In this document: positions 1-18,423 of the stretch, one piece after another
Layout: the number at the start of each line of letters is the position of its first letter
Position numbering within the stretch: the first letter of the stretch is position 1
Source: a virus
Taxonomy: Duplodnaviria > Heunggongvirae > Uroviricota > Caudoviricetes
Direction: 5' to 3' (one strand)
IMG/VR virus record: IMGVR_UViG_2667527959_000011
Coordinates: 1-18,423 of that record
Length of the DNA: 18,423 bases
Made by a program: the position numbers and the translations under genes
The notes under the pieces: generated by a model
What the model was told of the DNA's origin: nothing
What the model saw: only the letters and a program-made list of their open reading frames with translations
Databases searched by the model: none

Positions 1-100
1 AGAAATGAAATGACTGAGTCAGCCGAGAAGAATTTCCCCGCTTATTCGCACCTTCCTTAGGTAAAGTTATTTTTAAGTAATCGAGCAACTTTCAGCCCTC

Positions 101-589
101 TCAAAATGGAATATCGTCTTCAAAGTCCATTGGAAGTTCGCTATTGGCGTTGCTCTGAGGTTTACCGCCACCGCTGTATTGCTGGTGGTTTTGAGGTTGG
201 TTTGACTGCCCCCAGCCATTTGAGAATTGTGAATCGTCGCGGCGAGCGCCGATCATTTGCATGGTGCCGCCCTGGCTGACGATAATTTCCGTCGTGTAAC
301 GTTCTACACCGGCGTCATCTGTCCACTTACGGGTTTTAAGTTTCCCTTCGATGTAGACCTGAGAACCTTTTCGTAAATATTCACTCGCAATTTCAGCAAT
401 TTTTCCGAACAAAATGACTTTATGCCATTCTGTTTGCTCTTTCTGTTTGCCTGTTTGCTTGTCGCGCCATGATTCATTCGTTGCGATGCTGAGTCTTCCG
501 ACTGCTCCGCCATTTGGTATATACCTGATATCTGGGTCTTGTCCCAGGGTACCAATCAGGATGACTTTGTTTACACCGCGTTGTGCCAC
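101..589 (-). CDS. ssb: Single-stranded DNA-binding protein (phage SSB)
   Basis: 162-aa ORF closely resembling E. coli SSB: N-terminal OB-fold block ([22 protein letters not shown]), Gly/Gln-rich linker and acidic C-terminal tail DFEDDIPF. Start codon is GTG at 587-589. Confidence 0.93.
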
Positions 590-608
590 TTTTCTTACCC
601 AACAGAAT

Positions 609-625
609 AAATTAATTAGAGCAAT
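609..625 (-). promoter_or_regulatory. C1 repressor operator-like site just upstream of ssb
   Basis: Minus strand reads ATTGCTCTAATTAATTT, 16/17 match to the P1 C1 operator consensus ATTGCTCTAATAAATTT (consensus recalled from the literature). Lies about 20 bp upstream of the ssb GTG. Confidence 0.55.
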
Positions 626-758
626 AATGTATATCTTTGAAACGTGGTTAACAAGTGATTTGCATTATCCTGTGCCTTCTAAAGGGATCGAGTCAGTCGG
701 TAATGGCTGTGAATGGGTGTTTGTCCTGGAGCGTAAAAAATTCGCTTATGAGGTCTTT

Positions 759-1316
759 ATGAAGGGAAAAACAGCCGCAGGAGGCGGTGCAATTTGCGCT
801 ATCGCGGTGATGATTACCATCGTGATGGGTAATAGCAATGTGCGAACCAACCAGGCGGGGCTTGAGCTTATCGGAAACGCTGAAGGTTGCCGACGTGATC
901 CATACATGTGCCCGGCGGGGGTATGGACTGACGGGATCGGTAATACACACGGGGTAACGCAAGGCGTGCGAAAAACCGACCAGCAAATCGCCGCTGATTG
1001 GGAAAAGAATATCCTGATCGCTGAACGCTGTATTAATCAGCACTTCCGGGGAAAAGACATGCCCGATAATGCCTTCAGCGCAATGACAAGCGCGGCATTC
1101 AATATGGGATGCAATAGTTTACGGGCCTACTACAGCAAAGCGCGAGGCATGCGAGTCGAAACGTCCATCCACAAGTGGGCGCAGAAAGGGGAATGGGTGA
1201 ATATGTGTAACCATCTCCCTGATTTTGTGAACAGTAACGGCGTCCCCCTGCCTGGGTTAAAGATTCGCCGTGAAAAAGAACGCCAGCTTTGCCTGACGGG
1301 GCTGGTCAATGAATAA
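759..1316 (+). CDS. lyz: SAR endolysin (T4-lysozyme-like, P1 Lyz-type)
   Basis: 185-aa product starting MKGKTAAGGGAICAIAVMITIVMG: a Gly/Ala-rich signal-anchor-release segment followed by a lysozyme catalytic region (ELIGNAEGCRRDPY...GVWTDGIGNTHG) with Cys13/Cys44/Cys51 as in P1 Lyz. GAGG lies 5 nt upstream of the ATG. The ORF-track 300-aa version (414..1316) is an upstream extension that overlaps ssb on the other strand. Confidence 0.92.
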   Translation: MKGKTAAGGGAICAIAVMITIVMGNSNVRTNQAGLELIGNAEGCRRDPYMCPAGVWTDGIGNTHGVTQGVRKTDQQIAADWEKNILIAERCINQHFRGKDMPDNAFSAMTSAAFNMGCNSLRAYYSKARGMRVETSIHKWAQKGEWVNMCNHLPDFVNSNGVPLPGLKIRREKERQLCLTGLVNE

Positions 1317-1563
1317 ACTCCGGCAGCTCCGCCGACTTTCGACAATGAAGTTATCGCTGGCGGCGATAGTTTTCGACTCGATTTTCATGGCGGTATATGT
1401 GCTCAATGAGACGTGGCCACTGGAACCGCTCTTGTATGCTGGGCTTAGGCTGTGCCTGACATTTTTGAGCATGGCTGCAAGATTGATGCAGCAGAAAGAA
1501 ACCGCTTCAGATTGTCCACGCCGCGCGGTGCGCAAATATATGGCACGCAGGCGAAGGCGATAA
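1309..1563 (+). CDS. Hypothetical small membrane protein, possibly holin-like
   Basis: 84-aa ORF whose ATG overlaps the lyz stop (caATGAAtaa). Two hydrophobic stretches and an Arg-rich C-terminus (ARRRRR). An intrinsic terminator follows directly, suggesting co-transcription with lyz. Confidence 0.35.
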   Translation: MNKLRQLRRLSTMKLSLAAIVFDSIFMAVYVLNETWPLEPLLYAGLRLCLTFLSMAARLMQQKETASDCPRRAVRKYMARRRRR

Positions 1564-1576
1564 TAGTTAACGAGAA

Positions 1577-1602
1577 CCCCGGCAGCCGCCGGGGCTATTT
1601 TT
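1577..1602 (+). terminator. Rho-independent terminator after the lyz operon
   Basis: GC-rich hairpin CCCCGGC-agcc-GCCGGGG (1577-1594) followed by ctaTTTTT. Confidence 0.7.
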
Positions 1603-1607
1603 GATGG

Positions 1608-2627
1608 TTATTTAAACGGGTTGATTGAATTATTAAACGTGATGATGCTTGTCTCACGCGGTGCCTTGACGTTAGCCGCTTGCGGAACCTCCTTAATTTT
1701 CTTGGTGACAGGCAAGTTGCGCGCGCCAACTTTGATCAGAGATTCGAAAAGTGTGGCAACGATTTTTGCATCACCAGGTTCTTTGAGGCGGAATGCGTCT
1801 TTTTGGGCGGCGGAGACGAAGATCGGGAGGTTATCCAGTTCGTCTTGCATCGCTGCCAGCACATCATCGCGGATACCCGCTGTTTCCTCCAGCAAAGCAA
1901 TTCGCGCTTCAGCATCTGCGATCTTGGCCATTGCTTCGAGGTGGCGGCCCTGGCTTTCGAGTAGTGCGGTTTCCAGTTCTGCCGTACGCTCTGTCGCCTC
2001 CACCATCATTTCCAGTTCAGCCATTTTGCCATAATGGGATATAACGGCCTGCACTGACTCGTCGGAGTACCCATGCGCCGCCAGGGATTCTGCCAGTAGA
2101 GATTTAGAATCCGCGCTTTCAAACATTCCGGCGCTGGCAGGATGATCCAGACTGATATAGTTCGGCGTTGTCACATAATCCACACCATGGAAGCTGGTGG
2201 TTACAGCGATTTTCCCGGACTCGCGCCCGCCAGTGGCCCAGCTCCAGCCACCAGCACGGCTTTCGATCATCGCGGCGACAATTTTACCCGGCTCTGTGTT
2301 AAGAATTTCCTGTGTATGGGTAACGATGCCGTTGTCGTCAACAGATATAGCCACTGTTCGGCACGCTGGAACATTGTCGATTACGACCGGGCGACCTTCC
2401 ACCATGATTACGCTGGTTTCTGGTACTTCCAGTTTGCCGGTCAGCTGTCGGCGACCGTGACCGTAATAGCCGAAAAGCTCTCCAAGGCGTAAACCTTCCT
2501 GAGTTTCCTTGCTTTCAAGCATGGTCTTAACCGCGCTTAATACATACTGTCGCCCGTTCTGGCGACCTTTTCGAGCATTGCTATAGAGACAAAAGCGGTC
2601 AGTGACCGTTTTCAAAACATCAGTCAT
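1608..2627 (-). CDS. pro: Putative prohead protease / head-processing protein
   Basis: 339-aa ORF with GGAGGG SD 7 nt upstream of the ATG. Assignment is by position relative to prt and darB as in P1; no catalytic motif was verified by eye. Confidence 0.6.
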   Translation of the reverse strand: MTDVLKTVTDRFCLYSNARKGRQNGRQYVLSAVKTMLESKETQEGLRLGELFGYYGHGRRQLTGKLEVPETSVIMVEGRPVVIDNVPACRTVAISVDDNGIVTHTQEILNTEPGKIVAAMIESRAGGWSWATGGRESGKIAVTTSFHGVDYVTTPNYISLDHPASAGMFESADSKSLLAESLAAHGYSDESVQAVISHYGKMAELEMMVEATERTAELETALLESQGRHLEAMAKIADAEARIALLEETAGIRDDVLAAMQDELDNLPIFVSAAQKDAFRLKEPGDAKIVATLFESLIKVGARNLPVTKKIKEVPQAANVKAPRETSIITFNNSINPFK

Positions 2628-2739
2628 TATATTGCCCTCCAGCTACCTTACCTAATGTCTGTTGGTATATTGGCTTTGATAACATTTTCGTCCGTGTATT
2701 CATTTATATACTCATTAGTTTCAATGTATTATATAGAAC

Positions 2740-3872
2740 ATGAAGCGTGCCTATAAATATCGATTCTATCCAACTCCCGAACAAACCGAGCTATTAGCCC
2801 GGACTTTTGGGTGTGTGCGTTTTGTCTATAACAGCCTCCTTCGCTGGCGCACCGATGCGTACTACGCACGCCATGAGAGGGTCGGCTATGCACAAGCCAG
2901 CGCCAAATTAACGGCACTGAAAAAAGAACCAGAATTCGCCTGGCTGAATGACGTTTCCTGCGTCCCCCTCCAGCAGTCTCTGCGCCACCAACAAACGGCT
3001 TTTGCTAACTTTTTCGCCGGGCGTGCTGCATACCCAGTTTTTAAGAGCAAGCGGCATAAACAGGCCGCAGAACTAACTGCCAGCGCATTTAAATACCGTG
3101 ACGGCAAGCTGTGTACATGGCAAAGAGCAAAGAGCCGTTAGATGTTCGCTGGAGCCGTCCGTTGCCGTCTGCTCCATCCACTGTCACTATCACCAGGGAT
3201 GCTGCCGGACGATATTTTGTATCCTGTCTCTGCGAGTTTGAGCCTGTATCACTGCCGATCACCGTTTCCACGGTCGGCATTGATATTGGTTTAAAAGATT
3301 TGTTCGTCACCGATACCGGTTTCAAAACTGGCAATCCTCGACACAACGCTAAATACGCGAAGCGATTAGCAGTGTTACAGCGCAGATTGAGCAAGAAACA
3401 AAAAGGCTCAAAGAACCGCGCCAAAGCACGTTTAAAGGTTGCCCGCCTCCACGCGAGAATAGTCGATTGTCGGATGGATAACCTGCATAAGTTATCCCGC
3501 AAACTGATTAACGAAAACCAAGTTGTTTGCGTCGAATCCCTTAAAGTGAAAAACATGATCCGTAACCCGAAGCTGTCTAAAGCAATAGCTGACGCAGGCT
3601 GGAGCGAACTTGTACGCCAACTCCAGTACAAAGGAGAATGGGGTGGACGTAGCATTGTCGCTATCGACCAGTATTTCCCTTCTTCCAAACGTTGCAGCAG
3701 TTGCGGCTTCACCATGCAAAAAATGCCTCTTAATATTCGTAAATGGCACTGCCCGGAATGTGGCGCAGAGCATGATCGTGATATTAACGCGGCCCGTAAT
3801 ATAAAAGCTGCCGGGCTGGCAGTGTTAGCCCTTGGAGAGTCTGTAATTCCTAAGCCGCTTCATGTGGTTTAG
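2740..3872 (+). pseudogene. tnpB: IS200/IS605-family TnpB (OrfB) RNA-guided nuclease, interrupted by a -1 frameshift near 3102-3141
   Basis: N-terminal fragment (2740..3141) starts MKRAYKYRFYPTPEQ, the typical OrfB N-terminus. C-terminal fragment (3111..3872, frame -1) carries RuvC-I (VGIDIGLKD), RuvC-II (VVCVESLKVKN), a zinc finger (CSSCG...CPECG) and RuvC-III (HDRDINAARNI). No tnpA is adjacent. Confidence 0.8.
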
Positions 3873-3904
3873 GTCGGACTCTGTGAATTGGGAATGTTTG
3901 CCGT

Positions 3905-5635
<1,731 letters not shown>

Positions 5636-5679
5636 TTAATTAGAATAATTCGCATCGTGTTTTAACGGAATTTAACACT

Positions 5680-5689
5680 AGTCACTTGT
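5680..5689 (-). promoter_or_regulatory. Conserved 10-bp motif (ACAAGTGACT on minus strand), candidate late-promoter element upstream of prt
   Basis: Forward AGTCACTTGT is repeated exactly at 15381-15390. In both places the minus strand reads ACAAGTGACT, then 5 bp, then a weak -10-like hexamer (TAAATT or CAGAAT). Confidence 0.3.
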
Positions 5690-5701
5690 TAAGGATTACC
5701 A

Positions 5702-8700
5702 ATGAACAAGCTATCTATGGGGGTGTTTCGCTGTTCAAGTGTCAGCGAAATATTGAAATACATTAGGGCAATAACATCTCACCGAGCGCCGATTAAATAC
5801 GGCGTGGAAAAGGTGGAAGGCAAAAGCTATGACCAACTGCGCCGGGAGGCGAATCAGAAGGCGATAGATTTGCTTAATTCGCTGGTGGACGGCGCGACAC
5901 TGACAGATGAACAGCGCCAGATCCTGGCTGGGTACACCGGTGAAGGCGGCATTGGCGGGTCCGTCTCCGAATATTACACACCAAAGCCGATCGCTGAAGG
6001 TGTCTGGGAGATCATGAAGCTCTACGGCGCGGACGTAGGTAACACTCTGGAACCATCGGCGGGCACCGGCGTTTTTAATGAGACAAAACCGGTTGGTACG
6101 GTGATGACCGCGACTGAGATCAGCAGTGTTTCCGGTCGTATAAACCAGCTGTTACATCCGGAAGACAGCGTACAGATTTCCCCGTTCGAACAACTGGCTG
6201 TAAGCACGCCTAACGATTCATTCGACCATGTTGTGGGTAACGTTCCGTTCGGCGGTCGTGATAACACACGCAACATCGATAAGCCTTACGCAGAAGAAAC
6301 GGATATGGGGTCTTACTTCATGCTCCGCATGCTGGACAAGATAAAGCCAGGCGGATTCATGTGTGTGATTGTGCCGCCGTCCATTGTTTCAGGTTCAAAC
6401 ATGAAGCGGTTGCGTCTGCGCCTATCCCGTAAAGCTGAATTTCTTGGCGCTCACCGCTTGCCTACCGGTACTTTTGACGCAAACGGGACCAGTACGGTCG
6501 TTGACGTGGTGCTGATGCGCAAACATCCGGCGGAGATGGCTGAGAAAATCCCCCTGGTGGATGAAGGCACTCTTGAATCGGCAAATGTGCTTTGGCCAAC
6601 GTTTATTTCTGGCAAGTGGTTTGAAAAGGACGGCCGCCGGTTTGTTCATGGCACCCAGGAGAAGGGATTCCAGGGGCGTATTGAGGTTCGTGCCGACGGG
6701 CAGATTGATAACCAGGCTCTTAAAGCGAAGCTGATTCATCGTTTCGAAAGTCGTATCGACTGGTCTTTGCTCGATATGGCTGAACCGTCACCGACCGCAG
6801 ATGTTGTTGATGAAGGGGAAATGCGCTTGATTAATGGCGTATGGCAAAAATATGCTGGTGGTCGCTGGATTGAAGCTGATGCTGGTAAGGAGCTTAAGAT
6901 TGATGCTGCCAGTTATGGCGCGGATAGCTGGGAGGCTCTTCAGCGTAACCTGACTACAACAGAAGGCCGTCTCGGTATGACATTTACCCAGATGGCAAAT
7001 GTCCGCGATAAGTACACCACATCAATCAGCGACGATATGGTGCAGCTGGTGGACTGGATTAACAGCCAGCCTGAAAAATACCGTGAACGCTTGTATCGTG
7101 GGGCGATGATTGGCCGGATGTTAATTGAATATCAGGATATGAAGGCCGCCGGGCATAGTGCTGAACAAATCGAACAGCAGCGCCTTTCTCTGGTGTCCCG
7201 TTTGCAGGCAGAGATTGACCGTTTTGGTAACCCCGGTCGCGGTCCGATAGCTAAATTATCGGGAAGCGGTGCGCGCGCCTGGTTTGCTTTCCGTGGTGCA
7301 ATTAAGCTGGATGGCACTATTTCTGACGAGCTAACAGGAAAGCTGGTTACGCATGATTCCAGCGCCAGTTATGACTCCACCAGCTATCAGGACACCCTGC
7401 GTTATCTCTATAGCGATCTTACCCGCGATCCAATCCAGCTCGATGATTTCCGCCTTGCGTTTACCGGCGAACTGCCAGCCAGTGATGAAGAGTTGCTTAA
7501 TTTATTGGCCAGCACCCCTGGTATTGCGGTTTCACCGTATGGCGGGATTGTTCCGTTCGCCCGCGCCACCAGCGGCGACATTAACGAGATAGTGGCTCCA
7601 AAACAGGAATTCCTTGCCACACTCCCCGACGGTCCAGTAAAGAACAACGTCCTTAATCAGCTGGCAGCGATCGAAGAGAAGCGCATCAAGACGCCAGCAG
7701 AGAATATCCGCTTTAAGCTCAATAGCCGTTGGTTCGACCGCTCCGTCATTCTGGAGTTTTTGCAGGAAAACGGCTATCCGGATCTGCGCTATGTGCAGTC
7801 AGTGCAGCTGGAAGGCGACGAAATGGTTTCTGACACCTATCACGGTGGTGATGGTCTGTTCGTCGGGCACCGATACGGTGTCGTCCAGCGCAAGGATAAA
7901 GAAACAGGCGAGATCCGCTACGAGTGGGACCGTAAATCAGGTGAAAACGCGACTGGGTTCCCGGCACAGCTGGAAAAGTATCTCAATGGTGCGCGTATCG
8001 GTGGCAAAGATAGCGCGACGGCGAACGGCTACCGCGAGCAGATGGCACTGCTTGAGGACCAGTTCAATAAGTGGATCAAGACGCACGATCGCTACGATGA
8101 GCTGGTTGCCAAATACAACGATGTGTTCAATAGCAATATCCCGTATGAACACTCTGGCGATCCGCTTGTGTTGAAGGGATTAAGCGGTAAGCGCCAGCCA
8201 TTTGATTACCAGAATAGCGAGGTGCGCCGACTGTCCGAAGATGGGCGCGGCATCCTGGGCTTCGGCACCGGGCTGGGTAAAACCACGACCGCGCTGGCGC
8301 TTGAGGCGTTCAACTATGAGAACGGTCGCTCTACCCGTACTGCGTATGTAGTGCCTAAATCAGTGCTGGAAAATTGGTATTACGAAGCAAAAGAATTCCT
8401 GAGTGAAGAGGCATTCAGTAACTACCTGTTCGTCGGTCTTGATGTGCTGATGGATGGCGATCAGATTCGCCAGGTGCCGGTGCTCGATGAGAACGGTAAA
8501 CCTGTTCTTGGTACTGATGGCACTCCAGTTATGCGCGATGCTCTTAAGCTGGCAGATGAAGCCACTATCACGGCGCGGATGAACGCGATCCCGCACTCAA
8601 ATTACCGTGCAGTCGTGTTTACCAAAGAACAATACGCCCGCATTCCGCTACGTGATGACACCGTAGATGAGCATGCACAGGATATGCTTTATGACTTCGT

Positions 8701-11700
8701 TGCCGCCGGGCGCGTAGCCAGTGCAATGGATTCCGATTCCCATCGCAAAGAGGCGGCGCGTCGCCGGGTATTGTCGGAGTATTCAGATACCGGTACCGAA
8801 AAAGCAGAGAAGTATCCGTACTTTGAGGATATGGGCTTCGACAGCGTGATCGCCGACGAAGGCCACAACTACCGCAATAGCTATAAAAATGGTCGCGAAG
8901 CGTCACAGCTGGCCTATCTGCCCACCAGCGCGGTAGCGCAATCGGCGCGAGATATGGCAATCAAAAACGCGTACCTGATGAAAAAGAATGGCGGGCGCGG
9001 ACCGGTTCTCCTGACTGCAACGCCAGTCGTTAACACCCCGATCGATGCATACAACATGCTTTCTCATGTTCTGCCGAAGGAATACTGGCAGAAGATGGGG
9101 ATCTACGGTCCTGATGACTTCGTTAAACTCTTCGGCAAGACCAGGCTGGAAACGGTACAGAAAATCAGCGGTGAAGTTGAAGAAAAAATGGCGCTGGTGG
9201 GCTTTGAAAACCTTGATGCGCTGCGCGGCATATTCCATCGCTGGACAACGCTTAAAACGGCGGAAGACGTTAAGGATACCGTGGAGATCCCGGAGCTTGA
9301 CGAACACCAGCAGGATGCACCACTTACTGAAGAACAACTGGCGGCGTATGAAGAATTACGCCAGCAGGCGGAAGCGGCGGCCAAAGCCAACAATGGCGTA
9401 ACGACCTCGATCGATGAAGACGGAGTGATTGAGCACGAGAAAGCCCGTCCGATCTTCTCAATAATCAGGGATATGGACCGCGTATGTACTGACATGGACC
9501 TGTACTATCGCCGGATCACCTATCGTTTCCTGCCGGAGTACGCCGATGCGGTGCAGCAGCTGGCGGACAGTTTGCCTAAACAAGCCACCAGCGAAGACGA
9601 CGACAGTGATGATTCAATCACGCAGCAATCGCAATACTCCCTGATAGATAAGGGCGAGTTTATTCAGTTGCAGGTTCCGGAAGCGTTCGAGCAGGAAGTG
9701 AATAAGCGCCTGGCCAGGTTTGGCATTGACGAACAGACCGTAACTCACCCCGTTACGCCCAAATACGCGAAGCTGATTGCCACGCTGAAGGAGTTTTTCC
9801 CGGAAGGGAAGCAAATCATCTTCACCGACGAAAAAACGCAGCACCAGAAGCTCAAGCGCATTATCTGCAATGCTCTTAACCTTGAACCTTCAAAGGTAGG
9901 GATCCTGAATGCTCAGACGGTTGCCGAGGCAGGTAAAACCGGTAAGAAACTGAAAGCGGTTAAACCGCCGAAAGAGTTACCGGATGAACCAACAGATGCA
10001 CAGATAGCGAAATACAACGAGCAAATGGCTCTGTATGACGCCTATATCGCGCAGCAAAATGAAATGTCGTTGGGCGGTCTGGAAAAGATTGCAGCCGACT
10101 TCCAGGAGGGCCGGACTCCGATCATCATCTGCAACAAAAAGGCAGAGGTGGGTATCAACCTGCATCGAGGAACGACTGACATCCATCATCTGACGTTGCC
10201 ATGGACACCAGCCAGTATCGCACAGCGTAACGGTCGCGGTGCTCGAGTTGGCTCCAACCGTGCAAGCGTTCGCGTTCACTACTACTGCGGCAAGGGGTCT
10301 TTCGATGAATACCGATTGAAGACGCTGAAGCGTAAAGCAGGCTGGATCTCCGATATCCTCCGTTCAGATAAGTCGGAAATGGAGAACGCCGACGCCAATG
10401 ACATGATCGAAATGCAGATGTATACCGCGAAGGATGACGGCGAACGTCTGGCAATGATGCAGGTTCAAATGGATAAGGCGAAAGCTGCGAAACGCGCTCG
10501 CCAGAAAGAACAGGCTACTATCGACCTTCAGAATTACATCAAGGCGCAGCACGCAGCTGGCGAGGATGTGGAGGTACTTACCGCTGAATTAGAGCGAAGC
10601 AAAGCGGAACTTGAAAAGACCACCGCCGAGGTAGCTAAATTCAAACAGGCGGTAATGGCCAAAGCAGCTGATAACGCAGACTGGAAAGCCCGCTGGGGTA
10701 GCGTCCATCACACAGACCGTACGTTGTTAGCACAGTATCGCGCGTCGTTGAAAAGCGCCATTCAGCGCAAGGCTAATATCTCTCAGGCCATCTCCCGCTA
10801 TGAGAAATTATTGAACCGTACTCAGAAGGCCGCGACGGATATCAAACGCCTGCGCCCGCTGGTGGAGGATGCAATAAATAAAGGCATTCTGGATGTTGAT
10901 CCTGATCTGGTTAACCATGCGAATGAGTTCCTTGTTATCGGCGATCGCTCATGGCGTGTAGGCCAATACTACGATTGTGCCGGTGATATCGTTCGCATTA
11001 AGTCGCTGGACTTCGACAGCCAGCGCGCAGACGTGGAGATCATCTTTACCTTAAGAGGCACCAAATCGGGTAACTGGGATGTGAAGACGCTGGATAAACA
11101 GGTTGATGTAACTCCCGATGAAGATGCTGTTATGCAGAAAATCAGTGGTGGCGTCTCCATCGCCGGGATTAACGACATCATTTCCTGTGACGATTTCTAC
11201 CGTTTCCAGCAGCGCGGCATGATCAAAATCACTGACTCGTACGGCGTTCAGACTACAGAGTCAGGCTATAGCATTGATTTTGTTGGTACCTATACGGACC
11301 CACTGAAGCATGCGGTTTACCCGGATCGCCGTGACGGCGCGCTGAAGTCGTCAATTGCAAAATGGGTGCTTGGTATGATGTCGGAAGGGAATAACCGCCA
11401 GATCCGTTCGGCAGAAACATTCCTGGTTGAATTGTTTGGCTCCAATTATGGCGATGTAATCGCGTCATACGGAGATACGCTATCCCCTGAAGCAATTCAG
11501 GAGAAAATAGCGGATGCGATCGCCAGAATGCCGGAAAAAACAAGCCAGGGGTCTACTCGTAACGGGGATTCTGAACTTGAAGTCACCAATGCCATTTTCG
11601 GTACCAATGAGTTCCGGGCGTCAGATTATGAGATCACCACAGCACAGTTTGGCACCATTGGCATTTACAGCAATAAAGACGAGATCAAGCAGGCAATGGA

Positions 11701-12469
11701 CGCAGCAAGTGCGCGCATTGCAGCAGAACGGAAAGCCAATCTGAATCATGCAGTCGCCGCGCTGACTCAATCGTGGGTAACAGCAATCAGGGAGGCCGCC
11801 ACCACAGGAAAAATCACACCGGCAATTGCGGATGTCGTAAACGACGGCTCTAAATTTATGGATGCCTATAAAATGGATGCGGTGCAGTTGCCATCAGCCT
11901 ATGGCCAACTCAGCTATCGCATGACCTACAACCTGGTATCAATGTTTACTGACCTTGCCATCCTTGGGCTGGTGGACCTTAACGAGGTTACGCCGGAATT
12001 ACTCAGCATGCGCAAGAATCATGTTGAGATATTGCAGAGAATTAACACGGTTCTTGCCGGGCGCACCGATGAAGAGAAACAGGCCGACGCTGATCGGATA
12101 AACCTGGCCCTAGGCAACATCACGGAGGAAGAAATTGCCGCCAGAAACGAGAAACAAGAAGAGTTATCATCAATACAGGGTGATGCCACCAGCATAGCTC
12201 AGTCTCTTGGGCTGAATTATCGCGTATCCACCGCCGACCTGAAGATGATGTACGCACCAAAATTCGCCGCTGGCGAGGTATTTGGGCTTCAGGAAGCCTC
12301 CGGCATGAAAGGGGTTCTTTTCCGTGCGAAAGACGCAATCAAGGCGAAATTCGGCGCTCGCTGGTTGCCAGCGAAGGCGAAGAACAGCGATTTCCCGGGT
12401 AACTGGTGGATTATCGAGACAAAACACAACGTGGCGGACGTTCTGGCCGTCATCCAACAATACGCATAA
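5702..12469 (+). CDS. darB: DarB-like anti-restriction protein (N6-adenine methyltransferase fused to a superfamily-2 helicase)
   Basis: 2255-aa ORF. Methyltransferase motif I LEPSAGTGVF (~6050) and NVPFG (NPPF-like) motif; helicase Walker A GFGTGLGKTTTAL (~8260), DEGH box VIADEGHNY (~8850) and motif VI QRNGRGARVG (~10230). Size and architecture match P1 DarB as I recall it. Confidence 0.88.
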   Translation: MNKLSMGVFRCSSVSEILKYIRAITSHRAPIKYGVEKVEGKSYDQLRREANQKAIDLLNSLVDGATLTDEQRQILAGYTGEGGIGGSVSEYYTPKPIAEGVWEIMKLYGADVGNTLEPSAGTGVFNETKPVGTVMTATEISSVSGRINQLLHPEDSVQISPFEQLAVSTPNDSFDHVVGNVPFGGRDNTRNIDKPYAEETDMGSYFMLRMLDKIKPGGFMCVIVPPSIVSGSNMKRLRLRLSRKAEFLGAHRLPTGTFDANGTSTVVDVVLMRKHPAEMAEKIPLVDEGTLESANVLWPTFISGKWFEKDGRRFVHGTQEKGFQGRIEVRADGQIDNQALKAKLIHRFESRIDWSLLDMAEPSPTADVVDEGEMRLINGVWQKYAGGRWIEADAGKELKIDAASYGADSWEALQRNLTTTEGRLGMTFTQMANVRDKYTTSISDDMVQLVDWINSQPEKYRERLYRGAMIGRMLIEYQDMKAAGHSAEQIEQQRLSLVSRLQAEIDRFGNPGRGPIAKLSGSGARAWFAFRGAIKLDGTISDELTGKLVTHDSSASYDSTSYQDTLRYLYSDLTRDPIQLDDFRLAFTGELPASDEELLNLLASTPGIAVSPYGGIVPFARATSGDINEIVAPKQEFLATLPDGPVKNNVLNQLAAIEEKRIKTPAENIRFKLNSRWFDRSVILEFLQENGYPDLRYVQSVQLEGDEMVSDTYHGGDGLFVGHRYGVVQRKDKETGEIRYEWDRKSGENATGFPAQLEKYLNGARIGGKDSATANGYREQMALLEDQFNKWIKTHDRYDELVAKYNDVFNSNIPYEHSGDPLVLKGLSGKRQPFDYQNSEVRRLSEDGRGILGFGTGLGKTTTALALEAFNYENGRSTRTAYVVPKSVLENWYYEAKEFLSEEAFSNYLFVGLDVLMDGDQIRQVPVLDENGKPVLGTDGTPVMRDALKLADEATITARMNAIPHSNYRAVVFTKEQYARIPLRDDTVDEHAQDMLYDFVAAGRVASAMDSDSHRKEAARRRVLSEYSDTGTEKAEKYPYFEDMGFDSVIADEGHNYRNSYKNGREASQLAYLPTSAVAQSARDMAIKNAYLMKKNGGRGPVLLTATPVVNTPIDAYNMLSHVLPKEYWQKMGIYGPDDFVKLFGKTRLETVQKISGEVEEKMALVGFENLDALRGIFHRWTTLKTAEDVKDTVEIPELDEHQQDAPLTEEQLAAYEELRQQAEAAAKANNGVTTSIDEDGVIEHEKARPIFSIIRDMDRVCTDMDLYYRRITYRFLPEYADAVQQLADSLPKQATSEDDDSDDSITQQSQYSLIDKGEFIQLQVPEAFEQEVNKRLARFGIDEQTVTHPVTPKYAKLIATLKEFFPEGKQIIFTDEKTQHQKLKRIICNALNLEPSKVGILNAQTVAEAGKTGKKLKAVKPPKELPDEPTDAQIAKYNEQMALYDAYIAQQNEMSLGGLEKIAADFQEGRTPIIICNKKAEVGINLHRGTTDIHHLTLPWTPASIAQRNGRGARVGSNRASVRVHYYCGKGSFDEYRLKTLKRKAGWISDILRSDKSEMENADANDMIEMQMYTAKDDGERLAMMQVQMDKAKAAKRARQKEQATIDLQNYIKAQHAAGEDVEVLTAELERSKAELEKTTAEVAKFKQAVMAKAADNADWKARWGSVHHTDRTLLAQYRASLKSAIQRKANISQAISRYEKLLNRTQKAATDIKRLRPLVEDAINKGILDVDPDLVNHANEFLVIGDRSWRVGQYYDCAGDIVRIKSLDFDSQRADVEIIFTLRGTKSGNWDVKTLDKQVDVTPDEDAVMQKISGGVSIAGINDIISCDDFYRFQQRGMIKITDSYGVQTTESGYSIDFVGTYTDPLKHAVYPDRRDGALKSSIAKWVLGMMSEGNNRQIRSAETFLVELFGSNYGDVIASYGDTLSPEAIQEKIADAIARMPEKTSQGSTRNGDSELEVTNAIFGTNEFRASDYEITTAQFGTIGIYSNKDEIKQAMDAASARIAAERKANLNHAVAALTQSWVTAIREAATTGKITPAIADVVNDGSKFMDAYKMDAVQLPSAYGQLSYRMTYNLVSMFTDLAILGLVDLNEVTPELLSMRKNHVEILQRINTVLAGRTDEEKQADADRINLALGNITEEEIAARNEKQEELSSIQGDATSIAQSLGLNYRVSTADLKMMYAPKFAAGEVFGLQEASGMKGVLFRAKDAIKAKFGARWLPAKAKNSDFPGNWWIIETKHNVADVLAVIQQYA

Positions 12470-12502
12470 CAGGAGCGCCCGGTTCGCCGGGCGTCGCATA
12501 AT

Positions 12503-12943
12503 ATGGCCACATTATCTGATACAATAAAACCGAATAAAACATATCTTGAGGCGGTGCTGCGTACGGCGTTGTTAGGAAAGACAGAAGACGAATACGTTGA
12601 TTTCTTCCTGTCAGGGCTACGCGGGCGATTACTGAAAAATCCCCGCCTGTACCGCAGTTATGGCCCATACTGGCCGGAAATTAAAAAATTATTACTGGAG
12701 CGCGGTTATGGTAATTTCGGTCGTCTCGTTGACCGTGACGTTCGCAAAATTTACCGTTATGACCGCCCGGCGCTGACACTCATAGCCGCGACGCTCTACA
12801 GCCAGGAGCGTTTTGATAATGGTCAGATATACTCAGCCTGGCATTTACTGCCAGTGCCTGAAGAAGTTGACGACCAGGACTATGAGTTTGAGTCTTACGA
12901 TTTGGAAGTTGAAGCCTTGGCACAGGCTGGAGAGAAAACTTGA
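12503..12943 (+). CDS. Hypothetical protein, possible Ulx homolog
   Basis: 146-aa ORF immediately downstream of darB; its stop overlaps the start of the next ORF (cTTGA). Assignment by synteny only. Confidence 0.45.
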   Translation: MATLSDTIKPNKTYLEAVLRTALLGKTEDEYVDFFLSGLRGRLLKNPRLYRSYGPYWPEIKKLLLERGYGNFGRLVDRDVRKIYRYDRPALTLIAATLYSQERFDNGQIYSAWHLLPVPEEVDDQDYEFESYDLEVEALAQAGEKT

Positions 12944-13188
12944 AAAAGCGATACTACACAGTAAAGCATGGGACGCTACGAGCATTACAAGAGTTTGCTG
13001 ACAAGCATAACGTTGAGGTGCGCAGGGAAGGGGGAAGTAAAGCTCTGCGTATGTACCGTCCGGATGGGAAATGGCGAACGGTCGTCGATTTCAAAACTAA
13101 CAGCGTTCCCCAGGGCGTCCGTGACCGGGCATTCGAAGAATGGGAGCAGATCATCATAGATAACGCATTGCTCCTGAATGCTGATTAA
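12940..13188 (+). CDS. lxc: Lxc-like small protein (C1 co-repressor)
   Basis: 82-aa ORF with TTG start overlapping the upstream stop and GGAG 8 nt upstream. Size and position match P1 lxc. Confidence 0.5.
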   Translation: MKKRYYTVKHGTLRALQEFADKHNVEVRREGGSKALRMYRPDGKWRTVVDFKTNSVPQGVRDRAFEEWEQIIIDNALLLNAD

Positions 13189-13225
13189 TTTATCGGGCAG
13201 TTTTATCTGCCCGATAAATTTTTAT
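13187..13225. terminator. Hairpin terminator between convergent lxc and the SIR2-like gene
   Basis: Perfect 14-bp inverted repeat AATTTATCGGGCAG (13187-13200) / CTGCCCGATAAATT (13207-13220) with 6-nt loop, then a T-run. Arm 1 overlaps the lxc stop codon. Confidence 0.65.
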
Positions 13226-13234
13226 CGACCACAA

Positions 13235-14542
13235 TTACACTATATTCTTAACTATAAGGTTGGCGTCCTTCAAGGTGCCTAATGTTTCAATGTGGTTTTT
13301 TATCATTAATCTATTTGAGGCAATTATTGCAGGCCATCGTGTTTCCCAAGCTCTGTAAGCATACCAAGAAACTCCCCAATTCCTTTCTTTACTCATATGA
13401 CCCATCGAGTATTCAACTGCGTCTAAATATGTTTTTTCATACTTAGTATTGCTAACCTCTATGATGCTTCCAAAATATATAAGCCATTTTGCCAACTGTT
13501 CATATTGCTCCCACGCTCCGTTATTCCTTGTTAACTTTCTCTTTTTTTCTATTATCCTTTCGAAAAGAGAAACGACTTTATCATCATTCCAATCTAAACC
13601 TTCCGATATAATTGATGATATAATTTGATAAAATGAATCCTCTAATTTAAGATATTCATTTTTATAAGTATAAGCCCCCGAAACAACTTTTCTGATATTT
13701 TCGCGCGCTCTTTCAATGATGTCTTTAATGAGAGATATCTTATAACTTAATCGACTAAAGAAACAATCTATTTCTGTATTGTCAATTACCCTTATACCAA
13801 AGCAATAGAAGTAATAATCCTTCATATCTTGACTTACTTTGTTGCGAGATATCAAAAAGATATTAGAGCACAGGGCATTATTTTTCGAAAATTTTTTATA
13901 GTCATTTATAATTGCTTTAAGATTTGTGTCGCTTAAAGAATACCCTAATATCGCAACTGTATTTTCATGCAGCATCGTACTAAGTTTTCGTGAAAAATAA
14001 GTATCGGAATTTATAAATCTGAAGTAATCATCTGAAGTGACAATCATATTTTTTGGCGAATCAATAGAGCCATGAACATGATATATTTTCACCTTGGATG
14101 GATACTTTGGAATTGGCAGGCCGGGCGTGATAGACTGTACACTTTCATCTCCAACCAAGCATTCAGCCAACTTGTCATAATTTGTTGTAATGACACGGAA
14201 TGAGTTTTTTTGGAAAAAATCTTTTATATTTGATATGTCTTCTCCAAGTTGAATTGGAGATATGATGTCAACAATTTCATCATAAATCGACTTACCCTCA
14301 ATATTGAGCTTCAAAGATAGTATTTGTGCGGCTTCTTCAAGACTCAGTGCTGGTGGTTTATCATCAGGGAATAACGTGTCTTCCAACTTTTTGGCATTGT
14401 GAACTTTGCTGCAAACTTTTTTTAATAGTTCCTTCCACGTTGGAGCTTCACCGTTCGAGACTGCCTTTGAAAAGCCAGTCCCGGTAAATAGACAAAGCCT
14501 GCTTGTAGCGGCAGCGTATGCTAACTCAACATATTCGCTCAT
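13235..14542 (-). CDS. SIR2-like (SIR2_2/DUF4020-type) protein, candidate NAD+-depleting defence effector
   Basis: 435-aa ORF with GGAG SD 8 nt upstream of the ATG. Motifs: LFTGTGFS...APTWKELL near the N-terminus, VITTNYDKL, KIYHVHGS, MIVTSDDY and VAILGYSLSD. No CxxC...CxxC zinc ribbon. About 180 C-terminal residues have no recognisable motif. Gene is markedly AT-rich compared with its flanks. Confidence 0.8.
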   Translation of the reverse strand: MSEYVELAYAAATSRLCLFTGTGFSKAVSNGEAPTWKELLKKVCSKVHNAKKLEDTLFPDDKPPALSLEEAAQILSLKLNIEGKSIYDEIVDIISPIQLGEDISNIKDFFQKNSFRVITTNYDKLAECLVGDESVQSITPGLPIPKYPSKVKIYHVHGSIDSPKNMIVTSDDYFRFINSDTYFSRKLSTMLHENTVAILGYSLSDTNLKAIINDYKKFSKNNALCSNIFLISRNKVSQDMKDYYFYCFGIRVIDNTEIDCFFSRLSYKISLIKDIIERARENIRKVVSGAYTYKNEYLKLEDSFYQIISSIISEGLDWNDDKVVSLFERIIEKKRKLTRNNGAWEQYEQLAKWLIYFGSIIEVSNTKYEKTYLDAVEYSMGHMSKERNWGVSWYAYRAWETRWPAIIASNRLMIKNHIETLGTLKDANLIVKNIV

Positions 14543-14597
14543 TACTTACTCCATTTACTTATAGTTCTATGGAGAAGTATACCCTAATGCATTGACG

Positions 14598-14625
14598 TTT
14601 ATAGATAATTTCCTTTTCCAGTTAA
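14598..14625 (-). promoter_or_regulatory. Candidate sigma70 promoter for the SIR2-like gene
   Basis: On the minus strand: TTAACT, 16-bp spacer, TATAAA. The -10 overlaps the stop codon of the upstream mat-like gene. Confidence 0.3.
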
Positions 14626-15240
14626 CTCCCCTTTAGGCACCCGTTTTTGTGCCAGTGTTTGGGTTCCGCGAATTATGTTAATCAGAGGGCTTAGTAACGA
14701 TGATTCCTGGCGGGCATCAACTTCTCCTGCCATTGCCCTAATGTAGTCGGCGCTTGCAACGTTGTTATATTCCGTTGCGAAGCAGCATAACAACGTCAGA
14801 ACGTGCTCTGTCGTTATTTCGCTCCAGTTGATGTTGAAAAATTCATCGCCTTTTTTGTCATGTTCGGAATCGAAGATGCTTTGGTGAAGGATGTATTTGC
14901 CGGATTCCTTGCGCGGTAACTTGATCGCTTTCTGGCGTTCCAATTCCTTGTAAATCTGCATCGCTTCAATCAGTACCGGTCTGCCGTTCATGAAGGGATC
15001 ACGCAACCTTACACGCTGGCCAACTCGACCGGTAATAAAGCTGTTTTCCTCTTCCACCAGCACGATAAAACCCTTTTCCTCTTTTTCTCGCAATTCGCGC
15101 AGCAGCTGGAGTTCCATATCGCGGCGGCGTTCAGGGTAGCTGGTCCGCTCAGCCATTATCAGCTCATTGTTGATCCATGCGGCAGTCATTGACGCCGGTT
15201 TGCCGACGCTCATCGAAACAACGCATATTTTCTTATCCAT
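14599..15240 (-). CDS. Hypothetical protein, possible Mat homolog
   Basis: 213 aa from the ATG at 15240. The ORF track extends it to a GTG at 15267, which would place a terminator-like hairpin inside the coding region. Assignment by position between ref and the res-mod slot. Confidence 0.45.
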   Translation of the reverse strand: MDKKICVVSMSVGKPASMTAAWINNELIMAERTSYPERRRDMELQLLRELREKEEKGFIVLVEEENSFITGRVGQRVRLRDPFMNGRPVLIEAMQIYKELERQKAIKLPRKESGKYILHQSIFDSEHDKKGDEFFNINWSEITTEHVLTLLCCFATEYNNVASADYIRAMAGEVDARQESSLLSPLINIIRGTQTLAQKRVPKGELTGKGNYL

Positions 15241-15250
15241 AGCGCCCCTA

Positions 15251-15278
15251 CAAAAAAGAAAAGCCACCAGCGGCGGCT
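15251..15278 (-). terminator. Terminator-like hairpin plus U-tract in the leader of the mat-like gene
   Basis: Minus strand reads AGCCGCC-gct-GGUGGCU (one G-U pair) followed by UUUUCUUUUUU, ending about 10 nt before the ATG at 15240. Confidence 0.4.
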
Positions 15279-15380
15279 TAGCAATACAACTGAAGGTAGC
15301 GCCCGGTACTCAGACTGTGCCGTCCATGGAATATTTGAAAAGGGATCCATCCGTACCGGGCGTGTGATGATTCTGACTGA

Positions 15381-15390
15381 AGTCACTTGT
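15381..15390 (-). promoter_or_regulatory. Second copy of the 10-bp ACAAGTGACT motif, upstream of the mat-like gene
   Basis: Exact repeat of the 5680-5689 motif. An upstream TTGACA (minus strand) is present and a 10-bp inverted repeat (15300-15309 / 15353-15362) lies downstream in the leader. Confidence 0.3.
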
Positions 15391-15428
15391 CAGTTGTCAA
15401 TCATTTATCATTAAAAATAATATATTTA

Positions 15429-15991
15429 TTAGTGCATGATGTTTGCCATCTCATAGGCGTCAGCCAGTAACTCCATCTCTGACTTGTTCAGTAGGGTGAA
15501 TTCTTTCTTGCCTCCAACCACACCATCGGCATGAACAGGGACCAGCCAGGGGTATTTTGCTCTTACTTCAGTCGGTGCTGCATGCTGGTGGTGCCATCTC
15601 TACAAAGTGGCAATTGCTTTTTATGACAACCCGGCGCGGTACGACCGGCGATATGGTGCAGAGACACCTCATTAGATATTACTCCATGCATATAGCAGGC
15701 AATGCAGGGGAGAGTGCCAAGAGCATTGGCGATGCGCCGTTCCTCCGCCGTTGGTGTTCTCCCCTTCAAGCCACGAGATTTTATTTTTACCGCGCTTTTC
15801 CGCGTTTTGCTGGCTGGTGGGCGCTCTTTCTGTTTAGCGATACGGCGGTCGATAGTATCCCGCATTTTCTGATATTGAGATTCTCGCCAGACCGGATCAG
15901 CCAACTTCTCCCGTTGCCGAGCGATCGCTCGTTCTCTGGCTGCCTTCTGCCACTTGCGGCACTGTTCAATTTTTTGTTCGATTGTTTTCAT
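15429..15991 (-). pseudogene. ref: Ref (HNH-type recombination enhancement endonuclease) with a frameshift
   Basis: N-terminal 131 codons (MKTIEQKIEQ...LPLCR) are in one frame; the remaining 55 codons (WHHQHAAPTEV...ANIMH, stop at 15429-15431) are open in the -1 frame. The break falls in the minus-strand run TGTAGAGATGG (forward ~15597-15603). Removing two bases restores a 186-aa product. Confidence 0.8.
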
Positions 15992-15997
15992 ATGGTC

Positions 15998-16024
15998 AAA
16001 AAAAAGGCGGCCTAATAGCCGCCT
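15998..16024 (-). terminator. Intrinsic terminator 6 nt upstream of the ref start codon
   Basis: Minus strand reads AGGCGGC-uauuag-GCCGCCU followed by seven U (forward A-run 15998-16004), then gacc and the ATG. Confidence 0.6.
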
Positions 16025-16083
16025 ATGATGTCAAGGAGTGAAGTAATGGCAACGTCTTCGTAGTTGACAAAAACTGCGACTCA

Positions 16084-16107
16084 ATTATAGCAACCAATTA
16101 GAGCAAT
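16084..16107 (-). promoter_or_regulatory. C1 operator(s) overlapping the presumptive ref promoter
   Basis: Minus strand reads ATTGCTCTAATTGGTTGCTATAATTGA. The first 11 bp match the operator consensus, a second TTGCTATAAT half-site overlaps, and a perfect TATAAT -10 is at forward 16084-16089. Confidence 0.55.
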
Positions 16108-16212
16108 TAAAGTTGTTTATTTATCGCGAATCACATTTTTTCACTTCAGTACCTGTGTGCTATACTCCTTCTTGATTGATTGGATGCGGAATACAAACCC
16201 GCTCTTTTGTGC

Positions 16213-16244
16213 AGCCTGGCTCCTTGCCAGGCTTTTTTTTATTT
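16213..16244 (+). terminator. Plus-strand intrinsic terminator overlapping the cra stop codon
   Basis: AGCCTGGC-tcctt-GCCAGGCT followed by a run of T ending at 16240. On the minus strand no U-tract follows, so it is directional. Confidence 0.6.
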
Positions 16245-16550
16245 CATCATGGAAGCTGTTAACGCTTTGGACCTTGCTGAACTGATTGAGAGGGCTTTGT
16301 CAACGTGCCCCAAAAATTCGCCAAACTCAGACATCACTTTAGCAAAACCGCGCCGTGCTTCTTCCTCGGTGGCATTCATCACGAAATGTTCAGCACCACG
16401 CATACTTTTGACAGGGAACGCAACGGATATTGAATCAATATCAGGCATTCTATCGCTCAGCTTTACAGTGACAATGACGGCTGGCGACTGAATATTAGTG
16501 CTTACAGACAGCACTACATATTTTCCGTCGATGTTGAAATCCTTTCGCAT
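16239..16550 (-). CDS. Hypothetical protein downstream of cre, possible Cra
   Basis: 103-aa ORF of balanced composition between cre and ref. The overlapping plus-strand ORF (16180..16491) runs through the terminator hairpin and is considered spurious. Confidence 0.45.
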   Translation of the reverse strand: MRKDFNIDGKYVVLSVSTNIQSPAVIVTVKLSDRMPDIDSISVAFPVKSMRGAEHFVMNATEEEARRGFAKVMSEFGEFLGHVDKALSISSARSKALTASMMK

Positions 16551-16566
16551 ATGTCACCATAAATAT

Positions 16567-16583
16567 CAAAGAATTAGAGCAAT
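16567..16583 (-). promoter_or_regulatory. C1 operator-like site between cre and the downstream ORF
   Basis: Minus strand reads ATTGCTCTAATTCTTTG, 13/17 overall with the first 11 bp matching the consensus. Confidence 0.5.
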
Positions 16584-16600
16584 CATTTACGCGTTAATGG

Positions 16601-17632
16601 CTAATCGCCATCTTCCAGCAGGCGCACCATTGCCCCTGTTTCACTATCCAGGTTACGGATATAGTTCATGACAATATTTACGTTGGTCCAGCCACCAGCT
16701 TGCATGATCTCCGGTATTGAAACTCCGGCACGGGCCATATCTCGCGCGGCTCCGACACGGGCACTGTGTCCAGACCAGGCCAGGTACCTCTGGCCAGAGT
16801 CATCCTTAGCCCCGTAAATCAATCGGTGAGTTGCTTCAAAAATCCCTTCCAGGGCGCGAGTTGATAGCTGGCTGGTGGGTGATGGCGAGGCAACACCATT
16901 TTTTCTGACCCGGCAAAACAAGTAGTTATTCGGATCATCAGCCACACCAGAGACAGAAATCCATCGCTCGACCAGTTTAGTTACCCCCAGGCTAAGTGCC
17001 TTCTCTACACCCGCGGTACTAACCAGCGTTTTCGTTCTGCCAATATGGATTAACATTCTCCCACCGTCTGTACGTGAGATATCTTTAACCCTGATCCTGG
17101 CAATTTCGGCTATACGTAACAGGGTGTTATAAGCGATCCCCAGAAATGCCAGATTACGTATGTCCTGGCAGCGATCGCTATTTTCCATGAGTGAACGAAC
17201 CTGGTCGAAATCAGTGCGTTCGAACGCCAATGCCTGTTTTGCACGTTCACCGGCATCAACGTTTTCTTTTCGAATCCGCCGCATGACCAGTGAAACAGCA
17301 TTGCTGTCACTTGGTCGTGGCAGCCCGGACCGACGATGAAGCATGTTTAGCTGGCCCAAATGTTGCTGGATAGTTTTTACTGCCAGACCGCGCGCCTGAA
17401 GATATAGAAGATAATCGCGAACATCTTCAGGTTTTGCGGGAAACCATTTCCGGTTATTCAACTTGCACCATGCCGCCCATGACCGGCAAACGGACAGAAG
17501 CATTTTCCAGGTATGCTCAGAAAACGCCTGGCGATCCCTGAACATGTCCATCAGGTTCTTGCGAACCTCATCACTCGTTGCATCGACCGGCAATGCAGGC
17601 AAATTTTGGTGTACGGTCAGTAAATTGGACAT
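16601..17632 (-). CDS. cre: Cre tyrosine site-specific recombinase
   Basis: 343-aa protein starting MSNLLTVHQNLPALPVDATSDEVRKNLMDMFRDRQAFSEHTWK and ending MVRLLEDGD. Near-identical to Cre as I remember it, with about three substitutions. Confidence 0.98.
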   Translation of the reverse strand: MSNLLTVHQNLPALPVDATSDEVRKNLMDMFRDRQAFSEHTWKMLLSVCRSWAAWCKLNNRKWFPAKPEDVRDYLLYLQARGLAVKTIQQHLGQLNMLHRRSGLPRPSDSNAVSLVMRRIRKENVDAGERAKQALAFERTDFDQVRSLMENSDRCQDIRNLAFLGIAYNTLLRIAEIARIRVKDISRTDGGRMLIHIGRTKTLVSTAGVEKALSLGVTKLVERWISVSGVADDPNNYLFCRVRKNGVASPSPTSQLSTRALEGIFEATHRLIYGAKDDSGQRYLAWSGHSARVGAARDMARAGVSIPEIMQAGGWTNVNIVMNYIRNLDSETGAMVRLLEDGD

Positions 17633-17639
17633 TTAACAC

Positions 17640-17861
17640 TCAGATAATGGTTTTAAGTAAAGTGTACAGGATCGGCTCTGCCTTTACCTGTTTATGGTTC
17701 TCGTCATAGAAACGCCAACGACCGCGACTGCGTTCTATCTTTTCTTCACCGCGCGATAATGACAGTTGACAACTATCACGATCAAACCCTTTTGCCCGCC
17801 AGTAACCACGATTTTTCTCAAGCTCAAGATGAGTGGACACTTTAGCAGCTGAATATCCCAT
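17640..17861 (-). CDS. Hypothetical 73-aa upstream ORF in the cre leader
   Basis: AGGTG SD 4 nt upstream of the ATG. Its stop (TGA, 17640-17642) lies 7 nt before the cre ATG, which has no strong SD of its own. Confidence 0.35.
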   Translation of the reverse strand: MGYSAAKVSTHLELEKNRGYWRAKGFDRDSCQLSLSRGEEKIERSRGRWRFYDENHKQVKAEPILYTLLKTII

Positions 17862-17957
17862 TTTTCACCTCTGATTGATTGGTGGTGCTAAGTGCGCTAC
17901 GCGAAATCTGTAGGACTGACACCGCCAATTTTTCACAGATTTTACGTAGCGCAACCT

Positions 17958-17979
17958 TGATCAAATGATCAAGTGATCA
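17958..17979. promoter_or_regulatory. Triple TGATCA (Dam GATC) cluster in the cre promoter region
   Basis: Three TGATCA hexamers at 8-bp spacing (GATC at 17959, 17967, 17975), about 330 bp upstream of cre. Confidence 0.5.
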
Positions 17980-18050
17980 CTATTTGACCTGCCAAGGTAT
18001 TGAACTGTATGGATTTACAGGTAAATTGATCATATTCAATAACCCTTAAT

Positions 18051-18084
18051 ATAACTTCGTATAATGTATGCTATACGAAGTTAT
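18051..18084 (+). other. loxP: loxP recombination site
   Basis: Exact ATAACTTCGTATA-ATGTATGC-TATACGAAGTTAT: 13-bp inverted arms around the canonical 8-bp spacer. Confidence 0.98.
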
Positions 18085-18127
18085 TAGGTCTGAAGAGGAG
18101 TTTACGTCCAGCTGCGCATAAAAATCA

Positions 18128-18144
18128 AGAATTATTAGAGCAAT
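18128..18144 (-). promoter_or_regulatory. C1 operator-like site
   Basis: Minus strand reads ATTGCTCTAATAATTCT (14/17). The forward strand here also partly matches the consensus, so the site is partly palindromic. Confidence 0.5.
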
Positions 18145-18204
18145 AAATTTTGAGAGAAAAATCCCACTCCACCAGCCAAAAACTGGATTGTTTTTCATAG
18201 TTGT

Positions 18205-18231
18205 TTGACAATTGCTCTAATAAATTATAGT
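18205..18231 (+). promoter_or_regulatory. Candidate promoter with an embedded C1 operator
   Basis: TTGACA (18205-18210) directly followed by ATTGCTCTAATAAATTA (16/17) and a TATAGT -10-like hexamer at 18226-18231. The 15-bp spacer is short for sigma70. Confidence 0.5.
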
Positions 18232-18423
18232 TTTGCCGCCGTTACGTAATACGACTTTGGATTCACTATTTAATGTGTCTTCAGCGTTGTAGAGCGGCTC
18301 AGAAGGAAATGAGCAAACAGGGAAACCTTATACAACGGCATTACAGCTATGCATTGCTCATCTTAGGAAGGTGCGAATAAGCAGGTCATTTCTTCCCAAG
18401 CTGACTCGCTGATTAAAATTTCG

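Follow-up and report, generated by a model that had tools for sequence, protein, structure and literature searches.

An IS1341-type tnpB element with an inherited frameshift at the prt/pro junction of a P1-like phage-plasmid

The inserted element and its boundaries

The DNA analyzed here (the window, 18,423 nt, from the IMG/VR record IMGVR_UViG_2667527959_000011) is a segment of a P1-like phage-plasmid. On its minus strand lie ssb (101-589), the head-processing gene pro (1608-2627) and prt, which encodes the putative portal (3905-5626). The darB gene follows on the plus strand (5702-12469), and a lysozyme gene is also present in the window. An element of 1,297 bp (2628-3924, plus strand), delimited by alignment to the P1 empty site, parts pro from prt and from the late promoter LPpro. 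Its flanks are 97-98% identical to P1, P7 and RCS47. Its tnpB gene runs antisense to pro and prt.

In P1, P7 and SJ46, the prt/pro junction is uninterrupted. The stop codon of prt and the start codon of pro overlap in P1 (ATGACTGA), and the sequence runs CAGTCAT TATCGTTTCCC. The flank on the side of the target-adjacent motif (TAM) is GTCAT (2623-2627, plus strand), the complement of which, ATGAC, consists of the pro start codon and two further nucleotides. The insertion point is 3' of GTCAT and falls precisely between the native Shine-Dalgarno site and the start codon of pro; the empty site of P1 is CAGTCAT/TATCGTTTCC (the slash marks this point). Without the element, the flanks rejoin to the exact P1 sequence CAGTCAT/TATCG, and neither terminal inverted repeats nor a target-site duplication are present. 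Insertion 3' of a short target without duplication is typical of the IS200/IS605 family.

Alignment to P1 alone leaves a 3-nt ambiguity in the ends, which is resolved by the relatives of the element. Some 45 independent relatives, from Enterobacterales and further Gammaproteobacteria, share a right end that closes with GTCAA (rarely GCCAA), and each continues into a different right flank. The left flank always ends in TCAT in the 27 TCAT-type relatives. A chromosomal copy between ybhB and bioA obeys the same boundary rule, as seen from the empty site of E. coli K-12, TTTCAT/GAACCCTCC. The right-end motif, the flank rule and the K-12 empty site thus place the element at 2628-3924. An earlier note, made from the letters of this DNA, had proposed a tnpB-only IS200/IS605-type insertion between prt and pro. 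The empty junctions, the target motif and the conserved right end bear this out; the extent it gave, 2640-3904, was too short at both ends.

In the comparison with P1-like genomes lacking the insertion, envisaged in that note, carriers are a minority. Among 492 E. coli P1-like records, about 448 have an uninterrupted junction and some 39-44 a filled one, i.e., a low element frequency of about 8-9%. Given a ratio of empty to filled sites of about 10:1, it is most improbable that P1-like genomes had the gene here ancestrally and that P1 and P7 lost it. The identical position in all carriers and the lack of a second copy elsewhere would agree with such a loss. Against it, element-free genomes have an intact, coupled junction with overlapping prt stop and pro start and no scar, and the GTCAA end and the TCAT rule hold at more than 25 unrelated loci.

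As the earlier note had remarked, no tnpA is adjacent: with IS200 TnpA as the tblastn query, no Y1 transposase was found anywhere in the window. Likewise, tblastn revealed no adjacent Y1 transposase in any gammaproteobacterial relative. An adjacent tnpA was seen in only three distant relatives of 37-41% identity (from Paenibacillus, Bacteroidaceae and an archaeon). With the boundary 112 nt upstream of the tnpB ATG and no Y1 transposase, the organization is tnpB-only, of the IS1341 type. Judged from its sequence, the element is a non-autonomous member of the IS200/IS605 family and a relative of ISEc42 and of the gipA element of Gifsy-1.

The ybhB/bioA copy, which we take to be ISEc42, shares 80.8% nucleotide and 85.6% amino acid identity with the P1 element, and its left end is unrelated past the first ~13 nt. 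If that copy is ISEc42, these values lie below the usual threshold for the same IS (about 90% nucleotide or 95% amino acid identity). ISEc42 is an ISfinder name that was applied in GenBank ON470615 to this very element, and family and organization are the same. The Gifsy-1 GipA element of a Salmonella prophage (83.8% amino acid, 79.7% nucleotide identity) is also tnpB-only and phage-borne. It lies antisense, exactly upstream of the start of a morphogenesis gene (gpU) in an operon, and has the GTCAA right end. The Gifsy-1 copy differs in that its gene is intact and a perfect 20-bp left-end hairpin is kept.

This kind of element is already known, and RefSeq annotates such copies in dozens of plasmids. 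The papers found on ISEc42 only list it, and the literature search found no paper linking P1-like and TnpB. Added here are the exact ends, the nature and heritability of the lesion, the decay of the left end, the donated translation signals and an intact guide RNA whose predicted target is the empty P1 junction.

The split tnpB gene and its guide RNA

The tnpB gene is represented by two open reading frames on the plus strand, both with Pfam matches exceeding the curated cut-offs. The 5' part (2740-3141, 133 aa) covers the HTH/REC-WED region and matches HTH_OrfB_IS605 (E 5e-22). It is in frame to 3109, then out of frame up to the stop at 3139-3141. The 3' part (3111-3872, 253 aa) matches OrfB_IS605 (E 2e-25) and Cas12f1-like_TNB (E 5e-24) and holds the RuvC triad and a CxxC...CxxC zinc ribbon. 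It lies in another frame and is not joined to the 5' part here.

The uninterrupted protein, as encoded by a near-identical copy, resembles the TnpB of ISDra2 from Deinococcus radiodurans (8EXA, 8H1J), with a full-length collinear match over residues 3-365 (E 7e-77). The D-E-D RuvC triad and the zinc ribbon are shared with the ISDra2 TnpB/omegaRNA structures (PDB 8EXA, 8H1J, 8BF8). The catalytic residues D181 (3282-3284), E265 (3534-3536) and D347 (3780-3782) align with the ISDra2 catalytic positions, and the zinc-binding cysteines C318, C321, C337 and C340 are all present. The RuvC motifs and the zinc finger are hence intact, as the first reading of the DNA had suggested, and in the window they all lie downstream of the frameshift.

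The -1 shift noticed earlier near 3102-3141 is caused by a TG duplication at 3110-3113 (TGTG, plus strand). Positions 3108-3115 read CTGTGTAC where relatives read CTGTAC in the alignment. The near-identical copies compared are all 2 nt shorter, and the aligned ones read TG. The frame changes from phase 1 to phase 0, a -1/+2 shift. Once the TG is removed, the gene encodes a 376-aa protein identical to WP_001312284.1, the common intact allele. The remaining differences are three synonymous substitutions in tnpB (2940, 3323, 3494) and one in the right-end hairpin (3908). The plasmid p50579417_1 carries a near-identical copy encoding an uninterrupted 376-aa protein, which RefSeq names RNA-guided endonuclease InsQ/TnpB. 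Amino acid identity of this TnpB is 83.8% to Gifsy-1 GipA, 86.7% to a copy on a Citrobacter plasmid and 85.6% to that at ybhB/bioA, and codon differences are more often synonymous than non-synonymous, by about 2:1.

The earlier note had left the choice between a lesion and a sequencing error. An assembly or sequencing artefact in a genome whose element is really intact would fit the preserved catalytic residues and the three other tnpB differences, all synonymous, as expected of an error in a live gene. Moreover, the vB_EcoM-673R5 record carries two homopolymer indels that resemble errors. The change in the window, however, is a dinucleotide duplication and not a homopolymer slip. The TGTG allele occurs in no complete record, as the copies aligned by megablast against the phages, plasmids and ecoli_genomes collections are all 2 nt shorter, and a 36-mer spanning the TG duplication has no exact match in viral_contigs. 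The allele was found only by an exact-protein look-up. This look-up places the truncated 133-aa product, whose database title is 'Helix-turn-helix domain [Escherichia coli]', on 123 contigs and in 197 index blocks of the collection. In six independent assemblies from different samples, the 1,297-bp element is identical to that of the window, including TGTG and the same four SNPs. An artefact is thus hardly credible. On this evidence, TGTG is an inherited pseudogene allele, and of the earlier alternatives the lesion of an otherwise intact gene stands and the sequencing error does not.

The contexts of these six assemblies vary: upstream of ssb there is an integrase or an IS, and one assembly has a transposon within prt. 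Since the wider contexts differ, the allele must have outlasted later diversification. It makes up roughly a tenth of the element-bearing contigs (123 versus 888, 207 and 31 for the main intact alleles).

The guide RNA of the element (omegaRNA) was modeled from an alignment of 43 distinct relatives that comprised their final 235 nt, up to and including GTCAA. RNAalifold predicts a scaffold at about 3774-3924 (plus strand), which runs from the 3' end of tnpB into the right end and has a terminal hairpin at 3895-3916. The structure comprises 39 pairs in eight helices, and compensatory double changes are found at 19 pairs. Standard pairs are formed in 95.7% of the alignment cells, versus 36-44% (about 41%) when the partners are slid by one to three columns. 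The covariation score is 0.347, versus 0.07-0.10 for the slid partners; none of 500 shuffles reached either value. The window retains 38 of the 39 covariation-supported pairs, and the fold of its scaffold as a single sequence has a z of -4.15. Its terminal hairpin, GUUUGCC/GGCGGAC, departs from the consensus CCUCGCC/GGCGGGG by compensatory and G-U changes. These changes keep the RNA helix better than the DNA helix.

According to the rule established for ISDra2 and Geobacillus TnpB, the guide is the right-flank DNA directly after the scaffold, about 16 nt long (PMC10055086). The predicted guide of the element would then be TATCGTTTCCCTCTTT (3925-3940, plus strand), the first 16 nt of the right flank, inside the prt coding sequence. 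The right flank at this position is identical in P1, and GTCAT followed by the guide reproduces the uninterrupted P1 junction exactly. The omegaRNA overlapping the tnpB 3' end and right end, the right-flank guide and a 5-nt TAM 5' of the left end are features shared with ISDra2. The TAM-side flank differs, being GTCAT (TCAT in the family) in the P1 element and TTGAT in ISDra2. A guide RNA across the tnpB 3' end and the right end had been anticipated, as had the folding of the 3' region into a scaffold. Both hold in kind; the extent proposed there was about 3700-3904. No curated omegaRNA family of Rfam matched positions 2400-4200 in evalue mode. The lone match, RAGATH-18 at 3829-3894, was sub-threshold (E 0.48; 21.8 bits, the gathering score being 44.9). 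It falls on conserved omegaRNA helices and is no evidence by itself.

The TG duplication splits tnpB at codon 124, which most likely leaves a tnpB pseudogene beside an intact guide-RNA gene, with nuclease function lost. A 251-aa C-terminal product starting at ATG 3117 may conceivably be made from the TGTG allele. Some active TnpB could also arise through ribosomal slippage, through reassembly of the fragments or from a related chromosomal TnpB that takes up the omegaRNA of the element in trans. The well-preserved omegaRNA of this allele would be in keeping with such activity, and a -1 slip at GCA AAG (3130-3135), in the 31-nt overlap of the two frames, would rejoin them with about seven residues altered. 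Furthermore, related TnpB genes are found in several hundred E. coli chromosomes, e.g., the ybhB/bioA copy (85.6%). Nevertheless, the slip site has neither an X XXY YYZ heptamer nor a stimulatory structure, and the split is located within the WED/REC region. We consider residual activity improbable. Programmed frameshifting was rejected for want of a slippery heptamer and because the intact allele is the commoner one.

Mobility, distribution and spread

The left end (2628-2739, plus strand) is an AT-rich stretch of 112 nt that lacks the family's subterminal hairpin. Folded as DNA, it reaches -3.9 kcal/mol (z +0.8), whereas the left end of Gifsy-1 forms the perfect 20-bp hairpin at -33.8 kcal/mol (z -7.4), which resembles its right-end hairpin. 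A hairpin at both ends is expected of a TnpA substrate. In the window, the right-end hairpin is retained, partly via G-U pairs. The left end is unrelated to other left ends past the first ~13 nt, and neither blastn-short against 100 loci nor a distant blastn against every E. coli genome gave a match to it beyond the P1 site. Across the 5,426 complete genomes of E. coli, the 112-nt sequence is present at the P1 site only, once per genome. Similarly, left end and body together, at 99% identity or more, are restricted to the prt/pro site in single copy. The wider family occupies many sites. As the left end is without a hairpin and found at no other E. coli site, and as tnpA is lacking, conventional transposition is probably no longer possible and the element immobile. 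ISDra2, in contrast, has tnpA and functional hairpins at both ends. Given the missing left-end hairpin, 'functional' can refer only to the nuclease and guide module of the intact alleles and not to transposition.

Outside E. coli, the element is also found in P1-like plasmids of E. albertii and E. fergusonii. The elements of the window, p50579417_1 and the E. albertii plasmid p06-3542 differ at only 4-9 positions per 1,295 nt. In pro and prt, on the other hand, element-bearing plasmids resemble one another no more closely than they resemble plasmids with an empty site. For instance, p50579417_1 differs from the empty pMTY1886 at eight positions in pro and 11 in prt, and from the window at 14 and 23 positions, respectively. 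The divergence of element and flanks between the window and p50579417_1 is significantly different (Fisher p = 0.001). In 200-nt bins of pro and prt, no co-conversion tract is evident beside the element. The discordance between element and flanks fits a spread over diverged backbones by homing or by recombination. The same pattern could result from ordinary recombination of P1-like plasmids without nuclease-driven homing. The vB_EcoM-673R5 record had been considered as evidence of virion viability and was dropped, as it is an in-silico phage-like plasmid.

TnpB homing is an established mechanism in the family (PMC10055086). In the IS605-family elements of Geobacillus described by Meers et al., TnpA excision within one genome creates the empty site; copies without the element are cut by the nuclease, and recombination puts the element back (PMC10055086). 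The P1 element shares the logic that TAM and right-flank guide re-create the empty site. Without TnpA or a left-end hairpin, the only available targets are element-free P1 relatives entering the same cell.

The following course of events is proposed. The element once entered by single-strand insertion, the usual route of the family, 3' of GTCAT at the overlapping prt-stop/pro-start junction, and is now a fixed marker of a minority of P1-like plasmids. By analogy with ISDra2, the intact alleles would provide a complete RNA-guided nuclease with its omegaRNA. Since the guide is the adjoining prt sequence, the complex would be aimed at the uninterrupted junction of element-free P1 relatives. We infer that a co-resident plasmid without the element could be cut and the element copied in by recombinational repair. 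The window's allele, with its heritable TG duplication, would be mostly a dead passenger. That the element is an immobile, tnpB-only one with intact alleles that may be capable of homing and a pseudogene in this genome is an account we hold to be very likely.

A different role for the gene can be considered, namely domestication by the phage-plasmid, either as a weapon against element-free P1-like plasmids and phages or as a GipA-like regulator or virulence factor. Guide and TAM match the junction of about 90% of P1-like plasmids, and TnpB and omegaRNA are intact in most copies even though the transposition apparatus is gone. The presence of the element on diverged flanks points in the same direction, as does the TnpB homologue GipA (84% identity), which was reported to be a virulence gene (PMC3627910). 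Conversely, the frequency of the element is low, and the persistence of the frameshift allele on more than 100 contigs indicates that loss is tolerated. TldR proteins are nuclease-dead, TnpB-derived RNA-guided repressors in prophages whose RuvC residues were lost (PMC10705468). Like them, the P1 element combines a TnpB relative carried by a phage with a guide RNA and lacks a transposase. Its triad is intact, though, and no target besides the empty site is evident; a TldR-type domesticated TnpB was rejected on account of the intact RuvC triad. Overall, domestication seems unlikely, yet it deserves more weight than the other alternatives, and a selfish remnant is preferred.

Translation signals at the junction and across the family

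The insertion changes both neighboring genes. Prt now reads 20 nt into the right end of the element, which supplies a new C-terminal tail and stop codon (3905-3924, minus strand). The protein ends in ...GNDIDNCPP instead of the ...GNDND of P1, with a new six-residue tail, and is 573 aa long compared to 569 aa in P1. The stop codon (3905-3907) therefore lies within the right end, which does not abut it as was first thought.

The native Shine-Dalgarno sequence of pro (GAGGG) now lies beyond the far side of the element. A putative replacement, GGAGGG at 2635-2640 (minus strand; CCCTCC in plus-strand letters), precedes the pro ATG by 7 nt. Its GGAGG equivalent is conserved in most TCAT-type left ends. 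LPpro, the annotated late promoter of P1, is located upstream of prt, so prt and pro are co-transcribed and pro is now 1.3 kb further from LPpro. The suspicion that the insertion separates pro from the prt promoter was hence justified. As read from the junction, the insertion removes the translational coupling and leaves 1.3 kb of antisense tnpB between prt and pro. The host would nonetheless tolerate the element, with a short tail and a stop codon given to Prt by the right end and GGAGGG supplied to pro by the left end.

Promoter-like hexamers, as consensus matches only, are found in the left end on the plus strand (2703-2732) and on the minus strand (2757-2728). The latter is a sigma-70-like site on the pro strand with 10 of 12 matches; promoter-like sites in the region occur at chance frequency. 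The pro strand also has eight terminator-like sites, versus about two expected for the whole region on both strands. These sites and the other consequences drawn for prt and pro are to be taken as leads and not as evidence.

Insertion at a start codon is not peculiar to P1. The CAT next to the element serves, on the opposite strand, as the start codon of an ORF of at least 80 codons in 23 of 27 independent insertions of the TCAT type, versus only 25% of all TCAT sites in the same loci (binomial p = 9e-11). The rebuilt empty sites usually have a native Shine-Dalgarno sequence 4-9 nt upstream and often, further upstream, an ORF of the same direction whose end falls at +4 (six cases, with an ATGA overlap) or close by. 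In most TCAT-type copies, the complement of the left end reads GGAGGCATTCTG/ATG or a near variant. The complement of the right end begins with TTGAC and regenerates NNT-TGA for the overlapping upstream gene. Annotated examples of displaced starts are P1 pro, E. coli ybhB, Gifsy-1 gpU and Citrobacter trbC. For relatives whose target is TTAT or TTAC, the insertion coincides exactly with a TAA stop of the opposite strand in 5 of 13 cases. A literature search found no paper describing start-codon-adjacent insertion with a donated ribosome-binding site.

The pattern may reflect either target choice or the survival of harmless insertions. It is quite possible, though we would not yet lean towards it, that ISEc42/GipA-like elements have adapted to the translational punctuation of operons, the P1 copy being an end-point that spreads only by RNA-guided homing. 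The TAM TCAT would then be used as the complement of ATGA, a start or start/stop-overlap motif. The left-end complement would donate GGAGG 6-8 nt before the displaced ATG, and TTGAC in the right-end complement would restore the TGA of an overlapping upstream gene. An antisense insertion of this sort into the junction of an operon would have almost no effect and would not easily be deleted. In the P1 copy, the transposase hairpin would have been discarded and the ribosome-binding site kept.

For the annotation of the window, the question of the two ORFs is settled: they are one tnpB pseudogene of a known IS type with a real, inherited break. The element also gives prt a new 3' end and pro new translation signals. 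Furthermore, the intact alleles would represent a simple natural E. coli system for TnpB homing between co-resident phage-plasmids, as about 90% of the relatives have the empty P1 junction that homing would target. Finally, the start-codon habit of the family suggests one way in which a guide-RNA nuclease element may minimize its cost to compact phage and operon genomes.

Insertion at start and stop codons

Left-end junctions, at window 2623-2640, were compared across loci L003, L006 and L011-L077. In 23 of the 27 independent relatives whose left flank ends in TCAT, the element lies directly upstream of an opposite-strand start codon, against a background rate of 25% of all TCAT sites in the same loci giving such an ORF (p = 9e-11). 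The TCAT sites at start codons are usually junctions within operons, and in most such copies the complement of the left end supplies a GGAGG-type motif 6-8 nt 5' of the displaced ATG.

Relatives with a TTAT or TTAC target have a left-end type that differs from that of the TCAT-type copies. In 5 of these 13 relatives (L025, L027, L053, L059 and L064), the exact insertion point is the TAA that ends a long ORF on the opposite strand. At such sites, TTGAC, the complement of the right end, would restore a TGA stop in the frame of that ORF.

A sub-threshold Rfam match in the omegaRNA

A sub-threshold match to the Rfam family RAGATH-18 was found at window 3829-3894 (21.8 bits, E 0.48). It coincides exactly with the inner, covarying helices of the guide RNA (omegaRNA), and both share the conserved motifs GGAG...GAC...UGAA...GGGAA. 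RAGATH-18 may be akin to TnpB guide RNAs.

Other P1-like carriers of the element

In some element-bearing P1-like plasmids, for instance p50579417_1 (L004 936-1394), an IS200C tnpA has also inserted, between pro and the region of the lysis genes. The insertion is absent from the corresponding window region (~1563-1608). The IS200 transposase belongs to a different subfamily, and the TnpB element is an unlikely substrate for it.

In one assembly with the TG duplication that splits the tnpB frame (L093 4166-6402), prt retains only 210 codons, and next to its truncated end come PRiA4_ORF3 and resolvase genes. The truncation reflects a transposon insertion in the portal gene, and the plasmid is therefore probably no longer viable as a phage. 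The sole phage-collection record with the element is ON470615.2 (vB_EcoM-673R5, L002), an in-silico phage-like plasmid. Its tnpB has two single-base homopolymer indels and its prt is divided into two CDSs, both of which look like sequencing errors.

Family copies elsewhere

About 340 complete E. coli genomes have a tnpB-only element, approximately 81% identical, between bioA and ybhB (L006-L008), thereby splitting a pair that is adjacent and co-directional in K-12. In strain 32F4, this copy is annotated as frameshifted. Some genomes have 3-4 tnpB-only family copies at different gene starts, such as Serratia proteamaculans CBSDS_009 (L023, L024, L030 and L033) and Klebsiella sp. MISC125 (L015, L017 and L021). 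No tnpA lies next to any copy in these Serratia and Klebsiella genomes; something must mobilise the elements there in trans.

Follow-up and report, generated by a model that had tools for sequence, protein, structure and literature searches.

The defence proteins DSR2, ThsA, KomC and Avs5 deplete NAD+ and abort infection. A defence protein of a different kind, CapRel(SJ46), is the one that was used to show direct sensing of a phage capsid. P1-like phage-plasmids are frequent in E. coli and Salmonella of clinical and livestock origin and disseminate resistance genes. CapRel(SJ46) is a validated antiphage system that consists of a single protein, the C-terminal domain of which senses the phage major capsid protein (Zhang et al., 2022, PMC9712102). 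P1-like elements carry their variable regions at loci of low G+C, and one of these regions, RD-1, covers positions 3,469-9,749 of P1, from the mat stop codon to the lxc stop codon (Venturini et al., 2019, PMC6906374). A survey from 2022 has 'region 1 (res-mod)' among eight variable regions, again of low G+C (PMC9603915). The hot-spot behaviour of this locus and its low G+C are therefore already known from the literature. A term search finds no mention of SIR2 in PMC6906374 or PMC9603915, and a SIR2 occupant of RD-1 does not appear to have been described in either. New in this analysis are the left breakpoint at single-base precision, the hairpins specific to each occupant, the gradual right breakpoint in mat and the mosaic structure within the SIR2 gene, together with the cargo itself, which would be a new putative SIR2 NADase defence protein with a private C-terminal domain.

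The window analysed here (the whole stretch of DNA, 18,423 nt) comes from a P1-like phage-plasmid with the gene order darB-ulx-lxc, AT-rich island, mat-ref, in reversed orientation relative to the P1 reference. Open reading frames and their P1-like matches place darB at 5702-12469 and ulx at 12503-12943, both on the plus strand, followed by the conserved left flank lxc (C1 modulator; 12940-13188, plus strand), which takes its label from the matching P1-like records. On the other side of the island are mat (maturation control; 14599-15267, minus strand, stop codon at 14599-14601) and ref (15563-15991, minus strand), the latter with a Pfam match to RecA_dep_nuc. Over both flanks, darB-ulx-lxc and mat-ref, 19 P1-like phages match the window at about 97% identity. 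Between the lxc and mat stop codons of this P1-type backbone lies a variable segment of 1410 bp (13189-14598, GC 0.348), in the position of P1 RD-1, the res-mod slot. Its sole cargo gene (13235-14542, minus strand; ATG at 14540-14542, stop at 13235-13237) encodes a 435-aa protein with a SIR2_2 domain, and is annotated in plasmid records as 'SIR2 family protein'.

The first-pass annotation had described positions 13226-14625 as an AT-rich interval between neighbours of about 50% GC, and had read it as a cassette swapped in at a variable locus. The composition is confirmed, the GC of this interval being 0.346 against 0.504 and 0.491 for the adjoining 1400 nt on the left and right. It is the stretch of 1400 nt with the lowest GC in the 18,423 nt, and the dip amounts to about 8 SD when the reference is the set of stretches that do not overlap it (mean 0.508, SD 0.020, minimum 0.439). 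In a sliding-window profile, a GC of about 0.50 gives way to values of 0.28-0.37 over the region of roughly 13150 to 14500. Codon usage also differs from that of the flanking genes, with a GC3 of 0.323 for the SIR2 gene compared to 0.476-0.577 for darB, ulx, lxc, mat and ref. A further AT-rich stretch is seen at 17800-18423 of the window, and P1 genomes contain several.

The reading as an exchanged cassette is likewise supported. None of the matching P1-like phage records (0/19) has the AT-rich segment, and alignment with P1 and its relatives allowed the breakpoints to be mapped and the alternative occupants to be identified. P1 itself does not have the SIR2 gene at this position but res-mod with IS5 (6281 bp). 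In SJ46 the slot contains a RelA/SpoT gene (1271 bp), which is CapRel(SJ46), its product matching PDB entry 7ZTB over all 373 residues (E 1.4e-250). A PIN-domain gene is found in JL22 (1054 bp), a DUF2971 gene in MH422554 (1190 bp), and a pair of HTH and EAL genes in OP279344 and Ro157c2 (1717-1755 bp), while in RCS47 the interval from the lxc stop to the mat stop is almost empty (39 bp), with only a small hairpin of its own. The segment thus shows the traits of the slot, namely low G+C and contents that differ among otherwise near-identical P1-like elements. With a type III restriction-modification (R-M) system in P1 and P7 (EcoP1I res-mod in P1) and CapRel in SJ46, the slot is a defence slot. 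PADLOC assigns the SJ46 protein to the candidate PDC-S33 and the JL22 protein, in part, to PDC-S34; it returns no match for the HTH and EAL pair.

The boundaries are less simple than first described, as a perfect hairpin on the left and a sharp edge at the mat stop codon on the right. The left breakpoint is the stop codon TAA of lxc (13186-13188), and it is exact to the base: the P1-like genomes all diverge from the next base onwards, and the alignments of the 19 phages end at window position 13188 (query position 789) and resume inside mat. The hairpin is real: two perfectly paired arms of 14 nt (13187-13200 and 13207-13220) enclose a loop of 6 nt, and TTTTTAT follows on the plus strand (13187-13226 in all). 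Its folding energy is -23.1 kcal/mol (z -7.2), and no shuffled sequence folded as well; the minus-strand hairpin (-22.2 kcal/mol) has no U-tract. A scan for consensus terminators missed this hairpin. Every other occupant of the slot has a different hairpin directly after the lxc stop. Since divergence starts after that codon and the hairpins are occupant-specific, the hairpin is part of the cassette and not a landmark of the backbone, and the true breakpoint is at 13188. The hairpin is likely to act as a terminator for lxc on the plus strand and as a stop or stabiliser of the convergent SIR2 transcript on the minus strand.

The mat stop is a sharp boundary as far as GC is concerned (roughly 14600-14660), but the sequence mosaic runs on into mat. 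Other P1-like genomes share 57-80% identity with the window from 14599 to about 14660-14750, and at least 97% only from about 14800. The right breakpoint is therefore graded, 60-150 nt inside mat, with a crossover site that varies between genomes, and the rest of mat beyond about 14750 is conserved backbone. In CP057733, the single further record with the SIR2 gene that was inspected, the mosaic 3' end of mat (14599 to about 14750) tracks the SIR2 cassette, being shared with the window at 97% and 87% in the first two 30-nt bins.

The SIR2 cassette is widespread. Among 699 PLSDB plasmids that contain the ulx-lxc backbone, 125 (about 18%) match it; identity is at least 99% in at least 41 P1-like plasmids, and 80-90% in 83. 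It is also present in 134 of 5,426 complete E. coli genomes, nearly always on a plasmid. Counted over PLSDB plasmids, the HTH and EAL pair is found in 149, the SIR2 gene in 125, a P1-type res gene in 108 (not all on P1 backbones), DUF2971 in 90, the PIN-domain gene in 23 and CapRel in 22. The SIR2 gene is thus among the commonest occupants of a slot that also holds the restriction system of P1 and CapRel(SJ46).

The two identity classes point to exchange within the gene as well. In CP057733 (IncY), the sole record of the 80-90% class that was inspected, the SIR2 gene is at the same site and the flanks are 97-100% identical to those of the window. The first 400 nt of the gene (14195-14594, minus strand) are near-identical between the allele groups (98.5-99.5%), and the remaining gene and the hairpin are only 78-88% identical; this fall in identity places an intragenic recombination breakpoint at about 14195. 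At the protein level the alleles first differ at residue 102, and of 61 differences 48 fall in residues 261-435, within the C-terminal domain. The SIR2 domain has a dN/dS of 0.07 (dS 0.33) and the C-terminal domain one of 0.20 (dS 0.90). Other P1-linked alleles (P0002-P0004) have the same gradient of divergence. The pattern suggests an additional exchange that had one of its crossovers within the cargo gene and the second at lxc.

Repeat searches and the list of open reading frames revealed no IS ends, no boundary or flanking repeats, and no integrase or recombinase genes. An IS element, a transposon or an integron cassette was considered and rejected: there are no boundary repeats and no such reading frame, and the junctions differ between occupants. 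An Rfam scan of 12900-15400 gave one match at chance level (E 0.98) and no retron-like or ToxI-like RNA. Because IS ends, flanking repeats and an integrase are all missing from the locus, the cassettes are likely to be exchanged by homologous recombination in the conserved flanks.

The cargo protein is predicted to consist of two domains. The N-terminal SIR2/Rossmann domain of NADase type comprises residues 1-255 (13778-14542, minus strand), and Pfam SIR2_2 (PF13289) matches residues 117-252 with E 1.1e-23 (84.3 bits, the gathering cut-off being 24.5). The best sequence match in the PDB is DSR2 (E 4.5e-10, residues 14-282), and KomC and ThsA are also matched. In the DSR2 alignment, which includes the chains of the H171A mutant, N121 (in VITTNYD) and H157 (in VHGS) align with N133 and H171 of DSR2, identifying Asn121 (codon 14180-14182) and His157 (codon 14072-14074, both minus strand) as the predicted catalytic residues; the corresponding pair in ThsA is N112/H152. 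Both residues, and the nucleotide-binding loop GTGFS (residues 21-25), are invariant in 36 homologs. The AlphaFold2 model (pLDDT 86.2, pTM 0.79) has a Rossmann/SIR2 fold at residues 1-255 and is all-helical at 258-431, and its top match in Foldseek is the SIR2 domain of DSR2 (TM 0.72). The fold is nearer to the defence NADases than to the deacetylase sirtuins and does not have the zinc-ribbon module; no CxxC zinc module is present in the 435 residues. The model and the alignments thus predict an antiphage-type SIR2 NADase domain, closest to those of KomC, ThsA and DSR2.

The C-terminal domain (residues 256-435; 13238-13777, minus strand) is predicted to be an all-helical α-solenoid with a putative sensor or regulatory role. 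No Pfam or PADLOC family covers it, and it has no similarity to SLOG or other known ligand-binding domains. When 1.84 billion representative proteins were searched with a profile, 96 matches resulted; the full-length ones are all proteins of 421-480 aa in which the domain lies near residues 255-435, apart from one weak match of 820 aa. The idea that the domain is a module common to other effectors was therefore rejected, since the search returns essentially the protein's own architecture; on sequence evidence, the solenoid is private to the SIR2 family of about 434 aa. It is also the part of the protein that varies most between alleles, and this concentration of variation, among alleles and across the family, is suggestive of a sensor role. 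The domain is nevertheless rather conserved, with five invariant tryptophans (W344, W353, W393, W399 and W403) and dN/dS well below 1, which makes a sensor of a small molecule, a host factor or a conserved ligand a live alternative to a sensor of a phage protein.

A total of 684 homologs were found, and among the matches listed nearly all are of about 434 aa and 52-62% identical. Those listed come from Xenorhabdus, Pantoea, Klebsiella, Vibrio, Halomonas, Pseudoalteromonas, Marinobacter, Pseudomonas, Paracidovorax and Rhizobium. There is no conserved partner gene next to the homologs from 8 organisms, and the settings are diverse. On an E. coli chromosome the gene is at the edge of a prophage, directly after the integrase. 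In Pantoea it adjoins an HD/HD_assoc (HD/dGTPase-like) gene, in Halomonas it lies within an island of HNH, DUF4145, HsdR-N, DUF87 and STAND-TPR genes, in Marinobacter it is found by a type I R-M system and GmrSD and adjoins phage-like genes, and in Stutzerimonas it sits between a NERD-UvrD helicase gene and a DUF2971 gene. The homologs in Pseudoalteromonas, Paracidovorax and Rhizobium have no recognisable companion. The GC of the homologs is 0.10-0.22 below that of their surroundings in 8 of 9 hosts, and the SIR2 gene is AT-rich mobile cargo in those hosts too, besides P1. A tblastn search of 50,697 phage records gave only remote matches, at less than 30% identity. Literature searches found no description of this SIR2 protein in P1-like elements, and no report of NADase activity or phage protection for the family of about 434 aa; Vassallo 2022 and Rousset 2022 name other SIR2 proteins only.

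A spacer of 56 bp (14543-14598, minus strand) separates the mat stop codon from the start of the SIR2 gene, with a good Shine-Dalgarno sequence, GGAG, at 14549-14552, 6 nt ahead of the SIR2 ATG. No terminator was found in it. Between mat and the SIR2 gene a consensus scan detected no minus-strand promoter and a relaxed scan gave only weak sites, one of which is the promoter-like TCTATA-18-TATACT in the spacer, ending at 14576. The P1 record gives the mat promoters as C1-controlled and late. Since there is no convincing promoter and no terminator after mat, expression of the SIR2 gene may rely on a weak promoter within the spacer or the mat 3' end, or else on transcription that reads through from the promoters of mat. 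The CapRel cassette differs here: a near-consensus promoter, TTAACA-16-TATAAT, straddles the mat stop, where the SIR2 cassette has only the weak candidates. CapRel(SJ46) was expressed from 100-200 bp of its native upstream DNA in a promoter-less vector (PMC9712102).

Taken together, the island is a one-gene cassette in the res-mod slot, and we consider it probable that its SIR2 and solenoid protein is a single-protein defence which depletes NAD+ and aborts infection. The cassette, consisting of the hairpin, the SIR2 gene and a short leader, would be swapped between P1-like elements by recombination in the conserved flanks, with right crossovers scattered within mat and in some cases located in the cargo gene. 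In the lysogen, the SIR2 protein would be kept inactive by autoinhibition. When a competing phage infects, the C-terminal domain would sense a phage-derived cue and the SIR2 domain would be turned on, possibly through oligomerisation as in its relatives. NAD+ would then be hydrolysed and the infected cell would no longer support phage growth, so that the outcome of this abortive infection would be protection of the host population of the P1-like plasmid.

Other explanations were considered. The protein might be an orphan effector that answers a diffusible signal made elsewhere, such as a nucleotide or ADPR-derived messenger of the kind that acts on ThsA and KomC, from a host-encoded or phage-triggered pathway. 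We regard this as unlikely, as no TIR, KomA/B or cyclase gene is conserved beside the homologs from 8 organisms, the α-solenoid is unlike SLOG or any known ligand-binding domain, and CapRel, the other validated occupant of the slot, is self-contained. Less likely again is a sirtuin-type deacylase or ADP-ribosyltransferase that modifies proteins of the host or the plasmid, to the advantage of the lysogen or of P1 development, and has no part in defence. RefSeq/PGAP gives the product name as 'SIR2 family NAD-dependent protein deacylase', deacylases have the SIR2 fold and catalytic His in common with it, and some SIR2 proteins, such as SirTM, ADP-ribosylate proteins.

A module that mainly serves the plasmid itself, by addiction and post-segregational killing or by exclusion of superinfecting P1-like elements and not by defence against phages at large, would fit with the potential toxicity of an NADase, with the position of the gene directly downstream of mat with no intervening terminator, and with the role of res-mod, which acts as an addiction module in P1 (PMC6906374) and aids plasmid stability. 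However, the cassette has no antitoxin or immunity partner, the chromosomal homologs are found in defence islands, outside plasmids, and effectors that are autoinhibited within a single chain, such as CapRel, occur in the same slot; we find this the least credible of the three alternative functions. Finally, P1 genomes hold several AT-rich stretches (17800-18423 of the window, for example), and the low GC could in principle be no more than chance variation in the composition of a gene that is native to the backbone, with no cassette at all. This can be given almost no weight, in view of a dip of about 8 SD, the absence of the segment from 19 P1-like phages, the nearly empty slot of RCS47 and the unrelated genes elsewhere.

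The preferred reading, of a single-protein abortive-infection defence, can be extended, although we hold the extension only tentatively. The proteins of about 434 aa may form an autonomous family of 'miniature DSR' proteins, whose alleles would read different phage cues by way of swapped C-terminal halves, and the res-mod slot may be a general hot-spot for defence, including its HTH and EAL, DUF2971 and PIN-domain occupants. The result is in itself not surprising, because both the behaviour of the locus and SIR2-based defence are established. As the protein is compact, has no partner and falls outside the named systems, it is a small and easily cloned candidate for studying how a SIR2 NADase is switched off and on, and the remaining occupants of the slot are flagged as candidates for defence.

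On comparison with the named defence systems, the cargo protein fits none of them, the NCBIfam matches and those to the PADLOC profiles PDC-S25, ThsA and LmuA being limited to its SIR2 domain. In its general plan it is like DSR2 of Bacillus subtilis, a single gene encoding an N-terminal SIR2 NADase followed by an α-helical solenoid. However, DSR2 has about 1000 aa, with MID and CTD regions that bind the phage tail tube, compared to 435 aa here, and the similarity of the C-terminal domain is to generic solenoids, not to DSR2 in particular. DSR1 and DSR2 were rejected, the NCBIfam scores being 26.2 and 22.5 bits against a cut-off of 1400, over the SIR2 core only, in a protein of 435 aa instead of about 1000-1260. 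ThsA and KomC are SIR2 NADases activated by a signal, and the C-terminal domain of the cargo protein is unrelated to theirs. Thoeris ThsA does not apply, as there is no SLOG domain and no TIR/ThsB gene in the cassette, in the window or beside the homologs from 8 organisms; nor do Kongming KomC and Avs5, as KomA and KomB are absent from the window and from beside the homologs of the 8 organisms, and the protein has no STAND NTPase domain. SIR2-HerA (Nezha) is defined by an adjacent HerA ATPase gene, which this gene does not have. The match to the PADLOC model for Lamassu LmuA-SIR2 extends over positions 14-238 of 433 only, and there is no SMC gene in the cassette. The best PADLOC match (E 1.4e-26) is to PDC-S25, likewise a single-gene SIR2 candidate, but it covers only positions 127-289 of 517, that is, the SIR2 core, and leaves the C-terminal domain without a PADLOC match.

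CapRel offers a parallel in position and architecture. It is a toxSAS enzyme that pyrophosphorylates tRNA, and it is unrelated to the SIR2-fold protein. Nevertheless, the two genes share slot and orientation, each lying downstream of mat, convergent with lxc and with a hairpin of its own, and both products are single chains in which an N-terminal enzymatic effector is followed by a C-terminal regulatory or sensor domain, putative in the case of the SIR2 protein.

The SIR2 gene that occupies the slot between lxc and mat in the window is itself a mosaic. The alleles were compared between the window (13195-14594) and CP057733 (4000-5410), a second SIR2-bearing P1-like record. Identity between the two allele groups is 98.5-99.5% in the gene's initial 400 nt, and 78-88% in the remaining 1000 nt together with the hairpin. 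This change implies a recombination crossover within the cargo gene, near position 14195. The inferred crossover corresponds approximately to residue 116, immediately ahead of the TTNYD catalytic motif.

A SIR2 homolog with 59% identity is also found in the E. coli chromosome (L009-L012, 5001-6311). It lies at the edge of a prophage, straight after the integrase gene and adjoining ccm/narP-like core genes, and the prophage that it borders contains YfdP and DUF2303 genes. Its GC content is 0.33, compared to 0.49 in the flanks. In Stutzerimonas, a SIR2 homolog is followed immediately downstream by a DUF2971 gene (L020, 8407-9237), and in 90 plasmids a DUF2971 gene takes the place of the other cargo in the P1 slot (for example MH422554, 1842-2882). 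The presence of DUF2971 both beside a SIR2 homolog and in the P1 slot may be a coincidence, or both genes may be common cargo of defence islands.

The commonest of the slot occupants counted, found in 149 plasmids, is a pair of genes on opposite strands, one with an HTH domain and the other with an EAL domain (OP279344.1, 1790-3506; NC_050153.1, 1790-3544). PADLOC gave no match for this pair. One further record with the pair bears the title 'P1 isolate del res del mod'.

In the records compared (L001 and L003-L008, the first 40 nt past the lxc stop codon), each slot occupant has its own distinct GC-rich stem-loop immediately behind the stop. The near-empty slot of RCS47 also has a GC-rich stem-loop directly after the stop codon, different again from the others. 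A terminator seems to be needed at this position irrespective of the cargo.

On the other side of the slot, the ref gene of the window (15563-15991) carries a 2-bp insertion at about 15600-15601 (TTTGTAGAGATGG, versus TTTGTAGATGG in P1 and RCS47), which shifts the frame, so that the ORF stops at 142 aa rather than 186 aa. Either ref is a pseudogene here, or the insertion is an error of sequencing. Another low-GC stretch closes the window (17800-18423, GC 0.34-0.39), past the cre gene, which is on the minus strand at 16601-17632.

The 3' end of mat (14599 to about 14750 in the window) is variable among P1-like genomes, with 57-80% identity over the last 20-50 codons. In CP057733, the only other SIR2-bearing record inspected, it matches the window, and the Mat C-terminus may therefore travel with the cargo. 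The same region may hold the promoter of the cargo gene, a location that data from capRel constructs suggest in the case of SJ46.

Follow-up and report, generated by a model that had tools for sequence, protein, structure and literature searches.

The window analysed here is the whole stretch of 18,423 nucleotides, and the locus of interest lies in it between two conserved genes of P1-like phage-plasmids. The left flank is lxc, the modulator of C1 (12940..13188, + strand), which is annotated in P1, SJ46, and RCS47 and whose product is 100% identical in 15 viral contigs, while the right flank is mat, the maturation control gene (14599..15240, - strand). A SIR2-family gene of 435 codons and a stop codon (13235..14542, - strand), defined from the ORF list, Pfam SIR2_2, and PHROG 7567, has mat immediately upstream and in the same orientation. 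The ORF listing extends mat to a GTG at 15267; 642 nt are annotated for this gene in RefSeq relatives. Alignment of the boundaries with RCS47, in which the slot is empty, with SJ46, which carries CapRel there, and with two further SIR2 alleles showed that all of them lose and regain identity at the same points: the homology of the backbone to other P1-like genomes ends at the stop codon of lxc (13188) and returns at the stop codon of mat (14599). These alignments, together with the dip in GC content, delimit an exchangeable cargo cassette (13189..14598, no strand assigned) in the mat-lxc hotspot of P1-like phage-plasmids, of which the SIR2 gene is the sole gene, as the earlier note had proposed for the interval between lxc and mat. 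No direct repeats, of the kind that mark transposon-like boundaries, were found at the ends of the cassette.

A leader of 56 nt, delimited from the sequence and the alignment, separates the stop of mat from the start codon of the SIR2 gene (14543..14598, - strand); it carries a GGAG (14549-14552) six nucleotides ahead of the SIR2 ATG and is near-identical among all three SIR2 alleles. At the other end, a perfect 14-bp inverted repeat, AATTTATCGGGCAG / CTGCCCGATAAATT, with a loop of 6 nt (13187..13220, no strand assigned) probably forms a terminator hairpin used by both lxc and the SIR2 gene, which converge here; it falls in cassette-specific sequence, and every cargo type brings its own hairpin there. 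An Rfam scan of the whole window returned no RNA family.

Comparison of the slot among P1-like genomes identified the mat-lxc junction as a site of cassette exchange in which two experimentally validated defences, EcoP1I and CapRelSJ46, are already found. The slot of P1 (NC_005856) holds the res and mod genes of EcoP1I, in the orientation opposite to that of the SIR2 gene; the earlier note had correctly named these type III genes but had added an IS1, whereas the element present is an IS5 located inside mod. The slot of SJ46 holds CapRelSJ46, the product of which matches PDB 7ZTB over its full length (833 bits) and the defence function of which has been demonstrated (PMC9712102). That of RCS47 is empty, and the other cargos are YaaC-family, EAL, GNAT, PIN, and DUF2971 proteins. 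Three SIR2 alleles (at least 99%, 86%, and 59% identity) share the slot, in roughly 120 of ~700 P1-like plasmids, the 86% allele being a recombination mosaic with ~97% nucleotide identity up to codon ~120 and ~80% beyond it. In the literature searched, no paper linked P1-like elements with SIR2, none described the mat-lxc hotspot, and none mentioned the RefSeq accessions. SIR2 defence is known in kind, but neither this protein family nor its site of exchange was found described in the libraries and papers that were searched.

The SIR2 ORF is intact and starts with an ATG, and the SIR2 motifs quoted in the earlier note are each present in the translation of 435 aa, at residues 21-25 (GTGFS), 34-40 (PTWKELL), 119-123 (TTNYD), 155-159 (HVHGS), 169-173 (TSDDY), and 199-205 (LGYSLSD). 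The protein contains six cysteines (C17, C44, C128, C224, C246, and C259), and a search of the translation for a CxxC pair found none; the zinc ribbon of sirtuins is therefore absent, in agreement with what had been claimed for this ORF. The GC content of the gene is 34.7%, against ~50% in its flanks, and drops to 30-34% in 500-nt windows inside it. A chance ORF was ruled out by the presence of identical copies of the protein in 95 public contigs and of full-length homologues, at 52-62% identity, spread across Proteobacteria, and we conclude that this is a real gene. Its product matches PHROG 7567, a phage family of unknown function, with an E value of 1.7e-247 (residues 1-434 on profile positions 1-434 of 434), and is already annotated as a SIR2 family protein in 59 plasmids. 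The name given to it automatically in databases is "NAD-dependent protein deacylase".

The N-terminal part of the protein, from residue 1 to ~257 (13772..14542, - strand), is a Rossmann-type, NAD-binding SIR2 catalytic domain, as delimited by an AF2 model, Foldseek, and phmmer. Strands and helices alternate in the model, with a pLDDT by block of 58 to 91 and a minimum in blocks 161-190 and 201-230. The earlier note had proposed Pfam, PADLOC, and structure searches as checks and had named CobB-type best matches as the outcome that would speak against a defence-type protein. All of its computational checks agreed with its prediction. Pfam returned SIR2_2 (PF13289) at 84.3 bits against a cut-off of 24.5 (E 1.1e-23; residues 117-252 on profile positions 3-140 of 141), while the classical SIR2 profile PF02146 gave no match even at E<=1. 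The PADLOC matches were defence sirtuins (PDC-S25, ThsA, SIR2-type LmuA, and Dsr1/2), and the best Foldseek matches of the model were the solved structures of DSR2, ThsA, and KomC, with E values from 5e-12 to 1e-9. A structure search of BFVD gave nothing significant. With phmmer, residues 14-282 aligned with DSR2 at an E value of 4.5e-10. In the alignment, Asn121 of the TTNYD motif (codon 14180..14182, - strand) pairs with the catalytic Asn133 of DSR2, in the motif ITTNYD, and His157, the second histidine of HVHGS (codon 14072..14074, - strand), pairs with the catalytic His171, the residue changed in the DSR2 H171A structures. Both residues, predicted to be catalytic, were invariant in 39 aligned homologues.

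The nearest characterised relatives by sequence and by structure are thus the NADases DSR2, ThsA, and KomC, and we infer from this homology that the SIR2 protein would hydrolyse NAD+. The automated name of deacylase is the one indication in favour of a CobB-like protein deacetylase with a housekeeping role that happens to be carried, a reading that we find barely credible for a protein that has no match to PF02146 at E<=1, carries six scattered cysteines instead of those of a zinc ribbon, finds its best relatives among the defence sirtuins, and is encoded by a low-GC mobile cassette within a defence hotspot.

The last ~180 residues, in which the earlier note had suspected a sensor domain, do form a domain of their own, built of helical repeats, for which sensing is a possible role. 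Residues ~258-435 (13238..13771, - strand) were modelled with confidence as an all-helical alpha-solenoid, which we propose to be a regulatory or sensor module. Invariant tryptophans and tyrosines are abundant in it (W344, Y347, W353, W393, Y396, W399, and W403). The phmmer search with this domain among 1.84 billion representatives gave 76 matches, all of them proteins of ~420-480 aa or fragments, and SIR2_2 was present in 10 of the 10 distant full-length matches that were scanned. As judged by sequence, the domain is restricted to this SIR2 family and always stands behind a SIR2 domain; we looked among the same 76 matches for its shuffling onto other effectors and found no such fusion. The CTD of DSR2, on which the trigger specificity of that protein depends, is an alpha-solenoid too (PMC11850899).

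In this domain, the relatives with 59% overall identity to the window protein are still 48-52% identical to it. The dN/dS of the SIR2 protein, estimated at ~0.1, shows that it is under purifying selection. Positive selection on the C-terminal domain was considered and rejected, since dN/dS is 0.09-0.13 in both domains and the greater divergence of the 86% allele in the C-terminal part stems from a recombination mosaic. For an immune sensor the family is unusually conserved, being 52-62% identical across classes, with an invariant Trp-rich core and no sign of positive selection, which counts somewhat against a defence sensor. A rapidly evolving receptor of phage proteins agrees less well with this pattern than a conserved ligand or an oligomer interface does.

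The strong conservation of the aromatic surface of the C-terminal domain would also be expected of the site of a fixed substrate. It is in this respect compatible with an NAD+-dependent transferase, either an ADP-ribosyltransferase or a deacylase, which would act on a specific phage or host macromolecule through the alpha-solenoid as substrate-binding module, with no bulk depletion of NAD+. SIR2 folds can transfer ADP-ribosyl groups as well as hydrolyse NAD+, and the automatic name of deacylase points the same way. This name is however an automatic transfer, the protein has neither a zinc ribbon nor a match to PF02146, and the nearest characterised relatives, DSR2, ThsA, and KomC, are all NADases, so that we regard a transferase as unlikely and retain the NAD+ hydrolase.

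The scan of the leader of 56 nt and of the 3' end of mat for sigma-70-like promoters found none, by a crude consensus search that can miss real promoters. No terminator was detected between mat and the SIR2 gene, and no C1 operator was detected near mat by a consensus scan. The annotation of P1 (NC_005856) gives mat a C1 operator and a late promoter, repressed by C1 and activated late. Since the SIR2 gene showed no promoter of its own in the leader or the 3' end of mat, transcription from the mat promoter may extend into it. A defence has to be available in the lysogen, where we expect the gene to be expressed, and such a promoter would be an unusual choice for it. Transcription with mat from a C1-controlled late promoter would be more in keeping with a role in the development of P1 itself, in the lytic cycle or in counter-defence, for example in degrading NAD-derived immune signals or in remodelling host metabolism, beside the anti-restriction genes darB and ulx. 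The arrangement of the locus agrees with such a role, the SIR2 gene being co-oriented with mat and starting 56 nt past its stop, with ulx one gene off and darB two genes off. Against it, close homologues of full length are encoded on chromosomes, in many contexts unrelated to phages and in defence islands, the other known occupants of the slot, EcoP1I and CapRelSJ46, are bona fide defences, and the promoter scan on which it draws is crude. Furthermore, we know of no SIR2-domain protein described as an anti-defence protein. The counter-defence function offered as an alternative in the earlier note has gained no support from these results, and we consider a lytic or counter-defence role improbable.

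Comparison of 64 loci encoding homologues of the SIR2 protein, from Gamma-, Beta-, Alpha-, and Zetaproteobacteria, Desulfobacter, an actinobacterial MAG, and a Caenarcaniphilales MAG, with clustering of three genes on each side, revealed no conserved partner gene, and no neighbour family was found in more than four loci. The small recurring groups that were examined came from closely related genomes, such as the aconitase upstream of the gene in three Acinetobacter genomes. No TIR, HerA, Argonaute, or STAND partner was found in the window or recurred in the 64 loci, as had been claimed for the surroundings of this gene, and the same was true of SMC. Since no neighbouring gene is conserved over these loci, the family is a true single-gene system. 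The homologues are often located among defence genes or in prophages: their immediate neighbours include dGTPase, MADS, PDC-S31, type I REase, AbiU, AbiD, GajB, PD-T7-1, and PD-T7-5, and a chromosomal homologue of E. coli lies directly after a prophage integrase. Full-length members were found in 28 IMG/VR contigs, 16 of them in the P1 slot and 12 elsewhere, and no homologues of Mat, Lxc, or Ulx were found in those 12 other loci.

A gene without a conserved neighbour could still belong to a split system, in which the SIR2 protein is the effector half and is inert without an activator from another locus, for instance a host factor, a further P1 gene, or a signal producer of the TIR/ThsB type. 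The PADLOC profiles of ThsA and SIR2-type LmuA, which also match over the SIR2 domain, the ThsB-like neighbour found in one of the 64 loci, and the strong conservation of the C-terminal domain, which a conserved ligand, either a small molecule or one from the host, would explain, are in line with this. However, the C-terminal domain is an alpha-solenoid and contains no SLOG, Macro, or other known receptor of nucleotide signals, no partner recurs in the 64 loci, and the cassette moves as one gene among P1 backbones, other prophages, and chromosomes. We therefore give a split system little weight.

The explanation that we favour, and that we consider fairly probable, is that this exchangeable cargo gene specifies a SIR2 NAD+ hydrolase of the defence type that acts alone, and that the enzyme causes abortive infection in the manner of a DSR-like, prophage-borne enzyme. 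The results support the stand-alone NADase-type defence effector suggested in the earlier note. This explanation builds on the fold, the family, the predicted catalytic residues, the single-gene organisation, the position in a hotspot of validated defences, and the frequent occurrence in prophages and defence islands. The SIR2_2 domain at the N-terminus, which contains Asn121 and His157, would be the effector. The family-specific C-terminal alpha-solenoid, of ~175 residues, would keep the enzyme inactive and would also activate it, either through a trigger that it binds and that arises when another phage infects, or through control of oligomerisation, or through both. The active enzyme would convert NAD+ to ADP-ribose and nicotinamide, the growth of the infected lysogen would stop with the cycle of the invading phage left incomplete, and sister cells that carry the plasmid prophage would be protected by this abortive infection.

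SIR2 NADases are established effectors of abortive infection, and the characterised stand-alone ones, DSR1 and DSR2, are of ~1000 residues. A version of 435 residues with a compact, family-specific sensor domain would be a tractable minimal model of the off/on switching of SIR2. The protein could further be a minimal and widely spread "mini-DSR" immune receptor of a conserved infection cue, for example a host factor, a nucleic acid, or a small molecule, in place of a phage structural protein that evolves fast, and the mat-lxc junction a hotspot of single-gene defences; we regard this broader proposal as possible but lean against it. If it is true, the YaaC-family, EAL, GNAT, PIN, and DUF2971 cargos are further candidate defences. 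The exchange site, with its two validated defences, provides a short list of single-gene candidates. E. coli and Salmonella from clinical and livestock sources commonly harbour P1-like phage-plasmids, which often carry resistance genes, and a SIR2 defence on them would shape the growth of therapeutic or transducing phages on their lysogens.

Comparison with known systems showed that DSR2 of Bacillus subtilis (PDB 8K98, 8WKT, and others) is the best match of the SIR2 protein both by sequence and by structure (Foldseek E 5.5e-12). Both are single-gene proteins with an N-terminal SIR2 NADase domain (the activity being predicted here), the Asn of ITTNYD and the His of VHG are common to both, and in both the catalytic domain is followed by helical-repeat (alpha-solenoid) regions, for which sensing is proposed in the SIR2 protein. 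The protein is nevertheless not a full-length equivalog of DSR2 (~1000 aa, SIR2 + MID + CTD), since it is of 435 aa, scored 22.5 bits with the NCBIfam Dsr2 model against a cut-off of 1400, and matched the PADLOC Dsr2 profile only at positions 121-243 of 1222. The NCBIfam Dsr1 model gave 26.2 bits against a cut-off of 1400, which likewise sets the protein apart from full-length DSR1 (~1260 aa).

ThsA of Thoeris (PDB 6LHX, 8BTO, and 7UXT) is closer in size, at ~476 aa, and also combines an N-terminal SIR2 NADase with a C-terminal regulatory domain (PADLOC E 2e-17; Foldseek E 1e-10). However, the C-terminus of ThsA is a SLOG domain that binds gcADPR from the adjacent TIR protein ThsB, whereas that of the SIR2 protein is an alpha-solenoid with neither the SLOG (STALD) nor the Macro signal-binding domain of Thoeris, and no TIR ThsB is adjacent to it in the cassette. 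The adjacent HerA/DUF87 ATPase of SIR2-HerA (Nezha) is absent from the window and is not a recurrent neighbour over the 64 loci; a lone DUF87 gene lies near the Halomonas copy, three genes away. SIR2-type LmuA of Lamassu differs in that the match to the PADLOC LmuA profile covers only positions 14-238 of 433 and in that the cassette has no SMC gene; SMC_N was found in 2 of 104 neighbours. The short pAgo system SPARSA and Avs5 (SIR2-STAND) are set apart by the detection of SIR2_2 only with Pfam and by the lack of an Argonaute/APAZ partner gene.

The best PADLOC match was PDC-S25 (E 1.4e-26), likewise a single-gene SIR2 candidate. This match covers positions 127-289 of 517, which is the SIR2 core, and the flanking regions are unshared, so that the two differ in architecture. 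The Sir2 homologue of Vassallo et al. 2022 is probably a different protein, since no PD-T4, PD-T7, or PD-lambda model of PADLOC was matched. Sole-Sir2, a candidate CRISPR-supervised immune system described in a 2024 preprint, is a single Sir2 protein of ~440 aa that is reported to convert NAD+ to ADPR in vitro and to resemble the Sir2 domain of DSR2 in structure; protection of E. coli from T2 and T4 is reported for one of its close homologues (10.1101/2024.12.27.630466). It resembles the SIR2 protein in size (~440 against 435 aa) and in acting as a single protein without a partner; however, its Sir2 domain is described as C-terminal, behind a distinct N-terminal part, instead of N-terminal, and examples of it are located inside type I-C cas operons (10.1101/2024.12.27.630466). 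Sole-Sir2 and the SIR2 family, compared here by description only, may be the same.

By position, the closest parallels are CapRelSJ46 and EcoP1I. The chemistry is unrelated, CapRel acting by tRNA pyrophosphorylation and EcoP1I by type III restriction-modification. Like the SIR2 gene, however, both are located between mat and lxc, both are prophage-borne defences against other phages, and CapRelSJ46 is, as we propose for the SIR2 protein, a sensor and an effector fused in one protein encoded on the mat strand.

The window comes from a P1-like phage-plasmid, and E. coli IncY plasmids of approximately 95 kb showed 97-99% identity to the whole of it. Its gene order is ssb (101-589, minus strand), a lysozyme gene, an IS605-type tnpB, darB (5702-12469, plus strand, 2255 aa), ulx (12503-12943, plus), lxc (12940-13188, plus), the SIR2 ORF (13235-14542, minus, 435 aa), mat (14599-15240, minus), ref, c8 and cre (16601-17632, minus). 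The gene for TnpB, of the IS605/IS200 family (2740-3872, plus), is divided into two frames (2740-3141 and 3111-3872) and encodes HTH_OrfB_IS605, OrfB_IS605 and Cas12f1-like TNB domains; this insertion is shared with NZ_CP015837.1, is absent from most otherwise collinear P1-like plasmids and accounts for the thousands of Klebsiella and Enterobacter matches to the window. Comparison of the RecA-dependent nuclease gene ref (15563-15991, minus) with the 561-nt ref of plasmid NZ_CP091040.1 showed a 2-bp AG insertion at approximately 15600-15601, near codon 130, and a frame that stops after 142 aa rather than 186; the ref of the window is either a pseudogene or a sequencing error. A scan with the operator consensus of the P1 C1 repressor (ATTGCTCTAATAAATTT) gave three close matches with one or two mismatches (609-625, 18128-18144 and 18211-18227) against 0.12 expected by chance, and none adjoining mat, where P1 has Omat.

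The SIR2 ORF is intact, with an ATG start and a GGAG located six nucleotides 5' of it, and its GC content is 34.7%, decreasing to 30-34% in 500-nt windows, compared with approximately 50% for the backbone. When RCS47, SJ46 and two further plasmids with SIR2 genes were aligned to the window, identity to other P1-like genomes was lost at the final base of the lxc stop and regained at the mat stop codon. These two breaks therefore delimit a cassette (13189-14598) in which the SIR2 gene stands alone, as the earlier note had proposed when it placed this single gene between lxc and mat. Besides the gene, the cassette comprises a 56-nt leader and a perfect inverted repeat of 14 bp (13187-13220), the probable terminator of the two convergent genes. 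There were no direct repeats at the cassette ends, and exchange therefore probably occurs through recombination in the conserved flanks.

In RCS47 the same slot has no cargo; in P1 it is filled by EcoP1I res and mod, in the orientation opposite to that of the SIR2 gene. The earlier note had named these genes correctly, together with an IS1, but the element in the P1 record is IS5. The slot of SJ46 encodes a 373-aa RelA/SpoT protein with a full-length match to PDB 7ZTB, the structure of CapRelSJ46 (Zhang et al. 2022), which is a validated one-protein anti-phage system (PMC9712102). Further cargo among the 703 flank-matching plasmids consisted of single genes for YaaC-family, GNAT, PIN, DUF2971 (PADLOC PDC-S31-like) and EAL proteins, and each cassette type has its own terminator hairpin directly 3' of the lxc stop. 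This junction between mat and lxc is a cassette hotspot of P1-like phage-plasmids. We found no description of this site as a defence hotspot in the published literature, and its role in cassette exchange seems to be previously undescribed.

At the DNA level, the SIR2 gene was present in 59 plasmids, 41 at 99% identity or more and 18 at 80-90%, while a protein search revealed a third allele (approximately 59% identity) in additional plasmids of approximately 95 kb. One representative of each of the ≥99%, 86% and 59% alleles was checked; all three are in the mat-lxc slot, and the leader is nearly identical across alleles. Altogether, one of the three alleles was present in some 120 of roughly 700 P1-like plasmids, compared with none of 50,697 GenBank phage records. 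Full-length members were found on 28 IMG/VR viral contigs, 16 of them in the P1 slot and 12 with no Mat, Lxc or Ulx homologue detected at the locus. The 86% allele (positions 4001-5308 of its plasmid locus) is a recombinant mosaic, with approximately 97% nucleotide identity to 13235-14542 of the window over codons 1-120 and approximately 80% over the remainder, the breakpoint being just 5' of the TTNYD motif. The dN/dS was approximately 0.1 in each of the two domains, and the protein is therefore under purifying selection.

All the defence-type SIR2 motifs quoted in the earlier note were found in the 435-aa translation, and the absence of zinc-ribbon cysteines was confirmed by the lack of any CxxC pair. 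Residues 1 to approximately 257 form a SIR2_2 domain (Pfam E 1.1e-23), with no match to PF02146 in the same scan. The top PADLOC model was the single-gene candidate PDC-S25, over the SIR2 core only, followed by ThsA, SIR2-type LmuA, Dsr2 and Dsr1, again over their SIR2 domains only. No NCBIfam family was assigned: Dsr1 gave 26 bits and Dsr2 22 bits, where the cut-off for each is 1400. The family is phrog_7567 in PHROGs, function unknown, and public databases name the protein only "SIR2 family protein" or, through automated annotation transfer, "NAD-dependent protein deacylase". The nearest solved sequences were DSR2, at E 4.5e-10 over query residues 14-282, the Kongming-system protein KomC, and ThsA; N121 and H157, invariant in 39 homologues, align with N133 and H171 of DSR2, respectively. 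An AlphaFold2 model built from the alignment of these homologues (mean pLDDT 84.7) gave DSR2 (E 5.5e-12), ThsA and KomC as best Foldseek matches in the PDB.

A phmmer search with residues 268-435 against 1.84 billion representative proteins gave 76 matches, all to proteins of approximately 420-480 aa or fragments, and each of the ten distant full-length matches scanned had an N-terminal SIR2_2 domain. It follows that this combination of two domains is fixed and family-specific. Invariant residues of the C-terminal domain are an aromatic core (W344, Y347, W353, W393, Y396, W399 and W403) together with N410 and R411. Such conservation is unusually high for a putative sensor domain, and diversifying selection was not seen; both features favour a conserved cue, or a role in oligomer contacts, over detection of rapidly evolving phage proteins.

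Full-length homologues of 52-62% identity were present in Xenorhabdus, Pantoea, Klebsiella, Vibrio, Halomonas, Pseudomonas, Paracidovorax, Rhizobium and many others. Approximately 70 full-length copies came from scanning a single genome for each species, among them copies in Zetaproteobacteria, Desulfobacter and Proteiniphilum, actinobacterial and Caenarcaniphilales MAGs. When three genes on either side of 64 of these loci were clustered, every neighbour family was confined to four loci or fewer; the small groups examined that did recur came from closely related genomes. Pfam and PADLOC analysis of 104 immediate neighbours showed no recurrent partner but did reveal many unrelated defence genes: dGTPase, MADS, PDC-S31, type I REase, AbiU, AbiD, GajB, PD-T7-1 and PD-T7-5, as well as a single ThsB. 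In E. coli chromosomes, a 59%-identity homologue (6001-7311 of the loci) lies directly downstream of an integrase, at a prophage edge beside narP/ccm (ccmH), and the Halomonas homologue is located among HNH, HSDR_N and DUF87 genes. The lack of a shared partner and these surroundings therefore indicate that the family behaves as mobile single-gene defence cargo. An AIDA-type autotransporter gene follows the 59% homologue in one E. coli strain. The full-length subclade that diverges most (42-44% identity) consists of three Acinetobacter loci, each with a co-oriented gene of approximately 870 aa just upstream; the three aconitase Pfam matches among the 104 neighbours are presumably these genes, which points to conserved chromosomal synteny rather than to a partner.

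By homology, the SIR2 domain would hydrolyse NAD+. In DSR2, the phage trigger is reported to be bound by a CTD that is itself an alpha-solenoid (PMC11850899), and by analogy the C-terminal solenoid of the SIR2 protein would couple detection of infection to activation, so that NAD+ depletion would abort infection. The fold, catalytic residues, single-gene status and defence-type genomic context are supported by the data; the chemistry, phenotype, trigger and expression in the lysogen we infer. The stretch between mat and the SIR2 gene gave no promoter in the scan, and the P1 annotation places mat under C1 control with late activation, which makes expression of the SIR2 gene in a lysogen less certain. 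Both the missing promoter and the conserved sensor domain cut against the simplest version of this mechanism.

As far as computation goes, these results support the earlier interpretation of a stand-alone, NADase-type defence SIR2. The multi-gene SIR2 systems were rejected as assignments, the gene having no ThsB, HerA, LmuB, pAgo or STAND partner. Our comparison suggests that the protein functions like DSR2 or ThsA and is a member of neither family: it fails the full-length models of both, and has neither the MID and CTD found in DSR2 nor the SLOG domain found in ThsA. It is a new architecture within a well-known kind of defence effector, and it leaves concepts unchanged unless the trigger or the mat-lxc hotspot proves unusual. 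The nearest published concept, compared by description only, is sole-Sir2, a stand-alone Sir2 of approximately 440 aa with in-vitro NADase activity, a close homologue of which protects against T2 and T4 (2024 preprint, 10.1101/2024.12.27.630466); however, its stated domain order is the reverse of that of the SIR2 protein.

Follow-up and report, generated by a model that had tools for sequence, protein, structure and literature searches.

A two-base duplication truncates the nuclease gene ref in a sublineage of P1-like phage-plasmids

Introduction

The question raised by this locus is whether the ref gene of a P1-like phage-plasmid segment has been inactivated in nature or merely looks broken through an error of assembly. 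The DNA analysed here (the window; 18,423 bp in all) was described in an earlier note, made from the letters alone, which reported that ref is frameshifted and left both readings standing. That note referred to Ref as a stimulator of RecA-dependent recombination. [quoted passage not shown]

Residues 1–76 of Ref are unstructured, positively charged and DNA-binding, and the globular part is a 110-residue HNH (beta-beta-alpha-metal) nuclease domain with two bound zinc ions (PMC4330346). The active-site zinc is held by three histidines, and His153 chelates it (PMC3973344). An active-site role is documented for both His134 and His153 (PMC4713147, PMC3973344), and the double mutant H134A/H153A is the standard nuclease-dead variant (PMC4713147). 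We asked whether the frameshift is real, what the remaining protein loses and keeps, and how often ref is lost in related phage-plasmids.

Results

The window derives from a P1-like phage-plasmid

The 18.4-kb window is a P1-like (IncY-type) phage-plasmid segment from Escherichia coli. It carries ssb, a lysozyme gene, pro (head-processing protease), the portal gene, darB (encoding a 2255-aa methylase/helicase), two small genes, a SIR2-family gene, mat, ref, c8, cre and cra, in an order that matches phage P1 and IncY-type plasmids. Its DNA is 98.1% identical to P1. The closest complete record among the matches listed is plasmid pRHB26-C21_3 (CP057446), with 98.9% identity over 14.4 kb and 99.4% in the ref region. 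The SIR2-family gene (435 aa, PF13289; 13235–14542, minus strand) adjoins mat at the site where P1 has the res/mod type III restriction system, and probably represents a defence cassette exchanged in this group of plasmids.

At each end the window stops in the terminus of a multicopy insertion sequence, and the two termini have the inverted repeat GGAAGGTGCGAATAAGC in common. Positions 1–56 match the end of an IS5-like/ISKpn26-family element, and positions 18366–18423, which begin with the same inverted repeat, are another multicopy repeat with 4,886 matching places in RefSeq complete E. coli genomes. Related plasmids run on as P1 sequence beyond 18365, the IS insertions at the ends being particular to the window and to one further contig (L013), and the contig evidently broke at IS copies. 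Contigs from short-read assembly typically break at repeats. The IS termini thus fit an assembly from short reads, in which 2-base insertion errors are rare.

A +2 duplication interrupts ref after codon 131

The original ref gene lies on the minus strand (15991–15429) and starts with an ATG at 15991–15989. Within the minus-strand run TGTAGAGATGG (15604–15594) the window has TGT AGAGA TGG instead of the TGT AGA TGG of phage P1 and the closest plasmids, in which AGA is codon Arg131 and TGG is Trp132. The bases AG (equivalently GA) are therefore tandemly duplicated (AGAGA; 15597–15601, minus strand). In alignments with P1 (NC_005856) and CP057446 this 2-base insertion was the sole indel inside ref, exactly where the earlier note had placed the frameshift and exactly of the size it had given. 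Compared with intact orthologues the indel is not a multiple of three, and a stop codon follows 11 codons on. The insertion specifically sets the window apart from hundreds of sequences that are otherwise nearly identical, and is not a chance pattern.

The disrupted ORF (15563–15991, minus strand; stop TAA at 15565–15563) encodes 142 aa, of which 131 are native Ref residues and 11 are out of frame. The eleven aberrant codons GAT GGC ACC ACC AGC ATG CAG CAC CGA CTG AAG (15566–15598, minus strand) specify the tail DGTTSMQHRLK, so that the product ends ...QLPLCR-DGTTSMQHRLK; our translation agreed with the earlier reading in this tail and in the loss of the C-terminal 55 residues. The remaining stretch (15429–15596, minus strand) is an untranslated remnant that formerly encoded Ref residues 132–186 and the stop, including the codons of His134 (15590–15588) and His153 (15533–15531). 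Read in the second frame from 15596 it still gives WHHQHAAPTEVRAKYPWLVPVHADG...ANIMH (WHHQHAAPTEV...ANIMH), 55 aa, with a stop at 15431–15429.

Removal of two bases yields a 186-aa protein that is identical to the natural Ref of three related contigs (L021, L023 and L024). It aligns over residues 1–186 with the crystallised P1 Ref (PDB 3PLW; E = 6e-123) with 4 substitutions, which confirms the restored length and the match in size with P1 Ref given in the earlier note. Residues 1–131 are 100% identical to the intact allele and show 2 differences from P1 Ref. The identification of the gene as P1 ref is likewise upheld by homology, by the cre-c8-ref-mat synteny and by the regulatory context, the c8-ref-mat position being accompanied by the P1ref and P2ref promoters and a C1 operator as expected for the family.

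The control elements were located by homology with the P1 annotation. The P1ref promoter (16025–16052, minus strand; -35 TTGCCA at 16052–16047, -10 CATCAT at 16030–16025) is identical to that of P1. The segment 16084–16107 (minus strand), which comprises the C1 operator Oref (ATTGCTCTAATTGGTTG, 16107–16091) and the P2ref -10 element TATAAT (16089–16084), is identical to that of the intact-ref sibling L021. The C1 operator Omat (15421–15438, plus strand) overlaps the original ref stop codon and is conserved throughout, alignment columns 601–681 being invariant. Given that P1ref, P2ref, Oref and an H-NS-type CGATAAA motif are unchanged compared with L021, a truncated ref mRNA is presumably still made in lytic growth.

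Directly before the ref ATG lies a GC-rich hairpin (16005–16024, minus strand) whose last base starts a T8 run (16005–15998) and which overlaps the site where P1ref transcription is expected to begin. In a loop-adjacent pair of this hairpin, a C-to-T change at 16017 was seen in all 11 carriers of the frameshift described below and in none of 12 other compared sequences; the predicted fold energy rises from -17.1 to -14.9 kcal/mol, corresponding to a weaker hairpin.

The frameshift recurs in independent samples

If the frameshift were a sequencing or assembly artefact, the true sequence would be two bases shorter and ref intact. This explanation draws on the databases in which the frameshifted 27-mer is absent: there were no exact matches in GTDB species-representative genomes, IMG/VR or JGI metagenome contigs, it was not found in INPHARED phages, and the site-spanning sequences in PLSDB and RefSeq complete E. 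coli were all two bases shorter among the matches listed. Moreover, tnpB of the window is also split by a private 2-base duplication, and a pair of such lesions might point to a systematic error. However, an exact-protein look-up (NCBI, Logan, ENA), the one search that recovered the allele, placed the 142-aa product on at least 50 public contigs, listed under 73 index blocks, and the N-terminal tnpB fragment occurs on 123 contigs.

We fetched ten carrier loci (L005–L014), namely two NCBI assemblies (GCA_050023135.1 and GCA_037167745.1), seven Logan assemblies, each from its own SRA run, and a scaffold from a human-associated ENA metagenome. The mutated 27-mer was present in 10 of 10 loci and the wild-type 27-mer in none; with per-run assemblies standing in for read pile-ups, no carrier had the sequence two bases shorter that would have indicated an intact gene. 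The identical insertion was thus obtained from ten samples through at least three pipelines (NCBI submitter, Logan per-run and ENA metagenome), and the sequence around it differs between carriers. Nor is the window generally error-prone, since apart from ref and tnpB there is no coding indel in 18 kb and the other backbone genes, including the one for the 2255-aa DarB, are unbroken.

The carriers are related without being copies of one another. The ENA scaffold (ERZ28582499 scaffold_611; 18,434 bp) is a near-identical sibling with 1 SNP from the window over the 12.9 kb compared, and the fetched carriers as a whole differ from the window by 1–19 SNPs per 12.8 kb. Structural variants also occur among them: two (L005 and L010) have a 4.9-kb deletion in darB, and some have an extra ANT gene near c1. 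Given these SNP and structural differences, the carriers are not one molecule sequenced repeatedly. Within a 4.5-kb region, the 11 carriers (the window and the ten loci) differ among themselves by 0–5 SNPs, versus 5–11 SNPs from the five nearest insertion-free relatives, of which four have an intact ref (L004, L021, L023 and L024) and one has a 10-bp deletion of its own (L019). As the carriers are closer to each other than to these relatives, the insertion arose once and was inherited by a diversifying sublineage. A substitution at 15492 (A in 9 of 11 carriers) arose within the carrier lineage and would be silent in the original ref frame.

The deletion in L005 and L010, equivalent to window 6143–11071 (~4.9 kb), leaves ORFs of 462 and 150 aa from darB, the gene of the antirestriction methylase/helicase, and is further gene decay inside the frameshift sublineage.

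The lesion is therefore reproducible in independent samples and assemblies and forms a clade, and its presence in many independent public assemblies marks an inherited pseudogene and not a sequencing error. Of the two readings offered earlier, we accept real inactivation and reject assembly error, in view of the identical insertion in all ten fetched loci and of the occurrence of its product on at least 50 contigs. We consider it very probable that the frameshift is a genuine, vertically inherited loss-of-function allele of a P1-like phage-plasmid; an artefact is highly improbable. We found no paper describing this specific ref allele.

A second duplication splits tnpB in a similar context

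Between pro and the portal gene lies an IS200/IS605-type element (~2640–3919). Its tnpB (2740–3872, plus strand) is split into ORFs of 133 and 253 aa by a private +2 duplication, TGT to TGTGT, at 3110–3114. The element was matched in 39 RefSeq complete E. coli genomes, all of which lack the duplication. Among public contigs, 123 encode the 133-aa N-terminal fragment; the tnpB and ref frameshifts occur together in L005 and L010.

The duplications in ref (15604–15594, minus strand) and tnpB (3110–3120) lie in nearly the same 11-nt context, TGTA[G/C]ATGGCA, with 10 of 11 positions identical; in a post hoc test, random site pairs in the window matched that well in 0.5% of 5000 trials. This context hosts both private +2 duplications of the window and adjoins a transposon end in an unrelated contig (L105; see below), and may be a mutational or insertional hotspot.

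Origin of the duplication, recoding and phase variation

The duplication probably originated by replication slippage on the minimal AGA repeat. The change from AGA to AGAGA at codons 131/132 shifts the frame, and translation stops 11 codons on. It happened a single time, in a backbone with intact-ref siblings that still exist, and the sublineage that inherited it has since gained SNPs and structural changes. Two other origins were considered and rejected. Restriction-site fill-in is not compatible with the sequence, as TAGA/AGAT and CTGT/TGTA are not palindromic, and a transposon excision footprint with a 2-bp target duplication has neither a supporting element nor a TA target.

A frameshift in the DNA does not preclude full-length Ref if the ribosome (by -1 or +2 frameshifting) or the polymerase (by transcriptional slippage) is programmed to recode it. 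The two frames do overlap, and a -1 slip in the overlap would yield Ref plus one residue. Yet the usable overlap is only 39 nt long (AGAGATGG...CTGAAGTAA) and is bounded immediately 5' by a TAG in the target frame (TTG TAG AGA TGG). No run of three identical bases was found in these 39 nt, so they contain neither an X XXY YYZ heptamer nor a homopolymer for polymerase slippage. Furthermore, the two-frame arrangement is limited to one sublineage, all other relatives having one continuous ORF. Programmed recoding is thus barely credible.

Two further routes to a functional product were tried and rejected. Frameshifting at an upstream AAA AAG motif would run directly into the target-frame TAG, and separate translation of the C-terminal part would begin at the first start-type codon, a GTG, giving a 30-aa peptide that begins past His153.

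The mutation alters the copy number of an AG unit, as would be expected of a reversible phase-variation switch governed by dinucleotide-repeat length. The tract is merely (AG)2.5, however, and has the same length in each of the 11 carriers; the duplication was present in none of the nearest relatives and no length heterogeneity was seen. We regard phase variation as next to impossible at this site. The locus lacks the features of a programmed frameshift site and of a phase-variable simple-sequence locus alike, which leaves an ordinary inherited frameshift as our reading.

What the truncated protein loses and keeps

The reading frame is lost after Arg131, so that residues 132–186 are missing, and with them the zinc-coordinating active-site histidines His134 and His153 as well as the latter half of the nuclease domain. 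The restored protein matches PF16786 (E = 1.6e-50) over profile positions 1–102 of 103; in the 142-aa product the match shrinks to positions 1–52. In place of a complete 186-aa nuclease domain in a single frame there is an ORF of 142 aa, and both active-site histidine codons lie 3' of the frameshift and of the premature stop. With His134, His153 and half of PF16786 removed and no recoding signal present, the 142-aa product is expected to be nuclease-dead and unable to cleave RecA-bound DNA.

In P1 Δref lysogens, survival of ciprofloxacin equals that of non-lysogens, the SOS response is lower and lysogenisation is ~40-fold more efficient (PMC4713147). By analogy, lysogens with the frameshift allele should behave like P1 Δref lysogens.

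The N-terminal DNA-binding segment is retained in the 142-aa product and could conceivably keep a residual role. Over-expression of RefΔC110, a variant reduced to the N-terminal 76 aa, gives stronger SOS induction than the wild type (PMC4713147), and "null" may be too strong a word for the frameshift allele given this activity. Promoters, C1 operator and start codon are unchanged versus intact siblings, residues 1–131 are fully identical to the intact allele, and none of the 11 carriers has a second disabling mutation in the 5' part of ref. The carriers are so close to each other (0–5 SNPs per 4.5 kb), however, that the absence of further decay weighs little. Half an HNH/zinc domain without its ligands would also be likely to misfold and be degraded, and other lineages break ref far earlier, leaving a 64-aa ORF in L019 and 66 aa in L097 and L098, which speaks for simple loss being tolerated. 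A residual DNA-binding role is therefore unlikely, and plain loss of Ref function is the reading that we prefer.

How often ref is lost

Ref integrity was surveyed in 80 IMG/VR loci and in 10 loci with the same Mat allele as the window, which served as samples in place of the ~700 PLSDB and ~700 RefSeq matches. An intact 186-aa ref was found in 73 of the 80 IMG/VR loci and in nine of the ten contigs sampled via the Mat allele, that is, in ~90% of the surveyed P1-like loci. The Mat allele next to ref occurs in 2,802 index blocks compared with 73 for the truncated Ref (~2.6%).

The disrupted or altered forms were of several kinds. L019 (GCA_044911255.1) has an independent 10-bp ref deletion, equivalent to window 15847–15856, that leaves a 64-aa ORF on a backbone differing from its nearest intact siblings (L004, L021 and L024) by 5–6 SNPs. 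A common early frameshift (66 aa) is present in L097 and L098, and L103 has a ref without its N-terminus. Changes near the C-terminus comprise a frameshift after residue 178 (L076) and altered ends in L079 and L095 (SJ46), in the latter after residue 180; L104 has a divergent 150-aa form. In L105 (lesion at 4470–4480), the locus of the 90%-identity cluster representative P0002, a Tn3-family inverted repeat (GGGGAGCCCGCAGAATTCGG...) stands directly after TGTAGATGG, after Trp132 and 3 bp from the duplication site. Tn1721-type transposons have been reported to insert at ref/mat in P1-like phages such as SJ46 and P1-CTX (PMC11117986), and the Tn3-family end in L105 fits such an insertion.

These small samples thus contain at least five independent ref disruptions, namely the AG duplication, the 10-bp deletion, the early frameshift, the N-terminal truncation and the Tn3-family insertion. 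Recurrent disruption fits relaxed constraint on a gene that is dispensable; it also gives no more than a hint that losing the gene may benefit the plasmid prophage. Over 4.5 kb, two of the three lineage-fixed derived changes that were seen in no other compared sequence fall in ref or its leader. Lysogens with Ref are hypersensitive to ciprofloxacin and reach a lower stationary-phase density, and Ref reduces lysogenisation 40-fold (PMC4713147); in view of these costs a ref-minus lineage could spread more successfully as a plasmid among E. coli exposed to antibiotics. That ref loss is positively selected in P1-like plasmid prophages, and not merely tolerated, nevertheless strikes us as rather doubtful.

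Discussion

The frameshift in ref amounts to a real and ordinary loss of a gene that is not essential. For annotation it follows that ref is a true pseudogene here and should not be "corrected", and in the sublineage that carries it (~2.6% of the index blocks with the same Mat allele) nature provides a ref-minus P1-like plasmid. Pseudogenisation of a phage gene that is non-essential and toxic to the host is nothing unusual, and dozens of public assemblies already contain the allele. As the ref gene, its function and the effects of its deletion are well studied, a frameshifted copy is unsurprising in itself. Should ref loss prove both recurrent and selected, a nuclease of the phage lytic cycle would be tied to how well phage-plasmid lysogens fare when exposed to quinolones, and the alleles described here would be natural ones with which to test the phage-antibiotic synergy model of Ronayne et al. 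(PMC4713147).

Tn1721-type disruptions of ref (PMC11117986) are, like the frameshift, natural and independent events in the same plasmid family. Unlike in those cases, there is no mobile element inside ref of the window, and the lesion is a 2-base duplication.

The laboratory ref mutants (P1 Δref::Kan, Ref H134A/H153A and RefΔC110; PMC4713147) offer a second comparison. The histidines mutated in Ref H134A/H153A (PMC4713147) are the very two that are missing from the window product. Like RefΔC110 (PMC4713147), the window allele keeps the N-terminal DNA-binding segment; unlike RefΔC110, its product also keeps globular-domain residues 77–131 and bears an 11-residue foreign tail.

With P1 itself the window ref shares the locus (cre-c8-ref-mat), the promoters and the C1 operator, and the restored protein differs from P1 Ref at four of 186 positions, two of them within residues 1–131. 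What sets the two genes apart is the +2 frameshift past codon 131, which costs the window allele residues 132–186 and leaves it with half of PF16786.

Follow-up and report, generated by a model that had tools for sequence, protein, structure and literature searches.

The ref locus and its C1-controlled promoter

The window, by which we mean the whole 18,423-nt stretch of DNA that was analyzed, belongs to a P1-type phage-plasmid. A 1.2-kb segment around the hairpin upstream of ref is 97% identical to phage P1 DNA (NC_005856, positions 1468-2666), in reverse orientation to P1, and the operator, the TATAAT hexamer, the hairpin, the U8 tract and the ATG align base for base with P1 positions 1962-2079. 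The exact variant was absent from the plasmid collection, where the best match reached 99.4%. The minus strand carries the genes in the order cra, cre, c8, ref, with the following features.

17640-17861, minus strand: cra
16601-17632, minus strand: cre
16239-16550, minus strand: c8 (from the list of open reading frames; homologous to the P1 CDS c8), directly upstream of ref and the putative source of read-in transcription
16213-16241, plus strand: second strict terminator, overlapping the c8 stop codon; its U-tract lies only on the strand opposite to the c8/ref sense
16107-16091, minus strand: Oref, C1 repressor operator ATTGCTCTAATTGGTTG, occupying the ref promoter spacer (named Oref in the P1 record at the homologous position)
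16084-16092, minus strand: extended -10 of P2ref, TGcTATAAT (TATAAT at 16089-16084; P1 annotates the P2ref -10 at the homologous hexamer)
15992-16077, minus strand: ref leader, 86 nt when counted between predicted start and ATG (minimum free energy, MFE, -22.1 kcal/mol, z = -3.7 versus shuffles)
16025-16052, minus strand: predicted promoter P1ref, -35 TTGCCA (16052-16047), 16-nt spacer, TGa and -10 CATCAT (16030-16025), annotated 'predicted sigma 70 promoter P1ref' in NC_005856
16024-16005, minus strand: terminator hairpin AGGCGGCU-AUUA-GGCCGCCU, from the strict terminator scan, folding and covariation
15998-16005, minus strand: U8 tract that completes the terminator; relative to the ATG it covers -14 to -7, the usual Shine-Dalgarno position
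15429-15991, minus strand: ref, RecA-dependent HNH nuclease, frameshifted (from the alignment to P1 ref)

At the homologous sequence, the P1 record NC_005856 annotates P2ref (-10 = TATAAT), a 'monovalent C1 controlled operator Oref' and the predicted P1ref, and its notes connect the ref region with GenBank M23246 and M27041; no terminator feature is annotated there.

On the minus strand, the ref gene of the window carries a 2-bp AG insertion relative to P1 at 15601-15600 (ref nt 391-392). It leaves 142 of the 186 codons open, up to 15563, and cuts the frame off ahead of the second half of the nuclease domain; the Pfam RecA_dep_nuc match covers only profile positions 1-52 of 103. This copy of ref is probably a pseudogene, or the insertion is a sequencing error. 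Farther on, beyond a mat-like ORF (14599-15267), a 435-aa ORF with a SIR2_2 domain (13235-14542, minus strand, E = 1e-23) occupies the position where P1 has the type III restriction genes res and mod, and looks like swapped defence cargo.

An operator and a perfect TATAAT had been read at 16084-16107 from the letters alone, and both were recovered, at 16107-16091 and 16089-16084, respectively. The C1 repressor, which acts with Bof at some operators, has a 17-bp asymmetric operator consensus (ATTGCTCTAATAAATTT). The 11-nt core of Oref, ATTGCTCTAAT, matches this consensus at 11/11 positions and the full 17-mer at 13/17, placing Oref just outside our 3-mismatch operator search of the window. Oref lies between the -35 and -10 elements and overlaps the promoter, which matches the layout of C1-controlled promoter-operators of P1. 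The -35 of P2ref is weak (about 16112-16107). From the usual spacing, transcription is predicted to start near 16077, with the hairpin 53 nt later, the end of the U-tract at ~80 nt and the ATG at 86 nt. The leader of ~85 nt described in the sequence-only reading therefore holds as the distance from start to ATG, not as a stretch ahead of the hairpin.

The P1 ref gene is up 73-fold on thermal inactivation of C1, peaks slightly later than ssb, dmt and kilA, and H-NS binds its 5' region at CGATAAA, which corresponds to window 16126-16120 (Ronayne et al., 2016; PMC4713147). By analogy with the P1 homologue, C1 would also repress through the variant operator of the window. Four more C1 operator matches with up to 3 mismatches were found in the window, at 609-625 (minus), 5756-5772 (minus), 18128-18144 (minus) and 18211-18227 (plus), against a chance expectation of 0.12; the 18128-18144 and 18211-18227 sites are located past cra, on the side of the immunity region.

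Anatomy, conservation and covariation of the terminator

The hairpin consists of 8 pairs (A-U, six G-C and one U.G) closed by the loop AUUA, with a free energy of -14.5 kcal/mol. The first T of the T8 run pairs with A16024, leaving U7. The 7-bp GC hairpin with a U7 tract read earlier at 15998-16024 is thus present and one pair longer. The ref ATG, at 15991, follows GACCAT and lies 6 nt past the U-tract, and no purine-rich Shine-Dalgarno sequence precedes it, as had also been noted. Upstream of the hairpin, the leader forms a 5' helix (16077-16049), followed by a CU-rich box, ACUCCUU (16040-16034).

Under strict criteria (a perfect stem of at least 7 bp with at least 6 GC pairs, and a T-run of at least 7), the scan returned two sites on both strands of the 18.4-kb window and 0 in 300 dinucleotide shuffles, so that the terminator site is not a chance occurrence. 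A looser scan was uninformative (6 found versus 5.1 expected). On the sense strand of ref, the element combines the parts by which intrinsic terminators are recognized, namely a GC-rich stem of ~5-14 bp, a loop of 3-8 nt and, immediately 3' of the stem, at least 5-6 U residues; on the reverse strand no T-run follows the stem. These data support a canonical intrinsic terminator, predicted from sequence, between the C1-controlled promoter and ref.

The P1-like set comprised 83 loci (Ref 92-100% identity) with 54 distinct upstream sequences and 23 distinct leaders. The stem GGCGGCC/GGCCGCC is not disrupted in any of the 83 loci. The loop varies (ATTA, ATCA or TAAA), as does the flanking leader, and in the divergent L020/L060 lineage the leader is much changed and the stem and T8 are intact. 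A metagenome scan anchored on the upstream flank gave 57 matches, 10 of which were unrelated (sharing a 15-mer only) and 47 P1-type. In 45 of the P1-type copies the stem is either perfect or shorter by one pair; of the other two, L249 carries a C to U that keeps a wobble pair, and L234 a G to U that disrupts the stem. The TATAAT of P2ref is invariant in the alignment of relatives, and the Oref core is invariant in P1-like relatives except one transposon-disrupted pair. In L026 and one identical locus, all DNA beyond mid-Oref on the upstream side has given way to unrelated sequence, leaving CCCTAATTGGTTGCTATAAT; the junction resembles a Tn21-family terminal inverted repeat. In such elements, C1 control of ref would be lost and the terminator kept.

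The order of operator and TATAAT, leader, hairpin, U8 and start is kept in four lineages (P1-like, JK004-like, L095 and Salmonella phage-plasmids) among which Ref identity is only 65-81%. In Cronobacter phage JK004 (Ref 65% identical) and its relative L094, the operator, ATTGCTCTAATAATTAT with a single-base difference in L094, is followed by TATAAT, a leader of ~55 nt, the hairpin GACGGUC-UUCG-GACCGUC, U8 and an ATG 13 nt on. Two Salmonella phage-plasmids have a hairpin identical to the JK004 type and a GTG start, and the L095 hairpin is GACGGUC-UUCG-GGCCGUC. The Oref core was found in all of these, and a T-run of T7 to T10 in every terminator-bearing relative. When viral contigs were scanned with the operator pattern for further hairpin types, the Salmonella type was found again and nothing else.

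Comparison of these hairpins shows that stem pair 2 changes from G-C (P1 type) to A-U, and pair 6 from C-G through U.G (L095, a wobble intermediate) to U-A. Each of the 21 distinct leaders compared forms all 7 core pairs, compensatory changes occur at two of these pairs, and the RNAalifold consensus of 13 representatives, computed with no structure supplied, contained the terminator helix and no other. In the shuffle control, the number of pairs changed on both sides was reached in 95/500 shuffles and is not extreme, and only two or three lineage splits, hence few independent events, account for the compensatory changes. Single stem changes are almost all C to U (the window, L022/L058/L059, L041, L249 and L095). 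After such a change, only RNA of the ref sense can still pair at this position (as G.U), which favors an RNA hairpin on the ref-sense strand over a DNA palindrome. A palindrome serving as a protein-binding site was disfavoured on these grounds and by the invariant T-run.

In the JK004, L095 and Salmonella lineages the genes upstream of the operator differ (NinX-family or hypothetical, not cre/c8) and end within ~15 nt of it, with no terminator between; the ref terminator is kept. Taken together, the comparisons show the terminator to be maintained by selection. The window differs from P1 by a private C to U that turns a G-C pair of the stem into G.U, by an additional A-U pair at the base of the stem, by one extra base before the ATG (GACCAT instead of GCCAT), by one more operator mismatch and by the frameshifted ref; the unique stem change could reflect relaxed constraint.

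Read-through, the internal promoter and the leader RNA

Transcripts from the operator-controlled promoter would have to read through the terminator to express ref, as the sequence-only reading had reasoned. With the terminator placed between promoter and ref, and given the C1 response of P1 ref (PMC4713147), this reasoning appears sound. The further proposal of an attenuation switch or of processive antitermination found no support: there was no conserved competing helix, leader peptide or known antitermination RNA. Folding of the leader, which had been suggested as a check, returned the terminator helix as the sole RNAalifold helix, and the competing fold proved weaker and not conserved.

A regulated attenuation, with read-through switched on after induction by an alternative leader fold or by a trans-acting antiterminator from P1 or the host, is in our view unlikely. 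When the nascent leaders of P1 and the window were folded up to the loop, GUUGCC(A) paired with (U)GGCGGC of the terminator 5' arm, giving with the 5' helix a 1:2 / 2:3 / 3:4 layout, and in the JK004 and Salmonella leaders ACUGUCA can pair with UGACGGU. The slightly later peak of P1 ref relative to other C1-controlled genes (PMC4713147) would also fit such control. The competing folds, however, are far weaker (-7 to -15 kcal/mol) than the terminated folds (-19 to -26 kcal/mol). The GUUGCC:GGCGGC helix was disfavoured as a specific antiterminator on the ground that it shows no covariation; it is unpaired in the JK004 and Salmonella leaders and not predicted in the natural P1-like variants L006, L077, L060, L020 and L081. 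RNAalifold revealed no second conserved helix beside the terminator across the compared leaders, and a conserved 5' leader helix was rejected because it is limited to the P1 lineage. At gathering score, Rfam gave no family, riboswitch, leader or antitermination RNA in the window; the sub-threshold matches to sRNA families are terminator-driven and well below that score. No nut-, qut- or put-like element was found between the promoter and the terminator. To our knowledge, no antiterminator protein of P1 has been described. A 1988 article by Windle, Laufer and Hays in J Bacteriol (170:4881) reportedly names in its title the P1 ref promoter-operator, an attenuator and evidence for an antiterminator, so that regulated read-through may have experimental support.

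Attenuation through a leader peptide was also rejected. No frame is conserved across the leaders, and the window leader contains no ATG or GTG. Its frame has UUG starts only, with no Shine-Dalgarno sequence. In the window this frame stops at UAG, in P1 it stays open and joins ref in frame, and in other variants it shifts with the length of the T-run. Short ATG frames occur in JK004 and L091, and the Salmonella locus L090 has none. The stop codon of the frame overlaps the stem base in the window (UAG) and in JK004 (UGA), and the TGA that ends the JK004 frame is part of a conserved CCCTGAC box, and not a sign of a leader peptide.

The sequence-only reading had overlooked P1ref, which lies inside the leader. 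Its -10 ends one base before the stem, and its predicted start, at about 16019-16017, falls inside the 5' arm of the hairpin; P1ref transcripts would therefore lack that arm and escape termination. Productive ref mRNA might then come from P1ref, with the terminator ending only P2ref and upstream transcripts, a bypass that we hold to be improbable. The elements of P1ref, which NC_005856 annotates, are kept in all P1-like leaders, even in the divergent L020 and L060 (TGaAATCAT). The promoter is a prediction, however, and the scan that scored it at 9/12 plus TG at -15/-14 did no better than shuffles (12 sites versus 11.8). P1ref has no operator, yet ref is strongly C1-dependent (73-fold; PMC4713147), and the JK004, L094, L095 and Salmonella lineages lack the P1ref -10 but keep operator, terminator and ref. 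It is still less probable that the terminated leader of ~80 nt is the product itself, a C1-repressed small RNA, with ref expression as a by-product of leakage. The leader does have an Hfq-type shape (5' stem-loop, single-stranded stretch and terminator with U8), it carries the CU-rich box in four lineages, and Rfam lists sub-threshold sRNA matches. Those matches follow from the terminator, though, no target was identified, and the CU box has a possible partner in cis, the G-rich ribosome site of the JK004, L095 and Salmonella leaders.

The CU-rich box resembles an anti-Shine-Dalgarno sequence (ACUCCUU, CCUCCCU, UCUCCCU or ACUCCUCC) and, with UGAC after it, sits within a few nucleotides of the terminator, on its 5' side, in all four lineages (window 16034-16040, minus strand; homologous positions in L085, L090, L091, L094 and L095). 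In the non-P1 lineages it can pair with the GGG or GGAG ribosome site after the U-tract. The window also contains a perfect complement of the box, AAGGAGU, at 16169-16163 in the c8-ref spacer.

The same spacer holds a candidate small RNA on the plus strand (16138-16241), pointing away from the ref promoter. Its predicted promoter combines a weak -35 (TTTTCA, 16138-16143) with an extended -10 (TGcTATACT, 16158-16166) and would start transcription near 16173. The RNA (~69 nt, about 16173-16241) would form two stem-loops followed by the strict terminator at 16213-16233, whose T8 ends on the c8 stop codon (MFE -23.2 kcal/mol, z = -3.0). It is unannotated in NC_005856, and its Rfam matches are sub-threshold only. 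Across 43 distinct P1-like sequences this stretch hardly varies, and its conservation exceeds that of the ref leader. A speculative extension, to which we give little credence, is that after induction a phage or host factor recognizing the leader, perhaps via the CU-rich box, actively controls read-through, and that the c8-ref spacer yields two unannotated small transcripts (the ~80-nt ref leader and the divergent ~69-nt plus-strand RNA). Were this true, an undescribed antitermination or small-RNA layer would exist in the immunity-adjacent region of P1.

Proposed attenuation and read-in at ref compared with known systems

We favor, with a probability of roughly 0.7 (the readings weighed here partly overlap and are not fully exclusive), a working Rho-independent terminator within the ref transcription unit that serves as a leaky attenuator and as a barrier to read-in. 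What the sequence and its relatives show is the anatomy, the conservation and the covariation; from these we infer that the element terminates in vivo, where transcription starts, how much of it reads through and what the arrangement is for. The terminator would attenuate transcripts from the C1-repressed extended -10 promoter P2ref, most of which would end as a leader RNA of ~80 nt, with a minority reading through to give ref mRNA. For the read-through, constitutive leakage is the most likely explanation, ahead of a regulated switch.

The terminator would also block transcription entering from upstream, which in P1-type elements would come from cre and c8, genes that lack their own sense-oriented terminator. 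On the sense strand, no U-tract follows the hairpin near c8, so that c8-sense transcripts would reach the ref-proximal terminator. The earlier suggestion that the hairpin mainly ends cre-cra transcripts is plausible to this extent, as sense transcripts from cre and c8 meet no earlier canonical terminator, but the adjoining gene is c8. Repression by C1, binding of H-NS and the U-tract in the Shine-Dalgarno position would be further layers holding Ref low; U-rich tracts can recruit ribosomal protein S1. Ref, an endonuclease that harms the host, would consequently be almost silent in lysogens and modest after induction.

Points against the leaky attenuator are that, in the P1 lineage, P1ref could supply ref mRNA without read-through, and that the 1988 title speaks of an antiterminator. 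The D6-lineage homologue of Ref, which has a Shine-Dalgarno sequence and no terminator, indicates that the design is not obligatory for Ref. Low ref expression is advantageous, because P1 ref lowers lysogenization 40-fold (PMC4713147). Ref also sensitizes lysogens to DNA-damaging antibiotics (PMC4713147), and these two effects give practical relevance to limiting the Ref dose.

The window represents the same locus as the ref region of phage P1, with the same operator-TATAAT-hairpin-U8-ATG arrangement. Judging from the 1988 title and the sequence, the hairpin would be the 'attenuator' named there, as nothing else that resembles a terminator lies between the promoter-operator and ref. The P1 layout and the idea of attenuation were thus already known, by title, and finding the hairpin from the letters alone was a sound rediscovery. 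Our additions are small: (i) comparative support across four lineages; (ii) the lack of a conserved antiterminator; and (iii) the limitation of P1ref to the P1 lineage. In four diverged lineages, selection maintains the terminator-in-leader design, with neither a conserved antiterminator nor P1ref accompanying it.

Like ref, the trp, his and pyrBI operons have a promoter-proximal Rho-independent terminator in the 5' leader before the first structural codon. In contrast to these attenuators, the ref leader has no conserved leader peptide or antiterminator/anti-antiterminator helices, and its terminator ends 6 nt before the start codon with the U-tract in the Shine-Dalgarno position. The lambda N/nut and Q/qut systems and HK022 put likewise place an early phage gene behind a terminator downstream of a repressor-controlled promoter. 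Unlike them, ref has no nut-, qut- or put-like element, and a single small gene lies behind its terminator. The late genes of P1 are activated through Lpa and are not known to depend on an antiterminator.

The D6-lineage ref loci encode a RecA-dependent nuclease homologous to Ref (56% identity), and a palindrome resembling an operator lies upstream of the gene. None of the 21 distinct upstream regions of this lineage contains a P1-type operator or a terminator; each has a palindrome of its own, and in most an AAGAGG or AAGAGA Shine-Dalgarno sequence stands 8-9 nt ahead of the ATG. The conserved palindrome upstream of the D6-type ref genes (L086 2270-2300; L174-L201) reads roughly TGTTAGAAAATCAATTTTGATTTTCTAACA, and may be the operator of a D6-type repressor.

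Follow-up and report, generated by a model that had tools for sequence, protein, structure and literature searches.

An 18,423-nt (18.4-kb) stretch of DNA, referred to below as the window, led us, on balance, to regard positions 16138-16241 as an unannotated small RNA (sRNA) gene of about 67 nt that would be carried throughout the P1 phage-plasmid family and act by base pairing. That such a plus-strand transcript exists is somewhat more likely than not, judging from an extended -10 element, an intrinsic terminator and a conserved island that spans both (Table 1). Translated open reading frames (ORFs) and BLAST identified the window as a P1-like phage-plasmid whose cre-c8-ref region is 97% identical to that of phage P1 (BLAST). 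The 103-aa gene at 16239-16550 had been labelled cra in a preliminary description of this DNA; the P1 GenBank record calls it c8 (“establishment of lysogeny, putative”) and gives the name cra to a 73-aa ORF that lies upstream of cre, although at least one other record uses cra for the 103-aa gene. Diversity at codon positions 1, 2 and 3 of c8 (0.065, 0.018 and 0.144) marks the minus-strand frame as a real gene. The c8-ref spacer of the P1 record carries two annotated ref promoters and the C1 operator Oref; nothing is annotated there on the strand of the predicted RNA, and PGAP-annotated Escherichia coli plasmids hold no RNA gene at the locus. Full-text literature searches, which did not include the main P1 genome paper, returned no description of a transcript from it, and a published P1 transcriptome study quantified annotated genes only and does not mention a strand-specific protocol.

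Table 1 Features of the predicted RNA locus and its surroundings, in window coordinates.
Feature	Position	Strand	Remarks
ref	15563-15991	-	
TTGACA hexamer of the preliminary description	16064-16069	+	Inside the minus-strand ref leader
Oref, C1 repressor operator, ATTGCTCTAATTGGTTG	16091-16107	-	P1 GenBank annotation; overlaps divergent ref promoter P2ref
-35-like hexamer TTTTCA	16138-16143	+	17 bp upstream of the -10
Extended -10 TGcTATACT	16158-16166	+	Putative function, from sequence
Predicted sRNA, ~65-68 nt	16174-16241	+	Ends predicted from promoter and terminator
Candidate seed GAUUGAUUGG	16174-16183	+	5' single-stranded end
Stem-loop 1, GCGG / AAUACAAAC / CCGC	16186-16202	+	
U-rich single-stranded linker UCUUUUGUGC	16203-16212	+	Just 5' of the terminator
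Intrinsic terminator	16213-16240	+	8-bp stem, 5-nt loop UCCUU, U-run
c8 (103 aa; cra in the preliminary description)	16239-16550	-	Convergent with the predicted RNA
cre	16601-17632	-	
cra (73-aa ORF upstream of cre)	17640-17861		P1 GenBank nomenclature
Candidate target CCAAUCAAUC (cra-cre leader)	17873-17882	-	Immediately 5' of the cra Shine-Dalgarno; P1 186-195

Two further features set the window apart from P1. A 435-aa protein with a SIR2_2 (SIR2-like) domain is encoded on the minus strand at 13235-14542, in the slot of the P1 res-mod restriction genes, and is probably a different defence cargo in a variable slot. Within ref, at about 15600-15601 on the minus strand, a 2-bp insertion relative to P1 (TGTAGAGATGG versus TGT--AGATGG) shifts the frame after about codon 126 and yields a 142-aa product in place of that of the annotated 561-nt P1 coding sequence, the remainder of the ref frame persisting as an ORF at 15429-15521; ref here is either a pseudogene or the site of a sequencing error.

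The 3' end of the proposed gene would be set by the terminator, whose hairpin (16213-16233) reads AGCCTGGC / TCCTT / GCCAGGCT and is followed by T residues up to 16240 and then by ATTT. A lenient scan found terminator-like sites in the window at chance level (5 against 4.0 expected), whereas under strict criteria (a perfect 8-bp stem, at least 5 G-C pairs and at least 7 T in the next 8 positions) the site at 16213 was unique on both strands of the 18.4-kb window, and 60 dinucleotide shuffles contained none. On the minus strand A8 precedes the hairpin and GCACAAAAG comes after it, and the structure therefore terminates plus-strand transcription only. Relatives show no change in the stem and differ in the loop at 16221 and 16222; their T-run, which provides a U8 tail in the window, ranges from 5 to 9 residues and is never lost. 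The preliminary description had reported a plus-strand terminator that no gene feeds into, and its coordinates were right. The nearest upstream plus-strand gene ends at 12943, 3.3 kb before the terminator, and no strong plus-strand terminator was found between 12943 and 16213. As in free-standing sRNA genes, the terminator on the RNA's strand serves no upstream protein gene.

Transcription would start from the extended -10 element, in which TG stands one base upstream of the -10 and TATACT lies 47 nt before the terminator hairpin. The TTTTCA-N17-TATACT arrangement proposed earlier is indeed located at 16138-16166, and its TATACT is kept in 64 of 64 related sequences, with TG in 62 of 64; TGcTATACT also occurs in P1, on the complementary strand at 1930-1902. 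TTTTCA varies more than the -10 (16143 A>T in 10/64 and 16142 C>T in 3/64) and is replaced by the end of a Tn3-family transposon in two relatives (L039 and L073), a weak conservation that fits an extended -10 promoter with little -35 dependence. Because promoter hexamer matches occur at chance level in a scan of the window (6 found versus 5.9 expected), the promoter call rests on conservation and not on the match itself. The promoter is divergent from the C1-controlled P2ref, and its -35 lies 31 bp from the end of Oref, a spacing that makes direct C1 control improbable; from this divergence and distance we infer that the RNA would be made constitutively, lysogens included. A TTGACA hexamer, which had been put forward as the promoter of a form of about 150 nt, is present where it was reported but was rejected as a promoter: its best -10 partner is TATAGC (16086-16091), replaced by TATAAC or TATATC in relatives, and all of these are without the final T, leaving no credible partner. 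The conservation of TTGACA may be explained by its location in the ref leader.

Initiation 7-9 nt past the -10 would place the RNA start at 16173-16175, with the 3' end falling within the U-run. The sequence so predicted, GAUUGAUUGGAUGCGGAAUACAAACCCGCUCUUUUGUGCAGCCUGGCUCCUUGCCAGGCUUUUUUUU, is identical in P1 at 1894-1827 and has a minimum free energy of -23.2 kcal/mol (z = -3.0), with none of 200 shuffles folding as well. From 5' to 3', the predicted fold comprises a free 5' end, a small stem-loop, a U-rich linker (unpaired probability 0.73-0.95) and the terminator hairpin. Hfq-dependent sRNAs usually show the order free 5' seed, stem-loop, U-rich linker, terminator hairpin and long U-tail, and their internal Hfq-binding module is usually a U-rich stretch just 5' of the terminator. 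The sequence features that generally mark this class, namely a terminator hairpin, a tail of at least 6-7 U and an upstream unpaired U-rich stretch, are all found here, and the predicted layout suggests Hfq assistance. A search of Rfam 15 at a permissive E-value gave no family at its gathering threshold; the best overlapping hits were terminator-shaped generic matches, with bit scores (thresholds) of 22.6 (46.6) for SorX, 22 (70) for Hrs12, 17.6 (42) for GcvB and 15.6 (45) for GadY. Sequence changes in stem-loop 1 cluster in the loop (16190, 16192, 16197 and an insertion after 16198); in its stem, 16199 C>U leaves a G-U pair on the plus strand and 16201 G>A breaks a pair.

Coding potential was considered on both strands. 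The preliminary description had named a single, implausible plus-strand ORF; two are present (16157-16285 and 16180-16491), so that its ‘only’ falls, whereas the implausibility is borne out. Both run across the T-run, whose length of 5-9 in relatives shifts the frame and rules out both as genes. A small minus-strand ORF behind a Shine-Dalgarno-like AAGGAG (complement of 16165-16170) was rejected as well, as no start codon lies in range.

To place the unit among its relatives we compiled 83 c8-carrying loci from viral and genome collections together with the P1 and P7 records, which gave 65 distinct c8-ref sequences. Diversity, 0.10-0.20 in the spacer, drops to 0.007 at the extended -10; the RNA body has 0.015, the terminator 0.004 and the T-run positions 0. 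When 73 distinct loci were aligned over 3.3 kb, no non-coding stretch was better conserved than an island at 16150-16290, whose diversity is about 0.010-0.015 against 0.09-0.14 in the flanks on either side and 0.144 at c8 third positions; the island equals the best-conserved part of cre. The 11 variable positions in the predicted RNA are biased towards loops, which hold 6 of them in 14 nt, with the other 5 spread over 54 nt (Fisher p = 0.007). The 96-bp element occurs singly in 695 of 5426 complete E. coli genomes, nearly always on a plasmid, and likewise in 697 plasmids of five genera (Escherichia, Salmonella, Klebsiella, Shigella and Cronobacter), 617 of which match it at 95% identity or more. 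The short plus-strand RNA suggested earlier thus survives in its promoter-to-terminator form, which the invariant -10, the island, the loop-biased variation and the spread over some 700 plasmids all favour, and not as a transcript of about 150 nt.

Conservation of this kind has limits as evidence. Twelve consensus pairs included no compensatory change, the sole pair change being G-C to A-U at the outer pair 16183-16204 in one sequence, and the sequences are too alike for the covariation analysis to be informative. A search for distant c8 homologues gave none below 82% identity, from which c8 and the RNA appear confined to the P1 lineage; all relatives being close, part of the island's conservation could stem from recombination or a recent spread. 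Nor does the island stop at the terminator: it continues for about 48 nt into c8 (16242-16289, the last 16 codons), where third-position diversity is 0.035 versus 0.14-0.20 in the rest of the gene, 4-6 times lower; this points to an extra constraint at the c8 3' end that is unaccounted for by the RNA model.

Mobile elements have entered the region repeatedly. Tn3-family ends adjoin the c8-ref spacer at about 16150/16154 (L039 and L073) and further left in L021, and three phage records (MH422554 and MH445381 among them) have c8 split at about 16260 by insertion sequence (IS) elements, which makes the c8-ref region a recurrent insertion site. Apparent recombination breakpoints beside the RNA proved to be these same Tn3-family ends (L039, L073, L021) and IS insertions (MH422554, MH445381), and not module boundaries. 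The insertions fall just outside the promoter-to-terminator unit, an observation that is anecdotal.

The predicted RNA is exactly complementary to 68 nt beginning with the c8 stop codon, which its U-run overlaps, so that the coding overlap is at most 3 nt. Downstream of that stop codon the only terminator-like hairpin found on the minus strand is at 16024-16005, just before ref, and the c8 mRNA should therefore carry the complementary stretch within a 3' untranslated region (UTR) of about 235 nt. Convergent transcription geometry and full complementarity to the 3' portion of an adjacent mRNA, as in OOP-type antisense RNAs, are thus present, but overlap with the target coding sequence is confined to the stop codon. 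An antisense relation to the cra 3' end and the ref leader had been proposed; overlap with the stop codon and 3' UTR of that gene, now c8, stands, whereas the ref leader drops out, because the annotated ref promoters start left of about 16080 and a 67-nt RNA misses the leader. The hairpin at 16005-16024 (minus strand; P1 2046-2063) is itself a strong terminator-like structure with T8 on the ref-sense strand, 13 nt before the ref start codon, downstream of the C1-controlled P2ref and overlapping the region in which P1ref starts. The c8 transcript could end at this hairpin and transcripts from P2ref could be attenuated there, an attenuation that P1ref transcripts starting inside the hairpin would escape.

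Beyond c8, the free 5' end offers a candidate seed for action in trans. Positions 16174-16182 are invariant in all relatives, and nucleotides 1-8 have unpaired probabilities of 0.66-0.99. Searching P1 for targets by exact k-mer matching and by a scan of translation start regions, we found 5 copies of the seed complement CCAATCAATC against about 0.35 expected, a copy number that only 0.064% of distinct P1 10-mers reach. Among the four non-self copies, three are sense-oriented and lie within about 30 nt of start codons, and the remaining one is antisense, inside dbn. The cra copy lies just 5' of the cra Shine-Dalgarno, with the predicted seed duplex at -21 to -10 of the cra start codon; the pmgT-operon copy lies in a leader under C1 control (operator OpmgT/Op88), between a 5' hairpin and the Shine-Dalgarno of a 28-aa ORF (orf28); and the pmgS copy covers codons 7-10. 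Predicted seed duplex energies are -16.6 kcal/mol for orf28, -15.0 for cra and -13.3 for pmgS, and duplexes of -13 kcal/mol or below occur in 3 of 97 annotated P1 start regions versus 0.4% of random windows. All of these target statistics are post hoc, and their strength is modest (p of about 0.01 for start-region enrichment). ref was rejected as a seed target, its duplex being weak (-7.2 kcal/mol).

Conservation of the target sites is uninformative, because the surrounding blocks are conserved anyway (pmgT-leader and pmgS DNA equally so). The cra site is present in 65 of 73 related loci; the other 8 have a divergent leader allele without the site, their seed being unchanged. Around this site (window 17840-17930) the cra leader and 5' end fall into two sharply distinct alleles, split 65 versus 8 over the 73 loci (L004, L019 and L076 among the loci), and only the common allele carries CCAATCAATC. 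Enrichment of a 10-mer can also have other causes, because ACAAAAGAGC, the complement of the U-rich linker (nt 28-37), is likewise over-represented and lies within coding regions: it has 6 copies in the P1 genome (L088, L089), inside ban, dmt, c1 and the duplicated U/U' tail-fibre genes, an excess that may reflect purine-rich codon usage. The trans-acting seed model, which the preliminary description did not contain, is in our view a tentative proposal with odds clearly against it. The example change GAUUGAUUGG to GAUUCUUUGG would serve for testing the predicted pairing.

The 28-aa hydrophobic ORF, MNTAFKIIMAAIYFWLFSITFGGIVAHG, is an observation in its own right. It lies at about 84366-84480 of P1 NC_005856 (40627-40738 in L089; also L171), between the C1 operator OpmgT (Op88) and pmgT, has a good Shine-Dalgarno and is unannotated in the P1 reference record. 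It is conserved even where pmgT is only 48% identical, and its product has no PHROG or Pfam match.

Other readings of the locus have to be set against an sRNA gene. The terminator might be there only as an insulator, stopping stray plus-strand transcription before it runs antisense into c8 and cre, the promoter-like hexamers being non-working. Sources of such transcription could be the darB-ulx operon, res-mod in P1 or inserted transposons. The open run from the end of the nearest plus-strand operon at 12943 to 16213, which has no strong plus-strand terminator, would suit such a role, as would the presence of P1 res and mod upstream on the plus strand and the chance frequency of promoter-like matches in the scan. 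We nevertheless hold this to be unlikely: an invariant extended -10 and a near-invariant 40 nt leading to the hairpin go unexplained when adjacent intergenic DNA varies freely, and an insulator would be oddly placed 3.3 kb downstream, with three convergent genes in between. Insulation and an sRNA gene are in any case compatible with each other.

Somewhat less credible again is that the constraint acts on the minus strand, where the hairpins would form a stabilising stem-loop at the c8 mRNA 3' end or UTR, or a processing signal. Its appeal lies in the continuation of the island into the last 16 c8 codons with their depleted third-position diversity, in the good fold of the RNA 16300-16150 (z = -3.1) and in loop-biased variation that is compatible with either strand. 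Single substitutions point both ways, since 16201 G>A leaves a G-U pair on the minus strand only, whereas 16199 and 16204 C>T leave G-U pairs on the plus strand only. Such a signal would have no terminator function on that strand, given the A8 before the hairpin and GCACAAAAG after it; the T-run and the invariant TATACT 47 nt from the hairpin would go unexplained; and the long-range helix predicted for the minus strand uses 16290-16297, which are highly variable. The least probable account, to our minds a quite improbable one, makes the island an incidental linker between mosaic modules, uniform through recombination or recent spread, with the motifs incidental. P1-like genomes are indeed mosaic and sharply variable blocks flank the island, the available relatives are all close, and covariation is absent. 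Against it stand a terminator of a quality unmatched in 60 shuffles of the 18.4 kb, the loop bias of variation inside the island, a T-run that varies in length and is never lost, and transposon and IS insertions that lie just outside the unit (about 16150/16154 and about 16260).

We thus return to an sRNA gene as the preferred explanation, under which host sigma-70 RNA polymerase would start at the extended -10 TGcTATACT, facing away from the C1-repressed ref promoters, begin the transcript near 16174 and end it at the intrinsic terminator, where the U-run and the c8 stop codon overlap. The RNA would act via base pairing, assisted by Hfq. As a preferred addition, its invariant, unpaired 5' end GAUUGAUUGG would act in trans as a seed, pairing with P1 mRNAs in which CCAAUCAAUC lies at the ribosome-binding site or close to it: the cra-cre leader, the pmgT-operon leader 5' of the 28-aa ORF, and pmgS codons 7-10. 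Pairing there would reduce translation of the targets, for example by damping leaky expression in lysogens. That one sRNA combines all of this, acting in trans on the cra-cre leader, the 28-aa membrane peptide and pmgS and also as an antisense RNA to the c8 3' UTR, is speculative and, from sequence evidence, unlikely.

Known systems offer partial parallels. The lambda OOP RNA is a 77-nt antisense RNA, convergent with cII, that has its own constitutive promoter and an intrinsic terminator and overlaps about 55 nt of the cII coding sequence; RNase III-dependent cleavage of the duplex is a further mark of the OOP type. Like OOP, the P1 RNA would be a short phage RNA with a predicted promoter and terminator of its own, convergent with a lysogeny-establishment gene and complementary to the 3' end of its mRNA; unlike OOP, it overlaps only the c8 stop codon, the remainder being 3' UTR, shares no sequence similarity with OOP, and faces a gene whose role in lysogeny is itself only putative. 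P1 already uses base pairing to restrain early or lytic functions, through C4 RNA, which represses icd-ant, and the antisense PaskilA/P53as RNA, both annotated in the P1 record. C4 is processed from the transcript of its own targets and PaskilA RNA overlaps the kilA 5' end, whereas the predicted RNA would be free-standing with a terminator, has no annotated counterpart and shares no sequence with either.

Among the Hfq-dependent, trans-acting prophage sRNAs of enterobacteria, DicF and IpeX are comparable in size (about 50-100 nt), in having a conserved single-stranded seed, a U-rich stretch by the terminator and a long U-tail, and in predicted pairing at ribosome-binding sites; the P1 RNA differs from sRNAs of the DicF/IpeX type in that it has no Rfam family homology and its proposed targets are phage genes, not host genes. 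A small RNA with predicted pairing right before the ribosome-binding site of so short a hydrophobic ORF (28 aa) recalls type I antitoxin RNAs. Those typically have at least 18 nt of complementarity to a toxic-peptide mRNA from the same locus, which was not found here: only 11 nt match the orf28 leader, and the RNA and the 28-aa ORF are not adjacent, lying about 12 kb apart on circular P1 (1827-1894 versus about 84366 of 94800). Taken on its sequence features, the predicted RNA is most likely real, an sRNA of the P1 family that belongs with the antisense or trans-acting sRNAs encoded by phages.

Few phages have been studied as intensively or used as widely as P1, the source of Cre-lox and a vehicle of generalised transduction. 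P1-like phage-plasmids, which frequently bear resistance genes, are present in about 13% of complete E. coli genomes. The GenBank records examined and the literature searched contain no conserved regulatory RNA beside cre. If real, the sRNA would be a new player in P1 gene control, possibly including Cre expression, and would also point to the unannotated 28-aa peptide gene. If the proposed mechanism is true, it would add a second, RNA-based layer to the control of P1 lysogeny and maintenance, beside the C1 repressor and C4 RNA.
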